The notes beneath the pieces were generated by a model. That model did no database searches. It was not told the DNA's origin and saw only the letters and a list, made by a program, of their open reading frames with translations. Position numbers and translations under genes: made by a program. DNA of 59,897 bases, the filler included, from Dugesia japonica (Eukaryota): NCBI GenBank assembly GCA_001938525.1. It is 5 parts of 5 records of this genome, joined end to end, with 100 filler letters (N's around TTAATTAATTAA, not from the genome) between each part and the next. Parts side by side here need not be neighbours in the genome. Positions count along the whole stretch, not along the records: positions 29,869 to 47,266 come from MQRL01594727.1; 4 more parts are not named here. One strand, 5' to 3'. Shown here one piece after another: positions 1 through 59,897 of this stretch. How positions within the stretch are numbered: the stretch's first letter is position 1; every line of letters begins with the position of its first letter.

Positions 1-266
1 TTTAAGGATAATAGTGTAAGTAAATCTTGATTAGAAAATTAAGCGAGTATCATGTGAACGAACCCGAACTAAAGTAGTGCGAGTCTGTACTCGAGTTACG
101 AGTCAACGGCTTCATTCCGAAGATCTGGAATTTTGGGGGACACCAGATTTAAATTCATCGCGNNNNNNNNNNNNNNNNNNNNNNNNNNNNNTGATTTTAT
201 ATAAAGATTGGACCCCCTAGAAATAATTACCTAAATCGTCTAAATAAAAAGGGTAGAACCCCAACA
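1..266. repeat. LTR-like repeat fragment, same family as 5012-5510 and 8691-8979, opposite orientation
   Basis: Ends in CCCCAACA (rc TGTTGGGG, the start of the other copies). The rc of ~87-126 (agatcttcggaatgaagccgttgactcgtaactcgagtac) resembles ~5111-5158. Confidence 0.5.
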
Positions 267-769
267 GATGGTTAAGCTCACTATTTTGTACGCGTTAACT
301 CGTTGTTTTTCGAAGGGTTTTATGCAGTTTCTGGTCGTTTTAATAGAAACGATCTCTTGTCACATTTCCTCCAATATCTGTTAACACTTTTCATCAGGGA
401 ATCGTCTTCTTTTTTCGTCGTTTTAATGCGTTATTAAACTACTTAGAGTTTGTACTGTTCTTATTTTTTGTAAATGATGGTATATATTCCATTTTTGTGT
501 CTGAAGTATTCTCCTTATCTAATTAGTACCTTTGGTTTGTTGGGGAAGTATGTTTGTACTCGCGAGGGTAAGGTGACAGTAGACAATACTCACACCACAA
601 AACATTATACACATACATTATTGATAAAAAGCTAATCAATGTATAAGACTAACTACCATAGAGCATAGCAGGTCTGAAGCATCGTTTCCGACTGTTTGGA
701 GCACATTTATTTATCCCACTAATATGTGTCTGCTAGCTCTGGTATTCACATCTTTATCACATACCAGAA

Positions 770-850
770 TATATATATATATANNNNNNNNNNNNNNNNN
801 NNNNNNNNNNNNNNNNNNNNNNNNNNNNNNNNNTATATATATATATATAT
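770..850. repeat. (TA)n microsatellite spanning an N gap
   Basis: Directly visible. Confidence 0.9.
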
Positions 851-1033
851 ATTTTAATTTGAAGCATATATCCTCTTCTCTAAAACCAAATAGAAGTTTT
901 ATATATAGCTTTGGTTATCATAGAGACATTAACTCGTGAAGGATTACTTGTTTGCCTTTTTCAGCTTTTAATTTGAGTGGAATCTCTTTATTCAAGATAT
1001 TTTGTTGATATATTTTCGTGAAAGTTGCTGCTG

Positions 1034-1096
1034 TATCTATAATGGAAAAGAAGAATCCAATTTTAATTACTGGATTCTTGTTTTCCATTATAGATA
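1034..1096. repeat. Near-perfect hairpin (26-bp stem, 11-nt loop)
   Basis: tatctataatggaaaagaagaatcca pairs with tggattcttgttttccattatagata, with one mismatch. Confidence 0.85.
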
Positions 1097-2131
1097 ATTA
1101 TTAAAATAATCTTAGCTTTTTGCTCGTACATGATTCCTTCTTGTAACTGTCATAAGTATTGTAACTCACTTTTTAATAGAAAGTGTCAGTCAACTCAAAT
1201 GAAGAGAAATTTTGTTCTTCATTATTTTAGTTCGATTTTTTGCCGGAACTGGATGATTTTAGGTTTGGCTACCGCTCGAGACTATGTTTATATCTTTTAA
1301 ATTCATAATTTGGAATAATTTTCATTGATCATTTATATACATTTCATCTACATTTAACTAAAGATTGAGCTCGCTGGACCAATTTGTGATGTCACGTTAT
1401 AAATTTTAAGGTTAAAAGAGATAAGAAGCATTAGTATATAAACATATACAGTTTTCGTTTTATTCAGAATTTATTTTAAATATAAGATTAAAGTGTGAAT
1501 TTACGTTGTTCACTTTAATCCGATTTGTTCAAATGATAAAGACATCTCAGAAATCATTTTTAATCTGGATTTAGTTTACTTGTGAATATTCTTAAAATGA
1601 TTTATAAGTTCCAAATAGTAAGCTATGATTTAGTTGACAAAGTATTAATGTTCAAATGCAAAAATGTCTGTTCACAAATATAATTTGATACGAAATTGAA
1701 ATTCAATGGCCGCATAAAATTCTTTGTTCACCCCTGGTGTAAAACTTGTGTCATATTTTCAATACATGTAAAAAGATCTGTATAGATTTTTAATACTTCT
1801 TGTATCTATAGGTATATCTAAATTGATCAAATTTATTCGGTTATCCTAATATCATTTTTTTATTAGTTTGTTAAATTTTCATATTTTTTACAAATTTATA
1901 TTATTAAAATTTTATAAAAGTCAAACAATTAGTTATGTTTTAAACTATTATTTAAAAATATATTAAAACAGTTTTCAAATAAGTTTTATTCACTTTTTTC
2001 GAAATACTGAAAACAATCAGCAAAAAAATTGTGTGTTTTAATAATGCTCATTTAAAATAAATTGTAAGTTTATTTTTGACTTTAAAAATTTACTTCATTT
2101 AGAGTGAAATTGTTTTTTTAAAGAAATTGTA

Positions 2132-4117
2132 ATGGGCGTAAAAGGACTAATGTCATATATGTTGAATGATGGCTCTTCATTTAAGCCACATAAATTAAGA
2201 CAAAGTAAAGTCATTATTGATGGCAATAATTTTTTACATTCTATTCATCACGCACATAACGTATGTTGGAAATTTGGTGGTGAATATGATTCATACGATA
2301 AAGCATTAGTAAAATTTTTCCAAAGATTACGGCTTTGTGAAATAGAGCCTATTATAGTTTTTGATGGTTGCTATGATGCTGAGGTAAATAAAATTTGTAT
2401 TATTTCTAATTAAATTTTGATAATATTATGGAAAAACAAATTTGGCTGTATTGGTTTTGTTAATTTGATAAAAATTTAAAATACTATGAAAATAATGATT
2501 TTTCTTTAGGGCAGTAAAATAAAAACAACCATATCTAGATTTAAAGATCGAATTAAAACGTGTTCACGTATGAACAAAAGTTATTTATCAGAAGGCTATC
2601 TTTTACCGATGTTGACTCTTCAAACTATGATTTCTGTTTTACAACGATTGGATATTGATTTTATAACTTGTCACGAAGAAGCTGACAAAGAAGCGGCAGC
2701 ATTGGCTAACTATTTTCACTGTCCAGTAATTAGCAATGATTCTGATTTTTTTATATTTCCTTTAAATTTTGGTTTTATACCTGTTGGAAGTTTGAATTTC
2801 ATTCCTGTCGAGGAACCTTGTCAATGCTGTTTGTCAAGTTCTACCCATTTCTATATGTCATGTGCCATATTTAATCAATCAAATTTATGTTTAAAATCAA
2901 GAAATAATCTACCAATTAAGAGGAATTTGATGCCGTTATTCTCCACATTAATGGGAAATGATTTTTTGTCAATTGATTTTTTTGAGATAATTTTTCTACA
3001 AAATAATTCAAAAAATAACAGTAAAAAACACAGTAAAACATCGTCGAAATTAACCCAATTATTGAATTGGGTGCACGAATTCGATAATATTGACAGCGCT
3101 ATTGATAAAGTGATTTCATTGGTTAAAGAAAAGGAACGAGTTCGAGTTGAACACACGATAAGATCATCTATAGAACAATATAATTTGAATAAATCCAGTT
3201 TAATAGAACCCTTAAAATCAAATTTACCGGTTTTCTTAAAAACCAACGATTTATTCAATAATTTACCGGAATTTATTGATCTTCTTTTACGGAAATCGAT
3301 TTTATCACCGATTTTAGTTAATAGTCTCGTGTCCGGTAGAGTTTTTCTTTCGTCAAATGTCGAATCGATAAAGCTTGATTCGATTCATTGCATATCCGAT
3401 AAAATTAGAAATCGATTTTATAATACTCTTTTCCGATTGGCTAATAAATCGTCGGGGTTCATTATTGAATACACGAGAAAGGAAGCCCATCTCTACAAAA
3501 CCCGAATTGATATCGATGAAATTTCAATTGGAAATTCAAATAATAATATTTGTGATTTTCCATTGATTATCGATAGAATTTCTTTTATTAAAATAATGAT
3601 TTTGTATTGGGTGGAGGAGAAATCTAAGAGAATTCAGAATTTAGATTTTCATTCGGTTTTAGCAACGATCGCTTCAGTTTTTATTCAGTTTTCATGGAAA
3701 ATCGAATTATTGAAATCGGAATCATTCAACAAAACCAAATACGAAAATCGAATTTATAAATTCTTTACAGATCCAATCGTAACGAATGTAAATAAATTCC
3801 AAATCGATTTGATTCACAATTTCAATGAATTACAATCGATCTATTTCTCTTTGGTTCAATTGTTGTGTTTGGATTCTGATTTCAATATCGATTCGATTCC
3901 GTCGCCACAAAGTTTGTTTTGCGGAAAATTGAACTACAATCTTTCGGTTGATTTGAAGAAACGAAAAACAAACTGTTGGGATTATATTTGGCAGTTATTT
4001 GAATCAGTTCCTTGTAAAGAATTTCAGATTCAATTTTCAGATATTATTTGTTCTGTTGGGAAAATTATACCGAATTTCGATTTATTTATTACAAGCTTTA
4101 AAAATTGCAAAATTTGA
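2132..4117 (+). CDS. ASTE1: Protein asteroid homolog 1 (XPG/FEN1-like PIN nuclease), 2 exons: 2132-2383 and 2510-4117, ~619 aa
   Basis: N-terminal motifs MGVKGL, IIDGNNF, FGGEYD and IVFDG; I-region EEADKEAAALANYFHCPVISNDSDFFIF. A phase-0 GT..AG intron (2384-2509: gag|gtaaat ... tttctttag|ggc) joins the two ORFs in frame. Confidence 0.88.
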
Positions 4118-5011
4118 ATAGATTTTCATTGGAAGTTAATTAATTATTCAAATGTAATATTTTATAGTCATAGGATAAGTAATTAATTGTATAATTGACT
4201 ATTCTGAAATATTATTAATGATTTAATATTGGAATTTCAAATATAAATCAATATTAAAATTATTATTATTTCCATCCGAAAATTTTAGTAGAAATAATTG
4301 AGAAAATATAAAGCATTAATATATTCGAAATTTTTACTAGAAACCTCGTACTNTTAATGTCCAACACTTTATACAGTACGCATTATTGTCGTGTTAAATA
4401 TAAGAGATATTTAGTGTCATATTTAGATAAAGGAAGGTACTAGACTATTTTACATCCGATGTCTCTACATATTTCATTTTTAAAACATGTGATAAATTAT
4501 AATAAAGCATCAATACTTTAATATATCAAGATGTTAAATAACTTTTTCCAAGATTTAATAAATTGTGTAAAATTAAGAATGCATTTAGTTCGTTGAAGTC
4601 AGTTCGAAATTTCAATATTTTTATTGGAAAATTTATTATTTTATTGCACCTCGGAATAGAGGCTTTCTAGAACTCGAGGCCATAGGCTTCAGCCTTTGGA
4701 TAAATCCGGCACTTTCTGTTCTAGAAATGATTTTTTGTCTAGTTTATTGCTTCTAATTTAAATTCAGATTTATAGGATTTTATAGTTCGTTTGATTAATA
4801 ATATTGTCTCAATAATTATTCCAAAATATTTTAACCTATTGATGATTTAAAAGTAAAATGTTATTTAAACAATAAAATTAATCTTTACATCCCAAAATTT
4901 TAGTAGAAATATTATATATATATGACGCAAATTATTATTTTTAGAAAGTATTATTGTTTAGTCCTGCTCTCAGAGTTTACACAGAGAACAAAGTGTCTTG
5001 CGTTATAATAG

Positions 5012-5510
5012 TGTTGGGGTCCTATCTGAGTTGGCTGGTTTTAGTTTATGAATGGGGAAACAATCGTACAGGGGAGTCCCGCTAATAATTTGATCTAACG
5101 TCCCTTTATTAGATTTTCGTGAAGGAGCCTGTGACTTGTAACCCGTAGTTCGAGTGCTTGCTCGTATCCCTTTGGTTTGGATTCAAATTTCCCCTTAATT
5201 TAACAATATAGAAGACAATGTAACTGGAAACTATTTTGCATAACATTAATTTATACATTAAAAGGTTGGACTACGACTGGGTTGGAGGTTCAAGGTTAAG
5301 ATCGAATGCAGCCTCATCGTCCTGGTTATCTCACTGACTAATGGGCCGGGCATTGTGTCTAGCCGTTAGATCTGTAATGTATTAGGTTAAGAATGTGGCC
5401 TTCTGAAAAATTCTATTGTTGGTGTTAGCGATTGCCAGGTGCTTTTTGTATACAGCTTCCTTATTGTCTGATTTTTTCTGTTTATGTGTATTTAAAGCAT
5501 CTGATCACAA
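5012..5510. repeat. LTR-like repeat (probable solo LTR), distal boundary uncertain
   Basis: Starts TGTTGGGGTCCTATCTGAGTTGG, matching 8691 TGTTGGGGTTCCACCTGAGTTGG. GC-richer than the flanks. Confidence 0.5.
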
Positions 5511-6219
5511 CGCTTGACTCACCGGTGTTCTAGTATTAATCCATACAATAATTTGTGGCATTTATGTAAGTTTCTAAGTAATCAATTACTGGACACAGAA
5601 AGAACAAGATTAAACTAAATGATGATTACGAATATTAATCTTTAAAATTAATGGAGAAATAAATTGACAATCTACCATATGTAATCGTTTATTTATAGGT
5701 GCAAAAGAACAAACAATTAATTTCACGTCTGGGTTGCTTTGTCAATGTCTAGTTAGACAAGTGTTACTCGTTTGCGCAACTGCAAAAAAATCATTTACCA
5801 GAATGTTTTCTTTATCAAGCAACGACCGGATGATTTTAGCAAATGATTCTAGTTGCGCCTTCTAAGTAAATTCCCGGCATCTTCTTTCATACACTTTCAT
5901 ACACCAGGAGCTCCACGTTTTTCTTTAACAGTCGGTTTAGTTGCCAGGACATTTCTTCGTCCTCGCTGTCAGAGCGGAGTTTTTTACTGTGCGCGGGAGG
6001 TATTCACTAAATAGAAATCTCATTAGCAATGAAATAATTGAAAACTTGAGTGCTTGCTCGTATTCCTTTGGTTTGGGTCCTTTACTCTTATTTAAATAAT
6101 TTAAGGGGCAATGTGATAAAAGTAATAGTAATGCATATATTTTCACATTAACATTCACGATTGTGTCGCGGATTCGTCTATAAAGTAAAGCACTGCTTCG
6201 TCGTTTGTGTGATTCCATT

Positions 6220-6400
6220 TCAAAGACAAGAAAAATTTCATCAACATAATGTTTATAAACCAAAGGTTTCATAGACAAATAAATATTAATCTTACTCTCT
6301 AATTTAGACAGTAAAATTGAAGGCAATATTAGAGCTTATCGGGATGCTTCTATCATGCCGTTAACTTGCCTATACTATTAATAATTAAAGAGATTGAGCA
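6220..6400 (-). pseudogene. Penelope-like element reverse transcriptase remnant
   Basis: YRQVNGMIEASR*ALILPSILLSKLE...KPLVYKHYVDEIFLVF resembles the PLE RT pattern YkQidGvaMGSPLapilAnifmskLE..kP..ykRYVDDif. Contains an in-frame stop. Confidence 0.7.
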
Positions 6401-6510
6401 TCCGATGTTGGAAAAATTAAGAGATAACAACATTATATGATGAGAAAAAAATTTCATTTAAAAGTTTTAAGAAGCAAGATTAAAATTGTTGTTCTTCTAT
6501 ATTCATAGAT

Positions 6511-6543
6511 TGTTCAATATTTCAGCTGTATTCTTCAGGAACT
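6511..6543 (-). ncRNA. Degenerate minimal type I hammerhead ribozyme (PLE pLTR-type)
   Basis: Minus strand reads GUUC-CUGAAGA-AUACAGCU-GAAA-UA-UU-GAAC. Core boxes and stem I are present; stem II is disrupted. Confidence 0.5.
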
Positions 6544-7094
6544 ATTATCAAAATTAAAAAATTATGTTAGTAACATTTAACCGAGAATATTTTCAATAAA
6601 TTTAAGGTTTTAATTACCGGCCTGAAGAACTGTTAGCCGAAAATCGAGTTTATGTTAAGATTTCACGGGTGTTTAGGGGCGAAAAACTTGAATATTTTGT
6701 TAATATGTCTGATTGAAATTTTGACCCGATAGCAATGTTCAACATTTTACACGTTCAAGGAAACCAAAATTTGTTCGACGAGAACGCAAGATTCTGAGTA
6801 GATCGATGAGTACTTGAAAGAAACCCAGAAGTAGAGCACGAAAAATAAAGTTTTTGAAAGAGTACGGGAGAAATTAGTGCCGCGCCGGATAATTATATCT
6901 ACATTTATATATCCATGTGATTGTGTACCTGAAATTAAATTTAGAAAGTACAGGCGCAGGAAATTATGTATAAGATAAGAAATGCAAACTTTAATAATTT
7001 CGTAAATTCCAATAAATAATTACTAAAAACAAGAAAATTTAATTTCTCAACAAGTTGTTATTTGTACTAAAATTTTACAGAAATTATTTAAATA

Positions 7095-7536
7095 TCATTT
7101 TCCAACTTTAGATTTTAACAATTTCAATTTAAGATCATTAATATGATTTTCTCTTTCATTTTTAATTGTTTCATAAAGCTTTTGAGCATCTTCTATTTCA
7201 TGTATTAAACTTACACACTTTTTCTACAAAAAAATGACAATTTAGAACTACAATATGAACCAATTATGATTACAGCATTATTATAATTATTAAGGGCTCG
7301 TCTTTTTTGTCCCAAAGTTGTACAGAGCATACTTTCACCGTCTAAAATTAATATCAAATTACTGTACAAATTTGAAAAAATTATACTTATTTTAGAAAAA
7401 TCTGGAAGGTCAGTTAGCGGTCCGAATTCAGAACTTCGAGGTAGCTTATGTCTAAATTTTTTTCTAAGCCTTTTCAATTAAAAAAAGGTTACCTTACACG
7501 GTAAAAAGAAAATTTTCTTAAAGCGAGATTTAACAT
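7095..7536 (-). CDS. MRPL52: Mitochondrial ribosomal protein L52 (mL52); exons 7536-7493, 7451-7387, 7341-7274, 7223-7095; ~101 aa; start codon tentative
   Basis: Spliced product ..FYRVRHKLPRSSEFGPLTDLPDFSKINGE..GQKRR..KKCVSLIHEIEDAQ..LLKSKVGK* matches the mL52 signature (WR..GL..ps.yGPLTdLPDwS..DG..GQ.RR..LKpKG). Three GT-AG introns of 41, 45 and 50 nt with consistent phases. Confidence 0.85.
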
Positions 7537-8267
7537 TACAAATGCAAATAATTTAATTAATATAAAATAATATTTAATTATTTTTAAATCCTATCAAATT
7601 CTAAATAAAATTTTGAAAATTATTAAAATTAATGTATTGAAACAATCCAATAATATAAAACGTTTTAAAATTCATAAACGCCATATATAGCCGAGTTTCA
7701 TTAAATCAAAATCACTTATCAATTTTAAAATCGATATTTTGCACATAATTTTAGTTTTGTTCAATGTCAATGGATTGTTACTGAACATAATTATAAAGAA
7801 TATATCTAATAATTATTTCATTATTAAAGTGAAATTAATAATTTTCAAGTATATAAAATGTATTTATTTTATAGTCATAAATTAGAAGTAAAATAAATAC
7901 TAGTCTTTTCTTTTATTAGGTTTTTTCCGGAATTTAACCTATCTAATTTATGTACTTAAACTTTTATATTTCATATTAAATATAATTTCCTTTATAACGC
8001 TTTGATAAATTGTAAACTCTCAACCACCACAATTCCATTTCATTTCACTCGATTAGTTTTTATTATTTTGAAATTTTATTAAAATTTAAAATTTAGTCTT
8101 AACTTATATTTAAAATTTTTTTTAAATATTTTATTGTTCGGACAGAACCCAGTCAAATAACAATTGTACCAAAGTATCTGTAATTCCTTGTAGCCAAAAT
8201 TAAACTAAAAATTAAACTGTAACTAATCAATAAAAAATTTAATCAAATTATGTTAAAAAGAAAAAGT

Positions 8268-8334
8268 ATTTCATTAAAATAAAAGCTTCAATCAAAAACA
8301 AAAAAATATGATTGAGGCTTTTGTTTAATGAAAT
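8268..8334. repeat. Short inverted-repeat remnant of the PLE/hammerhead-associated repeat family
   Basis: atttcattaaaataaaagcttcaatca ... tgattgaggcttttgtttaatgaaat; same arms as 25147-25312, without the ribozyme core. Confidence 0.6.
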
Positions 8335-8690
8335 CTGAAAAACGATCTATGGCTACGTCCAACAATTATTCTTACAATAATTATAATTATGAAAGAAAAA
8401 TTATTATCGAAAAAAATAAAAGAATGCAAATTAAACCAAAGTTAATATTCCAATAAAATGAATGAATTACAAATAAATTAAATATTAAAAAATAAATATT
8501 AATTAATTATTTCAAGAACGAGTTCATGAAATAATACTATAATTTGGAATAAATGAAATGGATTTACAAAAAAAATTAAATTAGATTTGAAACAAATTCA
8601 AAAAAAAAATAATTTTAAGAGTATATACATACAAAAAAATTACGATTTTATTATAAGAAATTGACCACAAACATTTTATAAAATTAGAAT

Positions 8691-8979
8691 TGTTGGGGTT
8701 CCACCTGAGTTGGAAAAAGGTGACTGGGGAAAAAACAGTCCTCAGGGGAATCCTTTCAAGAATTTACCCTACCGTCCCTATGGTAGGTTTTCAGTTCATT
8801 GCGGTTGACCTTACCCTTGATGGAAGGATCTCACCAATAAACCTTTTATTCGGGTTCTATAATTTTCCCTGTCCTTATCTAAGAAAATTAAATAACTTCT
8901 AGTATGCAAACATTTATTATTAATAAAACATTTAGATTAGATCCAATGCATCCGGATCTAACCATTGATCGGGGGAAGT
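8691..8979. repeat. LTR-like repeat truncated by a contig end
   Basis: TGTTGGGGTTCCACCTGAGTTGG start shared with 5012 and with the rc of 250-266. Confidence 0.5.
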
Positions 8980-9079
8980 NNNNNNNNNNNNNNNNNNNNN
9001 NNNNNNNNNNNNNNNNNNNNNNNTTAATTAATTAANNNNNNNNNNNNNNNNNNNNNNNNNNNNNNNNNNNNNNNNNNNN
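8980..9079. other. Artificial contig spacer
   Basis: 44 N + TTAATTAATTAA (six-frame stop) + 44 N. Confidence 0.95.
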
Positions 9080-11021
9080 TATATGTAGAGCTGTTTTTAT
9101 TAGATCTTTCATTATTCTCATTGAGGGTAAGTATCTTGTCAAAAATTGGGTGTTCTGAAAGATTGTAATAATCAATTGTAGCTTGAAGGATGTCTATGAA
9201 TTTGTGAGGAAGTTTGTTGAGATGATACGACCTGTTGACAAGCTGAGAAAAGTTAAATGCCAGTAGATTATAGAAAACCTGTTTCTTTACAGGGAAGCCA
9301 AAAATCCTATTATCAATGCAGTGAAGCATTTTACGAAGCAGGTCAGCAAGAAAAGGGTTGCGACGATTAATTTTCAGCAAGGCAATATCTAAAGAGTGAT
9401 AGGAGTTCAGGAGATCAGTAGACATCTGGGAGGAGTCAGTTAAGTTATGATCGCGGTTGTTAAATTTTTCTGTGTTAGGCACCGAGATCGAAAAGTTGTA
9501 GGGGAGAACTTCCGGAGAATTAGAAAAAGTGACCTTACNNNNNNNNNNNNNNNNNNNNNNNNNNNNNNNNNNNNNNNNNNNNNNNNNNAAGCCAAAAATC
9601 CTATTATCAATGCAGTGAAGCATTTTACGAAGCAGGTCAGCAAGAACAGGGTTGCGACGATTTATTTTAAGCAAGGCAATATCTAAGGAGTGATAGGAGT
9701 TCAGGAGATCAGTAGACATCTGGGAGGAGTCAGTAAAGTTATGATTGCGGTTGTTAACTTTTTCTGTGTTAGGCACCGAGATCGAAAGGTTGTAGGGGAA
9801 AACTTCCGGAGAATTATAAAAAGTGACCTTACGAAAGGATTTATCTTGAGTAGCAGAGGAAGTGTACAAAGAATTATTAGTGCTATTAAAAAAGGAGCAA
9901 GGTGGGATACATTTCCGAGATTTAGGTCCAAATTTCTCGTGGAACCAGCAGTGTTTATCAGCAAAAAGAATCTTAGTTGAGATATTAGTGGTATCATCAG
10001 AAAGATTAACTGTGCGAGTTGGAGCAAGAGTATGATGAGTGGGAAAACTACATGGACGACGGCAATGACGAGCTTGAATTCCAAAATTCTTGTGATAGAT
10101 GCAGTACGATTTATCTTGAATTGGATCAAAATTTGATATTTTATCATTTTCTTCGCCTTTTTTTTGTCGTTGTTTATCTGCATTAATTAAATCGGTTGTT
10201 TGGCAACGAGATATATCTTTAAGTTTATCATGTAGAAAATTAGTAAATTTAAAGATAAAATCGAAATCATTATTTTCGGTTATATTTTTATGATGTGAGT
10301 TACCAATGGTATCAAAATTGGCTGAATTAAGTTGTTGAAGGTCAATATTATTAGTATGATGTGCTTTAAAAGCAGGAACGTGGATATCATTGGCGTTCNN
10401 NNNNNNNNNNNNNNNNNNNNNNNNNNNNNNNNNNNNNNNNNNNNNNNNNNNNNNNNNNNNNNNNNNNNNNNNNNNNNNNNNNNNNNNNNNNNNNNNNNNN
10501 NNNNNNNNNNNNNNNNNNNNNNNNNNNNNNNNNNNNCTATTGCTATTTAAGGTGCAAATGGGGTTATAAGAAGTCCTATCACATGTCAGAGAATTCTTAA
10601 TTTGTTGAATATCAGTATATAAATTATATATAAGATCGTTGTTAAAAATTTCAGGGTTCTTAAATTTTGCATTATCAGCCAAATTACAAATCGGGACATT
10701 CAAATTAAAAATATCTTTATTAGCAGATTTAGCAGGATTACCTTTGTTTTTGTTGGTATTCCTGATGGTGGAGTCAAATCGTTGGTCAAGGCCATCATAA
10801 TAATTAGTTCTGAATTCTCTGGGATTTTCTTTGCTATTATTATTCTGCTTCTTGGATATATAAGGATATTGACGGGCATTTGAGTGTTGAGTTTTATTGA
10901 AGCCATAGGATTGCGAGTAATAATTTATTTCCTGTATAGTTTGATATTCATTTTGAGATTTTCTAACAGAAGGTTCATTAGCTCTTGCGTTCCCGATGTT
11001 GTGATCACTTGAAATAGGCAT
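9080..11021 (-). CDS. Asn-rich uncharacterised ORF with two CX2HX9CX3C (CHCC) zinc knuckles, probably mobile-element encoded; 3' end truncated by the spacer
   Basis: Long open frame (bridged across N gaps) with CIYHKNFGIQARHCRRPC (10050-10103) and CWFHEKFGPKSRKCIPPC (9897-9950). The stop in the ORF track comes from the artificial spacer. Confidence 0.6.
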
Positions 11022-11465
11022 AAGTAAATATCAAATTCTCAGAAAGTTCCAAATTGTAGATGAAAATTAAAATTGAAATCCGATTTTCTGATTTTTTATT
11101 ATTGGAATCCTCACAGATTTTATAAATTCAAAATTTATAATGGAGAGTTGACTTATAGATAAATTGGAATTGGTGTTCACATAAGCTATCCAAAAATCGA
11201 AATAAAATCCAAATTTAAAGGTGATTTGACATAAAATAAGCATCCTCAATTTCCAAAATTATATTATAGAAATTTTGATAAAATATTCCAATTTGAGATT
11301 TAACAATGGAAGTTGACTTTTCAAAGGTTAACGGAAATATACGATTTACAGTTATAAGTAGTAGATAAAAGATATACAGCTTTCATCCATGATTTTGTGA
11401 CTTTTTTCGAAAAGTGAAAAAGTATCTTGCAATTGAAAAGAGATAAAAGTTATAATTTAAAAATT

Positions 11466-11584
11466 AAGCTTAATGTATTTGCAAGCCCCCCCGGGGAAGA
11501 GGTGCTCGATAACTGCTTGAAAATAATTGTGCCCGAATTTTGGCTCATTGCCAAATTGTGCCCGTGTGCCACTATCTACCTACT
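11466..11584 (-). mobile_element. Polinton/Maverick-like terminal repeat (element extends leftward)
   Basis: Reads AGTAGGTAGATAGTGGCACACGGGCACAATT on the minus strand, inverted relative to 14900-14990, and abruptly truncates the adjacent RT. AG/AGT-rich termini are typical of Polintons. Confidence 0.55.
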
Positions 11585-13015
11585 ATAAAAAATGCTTTTG
11601 GTAGTGTACCACATGAATATTTGTGGTTTATTCTTCGTGTTATTGGAGTGAGTCATGATTTGTTAATATTCTTAAAAACTGTTACATTACAATTAAAAAG
11701 GGTGTTAAACAAGGTTTTCCTCTATCTATGATTCTCTTTTCCATTGCTATAAATCTTGTTCTTGAAGCTACTAAAACATGTTAAATATCACCTTTCATGA
11801 TAAATACTTCTTCTATTCAGATATTTGCGTATGCTGATGACATAGCTCTAATAGCAAAAAATACTGATGATCTTCAAACTCTAGTAAATAAAGTCATTGA
11901 AGTCTCTAAAGTTATTGATATGGAATTTCGTCCGGAGAAATGTGCTTACATTCAATCTCAAAACATTAACATTCCTAGTGTTATAAGAATTTATGATATA
12001 AAAATTTAAAAAATAATGAATTCTATCAATATCTTGATGTTCCTATTGGAGATCGTAATGATCAAACACCATATGATACTATTCAAAAATTAATAACTGA
12101 TGCCGAAAAACTGGCAAATTGATAACTGTTTGGTTGGCAAAAACCTTTAGCTTACAAGCTTTTTTTGCATTCTCGTCTTACTTTTTCTTTTAGAACTCGT
12201 GAAATCAAAACGAGTGCATTATCTATTCGTTTTGGTAACAGCAAATGTAGTTATAATTCTACTAGTAAACTTCGAATAGATTTTCGAAAAATAATGAATC
12301 TACCTGATCATTATTAGATTATTTACTACTGATTGTAATTATACTAAAACAATTAATCATGAGTCTCTTATAATTGCTGCTTCATCAAGATTAGGGATAA
12401 GGGTACCGACTTTATCTTAAAGTTTTGACTGGATTAATGGTAAAGTTAGTATCAAAAATTGCAAAGGGACAAAAACATGGTTTATGCGTCTGAGAACGGC
12501 AATTGAATACTTTAAAAGAGTTCATGACATAACCATTACATTTGCAGTTGACATGAACGGCACACTATTGCGTATTAATATGTCCAATGGAACGGTTACT
12601 GTAAATATGGCATAAAAGCAATAATAGAAACATTTTAGCTGATGCTGTGCGCCTTAGTACAGCTGTCAACAAACTAATCTTTCGCAAAGTTTTAGGCGAA
12701 TTTGAATGAAATTTCATATTTAAAGCATGCACAAATACACTTTCAGTAAATGCTCGACCACATGTCATTACTTTTGATGAATGACTATGTCGACGATGTC
12801 ATTCTCACAATGAAACAATGTCACATGTTCTACAAAGTTGTGATATTAAAAAACCTTTAGGAACAAAGGGTAATAATGCATACATTGAAATAATTGTTCA
12901 ATATTTATAATCCCATAATTTAATAATCGTAATTGATCGTACTTGTTCTCGGGTTCCAGACTCATAGATAGATATTATAGCAAAGTCTGATTGTTTTAGA
13001 ATAGATATTAAATCT
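11585..13015 (+). pseudogene. Degenerate non-LTR retrotransposon with restriction-like endonuclease (R2/R4/NeSL/Utopia-type), 5' truncated
   Basis: KNAFGSVPH, GVKQGFPLSMILF, FAYADDIAL, FRPEKC, FGWQK, C-terminal knuckle CRRCHSHNETMSHVLQSC and a degenerate PD..ID motif. Multiple stops and frameshifts. Confidence 0.8.
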
Positions 13016-13029
13016 GTAATCAAACACTA

Positions 13030-13400
13030 TTATCCAGAATTTTCTATATTTTCTATATTTTATTCTATTTTAGTAGATTTATCGTGATTTTCCTCGATTT
13101 TGTGCATTTCCTCATATTTTGCTAGATATACCCTATTTTACCCTATTCTCCAGGCATTTCTATATTTTACACTATTTTGAACTATTTTATCCTGTTTTAC
13201 CACATTTTTACCCAATTTTACCCTGATTACCTTATTTTAACCCTGTATTTTACTCCGTTTTACCCATATTACCCTAATTTACTGTAATTTACCCTAATTA
13301 CGTTGTTTTGCCCTGTTTTAACCCTGTTTTGCCACATTTATACTATTTTGGTCTATTATGCCTGATTTTCCCATATTTCACCGGATTTATCCATATTTTT
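13030..13400. repeat. Degenerate ~10-nt tandem repeat (ttttaccc-like)
   Basis: Recurrent ttttaccc/tttaccctg units. Confidence 0.7.
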
Positions 13401-14375
13401 TTATATTTTTGTAATAAGTTTCAAATGATAATAATAACTCATGGTTTATTTTATTGGATAAAGGATTAAATCTATTAAAATTTGAATTCAATATTGGTTT
13501 CAACATTATGTAAATAATAAATTAATTTTTTCAAATTTATATTATATTCATTTCATATTAGCATAATTACAATAATTACAATTTTGATATGAAATTAAAA
13601 ATCGATAAATATGTTGGTTGCTTAATTTTATATTACTATCATTGTAATTATTATAATTTCATATTTAGTTAATTGTATTTAAAATTTAATATAGAGAATT
13701 AAAAATGGTGAGTTTATATCTTTTATATGTTATATTTTTTATATTGTTGGGGTGAAACACCTGGTACCCAAAATAAAATTGGAGATAAGTATACTCAAAA
13801 TTCGAAAAATGGTCGTCAGAAAAGAAAGCAAAGCACTCCGACCTAAGAAGAATGTAATTTAGTAAAAGGAAGATATAATGAAAATATAAACTAAGATTGG
13901 TAATTAAAACCAACGAAATAACCAAAATTACAGCAAGAAACAACTCAGGAATAAGTAAACCAAAGAAGAAAAGAAGTAATATAAGTTGTAGCAGGACAAA
14001 GAAAAATAATGAATAACCATTCAAGAAAATCACATTGAATTATACTGAAAGAAAGAAAAAATTAATTTAATGAATTATATAATAGAAGAAAACAATGAAA
14101 TTAAATTAAAATTAAATCAGACAAAACAAAGAAATGAACACTTAATTAAGATGCACAAAGAACATAAAATAAATTATTTATTTATTTAAATAAAATAAAT
14201 CATAAGAATTAAAATCATTTATTTTAAATAGAAAATTAAATTTTCTACAAAAACTAGTGGCACCAAAATTATCAATTTAGAAAAGTCTGGTCTAGAGAAA
14301 ATCGGGAATTTCGAAAATCAAAGTTAGAAAATCATGGCAAGGATAGAAAAGAAGTTATTAGGGTTTGATAATGGA

Positions 14376-14505
14376 CCAATAATTTTGGAATCCCAAAATA
14401 ACTACCAATGAAAAACACGCATGTGACCATCTAGCCAATGAAAACACCGAGAATTTATATCTACCAATGAAACGAATGAAGGCGTCGACGAATCTGGTAT
14501 AAATA
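14376..14505 (+). promoter_or_regulatory. Four phased CCAAT boxes followed by TATAAATA (possible LTR U3 promoter)
   Basis: CCAAT at 14376, 14405, 14435 and 14464; TATAAATA at 14498. Confidence 0.45.
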
Positions 14506-14899
14506 CCCATGAAATTTTCATTAAAAGTTAGAGCATAAAAAAATCTGATCGCACCAATTTCTAATTACAAGAAGAGTAACAATAAATTCGGAAGCACCAA
14601 AATTTCAGGAGTAGAATCAAAATTATTATTGAAGCAAAGAATTGATTCTACAGTAATTTCTCGTTGTTGATTGCGGACAACGGTTTCCGACTGGATTGCT
14701 ATGACTTATTATTATGGAGGACCTCTGGAGTCACTATTGGACACGAATGGGATGGATGTTATACACTTTCGCTTGCTCCGGATCGGGATCCAGGTTTTGT
14801 TAATTGTGTTAATTGTTAGGTTATTGTACCCCAAGTGAAATTTAAATCATATAATATATTTTTCACCTATAAATTCTTTTGTTTTTCCGAATTGATAAT

Positions 14900-14990
14900 A
14901 GTAGGTAGATAGTGGCACACGGGCACAATTATTTTTAAGCAGTTATCAAGCACCTCTTCTCCGGGGGGGCTCGCAAACACATTACGCTTG
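14900..14990 (+). mobile_element. Polinton/Maverick-like terminal repeat (element extends rightward)
   Basis: AGTAGGTAGATAGTGGCACACGGGCACAATT...CACCTCTTCTCCGGGGGGGCTCGCAAA; inverted homolog of 11466-11584. Confidence 0.55.
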
Positions 14991-15470
14991 AGCTGCGTTT
15001 TTTTATCAATGATTTTTGTGATTGATTTTTTTTCAAAGATTTTTAGGATCAAAAATTTTTTGATTGGATCTAATTTTTTTTATCTGATTAGTTTTTTTGA
15101 TCCTGGAGGTGTGTGTGTATTTTTAAATTTAAAATTTTCTGTGTTTGGGTTGTTAAGGTGCTTTTAAAAAGTAGGTCAAGTTGTGTTTGTGTGTGTGTGT
15201 AAAATACTGGAAAAACGAGGAGGAGTAGCTAGAGATCGTGGAGATAATTTTTTTGGGATTTTCATGATTTATTTGTTGTTGGACAAAAATTTGGTCTATA
15301 TATTGTCTAAAGAACTTATGAGTTTGGACGGATGGTTTTCACTACAAGGGTAGTCATTTTTGTTTTTTTGATGTATTTGTGGTTATTTTTTCAGTATTTT
15401 GATCAGGGAAGTGTTGTTTTGTAAGATTTTCGACTGGGGAAGAGAGGAGTCTTGATATTTTTAAAAAAGT

Positions 15471-15615
15471 TTTTGGCGGGAAATTTAGAATTTTNTTTTG
15501 GCGGGAAATTCAAAAAAATTATTTTTGGCGGGAAATTAAAAAAAAATACTTTTGCGGGAAATTGAAAAAAATTATTTTGGTAGGAAATTTAAAAACAATA
15601 TTTTTGTTAGAAATT
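15471..15615 (+). repeat. ~26-bp tandem repeat carrying E2F-type TTTTGGCGGGAAA motifs (about 6 copies, decaying)
   Basis: Copies begin near 15471, 15496, 15523, 15550, 15575 and 15601. Confidence 0.8.
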
Positions 15616-15699
15616 TTTCATTGTAATGGGGGGGAATCTTTTATTACAATTAAATTAAATAAAATTTAATTTAATTTAATTTAAATAAATTACTTTGTT

Positions 15700-18150
15700 A
15701 TGTAAGAGATGGGGTAGTCTTGATATTTTGGATGCATAGTCTCTATATTTTGCATAAGATGTGCAATCTTGATATTTTTTAGATATTAATACAAGATATT
15801 GGGCATTAATGATATTTTTACGATATTTATGCATGTTATGGGCAGTCTTGATAATTTTTAAGATATTTATGCATGGTTTGGGCCGATTTGATCATTTTTA
15901 AGATATTATTACAAGATATTTTTGCATGTTATGGGCAGTCTTGATATTTATTAAGTCAATTATACAAGATATTAGGGATTCTTGATATTTTTTACGATAT
16001 TTATTCATGCTATGGGCAATCTTGATATTTTTTAAGATATTATTTCAACATATTTATTCATGTAATGGGCAATCTTGATATATTTAAGATATTTATGCAT
16101 GGTATGGGCAGACTTGATATTTTTTAAGATATTATTACAAGATATTTTTTAATATATTTAGATATTTGATATATGATATTTTTTAAGATATTATTACAAG
16201 ACATTTATGCATGTTATGAGCCGTCTTGATATCTTTTGAGATATTATTACAAGATATTAATACAAGATATTAGAGTCTTGGTATTTTGCATGGTATCAGC
16301 AGTCTTGAAATTTTTGAATCATGAGCCAATATATTTAACTTGGGAGGCTCTATATTTAGCAAGGTATGAGACAGACTAAAAATCATAGGCATGTAATTTT
16401 CAGTGTATGTGTGTTGCTTCTGAGATGTATACCGTTTGTATTTAAAATATCAATAAAACTTCCCAGACATGTGATTTTTAACGTATGTGTGTTGCATCTG
16501 AATTGTAACTGAGTTGCATTTTAAAAATCAAATGGTGGCTATATTGAATTTTAAAAATTCTCAGACTTGTGATTTTCAGTGTATGTGTGTTGCAGCTGTA
16601 ATGCTTCTGAGTTACATTTATGAAAGTATATCTATCAAAAAACTTGAAAGAGGGGAATCTATGTGATTTTGCATAATAAAATATAACTTTTATTAAAATA
16701 TTCAAATAAAAAAGTTCAAAGAGTGGAGTCTTTGTAAAATTTATATGTTAAAATATATCTTTCAGAAAACCTTCAAGAGGGGAGTATTTGAGATATTTAC
16801 ATTTTAAAATGTATCTATCAAAAATAATCCAAGAGGGGAGTCTTTGTGATATTTACATACTAAAATATAACTTTTATAAATTTTCAAAAATAAAAAACCT
16901 CAAAGAGGGAAGTCTTTGCGATATTTGCATGATAAAATATATGTCTCGATAAGCTTTATAGAGGGGAGTCTTTGTGATATTTAGATGAATAAATATTTAA
17001 ATTAAAACCTTTCATTACAAAATGATAAAAAACATAGAATTGTATTCAAAAACATAATACTAGTGCTAATTTCCTTTAGAAAATATCAATAGTAATGTCA
17101 TTTTTAATATAGAATCTCATTACAGTTGCAGTGTTTAATAGAAACTCTCATTACTGATGCAATTTTAAATAAAAAATCTCATTACCGATGCAATTTTCCA
17201 TTATAAAAAACATATTGACAATAAAATTTTCCAAAATAAAACAAATTGGTGATGCATTGTTCTTGTAAAAACATATTGGTGATAAAATTTGTCCATAAAA
17301 AACATATTACTAGTGACAATATTTCTATAAAAAAAACATATTGGTGATGTAGTCTTTCAATAATAAACAAATATTTACTGACAATTTTCCATACAAAATG
17401 ATTAAAACATAGAAACTTTCCATATAGCTAATAAGCCTATATAAAAATGACTTAAATAAGTAAATATTTTGATAACTAAATAGGGTTCATGAGTGTATAA
17501 AGTTTAAGAGTGATGAGGGTTAAAGAAGAAAGATGGTTTATGAGTGTATGTTTTGCATTGATACCTTGTATTATAGGGTTTATGAGTATATTATTTACAT
17601 GTAACCGTGTATAATAAGGATTATGAGTGTATTATTTACTAAGTAACCTTGTATTATTTACATATCAACCATGAAATTTAAGATTTATGAGTGTAATATT
17701 TACACAACAACCATGTATTATTTACATAGCAACCATGTATTATAAGGATGTTGTGTGTATTAATACATAGTAACTCTGTATTATAAGGTTTATGAGAATA
17801 TTGTTTGCATAGCTACCTTGTATTATTTACATGACAACCGTGTATTATAGGGTTTACGCGTATATATTTTAGAAAACAACCGTTTAATGATTTTTGTATG
17901 TATTATTTACATATTAACCATGTGTTATATGTTTTATGAGTCTGCTTTTTTTACTTAGTAACCTTGTATTACTGTATAACCTTAGTAACTTTGTTTTATT
18001 TATATAACAACCATGAAATATAACGTTTATGAAATATAAGGCTTATGAGGTAATTATTTACATATCAAACGTCGAATATAAGGTTTTACATAGTAACCAT
18101 GTAATATATGGTTTATGAGTGTAATATGTGTATATTTACATTGTATTATT
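15700..18150. repeat. Series of distinct minisatellite arrays
   Basis: gggcagtcttgatatt/acaagatatt units (~15700-16330), agaggggagtctttgtgatatt ~60-bp units (~16640-16990), catattggtgatg ~30-bp units (~17050-17420), and tttatgagtgt/aaccatgtatt units (~17480-18150). Confidence 0.85.
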
Positions 18151-18694
18151 ATTTAAATAGAACAGTTAATACCGGTTGATGGGAGGATTCTATATTTNNN
18201 NNNNNNNNNNNNNNNNNNNNATTATTATTATTATAATTATTAATTTGTGTATAGGAGAATTTGTTAAACCTGGAAATGTCTCCTGTTTCGATGTTGGGAC
18301 AACCAGGATGTATGTTGTGTTGAACAATTATATCTTTGACTTGTAATTTATAATTACCTTACAACGTTTATTTTTTCAAAAAATATTACAAATATAAATA
18401 TTATTAATGTTATAAATTAGCACAACTTTAAACGAAATTTTATTAACGAATAAAATTTAATTAGTTACTGTTTTTATTTTCTTTATGCAAGACTGAATCT
18501 TTCTTTAGATAAAGGATTTATTTGGATTTCTGTTTGGTTTTGATTTTGATAAGGCTATTTCAAATTCTTTAATTTCACTTTGGAATTAGTTTGACAAAAT
18601 TGAATCTTTCTTTAGATAATGAATTGATTCTAATTTCTGCTTGGTTTTGATTTTGATAAAACTATTTTAAGATCCTTAATTTCACTTTGGATTT

Positions 18695-18794
18695 NNNNNN
18701 NNNNNNNNNNNNNNNNNNNNNNNNNNNNNNNNNNNNNNTTAATTAATTAANNNNNNNNNNNNNNNNNNNNNNNNNNNNNNNNNNNNNNNNNNNN
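18695..18794. other. Artificial contig spacer
   Basis: 44 N + TTAATTAATTAA + 44 N. Confidence 0.95.
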
Positions 18795-19804
18795 CCAATG
18801 AAATTCGAGATAGTGAATGAATTATTAATTAAATAATCAAATTTGTTATAAAATCAAAATAATTCGCAATAAATGAAAGCAAATTGTTATAACTAAAATA
18901 AATTTAAATTTACTTTAACCATTAAAAAAAATCAGATTTCAAGAAAAATATTATAAATACCCCGTATAAAAATCATCTAGGTGAAAGTCTACTACCGATC
19001 CTAAATCTATACATGTGAAGTATAAAAGTATCCCCAGTCTAAAAAGTTAGACTTCAATAGAAAGCCATCGAATTACTCTCCTCGCCAGGTTGCAGAAAAT
19101 AAATCACTCAAATTCTCACTTCGCTCAGTAGGAAATTTCACAGTATTCAATTCAACCACAATTTTCGTGAAGACATTTGAAATCGATTCTCAGAACACCC
19201 AACAAAACAATTTCTCATTCAATTGAATAGACAAGAGTCACTACAATAAAATTATGTACGATTTATCCACATTCTCTCATGCCAAATCAGTATTGTGATT
19301 AATAGAGAAAACCAGTTCCAAGTTCACGTGTCAAAAATTATCATTCTATCCCGAAAAAATTTGCAATCCTTTCTCCACGCCACTCGAGTGCATGGACAGA
19401 ATCAATAAATATCCAAATAGTATTACCGCAACACATAGTCAAGAAGAAACTTTTCTGCAATTGCAAGAAGTTTGTATGTAGAAAAAAGATATAAAATTCT
19501 GCAAAAAGTGGATTTTATTCATTTTTTCATTCAGAAAAATTTGAAATCGACAACCAATTTCGACGAGAAATTCCTAGGTCCAGGTTTAATTCTCTTCTGA
19601 TAATTTGAGACCATTCACTCAATGACATTTTCTTTGACTCCTTTATTGCACAAATTTTTGCCTTTTGATGAATTATAATTTCTGTTNNNNNNNNNNNNNN
19701 NNNNNNNNNNNNNNNNNNNNNNNNNNNNNNNNNNNNNNNNNNNNNNNNNNNNNNNNNNNNNNNCGAAACTTTTAAAAATTATTAGAAATTTAATTCAAAA
19801 AAGA

Positions 19805-19947
19805 GCTTTCCGATTGCGGATCATGAAGTTTCGGATTAATGAATCAAGTTTGTCTGAAAACGTTCGAATATTTATGAAATAAATAAATATTTTTCGGACT
19901 ATGAAGTTTTCAGATTATTGAAGTTCGGATTAATGAGGGTTAACTGT
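19805..19947 (-). mobile_element. Terminus of a pogo/Tc1-mariner-like MITE
   Basis: Minus strand starts CAGTTAACCCTCATTAATCCGAAC, with repeated ttcggattaatga subterminal motifs. Confidence 0.45.
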
Positions 19948-20644
19948 GTGTATAAATATTATCAAAAAAGTGATTTAAAATTTAAATATAACATTGAACT
20001 AAGTACAAAAAATCTAATAGCCTTTTAAAAATGAATTTGATAAATAAATGTTTTCATTTATGCAAAATATGTGAAAGAATTTCAGTTTTTTTATTTCTAG
20101 TAATTTATTATCAGCTATGGAGACTTTCAATGCCAAAATTTACTCTCGAGAGATGGAAACTTCAAAAATAATAATGAAAATTTAAGGTTAGTTTTAAATA
20201 TATCAATAATATTAGATTTGATAAATTCATTTCATAAATTAAATTCCCAATTACTTTTAGAATCCAAAATTATTTTCATTTGATTATGTTCTATTATTGA
20301 ATTCATAAAATTAGAAAAATTGAGAAATATTTCTAAATATTTTTACGACAATAATTTTCTTGATTTTTGTTTGATAAAATAAATTGAGTTTAAATTTCAC
20401 TAATGACTTTACTTTTCAAGTTAATACAAATTATGATAGTTTCATGAAATTTATTAAAAAACTTTGCTGATAATGGTTAAAGTTCATTAAATGTAAATTA
20501 AAGTTTAGTAAGTGCTTAATTTATTAATAATTTATTAAATTTTTTTGTTAAAATTAATTCTTATTTATTTTGTTATTAACTATTTTAATTAATTAATTAT
20601 ATAATATAATACTTATATATTAACGAAATTCATTCTATTGTACC

Positions 20645-20945
20645 TAGGGTTGCCAACACCTACAACCTCGAACCCGGGAGATTAAAAATTGCAACTATTA
20701 TAATTTATAACGCTAAACAATTATAAAAAGTGGTTTACATATTTTTGTTGACACTGGCACAACTTGCACATGATAATGATGTGTGTGATTTTAACGATAT
20801 GATGACTAATACCAAAATGAATTAAACAAAACCATTTTGTTAAAACGGAAAGATTATGTCTCCCGAGTTAGAAATAACGACGAGACGGAAGACAAAATCC
20901 AGTTCTGGGAGACTCCCGACAAAAACGGAAGAGTTGGCAAGCCTA
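20645..20945. mobile_element. hAT-family MITE
   Basis: TIRs TAGGGTTGCCAAC / GTTGGCAAGCCTA; 8-bp TSD attgtacc / attgtact (7/8 match). Confidence 0.85.
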
Positions 20946-22329
20946 ATTGTACTATATTTGTGAAATTATATTCACATGACAATTTTATGATATAAATAAG
21001 AGGTGATAAAATTGTTTTTTTTCAGTTTTGATTCAACACTTGGTTACCTTGAGAACTTTTTTAAGTAAGTCAAAGGCGTTCACTACTTTATGATCCGCTC
21101 AATGAAAATAAAAGATGAAGTATTATAATAAGCATTATGTATACAATTTAAATCAGTGGTTCTTAATCTTTATTGTATTCAAAATCCCTTTGAATCCAAA
21201 AATGAGCTCTCGCCCACCCTTAAAATATGTTAATTTTTTTATTTAAGAAAAAAACATTTATTGCATAAACAAATGAATACTTTCTTTAGTATATTACTAT
21301 ATAACTTATAACAAACGCGATGTGCTGGGATACGGTAGAGAGTGTAAACGAGGCAAATGATAATGAATAGTACCACAACAGTTTCTGATATATTTACATT
21401 TATTTCTACGATAAAAGTAATCTTATAGTAATATCAACCAAACGATATCTTTCTATTGTTGAAGATATTGTAGTTGACATTTTATCTATTGATAAAGACA
21501 GTATCCAGCGTATACCAAATGAATATTGTAATGGCAAGGATAAAGAAATTAATGATATAAAAATGCAAGTTTTACAAACCTATCTATTGAAATTGCCTTA
21601 AAAATCTTTGCTATGTTACGTCAATTCAATAAAAAATGAATGCCGAAAAATATATCAATAGTTTTGAACAACATAACCTAAACATGACACGTCATTTCGA
21701 GTTCTTGAAATAAATTTCTTGTTATTCATCATCTACTATATATATCAAGGGTTTTTCAAAGTTTATGTTAAATTTAAATTAACAACATGAAATAGCAAAT
21801 TTTTAATATAAATTTTAAAATTATTCGTACTCAATAATATCTCAATGTTATAGTTGTTATAATGAATCAAATTAAGAGCTAAATTCGTTTTTCCTATAAG
21901 TAAGCATATGAATTTAAAATTGAATCTTATTTTTAATAATTAGTAATACATGACAACAAAATAAATTTAGGTTTACAACCTAACATGAATTTAAACTGAA
22001 TAATAATGCAAAATAGGCAGATTCCAGTATAAAATCAACTTGAGATAAAGACTGCAAAAAACCGTAAAACACAATTTTGTTGAAAAGGTTTCGAGAAGGT
22101 AAGCAAGTAAATAGGTTCGCACTGCCGCCATAAACCCACCTCCGGGATAGTTTTTTTTGCGGCAGAAATTCGATTGGCCAGACATTTTTTTGGGTGATTA
22201 CGTACTGAAATTTGATTGGTTGAAATTTGTAAGTGTGTAATGATAACATAATGTAGGTGGTTACGTAATGATAACGCCATCGATGCGTAATGGTTACGTC
22301 GTTGTGTTAATTTCCATTTTTGTTAATTT

Positions 22330-23290
22330 AAGATTAATTAGACTTTTGTGAAATGGATTAAAATTTTAAAGCGTTGACTTAGAAATTTCAATGTAATGAA
22401 CTATATTTTTAGTGTAACAGATTATAAGTTTAATTTTTTGGTTAGAATTATTATTTTTGAATAAGAAATTTTATTTAACAAACTACAAATTATGTGCTGA
22501 CTTTGACATTTTATGTGTTGGCTTAGAGGTTTTATGAGATTTTTAAGAATTTTGTATGATTAAAGTAATTTTAGTGCATGGATTATAATATCTGTGTTGA
22601 CTTAGAATTTTGTGTAATGGATTACAGTTTTAGTGTGATGGATTATCATTTTTATGTGTTGATTTAGAGCTTTACTTGTTGAGTGTTAATTTTTATGGGT
22701 TAGATTAGACTTTTGCGAGATGGATTATAATTTTAAAGCGTTGATTTAGAAATCTCAACGTGATGAACTTTAATTTAGTGTGACAGATTATAAGTTTAAC
22801 TTGTTGGTTGTGTGTTGACTTATAAACTTTATGTGTTGGTTTAGACCTTTTGTGAATTATCTAAGAATTTTGGGTGATAAAATATTATTTTAGTGTATTG
22901 ATTACAATTTTAAAGTGTTGACTTAAAACTTTCAATGTGATTAATTATAGTTTAGTGTGAAAGATTATTAATTTATCTAGTTGGTTATAATTCTTTGTAT
23001 TGACTTAGAAATTTTATTGACTTCCATGTAATTTGTGATAATTTTTAATTACTTCTAATTTTAGTAGAATGGATTATAATTTTAGTTTAAAAATTATAGT
23101 TTTAAAGCGATGATTTAGAAATTGTAATGTGATGAACTACATTTGTACTGTGATGGATTATAATTCTTATTGGATGAAAGTTAATTTTTGTGTGATGGAA
23201 TATACTTTTATGTGTGAATTAAAAGTTTTTTGTACAAAAATATTCATTTTTCTGACTTCCATGTAATTTATGAAAATGTTTAATGACTTT
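22330..23290. repeat. Degenerate tandem repeat array
   Basis: Recurrent ttgacttagaa..gtgatggattata..ttt units. Confidence 0.7.
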
Positions 23291-23291
23291 T

Positions 23292-23900
23292 TTATCTCTC
23301 AATAAATTTTAAATTGCTTAGACAAAATTTTAAAATTTGAAATTTCAACATTCGAAATACAATTACTTTTATTTTTATGCTTTGCAATATTACTACCACC
23401 ACCAAAACGATTATGCTCTGGAACCCTTGTACAGAAATGACGACAGTCTCTCCAATGTATGTGGCATCACACCNNNNNNNNNNNNNNNNNNNNNNNNNNN
23501 NNNNNNNNNNNNNNATTGGTGTATAGAATTTATTAACAATCTTATGTGAAGTAGATACCGTTTTAAATAAAGGAAAATCCTTAGAAGCTTTCAGTATCAA
23601 ATTTGAAAAATTTATAAAACCTTCAGAATAAGAAATCTATAAAAAAATGGCCAAATACAGTTTGATAAAGTGTTATGAGGTTTAGGATTATTCAACAAAG
23701 TTTCTATTTTTTTTATCTAAATCAATATTATATTATACTATATTATTTGGTAATAAATGAATATTATTACCAACCAATATTTTGTCAATTGTCTGCGAAA
23801 TCAATGAATTTAATAATTGTTTACTATACCCATTTGCTTTCAGTAACTTTAATAAATATTCAATACAAAAAGCTATAAAGCAAAGTTTTGTAAATATTTC
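23292..23900 (-). pseudogene. Penelope-like element C-terminal region with GIY-YIG endonuclease, degenerate
   Basis: IVNKF..CDATYIGET, then after a frameshift RHFCTRVPEH..SNIAKH..FKIL; upstream NGY motif typical of the PLE thumb/linker. Confidence 0.75.
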
Positions 23901-23921
23901 TTTCATAAATCCTAAAGTCGA

Positions 23922-24540
23922 AAACCGTAACTGGGTTTTCGATGCCCTTGTCTAATTTTATTTTTGCGCCCTTGACAAATTTTAGCTTTGCGACGTTTTC
24001 AATTGTTAGAAAAAAATAATTGGATTTTTCTTATTTTAATTATGACAATAATTACGTAGTCTGACAGTGACAGTCATACAACGTGGATATCAAAAATGCA
24101 NAAGACAGGAACAATACTAATTTACAGTTTATTATTTACTAAATAATACTTAATAAATTGGTGGGTAAAACTGGATATTATTGCGTTAATACAGACTACA
24201 CCAATACTTGAAGTATCATGTATCAACAGTGTCAATGTATCATAATCACTAACTCATACATAAAGAAAAAACTCACAATTAAAAGTAAATTTAAGTAACA
24301 CTACACTGATATAATCCTAGTTTTATATCAAAGACTCAAATCTTAACTTTTCTTGCTTTAATATTTGCAAAATTAGTGATGATTTCATTGAAGTTTATTT
24401 GACTGGTACGTTCACGTTCGATGGAAAAAAGAGATAGAGATTATGTGGTTGTTTGCCTGAGATTTAGCGGCGCCCTTTTTAACTGGCGCGGGCTGGCGCC
24501 CTTGGCAACTGCCCCAATGCAAGCCGTTGTTATGCCACGT
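23922..24540. mobile_element. Degenerate hAT-like MITE
   Basis: GC-rich GCGCCC subterminal motifs at both ends; ends resemble cgtaac.. / ..gttatgccac. Confidence 0.4.
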
Positions 24541-25146
24541 AATTATCCATTTTGAAATTTTTGAAATGATTTTTTCTTTCTTTCAATGATTTCAAATGAA
24601 CTTTTTCTATATTCTGTTTTAAAAATAGATAGGCAAGAAGAAGTAAAAGATTTAAAGAAGATATAATTCCACGTATCTGGCTATGCCAATAACATATTTA
24701 CTTTTCTGTTGGCAACAATAACTAGACTAAAAACTAGAAAATATGGTTTTTTTGAAACAGATAGAATCACTGTTATATTAATTATAGTTGGGAAAATGTT
24801 GCTACAAAGAAAACCCTTAGAAACATAAAATTTCATGTATTTGTGGAAAATCGAGTACAATTTAGTAATCTAGATGGTTTGTAAAAACAAAGTCATTTTC
24901 CACTAGGGTTCTGGTTTATTAAAAGTCTTTTGCATAATAAATAGTAATTTTATTGTCTTGTTTCCTTAGACAATTATTTTGACTCGTATTTTCCAAGATA
25001 ATAGAATAGAATTCAATCAAAAACCATTACTTTGACTTTATGGCTACAGATTTGAAGAATCTCAAATTTCAGATGTTTTCAAGCAACATATTAAACTAAT
25101 GTTTAAAATATTTTTTTTCACTTAATTAATTTAGCAAACTATTTAT

Positions 25147-25312
25147 TAGAATTCATTAAAATAAAAGCTTCGATCAAGATATTTTTTTTGATAATAATTC
25201 TAATTTTCGACTTTGTCTTTGTCCTGACAAAGGAAAAGTCAAAAATTAGAATTATTATCAAAAACTAAAAAAAAACAATTTTGTTCGAAGCTTTTATTTT
25301 AAATGAATTCTA
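25147..25312. repeat. Inverted pair of PLE pLTR-like repeats with degenerate hammerhead cores (long hairpin)
   Basis: Arms tagaattcattaaaataaaagcttcga.. / ..tcgaagcttttattttaaatgaattcta; the centre has gacaaagacaaagtcgaaaatta-like sequence on both strands. Confidence 0.75.
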
Positions 25313-25699
25313 TAAAACGATCAATCAAATAAAATGGGAAATGATTACAGAAGATAATATTTTTATCACAAAGAAAATACTCTAAAATATTCTAATATTT
25401 TTAGAAAATTGACAAACGATTGGTAATAATATGCAACAATTAGGAGATATAAATAGTTTACGTGTGGGCAATAAATCTTTTGTAGACGACTTACTTTTCA
25501 GAAGATAATATTTTTATCACAAAGAAAATACTCTAAAATATTCTAATATTTTTAGAAAATTGACAAACGATTNNNNNNNNNNNNNNNNNNNNNNNNNNNN
25601 NNNNNNNNNNNNNNNNNNNNNNAAAAAAACATTAACTGAAATATGTAGCAACAAAAATTTATAATAAATGTCATGGTAAAGCTCCTCCAAAAGTAGAAT

Positions 25700-27840
25700 T
25701 TCTACTGCCTGATGATTGTTTTTGCTGTGGAGAAACAAACCATAAAAGTATAAACTGTCCTTTAAAGAAAGATGTTTAATATGAGGTAAAGAAATCAAAG
25801 CTTTTAGAAATTTTGTATTATTACAAAGAAAACAATAATAAAAGAATATTATATATAGCAGAACAAGAGAAGAAAGAAATTTTAAATGAATGTGACTCCT
25901 TAATTAATTTTAAATATGATGTATTCAATGCCTTAAAAAATAACGAAAAAATGTCCAGTTACCCGCTGTGTCCATGTTGTCAATGAGGTTGGATTAAAGA
26001 ATTTTAAATAGTAAAATTGAGATATTGATNNNNNNNNNNNNNTTAAACTGATGTATCAAAAACGTGATGGTAGAAATTGGAAAAGTTTAAATTGTAATGG
26101 AATTAGTGTAGAGATTTTATGGAATTCTGGAGCGTCTGTCTCAGTGATAAATGAAGAAATTCGGAAAAAGATTGGTTCACAAAAAATTCAATTCTCAAAT
26201 ATAATGCTGAGAAAAGTGAAAAATGCATAGAAACAGCCAGAATTAAATTATTTTTTGGAATAAAAAGCATATATAGAGAGAAATTACAATTATTAAAGAC
26301 AATTGTCTAAATTTTGTTGGTGATATTGATATAATGAAAGCTTTTGGAATTGGAATAAAAGAAATCAATTTCATAGATTCAAAATATGTTATATGCAAAA
26401 ATAAGAAACATAATAATAAAAGCATTAATAGACTCAAGCTAAATGCCAGCAATAGAATAATTTAATTACTTGATAAATATGACCACATATCTATGAATTC
26501 AAAATTTGATGTAGAGTTAACAAATGACAATGCGTAACATAAAAACTAAAGGAGAACCCGTAGTAATAAATTGAAGAAGACAACCAAAGCATTTAGAAGG
26601 CAAGATAGACAAATTAATTCAAAATCTATTATCAGCAAATGTTATAATACCTTGTCAAAGTCCATGGAATTCTCCATTAGTGATTGTTCCAAAAAAATGG
26701 TTCTCTCAGAATGTGCTTGATTTTGGGAAATTGAATTTGCTAACTGAAAAATATTCATTTCCTGTTCCAGATATAAATATGTTATTGGATAGACTAAATG
26801 ACTATGTTTTCTCATCAATTGATCAAGGACAGGCGTATTATCAAATTGAATTAACTGAGAAGTCAAAATTAAAAACAGCTTTCAGCATAGAAATGAAACA
26901 ATTTGGTTTCAATCGCATGCCATTCGGATTATGCACTACTCCTGCAAAATTTCAAGAATTAATGCATACAATTTTCAACAAGATGTTATTTACTAGAGTA
27001 CTCGTTTATCTTGATGACATTTTAAGTTTTGGTCAGTCACCAGAAATTCATGATAAACATTTACAAAATGTGTTGAAACTAATTGAAAAATCTGGTATCA
27101 AAACTAATCCTGAAAAATTTATATTTACTGTATTAAAACTCAAATTCCTTGGTCATACAATCATTTCTAAAGGTGTTGAAACCAATGATAACATTATTAA
27201 TAAAGTAAAAGAGGCTTTTTTCCAAAATGTGCAACAAAAATTTGCACCTTCTTAGGATTGACAAATTACTGCTGTAATTAAAGATTATTAATTACTTAAT
27301 TGATATTAATAATATATTAATTACTTAATTAATTAATTAATTGCTGTTATTAAAGATTACGCAACAATTACCACTTCATTATATGTAGCAATAACTGGAT
27401 GAAAATAAATCGTCAAGTAGATTGAAGAATGTGACAGCAGTTTTAAACTACTAAAAGAAAAATTATGTAGTTCTCCAATCTTGGCATTTCTGAATCCTCA
27501 AAGCAAAATGATATTATATACATACTTAAGTTTCTATCCAATTGGTGGTGTTTTGAGTCAATTGTCGAGAGATGGTGTGGAAACTGTTATTGCTTATGCA
27601 TCTCGTAATTTGAATGATCATGTAAAGGGTTATTGTGTGGCGTTACACGAATTTATGATTTATTTTCAGCATTATCTTTACGGAAAACGTTCATAGCCAG
27701 AACTGACCATAAGGTATTAGTGTTCATGAACAAGTAAACCAATTGATTTACAGTTCCAGACGTAGATTACAAACCAAGAAGAATTTGATTTTGATCTTCA
27801 ATTTTGTAAAGGCAATGCTGATGGATTATCAAGAATAGGA
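25700..27840 (+). mobile_element. Degenerate Ty3/Gypsy retrotransposon (gag knuckle, protease, RT, RNase H)
   Basis: CFCCGETNHKSINC; ILWNSGASVSVI (protease DSGA-like); SPWNSPLVIVPKK, FSSID, KTAF, RMPFGL, YLDDIL; RNase H GGVLSQ..VIAYASR..RTDH. Frameshifted. Confidence 0.9.
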
Positions 27841-27842
27841 GA

Positions 27843-28150
27843 ACGTTTGGGATCGGAAGGAACTGTCGTTCCGTAACTGCGTTTAGATTTCTAAAGTCCG
27901 AGCAAAGTCTCACACGATTTCTTTCTTTCTTCAAGACGCATATCAGGGGTGTGCTCCACTGCGAGTCACATTTTCTTATAATAATAGCGTCCACTTAATT
28001 TTTTTTGACCGTATCTATTTTTTCTTTTAGATTCATGGGTTTTCATCAAGGCTTAGTATTTATTGAATTACACTTTGTCTCTATGTTGTATTCAGCAAAA
28101 GTTGTGCATGTGACATCCCAGTTATCTGCCACGAATACTCCTTGAGCCTA
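27843..28150 (-). mobile_element. Second Gypsy fragment (RT N-terminus), opposite orientation
   Basis: ADNWDV..IIRKCDSQWSTPLICVLKK..VRLCSDFRNLNAVT..PIPN; shares ADNWDV with the 41-44 kb element. Confidence 0.8.
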
Positions 28151-28377
28151 AAGATTATTGAAGAGAGTCATGTGTGAAGCATTGATNATTAGATCAATAT
28201 TTTCATAAATAATTGTTCAAAATGGTCTTTCTAAATCTTTATTGAATGTTTTTAATTCATTTGATTTATAGAAGAAATTGAGTAATTGTTTACATAATCA
28301 GAATTCTTTTATGTACAAGCATTTTTTAAAAAAAATGAAAAAAGTAATATATATTGTTTCAATAAAGAATTTTCAAA

Positions 28378-28812
28378 AAAGAATCAAATTATCGTATCCG
28401 AAGATGGCAGATATTCTGTCAAAACATGTAATACAAAAATATATATTTAAATGGCGTTTCAAAGTTTTTATTATTATTATTATAGATTATTTATTACATT
28501 GATTATTGCTGATTATTTATTATATTACTTACTTATGGTTATTGATTATATTTATTATTATTTATTTATATTGATTATTTAATATATTATTTACTATTGA
28601 TTATTTATTATAAATTCCGATTATTATTATTATTGATAATAATTCATTATATTGTTTATTGATTATTTATATTGATTGTTTAATATACTAATTTTATTGA
28701 TTATTTATAATATTTTAATAACATTTCTGAAGCGCCATTTAAATATAAATTTTTGGATTAAATGTTTCGCAAGAATATCTGTCATCTTCGGATACAATAA
28801 TTTTATTATTTT
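28378..28812. mobile_element. MITE/foldback with ~95-bp inverted arms and an AT-rich repetitive core
   Basis: gtatccgaagatggcagatattct..tttaaatggcg is inverted at cgccatttaaa..agaatatctgtcatcttcggatac. Confidence 0.75.
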
Positions 28813-28974
28813 TTAATTGTTTATCATATTTATTACTGGCCATAGTTTTGTTGAATGAAACAGAAAAGAAAAGAGAATAAATACGTTTCTAATATATTTA
28901 ATTTTACAATGCTTGTGAATATACAATAGTTTTTGTTGTTCGATTGTTCGTGTGGATTTAAAGATTGCTTGGAA

Positions 28975-29180
28975 TTTTTCGATTTTAAACAAACAATCAT
29001 TTACATTTATATATATATATATATATATATAATGTAATCATATTAAAATATAATAGGTGTATATGAACATGTCTGGATTCGAATGCAACATTGTATCAAA
29101 ATTTCAAGGTAATCAGTGAAAAACATTCCGGAGTTTATCAATTTTAAACAAACGAACATTTACATTTTTATTTATATAGA
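28975..29180 (-). mobile_element. Non-autonomous Helitron-like 5' fragment(s)
   Basis: Minus strand begins TCTATATAAATAAAAATGTAAATGTTCGTTTGTT; partial internal duplication at ~28980-29010. Confidence 0.4.
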
Positions 29181-29768
29181 TTAATAAAAATTATTTATTA
29201 TATTGATTATTGTTGATTATTTATTATTCGCTATTACTTGTTGACTATTACTTTAAATATCAAAATTAAATTTATTAAATTTCTATTAAAAATAACTAAT
29301 TTTATTGAAATATAAAATTCTTGTAAAATAAAGACAAATTCATTTTATCAGTCATAAAGATTTTTGAGAATTTTTCACAAAATAAACAATTTAAATTATT
29401 TTAAAATCAAATATTCAGGATATCGCGTAAAAACAAAAATTTCCAGAGAAATTTGAAAGTTACATTTTGTTAAATAAACAGCTAAATCATTCAAAAATAA
29501 ATTGTTGTCAAAAAGCAATAAATAAAACAAAGTAACATAAAATTCCAAATCAAAACGCAAAATATCAATGACATATCTTGTTGAAAGTATAATGTATTTT
29601 CAAAGTGAATTTTTTCGTTGAATTTCTTAATTTTATCTTTTATTTTATCTAAATTTTTATTTAGATTTATAATCCGAGTTTTCAAAAAAAATTATGATTT
29701 GACATTGTGTTTGTATTTTTTCAAATAATAATAAGAAAACGTTCTGTCTGTAATTAGGGAATCTTTGA

Positions 29769-29868
29769 NNNNNNNNNNNNNNNNNNNNNNNNNNNNNNNN
29801 NNNNNNNNNNNNTTAATTAATTAANNNNNNNNNNNNNNNNNNNNNNNNNNNNNNNNNNNNNNNNNNNN
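29769..29868. other. Artificial contig spacer
   Basis: 44 N + TTAATTAATTAA + 44 N. Confidence 0.95.
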
Positions 29869-30105
29869 AATATAATCTTACCTGATTCCAAATAAATAAA
29901 TTCTACAATATTAAATAAAATTGAATGCAGTATTTCCCAAATATTATTACTAATTAAATAAATTACTTTCATTGAGAATTGTTTGGAAATGTTTTACTAA
30001 AATATTGAATAAATTTTATATAATTAATTTTGTTATAATATTGACGTGAAAAATTTATTTGAAAATGAATTCCAATAACGAAAACAAAATAAAAAAATAT
30101 TATTA

Positions 30106-30545
30106 CACAGTGTATTCAAAACGTTCTGGGACTGATTTTGCAGAAATCAAAATTCATGTTCTAAAACATATTTCACAAAGCAAATGACATAAAATTTGCT
30201 TTTTGCCTGTTTATAAAACAAATTTTATTTGTTATGTTCAACATACATCCCTTTCATCTCTATACATGTCTTACATAGTTCATACTATCGCTGGAAGGTG
30301 ACTTAATAGTTACCTTTTAGAAATAATTTCAGAATGTTTTTTATATTTTTAGAAATTGTGTGAATTTTATCCAAACGCTCTACTATAAGGGCTGTTTTGA
30401 GTTTCGGAAAGAGAAAGCAGTCTGTTGGTAAATAGGGTGGGTGTTTGATCACGGAGACAATTTTCTTTGCTAAAGTCGCGAAATGCTAAGTAATGAATGT
30501 GTAGATGCATTGCAGAGCAATATGAACAGTTGAGGGATATGAACG
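30106..30545 (-). mobile_element. Mariner transposon 3' part (transposase C-terminus plus TIR), interrupted at 30546
   Basis: VIKHPPYLPTDCFLFPKLK resembles HPPYSPDLAPxDxxLF; TA|CACAGTGTATTCAAAACGTTCTGGGACTG terminus. A probable N-terminal HTH part resumes after 33616 (RRISIKLLSEDVYLS). Confidence 0.75.
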
Positions 30546-31398
30546 CACTGGAAAACCTAATCCAGGATTAGTGATATATATGTAACTTAATCTTTGTGTT
30601 TTTAGTTAGGATACATATTTGCCCGTAAATTATATAATTATGTAAATTTCATTGTCGAGATTTTAAGAAATCGGATTAGGTTTTTTAGTATTTTTCCTGT
30701 TTTTAGTTGGGAATAATTTTTCAAAGCTTTTTAGTTGTAAAAAAAGTTTTATTGTATTTTTTATTGTTATTCTGTTGAACAGCCTAATTTGTTTAAATAT
30801 TTAATTTTTGAATGAAATTTTTATAGGAATCTGGGTGAACAACCCCTATTTTTGAAAATTATTTTTTATTCTCATACTTTAAAGACTTTTATACCAAACT
30901 GCTTAGACTTTTACGGGGATCATTTTAGGTTTTTACTATATTTTAGAATTTGTTGAAAAACTTTTTTGTCATCTTTACATGAAATAACCATATCTATTAG
31001 AAAGAGAATTACTTGCTGATAATGATGGTTACAATTTAAAATGGCCTGGTGGAAATAAATGAAGTAGAGAAAAGAAGTAGATAGAGGATGTTTAGGTCAT
31101 TACGAATAACATGGTTTAAAATATCAAAACCGTATACATAAAGCAAGCACTTTATTTGAAAGTTTCCCTCTATGAATATAAAATTAATAAATGTATAAGT
31201 ATACAACTTAATAAAAGGATAGTTAATTTTGTAACTTACATTTCTTTGATAAAAACCTGATGCGGACTATATGATTAATTTTGTTGTAGGTTTGAAAATA
31301 CTAAACAATACAATTAATTTTAATTAACAAATAACAAATCATTATCTTAATAACAGTTGGACTGAATGTGAGTCGTCTTTATTACATTGTGGTATTTT

Positions 31399-32580
31399 CT
31401 AATGCCCATATGGTATAAATAGATTTGTATCTACCCATATTTGTTTATCGTTTATGTAAGTAAAAGCTACTTTATGATTATAAATACTAAACAGTTGATG
31501 GTATTTACTACAAATTCTAAATTGCTTAACTGAAACCTTTTAATTATTTTTATTAAATAATATCAGTTATGACTGATGGTTTATTTTGATAATTTTTAAA
31601 GTTTTTCACTTAACATTCATAGAAACCTTTTTCACTAAGGAGATTGTAACATTTCGGCCTCAAATAAAAATCCCATTATATATCTTCTTATATTATATCT
31701 TATAATTTTAAACTCATCTTTAAATGTTTCTGCAACAAAATTCAAGTCATTATTGAAAAGTGGATTGTTTTACTATAATATGTGTCTAACAACTTATCAC
31801 GTATCATTAAACCTAACAATTTATCTAACCTAGTGTTTTTAACTTGTAAACGGAAGATGTATGTGTCCCTAGCAACAATACTTATAGAGCAATTTTCCTT
31901 CTTAAAATATTTCTCTAATTCAATATATTGAAGCTGGTACATACTAAGCTTAGACACATCTAGTAAAGATTGTCAAATATGACTCAGACGATACAAACAA
32001 ATAACTTCCTTATTAAACTGATAAGAAATCAACTTATTATCGATTTTTAAAGTTTTTCTAAAGTTCAGTTTGGAAGTATTCAGCTTTTTAGCAGAGTTAC
32101 AGAGATGAAGATTTATTATCTTCTTAAGAGTTCCAACCATTTTACTATTAAAACTATTTTTAACCAACTCATTTTTACTTTCTGACCTTAATGCAGTGTT
32201 GTCATCTACATAATCCTTATATATAATATTGACAACATTTTAAAGCTCTATGAAGTTTAGTCACTTCAACTCTTATTTATAAATACAATTGAAGTAACTT
32301 CCAATATATTACATAGTGTTTTTTAGGGTAAAGAGTTATTAATAATTTTTTGATTTTAGTACCTGGTATAAATAAATCTAAAAGCTCCAATCGTAAAGAA
32401 TTTTTCAGGAATTCAAGTTAGTATGAAACCACTCAAAGTTCTTATAAGGAATCGTTTGGCGTAAAACCCAACCCTATGAATTATTAATATTTATATATAA
32501 AAGCTCGGTATATAATCTGCAACTACTTAGTGCTTATTTACAAAAGTAAAAACTCATCTGATACCACCTACAATCACTAC
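31399..32580 (-). pseudogene. Protein-primed family-B DNA polymerase (Polinton/Maverick/adintovirus type), polymerase domain remnant
   Basis: LLYININNS*GWVLRQTIPYKNFEW (motif A, YLDANNLYGWAM), KNSFNSKM (motif B, KLxxNSxYGK), LLDVSKLSMY, ARDTYIF (motif C, YTDTDS), LRPKCY, NDKQ..IPYGH (DDKR..PYGH), in the expected order. Catalytic residues are degenerate. Confidence 0.85.
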
Positions 32581-32699
32581 CTTTTATTAGTTACGTGACG
32601 ACTAGCCTGTTTAATTGTATGTGGATCTAATGAAGCTTTAGAAATTTAAGACAATTTTATAAATAATCAACTTTTTTATTGTTTATAGACTGCAATAAA

Positions 32700-32836
32700 C
32701 AATAAAATATATTTTGTGTATTGAATATTACAATACCACCACTATGTTTTGATATTTCTGTGTATAAATTATTAAAGTCTTTTTCCTTATTGGCTTAATA
32801 CAAATCGTTAACAACAATTACATCACCAGATTTTAA
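32700..32836 (-). pseudogene. Polinton-type FtsK/HerA (A32-like) packaging ATPase fragment
   Basis: DVIVVNDLY*..NLYTEISKHSGGIVIFNTQNIF resembles Walker B hhhhDDL, LFTkgsHH and sVifitQnlF. Confidence 0.65.
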
Positions 32837-34486
32837 TCTCTCCTTTTAATAGTAATAAAATCCATTAATAATTGTCATTTTTAAATCACAAAATGATGAT
32901 TGATTTGAATTAAAATAATTAAATACTTTTCTATATAACTTTTTATGTATAAGGTTTTAAAATTTAAAGCCATGTAATTCGTAATGACCTAAGCATTTTC
33001 TATCTAATAATGTTTTGATGTTCAAAATTCAGTTACTTCTCATGTTTTCCAAAAAGGAATAATTCTTCAGAAGAGACTCCCAAATTAAGTACTAAGTTAT
33101 AACCATTATTATCATCAAATAACTCTCTATCTAATAAATATGGTTATTTCATGTAAAAATGACAAAAACGTTTTTCGCAAAATTCTATGTAACATATTGG
33201 AAAAACCAAAAATAATCCATGTGTAAGTCTAAGAGGTTTGGAATAAAAGTGTTTGAAATACTTGAATAAAAATAATTTTCAAAAATAGGGGTGGTTCCTA
33301 TAAAAATTTCATTCAAAAATCAAATATTTAAACAAATTGCACTGTTTACCTGAGTTTCAGTAAAAAAATCAAATAAAAAGGTTTTACTAACTAAACCATA
33401 GTAAAAATATTAAAACACTTAATCTGATTACGGAAAGTCTCAACGATGATATTAATCCTGATTATATAATTTGTGTGCAAAATATTTTTCCTAACTAAAT
33501 ACATAGAAGAAATATTTAATCCCATTACCTAATATGATGTCATTTTTAAATTCCCAACTAGAAGCATAGGGATTAACTTCAATTACACCACTAATCCTGG
33601 GGGGTATTTCAGTACGTCATGTTTGATAGCAAAAACGCATCCATCGCTAAGATAGACATCTTCTGACAACAATTTTATGCTAATTCTGCGTGTTTCAGCT
33701 AGTATAGTGCTGAAATCTACATTTTTTTTGAATTTTTCTCTATATTTTAAATTATTGATTAATAAATTAAAGATTTCGTATTATTTATTGGAAATATTTA
33801 ACAAACATTGTAGAATGTATGAAATTTTCCAATTTGAAATTACATAATCACATCACATTTATCTCAAATCTTCTAAACTAAACCGAGATTTAAATAGAAA
33901 AATTAGATTCCAACTATCAAATTGTTTGAGGTTTCTAATGGAAATATTGGTGAGATTAATATGGCTTAATTATTCTAATATGAGAAAAGATTTGATGATT
34001 AAATTTACAAAGAATTGCAAAGTATTCAAAGAGGATAATATATTGTTCACATCTGTAAAATCTATTAGCATTCATTCAAGGTTTAATTGATGCCCCGAAA
34101 AGTTATGCCCTAATAAATATCTCGATTAACATAAAGTAAAAAATATATCTTTTAGTTTAAGTTTTTACTCTTTTTGAAAAATACAAAATACAGGTTGATC
34201 GCATATGCAATCTAAGGTCACAGACATAGAGAGAAACGTTCAAGTAAAAAAAAGTTAGATAATTGCCATCGTAAACTTATTGAATTTTAACGTTATGCAT
34301 TAGAATTTATTATTAATACTTTTCATAATTTTTGTATGTAAATTAATCTATGGAATAAATAACTCTAAAAGTCATAGAATAATTAACGAATAATTTGTGT
34401 AAAATAACTTTATTAAAATATAAAATAAATTATTTAATATAAAAGCTTAGATCAAAATTTAGGTTTTAATTATTGATATTAGATAA

Positions 34487-34523
34487 CAATTCGATATTTC
34501 GACCTTGTCTTCGTCAGGAATTG
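34487..34523 (-). ncRNA. Minimal type I hammerhead ribozyme
   Basis: CAAUUC-CUGACGA-A-GAC-AAG-GUC-GAAA-UA-UC-GAAUUG: perfect 6-bp stem I, intact core, 3-bp stem II, palindromic AUAU in place of stem III, AUC cleavage triplet. Confidence 0.8.
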
Positions 34524-35989
34524 ACTTTTTTTTCTTTATAAAATAAATTACTTTCATTTGTGATTGTTTCAAATCTTTCATCTAAAATATTAATTTTTAT
34601 TCTGTTGTATTAGTTTTACAATTACAATTATTGAGAGAATAATTGTTGGACAATTAACCATTTGAGATTTCATTTAAATAAAGTAATAGTTTCTATCAAA
34701 TTAAATTGTTGGTTTAAAGATATTCAAACTTTCGACGATAAAATAAGATTGTTTATATTTAACTAGAATATTATTGGTTTATTTAAATTATAAATTTAAT
34801 TTTAAATTTAATCTGAAAATGTTCAATTAAATTGAAAAAATCTCCTAAATGATTAATTGTAAGTTGTGTTTTGTTATTTTTTTATTTAATTTTTTTATAT
34901 TTAAAATTTTTTATAATTTTTTCAATTATAATTATGATAAATAAAATTTTATTCAATTTAATTTTTATTATTATTATTGAATATTATATTATTTTTTAAA
35001 ACTATTTAAATTATTATTTTATTTTAAATTTTTTGTTGTACTAATTCATTTAAACAATAAATTATCTAGTTATTATGTCGTATTGTTAAGAAAAAATTGT
35101 ACAATATTATAAGTATAAATCGTTTCACAAATGATTTATTTAAAAGAATTACTTTTTTCATTCATCATTTCTTTTATCTCTTCAAATAAATTTCTCATAT
35201 CTACAGAAATGAAAAAATTATAAAGAAAAAATATAATCATTGCTAAATTTCTTTAGTAAAATATAAAATAAATTACTTTCATTTGTGATGATTTGAAATC
35301 TTTCGACTAAAATATTTAAATTTATTTTTAAATTGTTTTAATAATTTATAAAATCTATAAATTTGTAAATAATTCAAACAATGATGCCGTTAAAATAAAA
35401 GAAAATTTATGGAATCTAGAAAAATACAGTTCTTTTGCTATTACGGATTGAACGTTTTAACTTGATTTTAATATGATATTTATTAGTTTATCTAAAATTT
35501 ACAAGAAATTTCAGTAAATTTCAACTAATTTGTGGAGTTAATTAAATGAAATTTATTTTAAAATTTTGTTGGATTAACTTATTTAATTTTAGTATAAATT
35601 TTAATTAAAATACTTTTTCCGGCTGACTTTTAGAGACAATTTTTGAATTATTTTTTCTGAATACTATGATATAACATCTCATTCTAAGCAGTCTTTTACA
35701 CAGAATCTGAATATCATACTTAAAATTAGTAGATAAATAGGAGCGACTTGAGCCATCTCCACCCACTTGACTAAACCATGAGAATAATTTTTACGTAATT
35801 TTAAGTAATCAGATTAAATGGTTCAGAAAATTTTTACAGTTGTCTGAATATTTCCTCGTCAATTTTCATTGAAAGTTTCTTCGGTTGAAAAAAAAATCTT
35901 CAATTGATAATTTATATTTAATATTAGAACTATTATTTTTAGACATAATTTATTTCATAATTAACAGAGATAACTGATAAGATAAATAT

Positions 35990-36405
35990 AAGTATACTAT
36001 CTTTCGTGAACTTTCTCAGTTATTTCATAAGAGTATTAAAATCTATCTTGGCTTTTATTTCATGTTTCTACTTCGATGAGGAAAAATTGACATACTTTGA
36101 ATTCTCTAATAGTAGTCACGTATCAAATGTTTTTTTAGTTCTATCTGAAACTTCTGACTCATAATATTTTTCTTTGATAATTTTCTGTCCAAAAACCTTC
36201 ATCGTAAATTTTATTTTCCGGTAAAAAATCTGCAAAATATGTGGTCTTTCTCTCTTTAAGTGTTGCATTAATAAAATCTCAAATTATCCCAAATTGTCTT
36301 TCAATTTGCCGTTTACACCGTGATTATAAGGACTCAAAAATCAAAGTTTAATTTTTAGCTTCTATTCTTTCATAATTTTTGATTCAAAGACTTTTTCACA
36401 GTTGT
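35990..36405 (-). mobile_element. Gypsy integrase C-terminal remnant related to the 41-44 kb element
   Basis: Nucleotide similarity to 41075-41480 (ttagttctatctgaaac.tctgactcata; aagtgttgcattaat). Confidence 0.7.
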
Positions 36406-37192
36406 CAAAATTGACTGGAAATGGTCAGAAATGTCCTCAGAATGAACGAATCAGAGTTAATTTGGTAAGCAATTTATTGTCTTGGTTGAATTCGGTTTGT
36501 TATGGTGAAGCTCGAGTAATTTATGTTGATTTTTGGTTGAATTTAGTTAACATTTTACTCGGTATAATACAATTTTGGTCGCGTTTAGTTAAATCTTTGC
36601 TCATAATGGCCGATACTGGTTGGTTTTGGTCGAAAGTTAGCTCACAAATATTAAATTTTGTTTAATATGGTTGATTTTGGTACTTAATGCGGGTAAATTC
36701 TCTCACGAAAAATTAGAGTATCCTACGATAAATATTAAAATTGTACGTTTTCATATGAAAAAATGTATCTCAAAATTGATAATGGACTCATCTATTCAAT
36801 AAAGAACTCTACTTTGAGTAACAATAATAGTTAAACATAATATATACAAAAATTTTACGTGGCTATGTAAGTGACTTATTGCTTGCTGCTGAACAACAAA
36901 TTGTACTAAAGTTAAAAACTTATTATTAACACATCAGCCTAAGAAAAACTATGTAATACATTGGAGGTTACTTCAGTTGTATTTACAAATATTGGTTGAA
37001 GTGACTAAAATCTATAGAGCTGTAAAATGTAATCAATATTATATATTTAAGGCATTAAGGTCAAAAGGTATAAGGCTAATGATCTGTCAGTCTAATAATC
37101 AAAGTAAACTTAACTTTAACAAGTTTTATGTCTGTGGTTACCACTAAAAAACTAAAAATCCCCCTTTACTAGATAGTCAAGATCCGCCCCTG

Positions 37193-37209
37193 ATTATTAT
37201 CATTAATAA

Positions 37210-37274
<65 letters not shown>

Positions 37275-37335
37275 NNNNNNNNNNNNNNNNNNNNNNNNNN
37301 NNNNNNNNNNNNNNNNNNNNNNNNATCATTATTAA
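37193..37335. repeat. (ATT)n microsatellite spanning a gap
   Basis: Directly visible. Confidence 0.9.
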
Positions 37336-38582
37336 TAATACTATTGTATTAATACCATTATCAATAAAATTGAACATACCAAAAAAATTAGTTTGAGTGT
37401 TCATTTAAGGTAGCAACTCATCTTGAGTAAGTGAATATTAATAAAGAAAACGAAAATGGAAAAACGTATATTATATAATATATTATTAGTACAAATATAA
37501 AATTAGAAATACTTTTAATTAATTTGTTCTTAATAATTTCTTAACCAATACATAAAAATTAGAATTAATGACATAAAATTTTATTCCATCCACGGATTGG
37601 TTAGTTTGAGTAATTTTTGGACGATTTAAGTCAATTATTTACTCACAAGAGTTAATTTTAAGTGAATTTGAGCGCTAATTTCATCGGGCGTGTAAGTTTG
37701 GGGTGAATCTTTACGGAAATCCATGTGAAAAGTCGAAATTTTTTAAATCTTCAAAAATAAGTTTTCAAAAGATAATTTAAAATCTGGAAAATCTGGTTGA
37801 AAAACTCATATTGCTTAAAAAATATGAAAATTTTAAAATTTTTTAAATGAATTTTTTATAGGAATCCGAGACATTTAAAATTTCGAAACTTTTTTGTCGA
37901 GATTTTTACATCACCCAATTCAAAATGACCTCAGAATCATTTCTAGCTAAAAATAATTTATTCGAAAAGTATATTGATCTCAAATTTAATTATGCACTAG
38001 TCTATTCTATAGAGAATTTTGAGCTGATCATGACTGATCAAGTTAAAAATAGTCAAATATTGTTTGAAACTGAGAAAATAATTTTTGAAAGTCTTTCTTC
38101 TTTAAACGTATTAAAACATACATTACTCGATAGAGAATTTTTCACTAATCAAGAAAAACATGGTCAAAATTCCAAGGATGTTTAATCATCACAAATAACA
38201 AATGATTTTTTATAATTTTCATCCACAATTAAATAGATAATTTTACGCTGATCAAGAATATATACGATAAGATTGGTCAAATGAAATTACTTTGAAAGAA
38301 GTTTAAATTTTGAAATTCTCAATAATTGGTTAAAAAAAAGTATCTCAAATTTTATTATAAACCAGTCTATTCGATATAGACATTTACACTAATTCCAAAT
38401 ATGTAAACTTAAGATCGTCAAATCTTATAGATAAAAAGTTATATTTAAAGAACCAGTACTTTATTGTGGAGTCTGACCCGAGGAATATATAATATAGTTT
38501 AATAATTTACTCGATTCGGTCTATTTTTAATTGAATTTAATATGCATTTGGAAGAATATTTTCTCTTAATTGTTCCTTAATC

Positions 38583-39863
38583 ACACCTCACTAGTGCTCA
38601 GTCATCAATACTCTGCTAGCAGTGTACTGGTCTTCAGTTATCAATGGTTTTCCTCCTGTTTACTAGTTTTCACTTTTTACTAGAATCTTTTCACGTTTCA
38701 CTGGACTTTTCTATTACTTACTGGTTTTCTTCCGCTATTTACAAGTCTTCACTAATGGTAAATGTACTGTTTAATTAGTATTATTTATTTAATCAGTTTT
38801 ATAATTTTTACTTTTAATTTTGAAATTAAATTACATTTCGTGTATTTTTATTTCATTTTCTATTTTTATCGTAAAAATACAATTAAAGTTTAATTTATAA
38901 TATGAATTTTTTATTTAAATTGATTCATTAAAATAATTTCTAAACATTTATTGAACATAATGAATATAATTGCTGAATAAATTAAGTATGACGAGTTGAT
39001 TAATTTTCTATGTGCAAATTGATTAAAAATTTGTGAGTAAATGTAATTATGTCTTGAATAAATGTTTAAAAGTAATTTTAAAAATAAATTTAGAATTTTT
39101 ATGAATAAATTAAATAGCAAGTTTAAAATATAATAACAAGTTTATTAAGTTTTGAAAATTTTGAAATAATTTGTGACTAGTTATTTAAAATATTTCAAAT
39201 AATATTGATGGAATAAATTAAGTATGATGGATTTAATTATTTTCAAATAAATATAAGTAAAAGTATATACAACTTGAATTTTAAGTGTAAAATATAATAA
39301 CTTTAGACTTCTTTAAATAAAAAGTGAAAATTAAGGCTTTTTCATAAATATATGCTTATTTTTGGTGCTACATGATAAAATTTAAGCTTTTACAATTTAG
39401 AATTTATAATAAAGAGGAAAAACCATTACAATTTATAGTTTAATATTCAGTGAATACTAAAAAAATAATGAAAATTAACGAATAAGGATAACATACGAAT
39501 AAAAATTGTAATATCCTCATTGAAAATAAATTATCCTTATCCGAATTTAAATTCACAATATTATAAATTAAACTTTAATTATATTTTTCGATAAAAATAG
39601 AAAATGAAATAAAATTACACGAAATCTAATTTAACTTCAAAATTAAAATTAGAAAATATAAAACAGATTAAATAAATAATATTAATTAAACAGTACATTT
39701 ACCACTAGTGAAGAGTGAAGACTTGTAAATAGCGGAAGAAAACCAGTAAGTAAAAGAAAAGTTCAGTGAAGAGTAAAAACTTGTGAACAGTGGGAAAACC
39801 ATTGATCACTGAAGACCAGTGCACTGCTAGCAGATTTTTTATGTCTGCGGACTAGTAAGGTGT
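38583..39863. mobile_element. Non-autonomous foldback/MITE with ~320-bp TIRs
   Basis: 38583-38910 is inverted at 39549-39863 (tctgctagcagtg.actggtcttcagt / actgaagaccagtgcactgctagcaga). Confidence 0.85.
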
Positions 39864-40419
39864 CTGAAAAGAACAATGCAGAGAAAGTATTCTTCAAAAT
39901 TTGTGAATATGTTTTGAAAAGCGAGTTGAAAATTTTGTGTGGTTGGCGATCATTTTTCATAAAACCTTTTTATCTAAAAATATATGAATTTTAGATGAAA
40001 ATTAAAATACCGTTTCGTATTTGTTTTTAACTTTTAAAGGAAAATTTAAATAACTTATGAGTAATTGTTTTAAAATTTTAAATGACGATTTATTATTAAA
40101 GCAAAATTTTTTTGTGTAAAACTTTAATATTTGAAAAGTGATCGCCAATTAAAACATGGAATTTTAGTTTGTTTGAATAAACAAATAGTGTTGGATATAG
40201 TTTTGTTTTGTGAATACATCTTTTAATGGAAATGAGTTTTGACATTAATGACCGTTAAATATTAAAAAATTGTCGGCCGAAGGTAGATGTTTCAGTGCGC
40301 TATTATATACCTACTTACCATTTGTAAATGTTGCTCTTTCGTCCATTAACAAGTTGGAAGATAGGTTGAAGAATGTTGAGTATTTTTAAAAGTCGGGATA
40401 GGGTCCAAGATAAATTTAC

Positions 40420-40830
40420 GTCAATAAATTTCAACCATAAATGTAATAAATACAAAGAAATAGTAGATGCGTTGATATGGAGTTAATGAGCCACTTAATT
40501 TTAGCACCACGTCAAACTTCAGCCCAGTAAAATTCAGCAACACTGGCTTGGTGTATATACTTGCATATAACAACCTCATAAAATTAAACCATAAATGAAA
40601 GATTGTCATTTCTCTTTGGAGTGCCAGAAATAATGGTAAGTAAAAATGGTTGAAAATTTATATCTAAAAAATTTAACAATTTCTTTGAAACCTTTGAAAA
40701 TTGAAGTATAAAACACCGTATCACTCGCTGTGCAATGTGAAAATAAAAATGTATTACAGCTCACTAGAAAATTATCTGCGAACTCAGTTGCCTGATGTTG
40801 AAAGCAATGGATTATGTTGGGCAAACAATA
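40420..40830 (-). pseudogene. Possible hAT transposase remnant
   Basis: IIHCFQHQ resembles the hAT HCxxH motif; otherwise weak. Confidence 0.3.
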
Positions 40831-40899
40831 CCTAAATTAGTTTAACAAACATACATTAAAAATTATAACAATTATAAATAAAAAATCTTTTCATGTACT

Positions 40900-41065
40900 C
40901 AACCATTCAATCAATTATTCAATGGATTAATCATTCAATTATTCAATTAATCATTCAATCAATTATTCAATGGATTATTCATTCAATTATTCAATTAATC
41001 ATTCAATCAATTATTCAATTAATTATTTGTTCAATTATTCAATCAATTGTTCAATCAGTTATTTA
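40900..41065. repeat. 12-bp tandem repeat (aatcaattattc-like)
   Basis: Directly visible; produces the spurious NYSI-repeat ORF. Confidence 0.85.
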
Positions 41066-41066
41066 A

Positions 41067-43948
41067 TCAATAAGTCAATCTTTCGTAAATTTTCTGAATT
41101 ATTTGATAGGGTCCTTCAAATCTGTCTAGACTTTTATTTCTTGTTTCTAGCTTTATGAGTACCAGATCGCCCACTTTGAATTCTCTTTTAGTAATCACGC
41201 CTGAAGTGTTTTCTTTAGTTCTATCTGAAACGTCTGACTCATACCACTTTCCAAATAAGATCTCAGCAGGGCTCTGCTTTGTTGCGTTCATTGTAAATTA
41301 TATTTCTGGTAAAAGATCAGCCCAATATGTTGACCTTCTTTGCTAAAGTGTTGCATTAATCAAATCTGGAATTTTCCTGAACTGGTTTTCAATTTGTTCG
41401 TTTGCATTATGATGATATGGACTCAAAAAGCAAAGTTTTATATTTAGCTTCTTTGCAAACTCTGCCATAACTCTGGATTCAAACACTTTCCCACAATTTG
41501 ATCTTATCTTAGACATCCAAATCTCAATATCCAATTTTCAGAAACAGCTTTTCGTATTGTTTCCTGGTCTTGTCTAGGCTATACTATAAGAACCATATAT
41601 TTACTGTATTAGTCGATTATTCCAAGAATGTATTTTTTTCGTCCACTTGTTTCCCGCATTGGCCCACATATATCTGTGAATATCACTTCAAACAAATTGG
41701 TAGCTTTTAATCTCTTTGTCTTTTCTCTAGTTGCTACTGTCACGTATTTGGTCTTCTGAAAAATTCTACAACTACGAACTATCTTATGTATTTGGCTCAA
41801 CAAATTCTTCGCAATATATTTGTTTCTCATATATTCGTACAACCTTTTAACTCCTGCATGACATAAAAAGTTTTGTATTTCTTGTATTGTCTTATGTATT
41901 TTGTTATCAGGAACTTCCATTTTTTTGCTTAAATTTTTTTCCTCAGAAATGTTTAATTGTTCTTTTTTTGCCTTTTCAATTATTTTCAGTATTTTTGTTT
42001 TAATCTTCCCTATCTTGGCATCTTCATGTGACATTTGACATTTGACACCCTTTTACCAAACACAAACCAAGGAAAGTTTCATTTCCGGATAATATTATTC
42101 TTAAAAAGGTTTTGGATAGCTTCTTCAATTTTAGATTATAAGTTCATTTGTTAGATGTTTGCGTCCTACATCCCAATTATCTGCCATAAAAGCATCTTCT
42201 TTACTTTCAATTATTTTCAATAACCGTTGATCCTCTTTAATCTTCAAAATATTTAAAGCTCTTGTTAATCGCTCTCCTTTTTTAATTTGTCTCCCAAATT
42301 TTGTTTCAATATTACAAATGTAATTTTCAACTTTTTCATCCGTTTTGGTGTTAATCTTTTGCATAAGCTGATATCCAAAAATCTTCTGCATATTTATTCC
42401 TCCTATCGGATCTGTTGTAATCTCTTTGCAAACTTCATCAATTATCACTCCAATTTTAAATTTTTAACAACTTTAAGTGCACTATTATTTGCACTACGCA
42501 ATCTTTCATCACTCATTTCTAAATGCGTTTCTCGAAATGTATCAAAACAACTCAAACTCATCACTTTAATTCTAGCCCCTGTATGTAATAAACATTCTAC
42601 TTTATTTCCTTGAATTGATACTGTAACACTTGGTCTGCCTTGCAATTTATGGTACGAAATATGTGATTTCTGTTCTGCTTCAACTGTTCCAACCCATTCT
42701 ACTTTTCTCTCATCCGCAAAATTGTCCCTCTTTAAAAATCAGTGTACTTTGTCTGTAACTTTCCTTATATCATCCCACTTTTCGACTCCTTGACTCACTT
42801 CATTTAACAATGGATGGCTTCAACCAACTCCTCTACTGATGGAGCCCTGCCTTTTGGGTACTGCTTTTCAGAATCACTTTTAATAAATTTCCTCATATTC
42901 ATCGTTTGTATTAAAATCTTCATCTTCAATCGTGTGTACTCGATTATATTGGATTCTTGATCTTTCTGCAGTCATAAATTTCTCACTTCTTTTCATTTTT
43001 AAATTTGTGTAGCACTCTTCTGCCCTATGTTCACCATTACCACATCGTTTACACCTCACTTCTTGACATAATCTTCTAATATGGCAAACCTTTCCACAGT
43101 CAAAACATTTTTTTGGATTTTTATTTGGACAATCTTGACTTATATGTCCTGTTTTATGACTAATCGCGCACGCTACCACTGTTTTTGTTGGACAATTCGC
43201 TTTAGTATGACCGATCTTATGATACATTTGATATTTGGTTAACATTCGATTTGGTTTAACATTCGATATTTGGTTTTTCCTTCCTTTGATCCACATGTCT
43301 ATTCACGCTATGTATTACCGGTTTCTAATAATTTTGATTTTTAACTCTCTCGTAACTTCTAACTACATTGACTTGATCTATGTTTTTTCTCTACTCGATC
43401 TACTAACCTCATTGTTTCTTCAATTTTTTCTATATTCTCTCGTTTTCGCAAAGTTAGTTCTTCTTAAACTTTTTTGTTATCTGAACAACAAAACTAGCAT
43501 CTTTGCTACCATTTTTGCCTCAGTAAAATCTTTATTTGTAAATAATCCTTTTACTTAATCTTTTACATTTTTTAAAATAAACTTAAATCTCTTCATTTTC
43601 ACGCCTGTAGTTATTCAAATTTTGAAAATCTTTGATAACATCTTTTTCTTTCTCAAATGCCATACGTAAACGAGCCTGAAAACTTTTTTCAACGTCTTTA
43701 CATAATCTTGCAGCAAATCTTTATCTAACAAACAAGAGACTAATCTCTCATGTTGTTTCACATGGGTAATTTTTTAGCTTCAAAAAAAATTCAAACCGCT
43801 CGATAAATTTCTCAATATCATCTCCTCTGCAGAACACTTTTGGCGATAATCTCTCTGTAATAGAATCGGTATTTACCCCTGCAACGATGTTAAGTAAATT
43901 TTCAATTGGTAATTGGTTGTTCAAATCAGAACTAATATTTTTAGACAT
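41067..43948 (-). mobile_element. Degenerate Ty3/Gypsy element: gag (multiple CCHC knuckles), protease and integrase, with RT/RNase H largely deleted
   Basis: CFDCGKVCHIRRLC, CKRCGNGEHRAEEC and two degenerate knuckles; CLLHTGA protease; integrase CHAG..C, DICGP, IID, SPYHHNANEQIE, GDLVL, FEGPY. Confidence 0.9.
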
Positions 43949-44439
43949 AATTCATTTTTCGATTTCAACTCTAAATTAAATAAGAGAAATGATAATTGAA
44001 TAGTAACTTAAAAATCTTTATACAGAATTAACTCAATTTCTATTGGCTCAAATTTATTAAATAATAATTATTTTTTGATAAATATCATTATAATTGACGA
44101 AGGTTATAGCATAAATATTGAACAATCTAGGAACAAAACATTTTTTTTTGATCTTTGCTTATGATTAAATTTTTTTTTTAAAAAAATTCTTTTGAAAAAA
44201 TTTAATCATTAATGCATCCCAGTTTTTCTCACTACAATTTCCTTTAAGTTAAATTATTATCATATCTCTTATCGTACGAATCATTATTTCTACCCGCCCA
44301 TTCGATTGGCGTTGGTACGGAGGGCTGAACTCTTTTTAACTATTTTGATTTTAATAACTCTCACTTCATTAATCCAAAAACATTTTTAATTTTACACCAT
44401 TCACAACTATTCTGATTCACTCTTATCAAAGACGGAAAC

Positions 44440-44760
44440 CATTTCTGAAAACAAAACAGTTAATATAGAGACAGTTAGACAAAATTTAAATGAAACAGTT
44501 AATAAAAGGGCAACTTTTGAAAATAAAAAGTTAGGACAGATAATTTTTAAAGTTGAAAAGTGTGTGCCATTGTGTATAGAACCACATAAACGAAAGAAAA
44601 ATGATTTCGAATATGAAGGACCCTATCAGATAATGAAGTTCATATCAGATCGGTAAGTAAAAATCAAATTTCTTCATGGTCCAAAGTACAGAAGAATAGA
44701 ATGGCTAAAGAAGTGGAAAGCATTTTGAAGAGAGGGAGAGTTACAATAATAAACACTTTG
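44440..44760 (+). mobile_element. 3' end of a Gypsy integrase followed by a polypurine tract
   Basis: FEYEGPYQIMKF..RRIEWLKKWK; PPT gaagagagggagag at 44727-44740. Confidence 0.7.
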
Positions 44761-46599
44761 TTTTAATATTATTTAGAACTTGTGTAATTTTGATTTATAA
44801 TAAATATTTAAATGAAGTCTGATTGTGAAAGTAACTTAACTTATTCAGTTATTTTTTGACAAAATATGGATGAATTTTATAATTGTCACTTTTTATATGG
44901 ATTGATAAATAATATAAATAGCAAGCTAAATCTCAGTTGTACAAACTTCTTTAAATCCTAAAATTAGTCTTCAGCCTTTGAAGGTTAACGATTGGAAGTA
45001 AAAATAACAACTTGAACTATTTTAATATTTTCTACAACTCGGAATATTTCATATACTTATTATCAACTATTTGTTATATATTAATAAATTATTTAAAGCA
45101 AATTTTCATAACTTTCATAAGGTACACTATGTACATTATGTATACAAAAACCATATATTTATATTAACGATATTAAGGTTTATAGAATCAAAACTCTCAC
45201 GAATTGCTGACTCGTTTTCAAATAATCACAATTACAAATTCTTTCATTAACAATATTTGGAATTCTAAGACGACTAAGGAAGATTCCAAGATATCACTAT
45301 CCCAAACAGTTTTTTATCAGAAGATATTGTTTTACCATCAAACCGTAAAGGACAAACAAAGGTTTAAGAAAAATTCTAAAAGATCGTTATTAGATTAAAT
45401 GAAGTCTCAGAAATATTCTCTACAAACTGAAATGATAAATTCAAATTTTATGAATTAAGAATGCTACCGCAATTTTTTTATGAAAGTCAAGTGACAAGTG
45501 AGTGATATTATGATAAAAAGATTATCAAAAATATATAATAAATGTTTTAGTATATTTTGTTTATGTAAGGGTGATTCATGAATTTCAAATATCTGAGATT
45601 TTTTAATTTTTATAAATAGTATTAAAATTGGTTTTTTAAACTTTTAAAATAAAAAACATGTTTTTTTAAAATACAAATTGATTGAATAAATTCTATATAT
45701 TATATTATGTTTAAGAATAATTAAAGATATTTGTAAAATAAAAGTATTTCAAAATTAAAGTCGATATTGTTTATTATGTGAAATTATAAAATTATAAAAA
45801 TTATTTTATAAAATTAGGTTTAAAAACAATTAAATATATATGTAAAATAAAAGTATTTTGCAATTAAAAAATCGATATTTTTATAAAACTATTTTATTAA
45901 AATTTCTCAGATTACTTGTTTGAATACTGTGAATTGTCCTTTATCATTTTTCACTTTAATCAATAATAATTTATGGATAGTTGTGAGATTTTGAATTTAA
46001 CTAATATATTATATTTATGGTTTTTAAGAGAAATACACTTTTTAACTTTCTTAAATTTTATTAATTTAGATTTAATCTTAATTATAAAATTAAATATTAA
46101 ATAAATAATTTAAAAATAATTCAAGAAATACTTGAATCTATTTGAGGTTGATTACGAGATGGTGGCTGTCTACATGTTCTGATTTCTTAAATAAATGAGC
46201 ATTATTATTGATTAATTAAATACTAAAGTGAACAATTATGGATTCAAATGTGAAAACTTTTATATTTAATAAATATTTAATTTAATTTAATGATATATAT
46301 TTTTTTAATTAATCAATCATTATTATGAAATAACTTTAGTTAAACAAATTTGATAATAAATATATTTTATATGACAAAATATAAAACTAGATTGTTCAAT
46401 ACAAAAGGAAAATGTTAAAAATTATTTTTCTTAAAGTAAATATAGACAAAGTACTTTTCTATTACTATTTATAATGAATAAAACATGTTTTGTGTTGTAT
46501 ATAATTAAATAAGTGCTATAAAATTGTTTTTAAAAGATCGATTGATAAATGCATTTAATATTGCCCAATTACACATATACATGTAAATTTGACATTCAT

Positions 46600-46645
46600 T
46601 TAACACGCAGTATGTAAAAGTTGACTTTGGACTACCGCGTGTTAA
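46600..46645. mobile_element. Tiny piggyBac-like remnant (TTAA + short TIR at both ends)
   Basis: TTAA-CACGCAGTA ... TACCGCGTG-TTAA. Confidence 0.5.
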
Positions 46646-47154
46646 CGGGACCCTACAATAATATGTGCGTCATTCGTTTAAACAGAATAATATTACTCAG
46701 GGTTATTAAATTTTGATTAAATCATAGATTTTTCAACTAAAACCTTTCCACATTTTCTTTAAATATTACACATGAAGAATCTTAAATATTTGACTCAATA
46801 AAAATCGATAATTAATGATAATTTCCGTTTGATATAATCATTCTTAAATTCATCTGAAATAAACTTAATATTCAAATCAAGAATTAAAATAGTATTTTAA
46901 TTTAAATATTTGAAAAAAGTTATTAAATAATTAAAATATATTAAATGATAAATTAATAAAATATATTTTTCTACATTTTAAAATATAAAAATACCTTTGA
47001 AAGAAATGCAAATACCCAAGGTGTTTAATATGACTAGAATAAATATAATTAATAATCTATATAATAAAATGATATTACTGAAGAATAAACATGCAATCAC
47101 CATATCTACTAAAATATGAAAAGCAATTTAGTTAAATATATGAAATCAATGAAT

Positions 47155-47215
47155 TACTATTATTTTATAATTTTTATTATTATTATTATTGATATTATTA
47201 TTATTGATATTATTA

Positions 47216-47266
<51 letters not shown>
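47155..47266. repeat. (ATT)n microsatellite
   Basis: Directly visible. Confidence 0.9.
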
Positions 47267-47366
47267 NNNNNNNNNNNNNNNNNNNNNNNNNNNNNNNNNN
47301 NNNNNNNNNNTTAATTAATTAANNNNNNNNNNNNNNNNNNNNNNNNNNNNNNNNNNNNNNNNNNNN
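47267..47366. other. Artificial contig spacer
   Basis: 44 N + TTAATTAATTAA + 44 N. Confidence 0.95.
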
Positions 47367-48607
47367 ATGTGTTGTTTTATTATTGTAATTTTTGTATTTT
47401 ATTGTGTGAATTTTTTAAATAAATATTTTTATCGGAAATTGGTTTTTCAATGAATTCTCTTAACTTAAGAAATAATAACTCTAATAATAAGTAATTTGTA
47501 TAATCAACATTGACAACTTTTCCTCCTTATCTAGAGTTTTTTCATTACTCAACTCTATGAAAGTTTACAAAAATTACATGAATGTCGATAAAGGTTTTTG
47601 AAAAATTTGATAGAAGTCAATAAAGTTTATCAGAATCCCACGTTAACCATGAAAAGTATTTCAAGTCGATGGAATACTGGAAAAATGACCTAGAACTTGA
47701 TTAAACCTTTCAAAAATTAGATAGATGTTTATGAAATTCATAGAAGTCGAAGAAAAGTTTTGGAAATTGCATTGAAGTCGAGGAAACTTTTTAACAATTA
47801 CATAGCTGTTTTATAGAACTTTTCACAAATTGATTAGAAATCGATAAAAAATTCCACAAATTTTAGAATTTTAGGTCCACCACTGACTACTTTCAATCTT
47901 CTAGAATATATGAAATCAACAGCAAAATACGAAAACATGACTAGAATTTGGAAATAACTTTATCATTTTAAAGTTGTAATATATTTATTTGTTACACTGT
48001 TCCCATATAATAAATGTATTAAGCTTTCATCATTAAATTATTTCTGACATTAAAGATAATATTTTTTCACAATATTTTGTAACCAAAAGAGGGTGAAGTA
48101 CTCGGATCTATTGGTGAAAAACCAAAGAAGGGAGTATTGTGCAAATAATAACAAATACTTTTTAAGTTTGAAAAATCATATATGTTAATCACTGGAAATA
48201 AATATAGGAATTTTTGGTGAATATTTAAAAATGAATAGACTTTTGGATACAGATGTATTAATACGATGGAATGAAATTTCACAATTATGTCAAAATAAAT
48301 TTTCAATATTATTTTTAATATCATTTTCACTCGATACACAATTAATAAATTCTATTGATTTTCCAAATAAATTATATTGAACCATGATTCATATTTGTAA
48401 GAAAAATAATTGGTAATGAAAATTATTAAAATATATTGATTTATGGCGTTTTATTTACTTTCTTATTATTTTGTCTAGACAAAACTTCCTATCTTTATTT
48501 AAATAATTCCCGATTTCAATACTATTTTATTCTTGTTTAAATGTTTTCATAATTGAATTTTGTAAATCTATTATAATTTAACTATTTATTATTCAAGATA
48601 TTTTTTT

Positions 48608-48695
48608 TAGATTTCATTAAAATAAAGTAATAGCTTCGATAAATTAAAATTTTATAGATACTCAAATTTTCGAACTATTGTCTTCTTCACGAATA
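48608..48695 (-). repeat. PLE pLTR-like repeat with a degenerate hammerhead (C3 mutated)
   Basis: Minus strand UAUUC-GUGAAGA-AGACAAUAGUUC-GAAA-AU-UU-GAGUA, followed by the family tail (tcgaagc..ttttaatgaaatcta). Confidence 0.55.
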
Positions 48696-51600
48696 GGCAA
48701 TATTTTTTCTAAGTTTTATTTTAAATATTATTTTACTTTTTTCCTATTTACAATATTATTACTTTTATTAAAATCATAATTATTTATGTTTTATTATTTA
48801 ATAAATAATTGCTCAAAATCTAATTGAAACTTCTAATTGAAATCTAATTGAAGCAAAATAAAAAATATAAACGATAAGATAAGGGAAATAATACAATAAC
48901 TCAAGAAAAAGATTTTGGAAAGACATTTCACTTTTAAAAGTTTCTGAGTCTAAAGTCTGTCCGGAGTACATCATAATTCATAGTTTCATAAAAATTAGAA
49001 ATATAAACTAAAATTAAAATTTTCAATTCTAAAATTAAAATTCAAAACCAAAATTTATTTTACAAAACTAAAATTTTCAAACTAAAAATTTATTTCTACA
49101 ATATATTTCAAATAGTAAAACTAAGATATAAACTTAATATTAAAAATTAAAATAATTAATTTAAATATTGCGCCAGAAAAAAAACAATATTGAATCATTT
49201 AAACAAAAAATAGTTAATCAGAATAGTCTGACAAAATTTCTGTATATAAACGTAGTATAATTCCTACGCAAAAAGATAAGAAAAAATATTATAACTCTCC
49301 ATAGTTCACTACGTGATAACGGATTAGGTGGTCCATTGCAATACTGTCTTCTTCAGCCATCTGATTGGTTAAAAATTTCAGACACTTATTATACTTACAA
49401 GGCAAATTTGATTTGTAAGTAGCTAAATAATTCCCAAGTGACACATTTACACACAATCCAAAAGCGATAAAGGATTCATTGCTTGATAAAATCCAACACA
49501 GTAGGTGGGACAAAATTTATGCAATCTGTTTGTTGACATTATAAGTCGCTAACGTATTGATAACTTTAGTAACATAATTTCCTGAAATTTTATTGGTTGA
49601 TTACTAAATCACTTAAGAAAAGAACTCGATTTTCAAAATCTAATACATATCTATCCACTAGATATTATTGTACTCACTTAGATAAATTTGAGTTTGATTA
49701 CAAGATCAACCTACCTCTTGGTTAATTTTTATAATTAATAATTCCTATCAATTAATTTCATAAAACTGTAAATCAAGTTATCTTTCTCTTTAAAATCCAT
49801 TTCTTTATGGCCTCTTAACTTAAAACTTCAAATTATATATAAAAAATAATCCACGTAATTAATATAAAAAAACTGCTATCATTAAGATAGGAAAACTAAA
49901 ATGATAATGATATTAATTAATTTAAGTCAAAATAAATGTATGAATAATTATCACAATGTCTACAAAAGGCAAAATCTAATGGATTTTTCGATTCATAAAT
50001 CAATAATGAGTTAGGTGGAGTTGTCAAAGTTATTTTCTATGGAATTGAACCATTTGTTTCTTATTTTTTTTTGGTCAATTGTATTAAAAAAACTGGAAAA
50101 TTTTCTGGTCAATTTTGAACTTGAATGAGTTTGGCTTAGATGTATAAAATAATTTACACTAAGAGATTATCGATAAAGCATAAATCATTAAGTCAATTGA
50201 AAAAAATGAGATAATATACTAGATAAATTTATAAAATATTTTCTGAAGCTTTGGATATTGTTAGCACATTGACTGCAATGAATTTCGAGTTCAGTAAATC
50301 TCTACATTTATTTCCCATGTTTAAAGTTTGTCTCAATTGTTAATAACTAATTTGATCGCTTATCTACCAATCGTACTTCACAGAGCTTAAAAATAAATAA
50401 TAGTATAATGGAAGAGTTAATATTAATAAATAATTAATATTAATAATTAATTAATATTAATAATTAATTAAGAGTTAATGTTAAAATTTGTTTAAACTAT
50501 TAAATTAAGGAACAGCACAACAAGTAATTTTTAAATACATAAGTGGTGAACCCTAATGATCTTGTGGGACACTTTGGAAATGGATCATAACTCCATGGGT
50601 CACATATAAAATTATATATCCATTATATAAGGGATATCCCATATTAGATTTAGAGTGAAAAATTGAAACATAATAAGTTATTATTATTATGTTTGCTATT
50701 ACTCTCACATGTAAATATAGATATTATAATAATAATGAAACTAAAAGAAAATTGTAAAGAAATATATAACACTAAAATGAAAATAAAAATATAAATATAA
50801 ATGAATTAAAAAAGAAGTGAAATCATTGAAAAATATATATTTTATTAGTGTGATATTTGTTTCTCCATTCCTTCACTTAGGGCCATAATAAACCTTTAAT
50901 TGTGCAGNATGTGGCCCGAGAGCCGCGTATTGGACATAGACGGTGATATACATAGTAAATAAAATTTAAAAGTGATATTTAATTGAAAAACAGGAATGGC
51001 AGTAACGAATATTGTATTTAATTCTCGAGATATTTGCATATTAATCTTTTACTCTTTTCAGATAAATATGTCCTCGATAGACATCTTCACTCAAATTAAT
51101 GGTATTATAGGGCTGAATACAGTGTTTCCCTCCTCGGTTACCAATTGATTTCGTAATTTTCAAAAAGAACAGAACATCCATTAATGACCTTCCATATGAA
51201 AACTGAAGAATACGTGGCTACTGTTCGAAATCTGATCAGGACAAACCGCAAATCACTTTGAATCTAATAGAAAGATAAGATGGGTTGCTCTACTACAGTT
51301 TTAGGAGATTACTTTTTTTTAGATTACTTTTTTGTGAAACATTTGTAAAAGCTTTTAATTTATCTTACTATTTATACTGAAAACTTTTCAATTATATCAG
51401 GTAAACCCAAAGTTTCGTGAGATTTTTGTTCATCAAACTCTGAAAGTCAAATAAAATGTAAAATATAAATCCACCAATAAATCTTTTTCATCAAAATAGT
51501 CACCGTTCTAATGAACAACACTTTTCCAACAGGCAAAAATTTCGCAAGATCCATTTTTAAAACTCCGCGTCTTTGGAGGCGAAAACCTGTCAAACCTGAA

Positions 51601-52419
51601 ATGTCTTCAATATTTTTGAAAGGATTTCGTATATCTAAAAACAGGTCAGAATCCGTTGTAGAAATGTCATATACTATATTTAATCTTTTATTTTTAGCTT
51701 TACAAGACTCAAGCTAAAGCTGAAATGCTATTCGGGAAAGAAATTCTAATCTACTGAACTCATATAAGAGTAGATCTACAAATTAGATTGAAAAGCGCTC
51801 AGAACTTTGGCTTTTGAACGTCAAGACACCTTATGATAATGTTGGTAAAATATTACCAAATATCAATATCTCAAAGATAAACTCCAAGTTACTTATCAAA
51901 TTGGAAAATTGTTCAGGATTCTTTTATAGTAGGATGTCTTGGTTCTTAAAGCGTTCAAAATGATACTTAGTTGAAAGTTCCAAAAACAAAAATTAATAAT
52001 CTGAAAAAAGAGTTGATTGCTTTTAATATCAAATGGAGCAATTTAACATATTATTTCCACAATTAATTGAATTTTGTGGATAGAGTTCCTAGTTACAATG
52101 ATCCTGTAGAAGTCAATCAGTGACAAATAGAAGAAAGAAGCAATTATATTGATCCAAACTAGAAACCAGAGAAAGATGATGAAAATTCGATCGATTGAAT
52201 ATTGATGAGATCAGAGATCAATAATGATAGTGAAACAAGCTTTTGATGACCTCAAATCAACAAACGAGAAGAAATCAATATTTGAAGTTTGTGAGATATT
52301 TACACTTTATGGTCAGTTAGTGTCTGATTGTGTTTTATTGGGTATCCTGAGACCCTAAAGTCGAAGGCAAAAAAAGTGCATTGGTACATGTGATTATTTG
52401 TGATATTAAATATATCTTT

Positions 52420-52960
52420 ATTACAAAGCAAGAGTGTAGTATGTGATCTTTCGGTGCCAACCAATGATGACCTCGTTTGTTATTGTTAAAGTAAATCCAT
52501 TTTATCACAAGTCAACAAGTTATTCGAAAATTGCGAGCTTTTATGACGCATCAAATAAGACGAACAAATTGTAAATTTTCAGAGCTTGTTTTCATTTGAC
52601 AAATTAAGTGAAACCCACTTGTAAAGCTTGCATGACATTTCCAATTGCTTTTAATATCCCGTCACGTTTCATTGCCAACATTGATGATTTCTGACAATTC
52701 TTTAAATGATAAATTTGAATTGTTTTCAATAGATTTTTAAAATCATTGTTACAGACCACCAAGGTCTTCCGGAGCGTTCTTCATCTTCCACTGACTAGTT
52801 GGCTTCAGAAAATTAAGAAGAACCATTTTTAGGCAGTTTGACCCAAACGCTAAATGGATTCTACTGTAACGCTTGATCTCATTTTATACTTATAAAACAA
52901 TTTTGGGTTTTTCTGATACTAATAATTCAATTCTTCACATCTGAACATAATTGTAGTAAA
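52420..52960 (-). pseudogene. Mariner transposase remnant (N-terminal half)
   Basis: AFGSNCL, VEDEERSGRP, KWVSLNLS (WVPHEL-like), then TCD/KWIYFNN..W. Frameshifted. Confidence 0.75.
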
Positions 52961-53808
52961 TAGAAGAATGACCCACGTGATCTGAAGTGGTTTTCAATTT
53001 TGATAATAACATAAATACAAAATAAAGACGACTTCCACGGATAAACAACATAACAATAAATTTATTTCTACTTTCCAATACAAACAAACAATTTTTTTTT
53101 GAAAGATCTATCAATGGATATAATTTTAATAAAAAAACCCAATTAAAACAAAAAAACTGACTATTTTAATTACGAAATTTAAATAAATTCTTTTCTTCTA
53201 ATTAATCATTAATTTAATTTAAAAAAAAACAAACAAGTAAAAAAATTATCACGACATGTTTGCTTTCCATTAAAGAAAACTGAAAACTTTTAAATTGTAA
53301 TTTATTTTTAAAAAATTTACAAATTGTTTCTTTCAGTCTAATATCTAATTCTACTTATTCAAATAAAATAATCTACTTACTATTCTAATTATATGGAATT
53401 GTATCAAACCAAGATTACATAGTAATTTTCAAATCGGTTTTATAGATTTATCGATTAATCAATAACAATTATTCTGAGGCAAATCAACACAAACTAGTTT
53501 AGTAGGAAAATTTGTTTAAATCTAACTAATTTAATGTCAAATACTAATTTTATTATCAGTGGATATTTAAATATGAAAGATTAGTTTAATGAACTGAAAG
53601 AAAATAAATTAAAAGATTGTTAATTGAAAACACAAATAACATTAATAATTAATTTTCTTTTACACTAACTATTGAGAATATTGTCAACAGTTGATGTTTT
53701 TCAAAATTTAAAATATATATATTTCAAATAACTCGTTTAAAACAAAAAATTATTTTTTATTTCAAAAAATTATTTAACAAGCAAAGATCAAAATTGCTGT
53801 TCTTTTAT

Positions 53809-53842
53809 TTTCAATATTTCGACATGGCCTTCCTCATGAACT
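53809..53842 (-). repeat. Degenerate hammerhead-like copy of the same family
   Basis: UUC-AUGAGGA-A-GGC-CAU-GUC-GAAA-UA-UU-GAA; C3 is replaced. Confidence 0.45.
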
Positions 53843-54099
53843 GTTGTTCAGTAAATTATTATTACAAATTTTGACATAAAGTTTATGATTTTCAATAAAT
53901 ATGAGTAAAATCCATTTTCATTGGATTGTAATTGTTATATAAAATTAAATGAACATTTTCTCGGTTAATTGCTGCAAAGAATTATGATAAATCTATTTTA
54001 AAAATTGTTTTTAAAATTTAAATAATAATTTTTTAAACTTTTGTAAAATTATTTTTAAATTTTAAAACAATTAAAAAAATAGATTTAATATGGATAAAT

Positions 54100-54290
54100 G
54101 ATAAGTTTTCCCTGATTTTAGTAAAATTCCCCTTATTTTAGTAAATTTACTCTTCATTTTATTGAAATTTTCCTTAATTTAGTAAGTTTTCCCTGAATTT
54201 ACTAAGACTTCCCTTATTTTAGTAAAATAAAGAAATTTTACTAAAATAAGGGAAAACTTACTAAAATAAGGGATAATTTACTAACTGTCC
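54100..54290. repeat. Foldback of ~20-bp tandem units
   Basis: ttcccttattttagtaa units followed by inverted ttactaaaataaggga units. Confidence 0.75.
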
Positions 54291-55730
54291 ATTTAATATA
54301 TTTCAATTTTATCACATTAAATAACTGATGTCATAAAAAATAAAATAAGTATGAGATTAACGATTTTAAATTAGTTAAAAAATGAAAATGGGAAATTTGT
54401 AAAAGAAATCAAACAAAAGAGAAAAAAAAATGTTTATTTGAATTGAAAATTATCAACCTAACAGCTGTCACATCATTTTCAATGGATAATCTTTGAGAAC
54501 GTGAAATTAATGCTGTCGAAATTGAATTAATAAATGACTGAGTGAAATTAATGGGCAATTAATATTAACATAAATTGAATTAAATATTGATTAGAAATCA
54601 CGATAAAATTTTTCCAATCAATATTTTTTTCAAAGGATTTTCTTTAGAAATTATGCAAATAAATCCAAAAAAACAGTATGCACTAAATTGATTCAATGAA
54701 TTTTTTCCCTTTTGATCTAAGCGACATACATTTATAATATAATTTATAATAAATTATTAATATAAACTAATTTAAATATTTAAATCATTTAAATATATAC
54801 AGTAAAAATAATAAACAATTTTATCACTTACAAAAATATTGGAAATATTTGCAAAAAAGACATTTCGACATTATATTTAAATTCTTTGGTCCATTCCAAC
54901 TGCTTTTCTCGATTAATAATCAATATAAGTGTTTTCTCGTTACTGGCAAATGTGAATAATATCCCCATTATTCATGCAACCTGTTGTGTATAGTTTGTTG
55001 TGAAAAAACATTTACTGTGCATATTCTTATTTGATTTGCTGAAATCGTACGAACATCTATTGCAGATTTCACAATATTCTGACCATCAATATTTGCAGTT
55101 TTTCTTTTTCTTCCATTTCATAAATATAATTTCTTTGGAAATTTTAAAGAAATTCAGAGACTGCAGGCTGTGATTTCTCTATTTTCTTCGTAATTTCTCT
55201 CTCATATAATTTGCAATCATTATACACTAGAATTTGTCGTTTTTGAAAGTTTGTCTGTTTCTATGTTGATTTAATTTCTAATTCCAATTATTCAAATGAA
55301 CTTATTCAGAAATTAATTAATTTAATTTTAGTTACTGAATTTATCTCGGCTCCTTGACAACAACAATGAATCAGTAAACATTCTCTTAAGATATTTTGAT
55401 TAAATAAATTGATCATGCACCAACAAATCAAAACATGAAATATATACAAAATGAAATAAAAATTACTTTCTTAGAATTTTCTGATTATAATTTCAAATAA
55501 ATTAATTTTTTCATGTTAATTACAATAATTAACTTGAGCTTTTAAAGTTAAACAATAAATCTTTGAAATGTCAAATGGATTTAAGTTACCGAATGAAATT
55601 GATTGAATTTCAGTGCAATAGTACAAAGAAGACATCATGAAGTATATTTAGTTTAGTTTTTNCAAATTTTATGTTTCTCAATCAACATCTCCATCAATTC
55701 GATATTACATTTATATTTATAATTCATATA

Positions 55731-56293
55731 CAGCAGACATGGTCAACTTTAATTGATCGATTGCAGGTTAAGATTTTAGAGATTCTATCGAGGACCGAAA
55801 ATAAGTGACACCATTTTTAGAATATTTATCTAAAATGGTGTCACTTTATCCTAGTACCTATAAACGGGAATAATATTTTACAAAAAAATAAATTTACAAA
55901 AAGCGATAACAAGTACAAGTTAACTAATGACAATCTTCCGAATTAACTTCAAATATCAATGCGAACATTTCTGAACAGGAGAAAAAACTTTGCTTTAATT
56001 GGCTGGTGTCATTGGTATTTGATTAATAATTTCAGATAGAAAGAATAAATTAATAAAATATTTTATTTTTCAAAAATACAGTATTAATCTTGAATTTGAA
56101 TTTTAATTAACACAGTAGAAATGCAAATGCCCTTTTTAATTTATTTAACAACATAATTATTGAATTGTAATGTTTGAAATGTATATTTACAAATAATTGA
56201 TGCCATAATACATTCCTTATTTTTTTCGGCCCTCGATAGCATTTCTAAACTCTTAACCGGCCACCGACCAATGAAAGTTGAGCATGTATGTTG
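55731..56293. mobile_element. MITE with ~75-bp imperfect TIRs, containing a small internal palindrome (55803-55846)
   Basis: cagcagacatggtcaacttt..ggttaaga..ctatcgagg.ccgaaaa is inverted at ttttcggccctcgatag..tcttaacc..aaagttgagcatgtatgttg; TA flanks. Confidence 0.75.
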
Positions 56294-59200
56294 TATATGG
56301 ATTATAAATGTATGTATCCATGTGCAATTATATAATGAAAAAATATAAAATATTTTAGCATTAATTTAAATTACAAAAACTACAACCCTATGAATAGTTG
56401 GTCAAACACTAATTTTCACACATTAATTTACTAAAATATATTTTTCATATAATTAATGCAACAATAGACCTAGAGTAGGAAAACTTTATTTTTTGACAAC
56501 ACACTAAATTCATTTTAATGTATTTAACAAATTTGAATTTTTACATGTTTATATAAGTAAATTACGTTTAATAAACAATCAATTCATATTTAATAAGAAG
56601 AATATGCTTATTTTTGTTGACATATTAATTTTCTTTTGTTCGACGCTTGATAAAGAAACATAAAATAAAATAAACATAAATTCAACACAGCACATCTGGA
56701 TACCGCGGCATACAGTTTGCCGACGACTGCAATAGACTATCAAAAATATTGAACATGAATTAAAAGTGGAAGAGAATTCATTTTATTTGTAGATTGAGAT
56801 CATACAGAAGATGTTTTAGTTGGTTTAAAATAAAATATTTTTCATAGGAAATTTTATCATATTCTGGTGCTGAAAAGATTAGGTTTGTAGTTTTAGAAAT
56901 CTTAAAACAGAGTTCGAAAAGATGGTGTTAAGCAGTTTTATTTGGTTAGGTATCCATAATTTAGAAATGTAATTAGTTGAATTCCACAGCAGTGTGATGT
57001 GGTATTTGATATAATTAATTTATATTTGTTTCTCTTTGTAATACGAAATATATTAATTTAATATATATCACCACTTTCTTTTAATATTATTTCAATTAAT
57101 TCAATAATTTATTTTCTTCGTGTTATTTCTTGTTATTAATTGAATGGTTTTGTTAAATTCGTTTTCTATTTCTCTCATCGCCAAAGACTTTCCAAGTTTA
57201 GTTCTTTCATTCGTGTTGCGGATATATTTCCGTATTGTTGATTGTTCGTTTTTATCAAGTTTCAACACAACAGAAATACTGATCATAAATAAGAAAAGAC
57301 TAATTAAATTCAAACAAGAAGCTATAATCTGTTGTATTTTATCAATATGTGTGGCACCATGCAACTGACTACTTCTTGTTGATATATTCTTCATTCACAT
57401 ATTTTTCTTCAATGATAACTNTTTTTTACAAAGCTTAACCATAAATTTGTACCTTCTTAAATTTATTCCTTTATAAATTTCCGACTAGATCTCAATTTTG
57501 GTTCTTTAAATTAAAGGTTCGTTTTTTATCTTTGTGAATTATTAAAAATCTATATTACTAAAACGATTTGTTTTTAAGTTTTTGCACAAGAAATGATGTT
57601 TGATATGAAGTTCTATAACGAGATTGCTTTTTTGTCATTAAGAAAACACTTTAACTAAATTAGCATCATTTTTGCAATTTCAACAGCTAATTAAACTGGA
57701 TTTAAAATATTGATTAAATTTTCGAAAATCATGTAATCATTTCTATAATATAACTTAGTGGTCTTCATATTGTGTTAAGCAGAACCCTGGAATTTCAAGG
57801 TACCTCTGATAGTTCTTACTTTATAGTACTTTATAGTTCCTAGAGTTTGATGAGTCGACAAAGTTTGAAAACCATTGATATAACTTTTAAAATTTGCAAA
57901 TTAACACTTTCTTTAATTTTCAAATATCTATTAATCATTATTACAATAGTCGTCCACTTAATTTGGCAATCCAATAAACCTGAAACCGTAAAAATCGCAT
58001 AATAGAATTTTCGATTGATTATAGACAAAAGGTTTTCTAAACCATTTTAAAATAGTTTCACTGTCATCATTTTATATTTGGTACTTCTATGACGTTCACA
58101 TCAGAAAGTGATCAATATTTGATAAGATTATTATATCAAATATATGAACAAATTACATGGATTTCATAGTTGCAGAAAATTCCATGATATTAAGACCTTG
58201 AAAAGCCCTAAGCACTTACAACAGTTGAAGCCCCAATTAAAATTTTATTGGAAAATAATCAAACATGAAAAGGTTTGCTTGTTTGATGATTTTCGTTTTT
58301 GAGTACCATTTAACGTTAAATGTTTCATTCTAATTTTCGGTTGTCTGTAAATTCAAAAATTCAATTATAATTAATATAATTAATTTAATATAGTTAAAAG
58401 TATAATAATCACATTATAGCAAATAATATATTTAGGTGTATAATAAGTACAGAAGATAAAAATAATTAATATGTTACAACAATATGTTAATTCAATAGTT
58501 AATGTAAAGGCAGTCAGTACCAGAGTGATTTATTATACTCCTCGCTCCGAGATTGAATAGATGGTGCCTCCATTACTTGGTGTTATAAGGACGTATTAAT
58601 ATAGGCTAACCCACCATGTATTAAGGTATCAAGCAAAATATACTTTACCATCATAACTGCATCATCTTTTGTACAAACAATTATATTGAGTAGGCTTTTT
58701 TTAAAACCACCTAATTTATATTCAATCATTTCTCCAGTTAATGTTTTCAATTGGTTAAGTTCCATCTATTCTGATAATGAGTAAATTTCAAAGTTTACAA
58801 TTTAAATTTACTTGTCGCATACTTCATATAAACAATGAAATATATTTTAAAAAATATCAATAAAATAATAGAAAAAACAACATTAAAAGTTAATTTTAGT
58901 TTGAATAATAATTATAACTGTATATTTTCATATTATTCTCTTGTTTGATATAATTTTAAAGAATTATTAAAACCAATCTTTTTGAAAAACTTTTCTTGTC
59001 ATTTTAATGAGATATTTTGTCTCGTAATCTATTTTATGATATGAAATTTTTGAATTTTAAATTTCCCAGCCATCATTGTATTATTATTTGGAAAATAATC
59101 GTAATCTAATAATAATTGTCTGAAACAAACCCTCATTAATTTCCCAATCATATTTTGATAATTGCTATTCATACGTTTATTATATTTAATCATTTAATTT

Positions 59201-59897
59201 CCACTTAAATTCTTTTATTATATTTCCGTTATAATAATTCAACTAAAAGAAAATTCTCAAAATATTAATTTAGTTTAATAAAAAAATATTAGTATATTAC
59301 TACATCAATTCTGCGTCTTTAGAACAGGAAAGTCGTTAAATAAAATAATTTTTTAGAATTTATTAATTTCTTTTTATTCTCAAAATTTTAATTGTTTCTT
59401 TCTTTCTTTACAAATTAAAGAGGTCAACATTCAAAATTTATAAAATTCACACCGAGAATCAAATTTCGACGAAGTTAATGAAAATCATGCCAATTCCAGC
59501 GGTAATGAAAATGCAAAATTGTTAGTTACGAGTTTAATACGTGACTTTTTGCAGGTCTTCTTTTAAACAAATAATGTTCACTACGGTCTTGAATTGTACC
59601 AAGAAACTTTTAAATTAATAACCAAATAAAATAATTCTTTCATTTGTTTATATTTATTTCAATTATCAAATATTTATACTATTTGTAAAGTTGAATTTAT
59701 TTCATATTTGAATATAAATTAAAGTTGTTTTAATGAATTTACATTAAGTAATTCAAACAAAAATATAAATAAAGAGATTTTGATGAAGATCAAAGTTATA
59801 TGCATTAAGCAAATTTGAATTAATGAAAAATAATTATTCAATTAAAACATTAAGAAAAGAAAATGACGAATTTCAAAAATCAAAAGAGAAAATAATA

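Follow-up and report, generated by a model that had tools for sequence, protein, structure and literature searches.

Polintons are bounded by inverted arms of 100-1500 bp and generate target duplications of 5-8 bp (10.1101/2023.08.22.554363), and those of vertebrates end in (AGT)2, (AG)3 or (AC)3A, carry the polymerase and the ATPase in one module on the same strand, and are degraded at 96% of their loci (PMC8097293). The CMCT transposons have CA..TG ends and duplications of 2-5 bp (PMC12730594), and CACTA elements carry subterminal repeats (PMC8978399; for the general classification of transposons see PMC5718144). A precedent for the fusion of a transposon with a virus is Teratorn, which combines piggyBac and an alloherpesvirus (PMC10175614, PMC6431247), and in the Polinton-like viruses a strong association links the protein-primed polymerase (pPolB) to DDE transposases (10.64898/2026.10.13.758929, PMC10675990). 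In Dugesia genomes, a marked expansion of repeats labelled Maverick has been described (10.64898/2025.12.11.693146). Within the portions of the main-text literature available to our search, we found no description of a CACTA-ended element carrying Polinton genes.

Here we describe a 3.07-kb element in an AT-rich genome, at positions 30546-33614 of the window (the whole stretch of DNA analysed, 59,897 nucleotides), in which long inverted arms enclose fragments of a Polinton polymerase and a Polinton ATPase. It resembles Polintons/Mavericks in pairing a Polinton-type protein-primed PolB, whose homolog has an endonuclease VII insert, with an A32-type ATPase on one strand, in its long terminal inverted repeats, and in being decayed, as Polintons mostly are when found. 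Unlike Polintons, which measure 13-25 kb, it is 3 kb long and has no integrase, protease or capsid, its ends are CACTG/CAGTA instead of AG, AGT or AC repeats (vertebrate motifs being those compared), and its putative target duplication is 2-3 bp as opposed to 5-8 bp. With CACTA/EnSpm and the CMCT group it may have in common a CA..TG type of terminus (CACT(A/G)) and a duplication of 2-3 bp (PMC12730594, PMC8978399), but it differs from CACTA/EnSpm in having no transposase, one mismatched terminal base, subterminal repeats not above those of shuffled sequence, and a whole 600-bp arm as inverted repeat. The Pack-CACTA and Pack-TIR elements of plants are similarly non-autonomous, with CACTA-type ends and gene fragments from elsewhere (PMC6379663, PMC8903248), whereas the host here is probably an animal and the cargo would come from an endogenous DNA virus instead of host genes. 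As in Teratorn, genes of a DNA virus appear to be enclosed by the termini of a cut-and-paste transposon unrelated to them, but Teratorn is intact, 41-182 kb long and equipped with its own transposase (PMC10175614, PMC6431247), while the element described here is a 3-kb pseudogene without one.

Inverted arms and element boundaries

The initial annotation had described inverted repeats of about 600 bp ending in CACTG and CAGTA, with CG on both flanks, and the alignments bear this out to the exact coordinate. Local alignment of the first 750 bases against the inverted last 800 gave a score of 528, as against at most 108 in 30 shuffles, and when the arms were anchored at their ends, 458 of 562 gap-free columns were identical (K2P 0.21), with the right arm containing extra blocks of ~63 and ~40 bases relative to the left. 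The left arm (30546..31150, plus strand, inner end approximate; ~610 bp) begins with CACTG, and its outer junction is bridged by identical contigs (X1 record 1, X2 record 10); the right arm (32927..33614, minus strand; ~690 bp) ends with CAGTA, which is TACTG on the minus strand. Both arms end in register at CACTG / TACTG, the flanking sequence beyond is unrelated, and directly outside each end lies a CG (30544..30545 and 33615..33616). The feature is real and no artefact, and its anatomy is as first described.

Arms of 600-700 bp fall within the Polinton range, and it can be asked if they are the terminal repeats of an ordinary, internally deleted Polinton, inserted by a retroviral-type integrase, in which the CACTA look is an unusual end motif combined with 20% decay. 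The high proportion of degraded vertebrate loci (96%) and the fact that new Polinton end motifs are known (PMC8097293) would favor this explanation, which we consider unlikely, though the most serious of the alternatives, and against which stands the finding that the published Polinton motif, as judged from the vertebrate motifs compared, is present at neither end.

The target duplication bears on the same question. Duplications of 2-9 bases were considered, with each end shifted by up to 6 bases, and the only perfect flank duplications at the ends are 2 bp (CG) or 3 bp (ACG). The CG reading is one of nine two-base matches and the one located at the aligned ends, and the chance probability of any two-base flank match here is 0.097. 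Under the 3-bp reading (ACG at 30543-30545 on the left) the element is one base shorter, its last base having been lost. Because CG is palindromic, inverted symmetry continues for three bases outward, and ACGCACTG could be the true end. On the right, the terminal base is A instead of G, such that a CACT(A/G)-type end is exact on the left and matched at four of five positions on the right, in a single decayed copy. It speaks against a deleted Polinton that no duplication of 6-9 bp with one mismatch or fewer exists within 6 bases of either end. One 5-base flank pair does match at four of five positions, making a decayed 5-bp duplication possible, but it breaks the symmetry of the ends, and a 5- or 6-bp reading requires the right arm to stop short of several terminal bases that match the left end, four out of five, as inverted repeat. 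All boundary readings predict the same empty site, and therefore a mariner reference could not separate duplications of 2, 3 and 5 bp. An unbiased count of subterminal repeats did not exceed shuffled sequence (6 pairs against a mean of 2.7 and a maximum of 10, and 3 against 3.3), and the partial enrichment of hand-picked subterminal motifs is circular.

In the six frames of the element, Pfam gave no match to a retroviral-type integrase, a protease or a capsid, with less than 400 bp of the interior lacking an assignment; the absence of these three is what any deleted copy would show. Six-frame Pfam scans of two regions, the element and 48.5-59.9 kb, likewise found no CACTA-group transposase. 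The statement in the initial annotation that no transposase, integrase or capsid was recognised is in agreement with these scans.

The element was also said to split a mariner remnant. On its left lies what appears to be the 3' region of a decayed mariner-like transposase (30100..30545, minus strand, start approximate), with HPPY...FLFPKLK near 30450-30400 on the minus strand, which we take to be a mariner transposase motif; on its right is the likely continuation of this remnant (33617..33750, minus strand, end approximate). The summed contig depth of the left part is 40-92, compared to 3-8 for identical single pieces, and that of the right part is 41-117 at 33651. Both flanks thus have a similar depth, ~40-120, dropping to 14-18 past 33750, as expected for one split repeat. 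Searches of Pfam, PDB and the window itself returned no match supporting a mariner identity of the flanks; the split finds support in contig depth, and the tentative name mariner in the motif. The window as a whole is a nest of old repeats.

The polymerase and ATPase cargo

Between the arms, on the minus strand, 31402..32568 is a pseudogene of the polymerase (C-terminal) half of a Polinton-type pPolB. Its identity comes from P0001, a protein of 1178 aa with Pfam DNA_pol_B_2 (E 4e-28) and Endonuclease_7 domains, which was found through a second polymerase scrap at 36903-37057 as the one homolog among 20 candidates (E 3e-9). Residues 745-1174 of P0001 are colinear with 32568-31402 (best piece, E 6e-40). 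A frameshift-aware alignment scored 555, where 5 shuffles gave 33-39; its identities number 176 of 380, and it crosses 8 stops and 6 frameshifts. The same kind of alignment found no match in the element for residues 1-740. A word-based homolog search with the main polymerase piece found nothing, and a PDB search gave no match to translations of the element or its flanks. Among other candidates, the Polinton-like viral contigs L002 and L007 encode polymerases that share 24-27% identity with P0001 and are too remote to be informative, and L001 is a chance match to a phage tape-measure protein. Between the polymerase end and the left arm is a non-coding tail (31151..31401), bridged by X1 record 2.

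The second piece of cargo, 32660..32887 on the minus strand, is a pseudogene of the middle third of an A32-type packaging ATPase (~residues 65-140 of 220), without the Walker A region and the C-terminal part. A HMMER search of 1.84 billion proteins with this piece yielded 8 matches. The identification comes from 5 of them, all ATPase-like, with lengths of 142-220 aa and E values from 7e-9 to 2e-4; the remaining 3 are long, multi-stretch matches. Two of the five (P0002 and P0003) are above the Pfam cut-off for Pox_A32, two are below it and one has no Pfam match; the best homolog is 50% identical over 60 residues. Relatives surfaced through the HMMER search only: the word-based search found nothing, PHROGs had no match, and comparison to two distant viral ATPases gave no match; with one of these as reference, the piece came 1640th among 5976 windows. 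A profile of the ATPase relatives scored 61 bits over 32887-32660 and at most 7.2 elsewhere in the window, a contrast that is partly circular, as the relatives were found with the same piece. Over the arms the profile stays at background (4.2 bits or less), and we reject the idea that the arms are derivatives of ATPase coding sequence.

The initial annotation had placed an A32-like ATPase fragment just upstream of the polymerase half of a pPolB on one strand, in a pseudogene copy, and the homologs confirm both gene identities and their arrangement, and the stops and frameshifts agree with a pseudogene. When DNA_pol_B_2 and Pox_A32 are used as the yardstick, it is the homologs that match; the window's own frames across cargo and flanks (15 and 19 single frames) match no relevant Pfam family. 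The term fused, in contrast, can mean no more than adjacent. The two pieces are 92 bp apart, separated by a spacer that resembles neither protein (32569..32659, bridged by contigs of X2, X3 and X6) and within which a deletion joint probably lies; they are therefore two adjacent pieces and not one fused frame. In appearance, the cargo is a piece of a Polinton from which two or more deletions have removed sequence. A pair of core Polinton genes sharing a strand is also what two deletions of a single element would leave, a point in favor of the ordinary deleted Polinton. In any case this copy is dead, and its cargo is a passenger that encodes nothing functional.

Other copies and relatives of the element

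Of 12 listed public sequencing runs, 6, from 3 studies, contain the stretch, the other 6 having almost none of its words, and 4 of the former, from 3 samples, were compared at the level of contigs; possibly the assembly was built from one of them. Three of the five junctions are confirmed by contigs with 0-1 differences, namely the left end, the arm-tail-polymerase join and the ATPase-polymerase join, while among the 32 contig pieces listed, of 21,088, none bridges 32789-32928 or 33500-33660, where the ATPase meets the right arm and the right arm meets the flank. No empty-site joint is found among the 15 joints listed out of 139. At such a scope, neither absence proves anything.

Each of the four runs has one contig that connects position 31312 of the polymerase tail with the inner end of the arm at 32927, on opposite strands (the short side of the joint is 31 letters at 80% likeness, and it is among the 15 of 139 joints listed). 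We read this as a second copy with the polymerase tail next to the arm, although its own ends and flanks are unseen. Such a copy bears on the possibility of an accident specific to this locus, in which Polinton debris came into one cargo-free inverted-repeat element, or two separate insertions of one repeat ended up facing one another with the debris in between. Since the window is full of nested old repeats, large indels separate the arms from one another, and several contigs join 33093 to 32927 with few letters between, possibly representing cargo-free arm-to-arm copies, some circumstances would suit an accident. However, the tail-arm joint of the second copy lies at a different breakpoint and recurs in four of four runs, which makes a nested insertion that happened only once less likely; the two arms share a single duplication and their termini are exactly in register; and reading by eye revealed neither a Polinton end nor a 6-bp duplication at the inner borders. 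The initial annotation had named both a secondary insertion of the cargo and an independent origin of the two arms as ways in which its reading could fail, and the findings lean against the former by virtue of the further joint and against the latter by virtue of the exact register and the lack of separate duplications, without closing the matter. We regard the one-locus accident as the least likely reading and quite improbable.

Contigs differing from this copy are numerous, with 75-105 per run at 30908 in the arm, 55-74 at 32763 in the ATPase and 39-55 at 32299 in the polymerase, and the many differing contigs at the arm and ATPase places imply that the arms, like the cargo, are members of families with many copies. 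At 32903 and at 32796, other copies run on with different sequence, as they would if this were a deleted Polinton. Summed contig depth in the arm and cargo bins is 6,000-118,000, as opposed to 3-8 for identical single pieces, a measure which is not a copy number. That arms and both cargo genes have depths of the same order would fit a deletion derivative of an autonomous hybrid, in which a Polinton-type DNA virus exchanged its retroviral-type integrase for a CACTA-group transposase and ends, much as Teratorn joined piggyBac and a herpesvirus. But one bin outside the element is deeper still (304,000-625,000), and depth therefore proves little. The outermost bins of the element are of low depth (74-199), so that the very abundant relatives may not share these termini.

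A second, independent pPolB scrap is present in the window at 36903..37057 (plus strand), with 83% DNA identity to 32211-32362 and 69% protein identity to P0001. Further along, at 37560..38450 (plus strand), is a distant relative of the arm sequence, without a partner arm or a recognisable terminus, which resembles the left arm (score 137 against a shuffle maximum of 99) and whose inner end resembles that of the right arm (66 against 43). The stretch just before the second scrap in turn resembles 37560-38450 (71 against 50), and the scrap stands 46 bp behind this arm-like stretch in the same orientation. GACTGGAAA lies 10 bases past the break-off point of a gypsy-like fragment. These weak, post hoc hints suggest that a second, older arm-plus-polymerase element may once have stood nearby, and an arm-polymerase pairing repeated in this way would again suit a hybrid, except that the arm-like stretch by the scrap matches the element's arms only via a third sequence, its direct scores of 27 and 30 being at shuffle level. 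Viral and prokaryotic collections contained no occurrence of an exact 25-base pattern from the arm, and motif and pattern scans of the same collections gave no match or no confirmed relative, with none in phages.

Origin of the probable chimera and its meaning

Taken with an even chance of being right, our preferred interpretation is that the locus is an old, broken copy of a non-autonomous element of the CACTA group (CACTA/EnSpm-Mirage-Chapaev-Transib) carrying Polinton debris. In this scenario, Polinton DNA would have come between two arms, most simply by insertion of a Polinton into a short inverted-repeat element, or else by copying during gap repair. Deletions would then have removed the termini of the Polinton itself and the first part of the ATPase, as well as the whole stretch between the middle of the ATPase and the middle of the polymerase. 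A CACTA-group transposase encoded elsewhere and acting in trans could have recognised the CACTG ends and inserted the element into the mariner remnant, duplicating 2 or 3 bases. After insertion, decay would amount to ~10% per arm if the arms were identical at the start, and to ~20% for the copy overall.

The ends fit the CACTA group better than Polintons because they combine CA..TG with a short duplication, as opposed to AG/AGT/AC repeats and 5-8 bp. The assignment to CACTA is based on a terminus of five bases that includes one mismatch, together with a duplication of 2 bp that has the chance probability given above, all in one copy. The element is filed under neither family with certainty, for it fails the end and duplication tests of Polintons and does not clearly pass those of CACTA. 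It is likely a chimera of a Polinton and an unrelated cut-and-paste transposon, which one old copy cannot prove. The initial annotation proposed that a cut-and-paste transposon had captured and moved genes of an endogenous DNA virus, or alternatively that a hybrid parent analogous to Teratorn had been deleted; this proposal is partly supported, in that the cargo and the CA..TG-like ends agree with both versions, of which we take the former to be the likelier.

The evidence from ends and duplication is common to the CACTA-group element and to the hybrid, which would make this locus the fossil of a once very abundant Polinton-type DNA virus that integrated via CACTA-group ends with duplications of 2-3 bp. 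Protein priming usually requires short terminal repeats such as AG/AGT, which counts against this; neither a transposase nor a capsid nor a longer copy was seen. Fusion precedent exists (PMC10175614, PMC6431247), and so does the strong association of pPolB with DDE transposases (10.64898/2026.10.13.758929). On balance we find the hybrid improbable, behind the deleted Polinton and ahead of the one-locus accident.

If the locus is an ordinary deleted Polinton, then at most a new end motif is gained. If the ends truly belong to the CACTA group, an animal would be host to virus genes that spread through a cut-and-paste system unrelated to them, and Pack-type capture would extend to endogenous DNA viruses. 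Repeat annotation would then be misled, as homology-based tools would call such copies 'Maverick'. Should an autonomous parent exist, Teratorn would no longer be the only transposon-virus fusion, a second one having arisen independently, and animal Polintons would have switched their integration enzyme; if the hybrid reading is true, part of the 'Maverick' expansions reported for some animal genomes would be cut-and-paste amplification of such chimeras.

Host gene and decayed repeats

A host gene of two exons lies at 2108-4117 and carries an XPG_I_2 domain (E 2e-5); we take this gene to be, probably, an asteroid homolog. Decayed pieces of gypsy-like reverse transcriptase, RNase H, integrase and gag were identified by motifs at 26575-27696 and 41609-43302, and the minus strand at ~52000-53200, where there was no Pfam match, presumably encodes another decayed mariner-like transposase, judging from motifs in a six-frame read. 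Long, strand-skewed and degenerate tandem arrays occupy 15470-18150 and 22337-23217. Their repeat units measure ~26-184 bases, and the arrays may form the termini of other large elements.

A second element, 1.36 kb long, is seen at 38546-39906, with inverted arms of ~360 bp each that are 82% alike. Its termini are CA..TG, and it is flanked on either side by AATATG, an apparent 6-bp duplication.

Viral contigs and a possible older relative

L002 and L007 are both viral contigs of the Polinton-like kind, 14-15 kb in length. Pfam identifies pPolB, integrase, protease and A32 ATPase in L002. The genes of L007, judged by eye, resemble those of L002, and L007 has four collagen-like proteins.

The region at 36403-37060 is possibly an older relative of the main element (30546-33614). 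The gypsy-like fragment at 35999-36403 is 72% like 41078-41498, and GACTGGAAA starts 10 bases past the point where this fragment breaks off. An arm-like stretch follows GACTGGAAA, and then the second pPolB scrap (36903-37057, + strand).

The right arm of the main element

A distant arm-like sequence is also seen at 37560-38450. Within it, copies of a 14-base motif, derived from the very sites at which it was counted, lie 121 and 244 bases apart, and in the right arm of the main element (32927-33614) copies of this motif lie 127 bases apart. In all four of the public sequencing runs compared, several contigs joined position 33093 of this arm to its inner end at 32927, with 2-8 letters intervening. 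These joints possibly represent copies free of cargo, in which one arm runs directly into the other.
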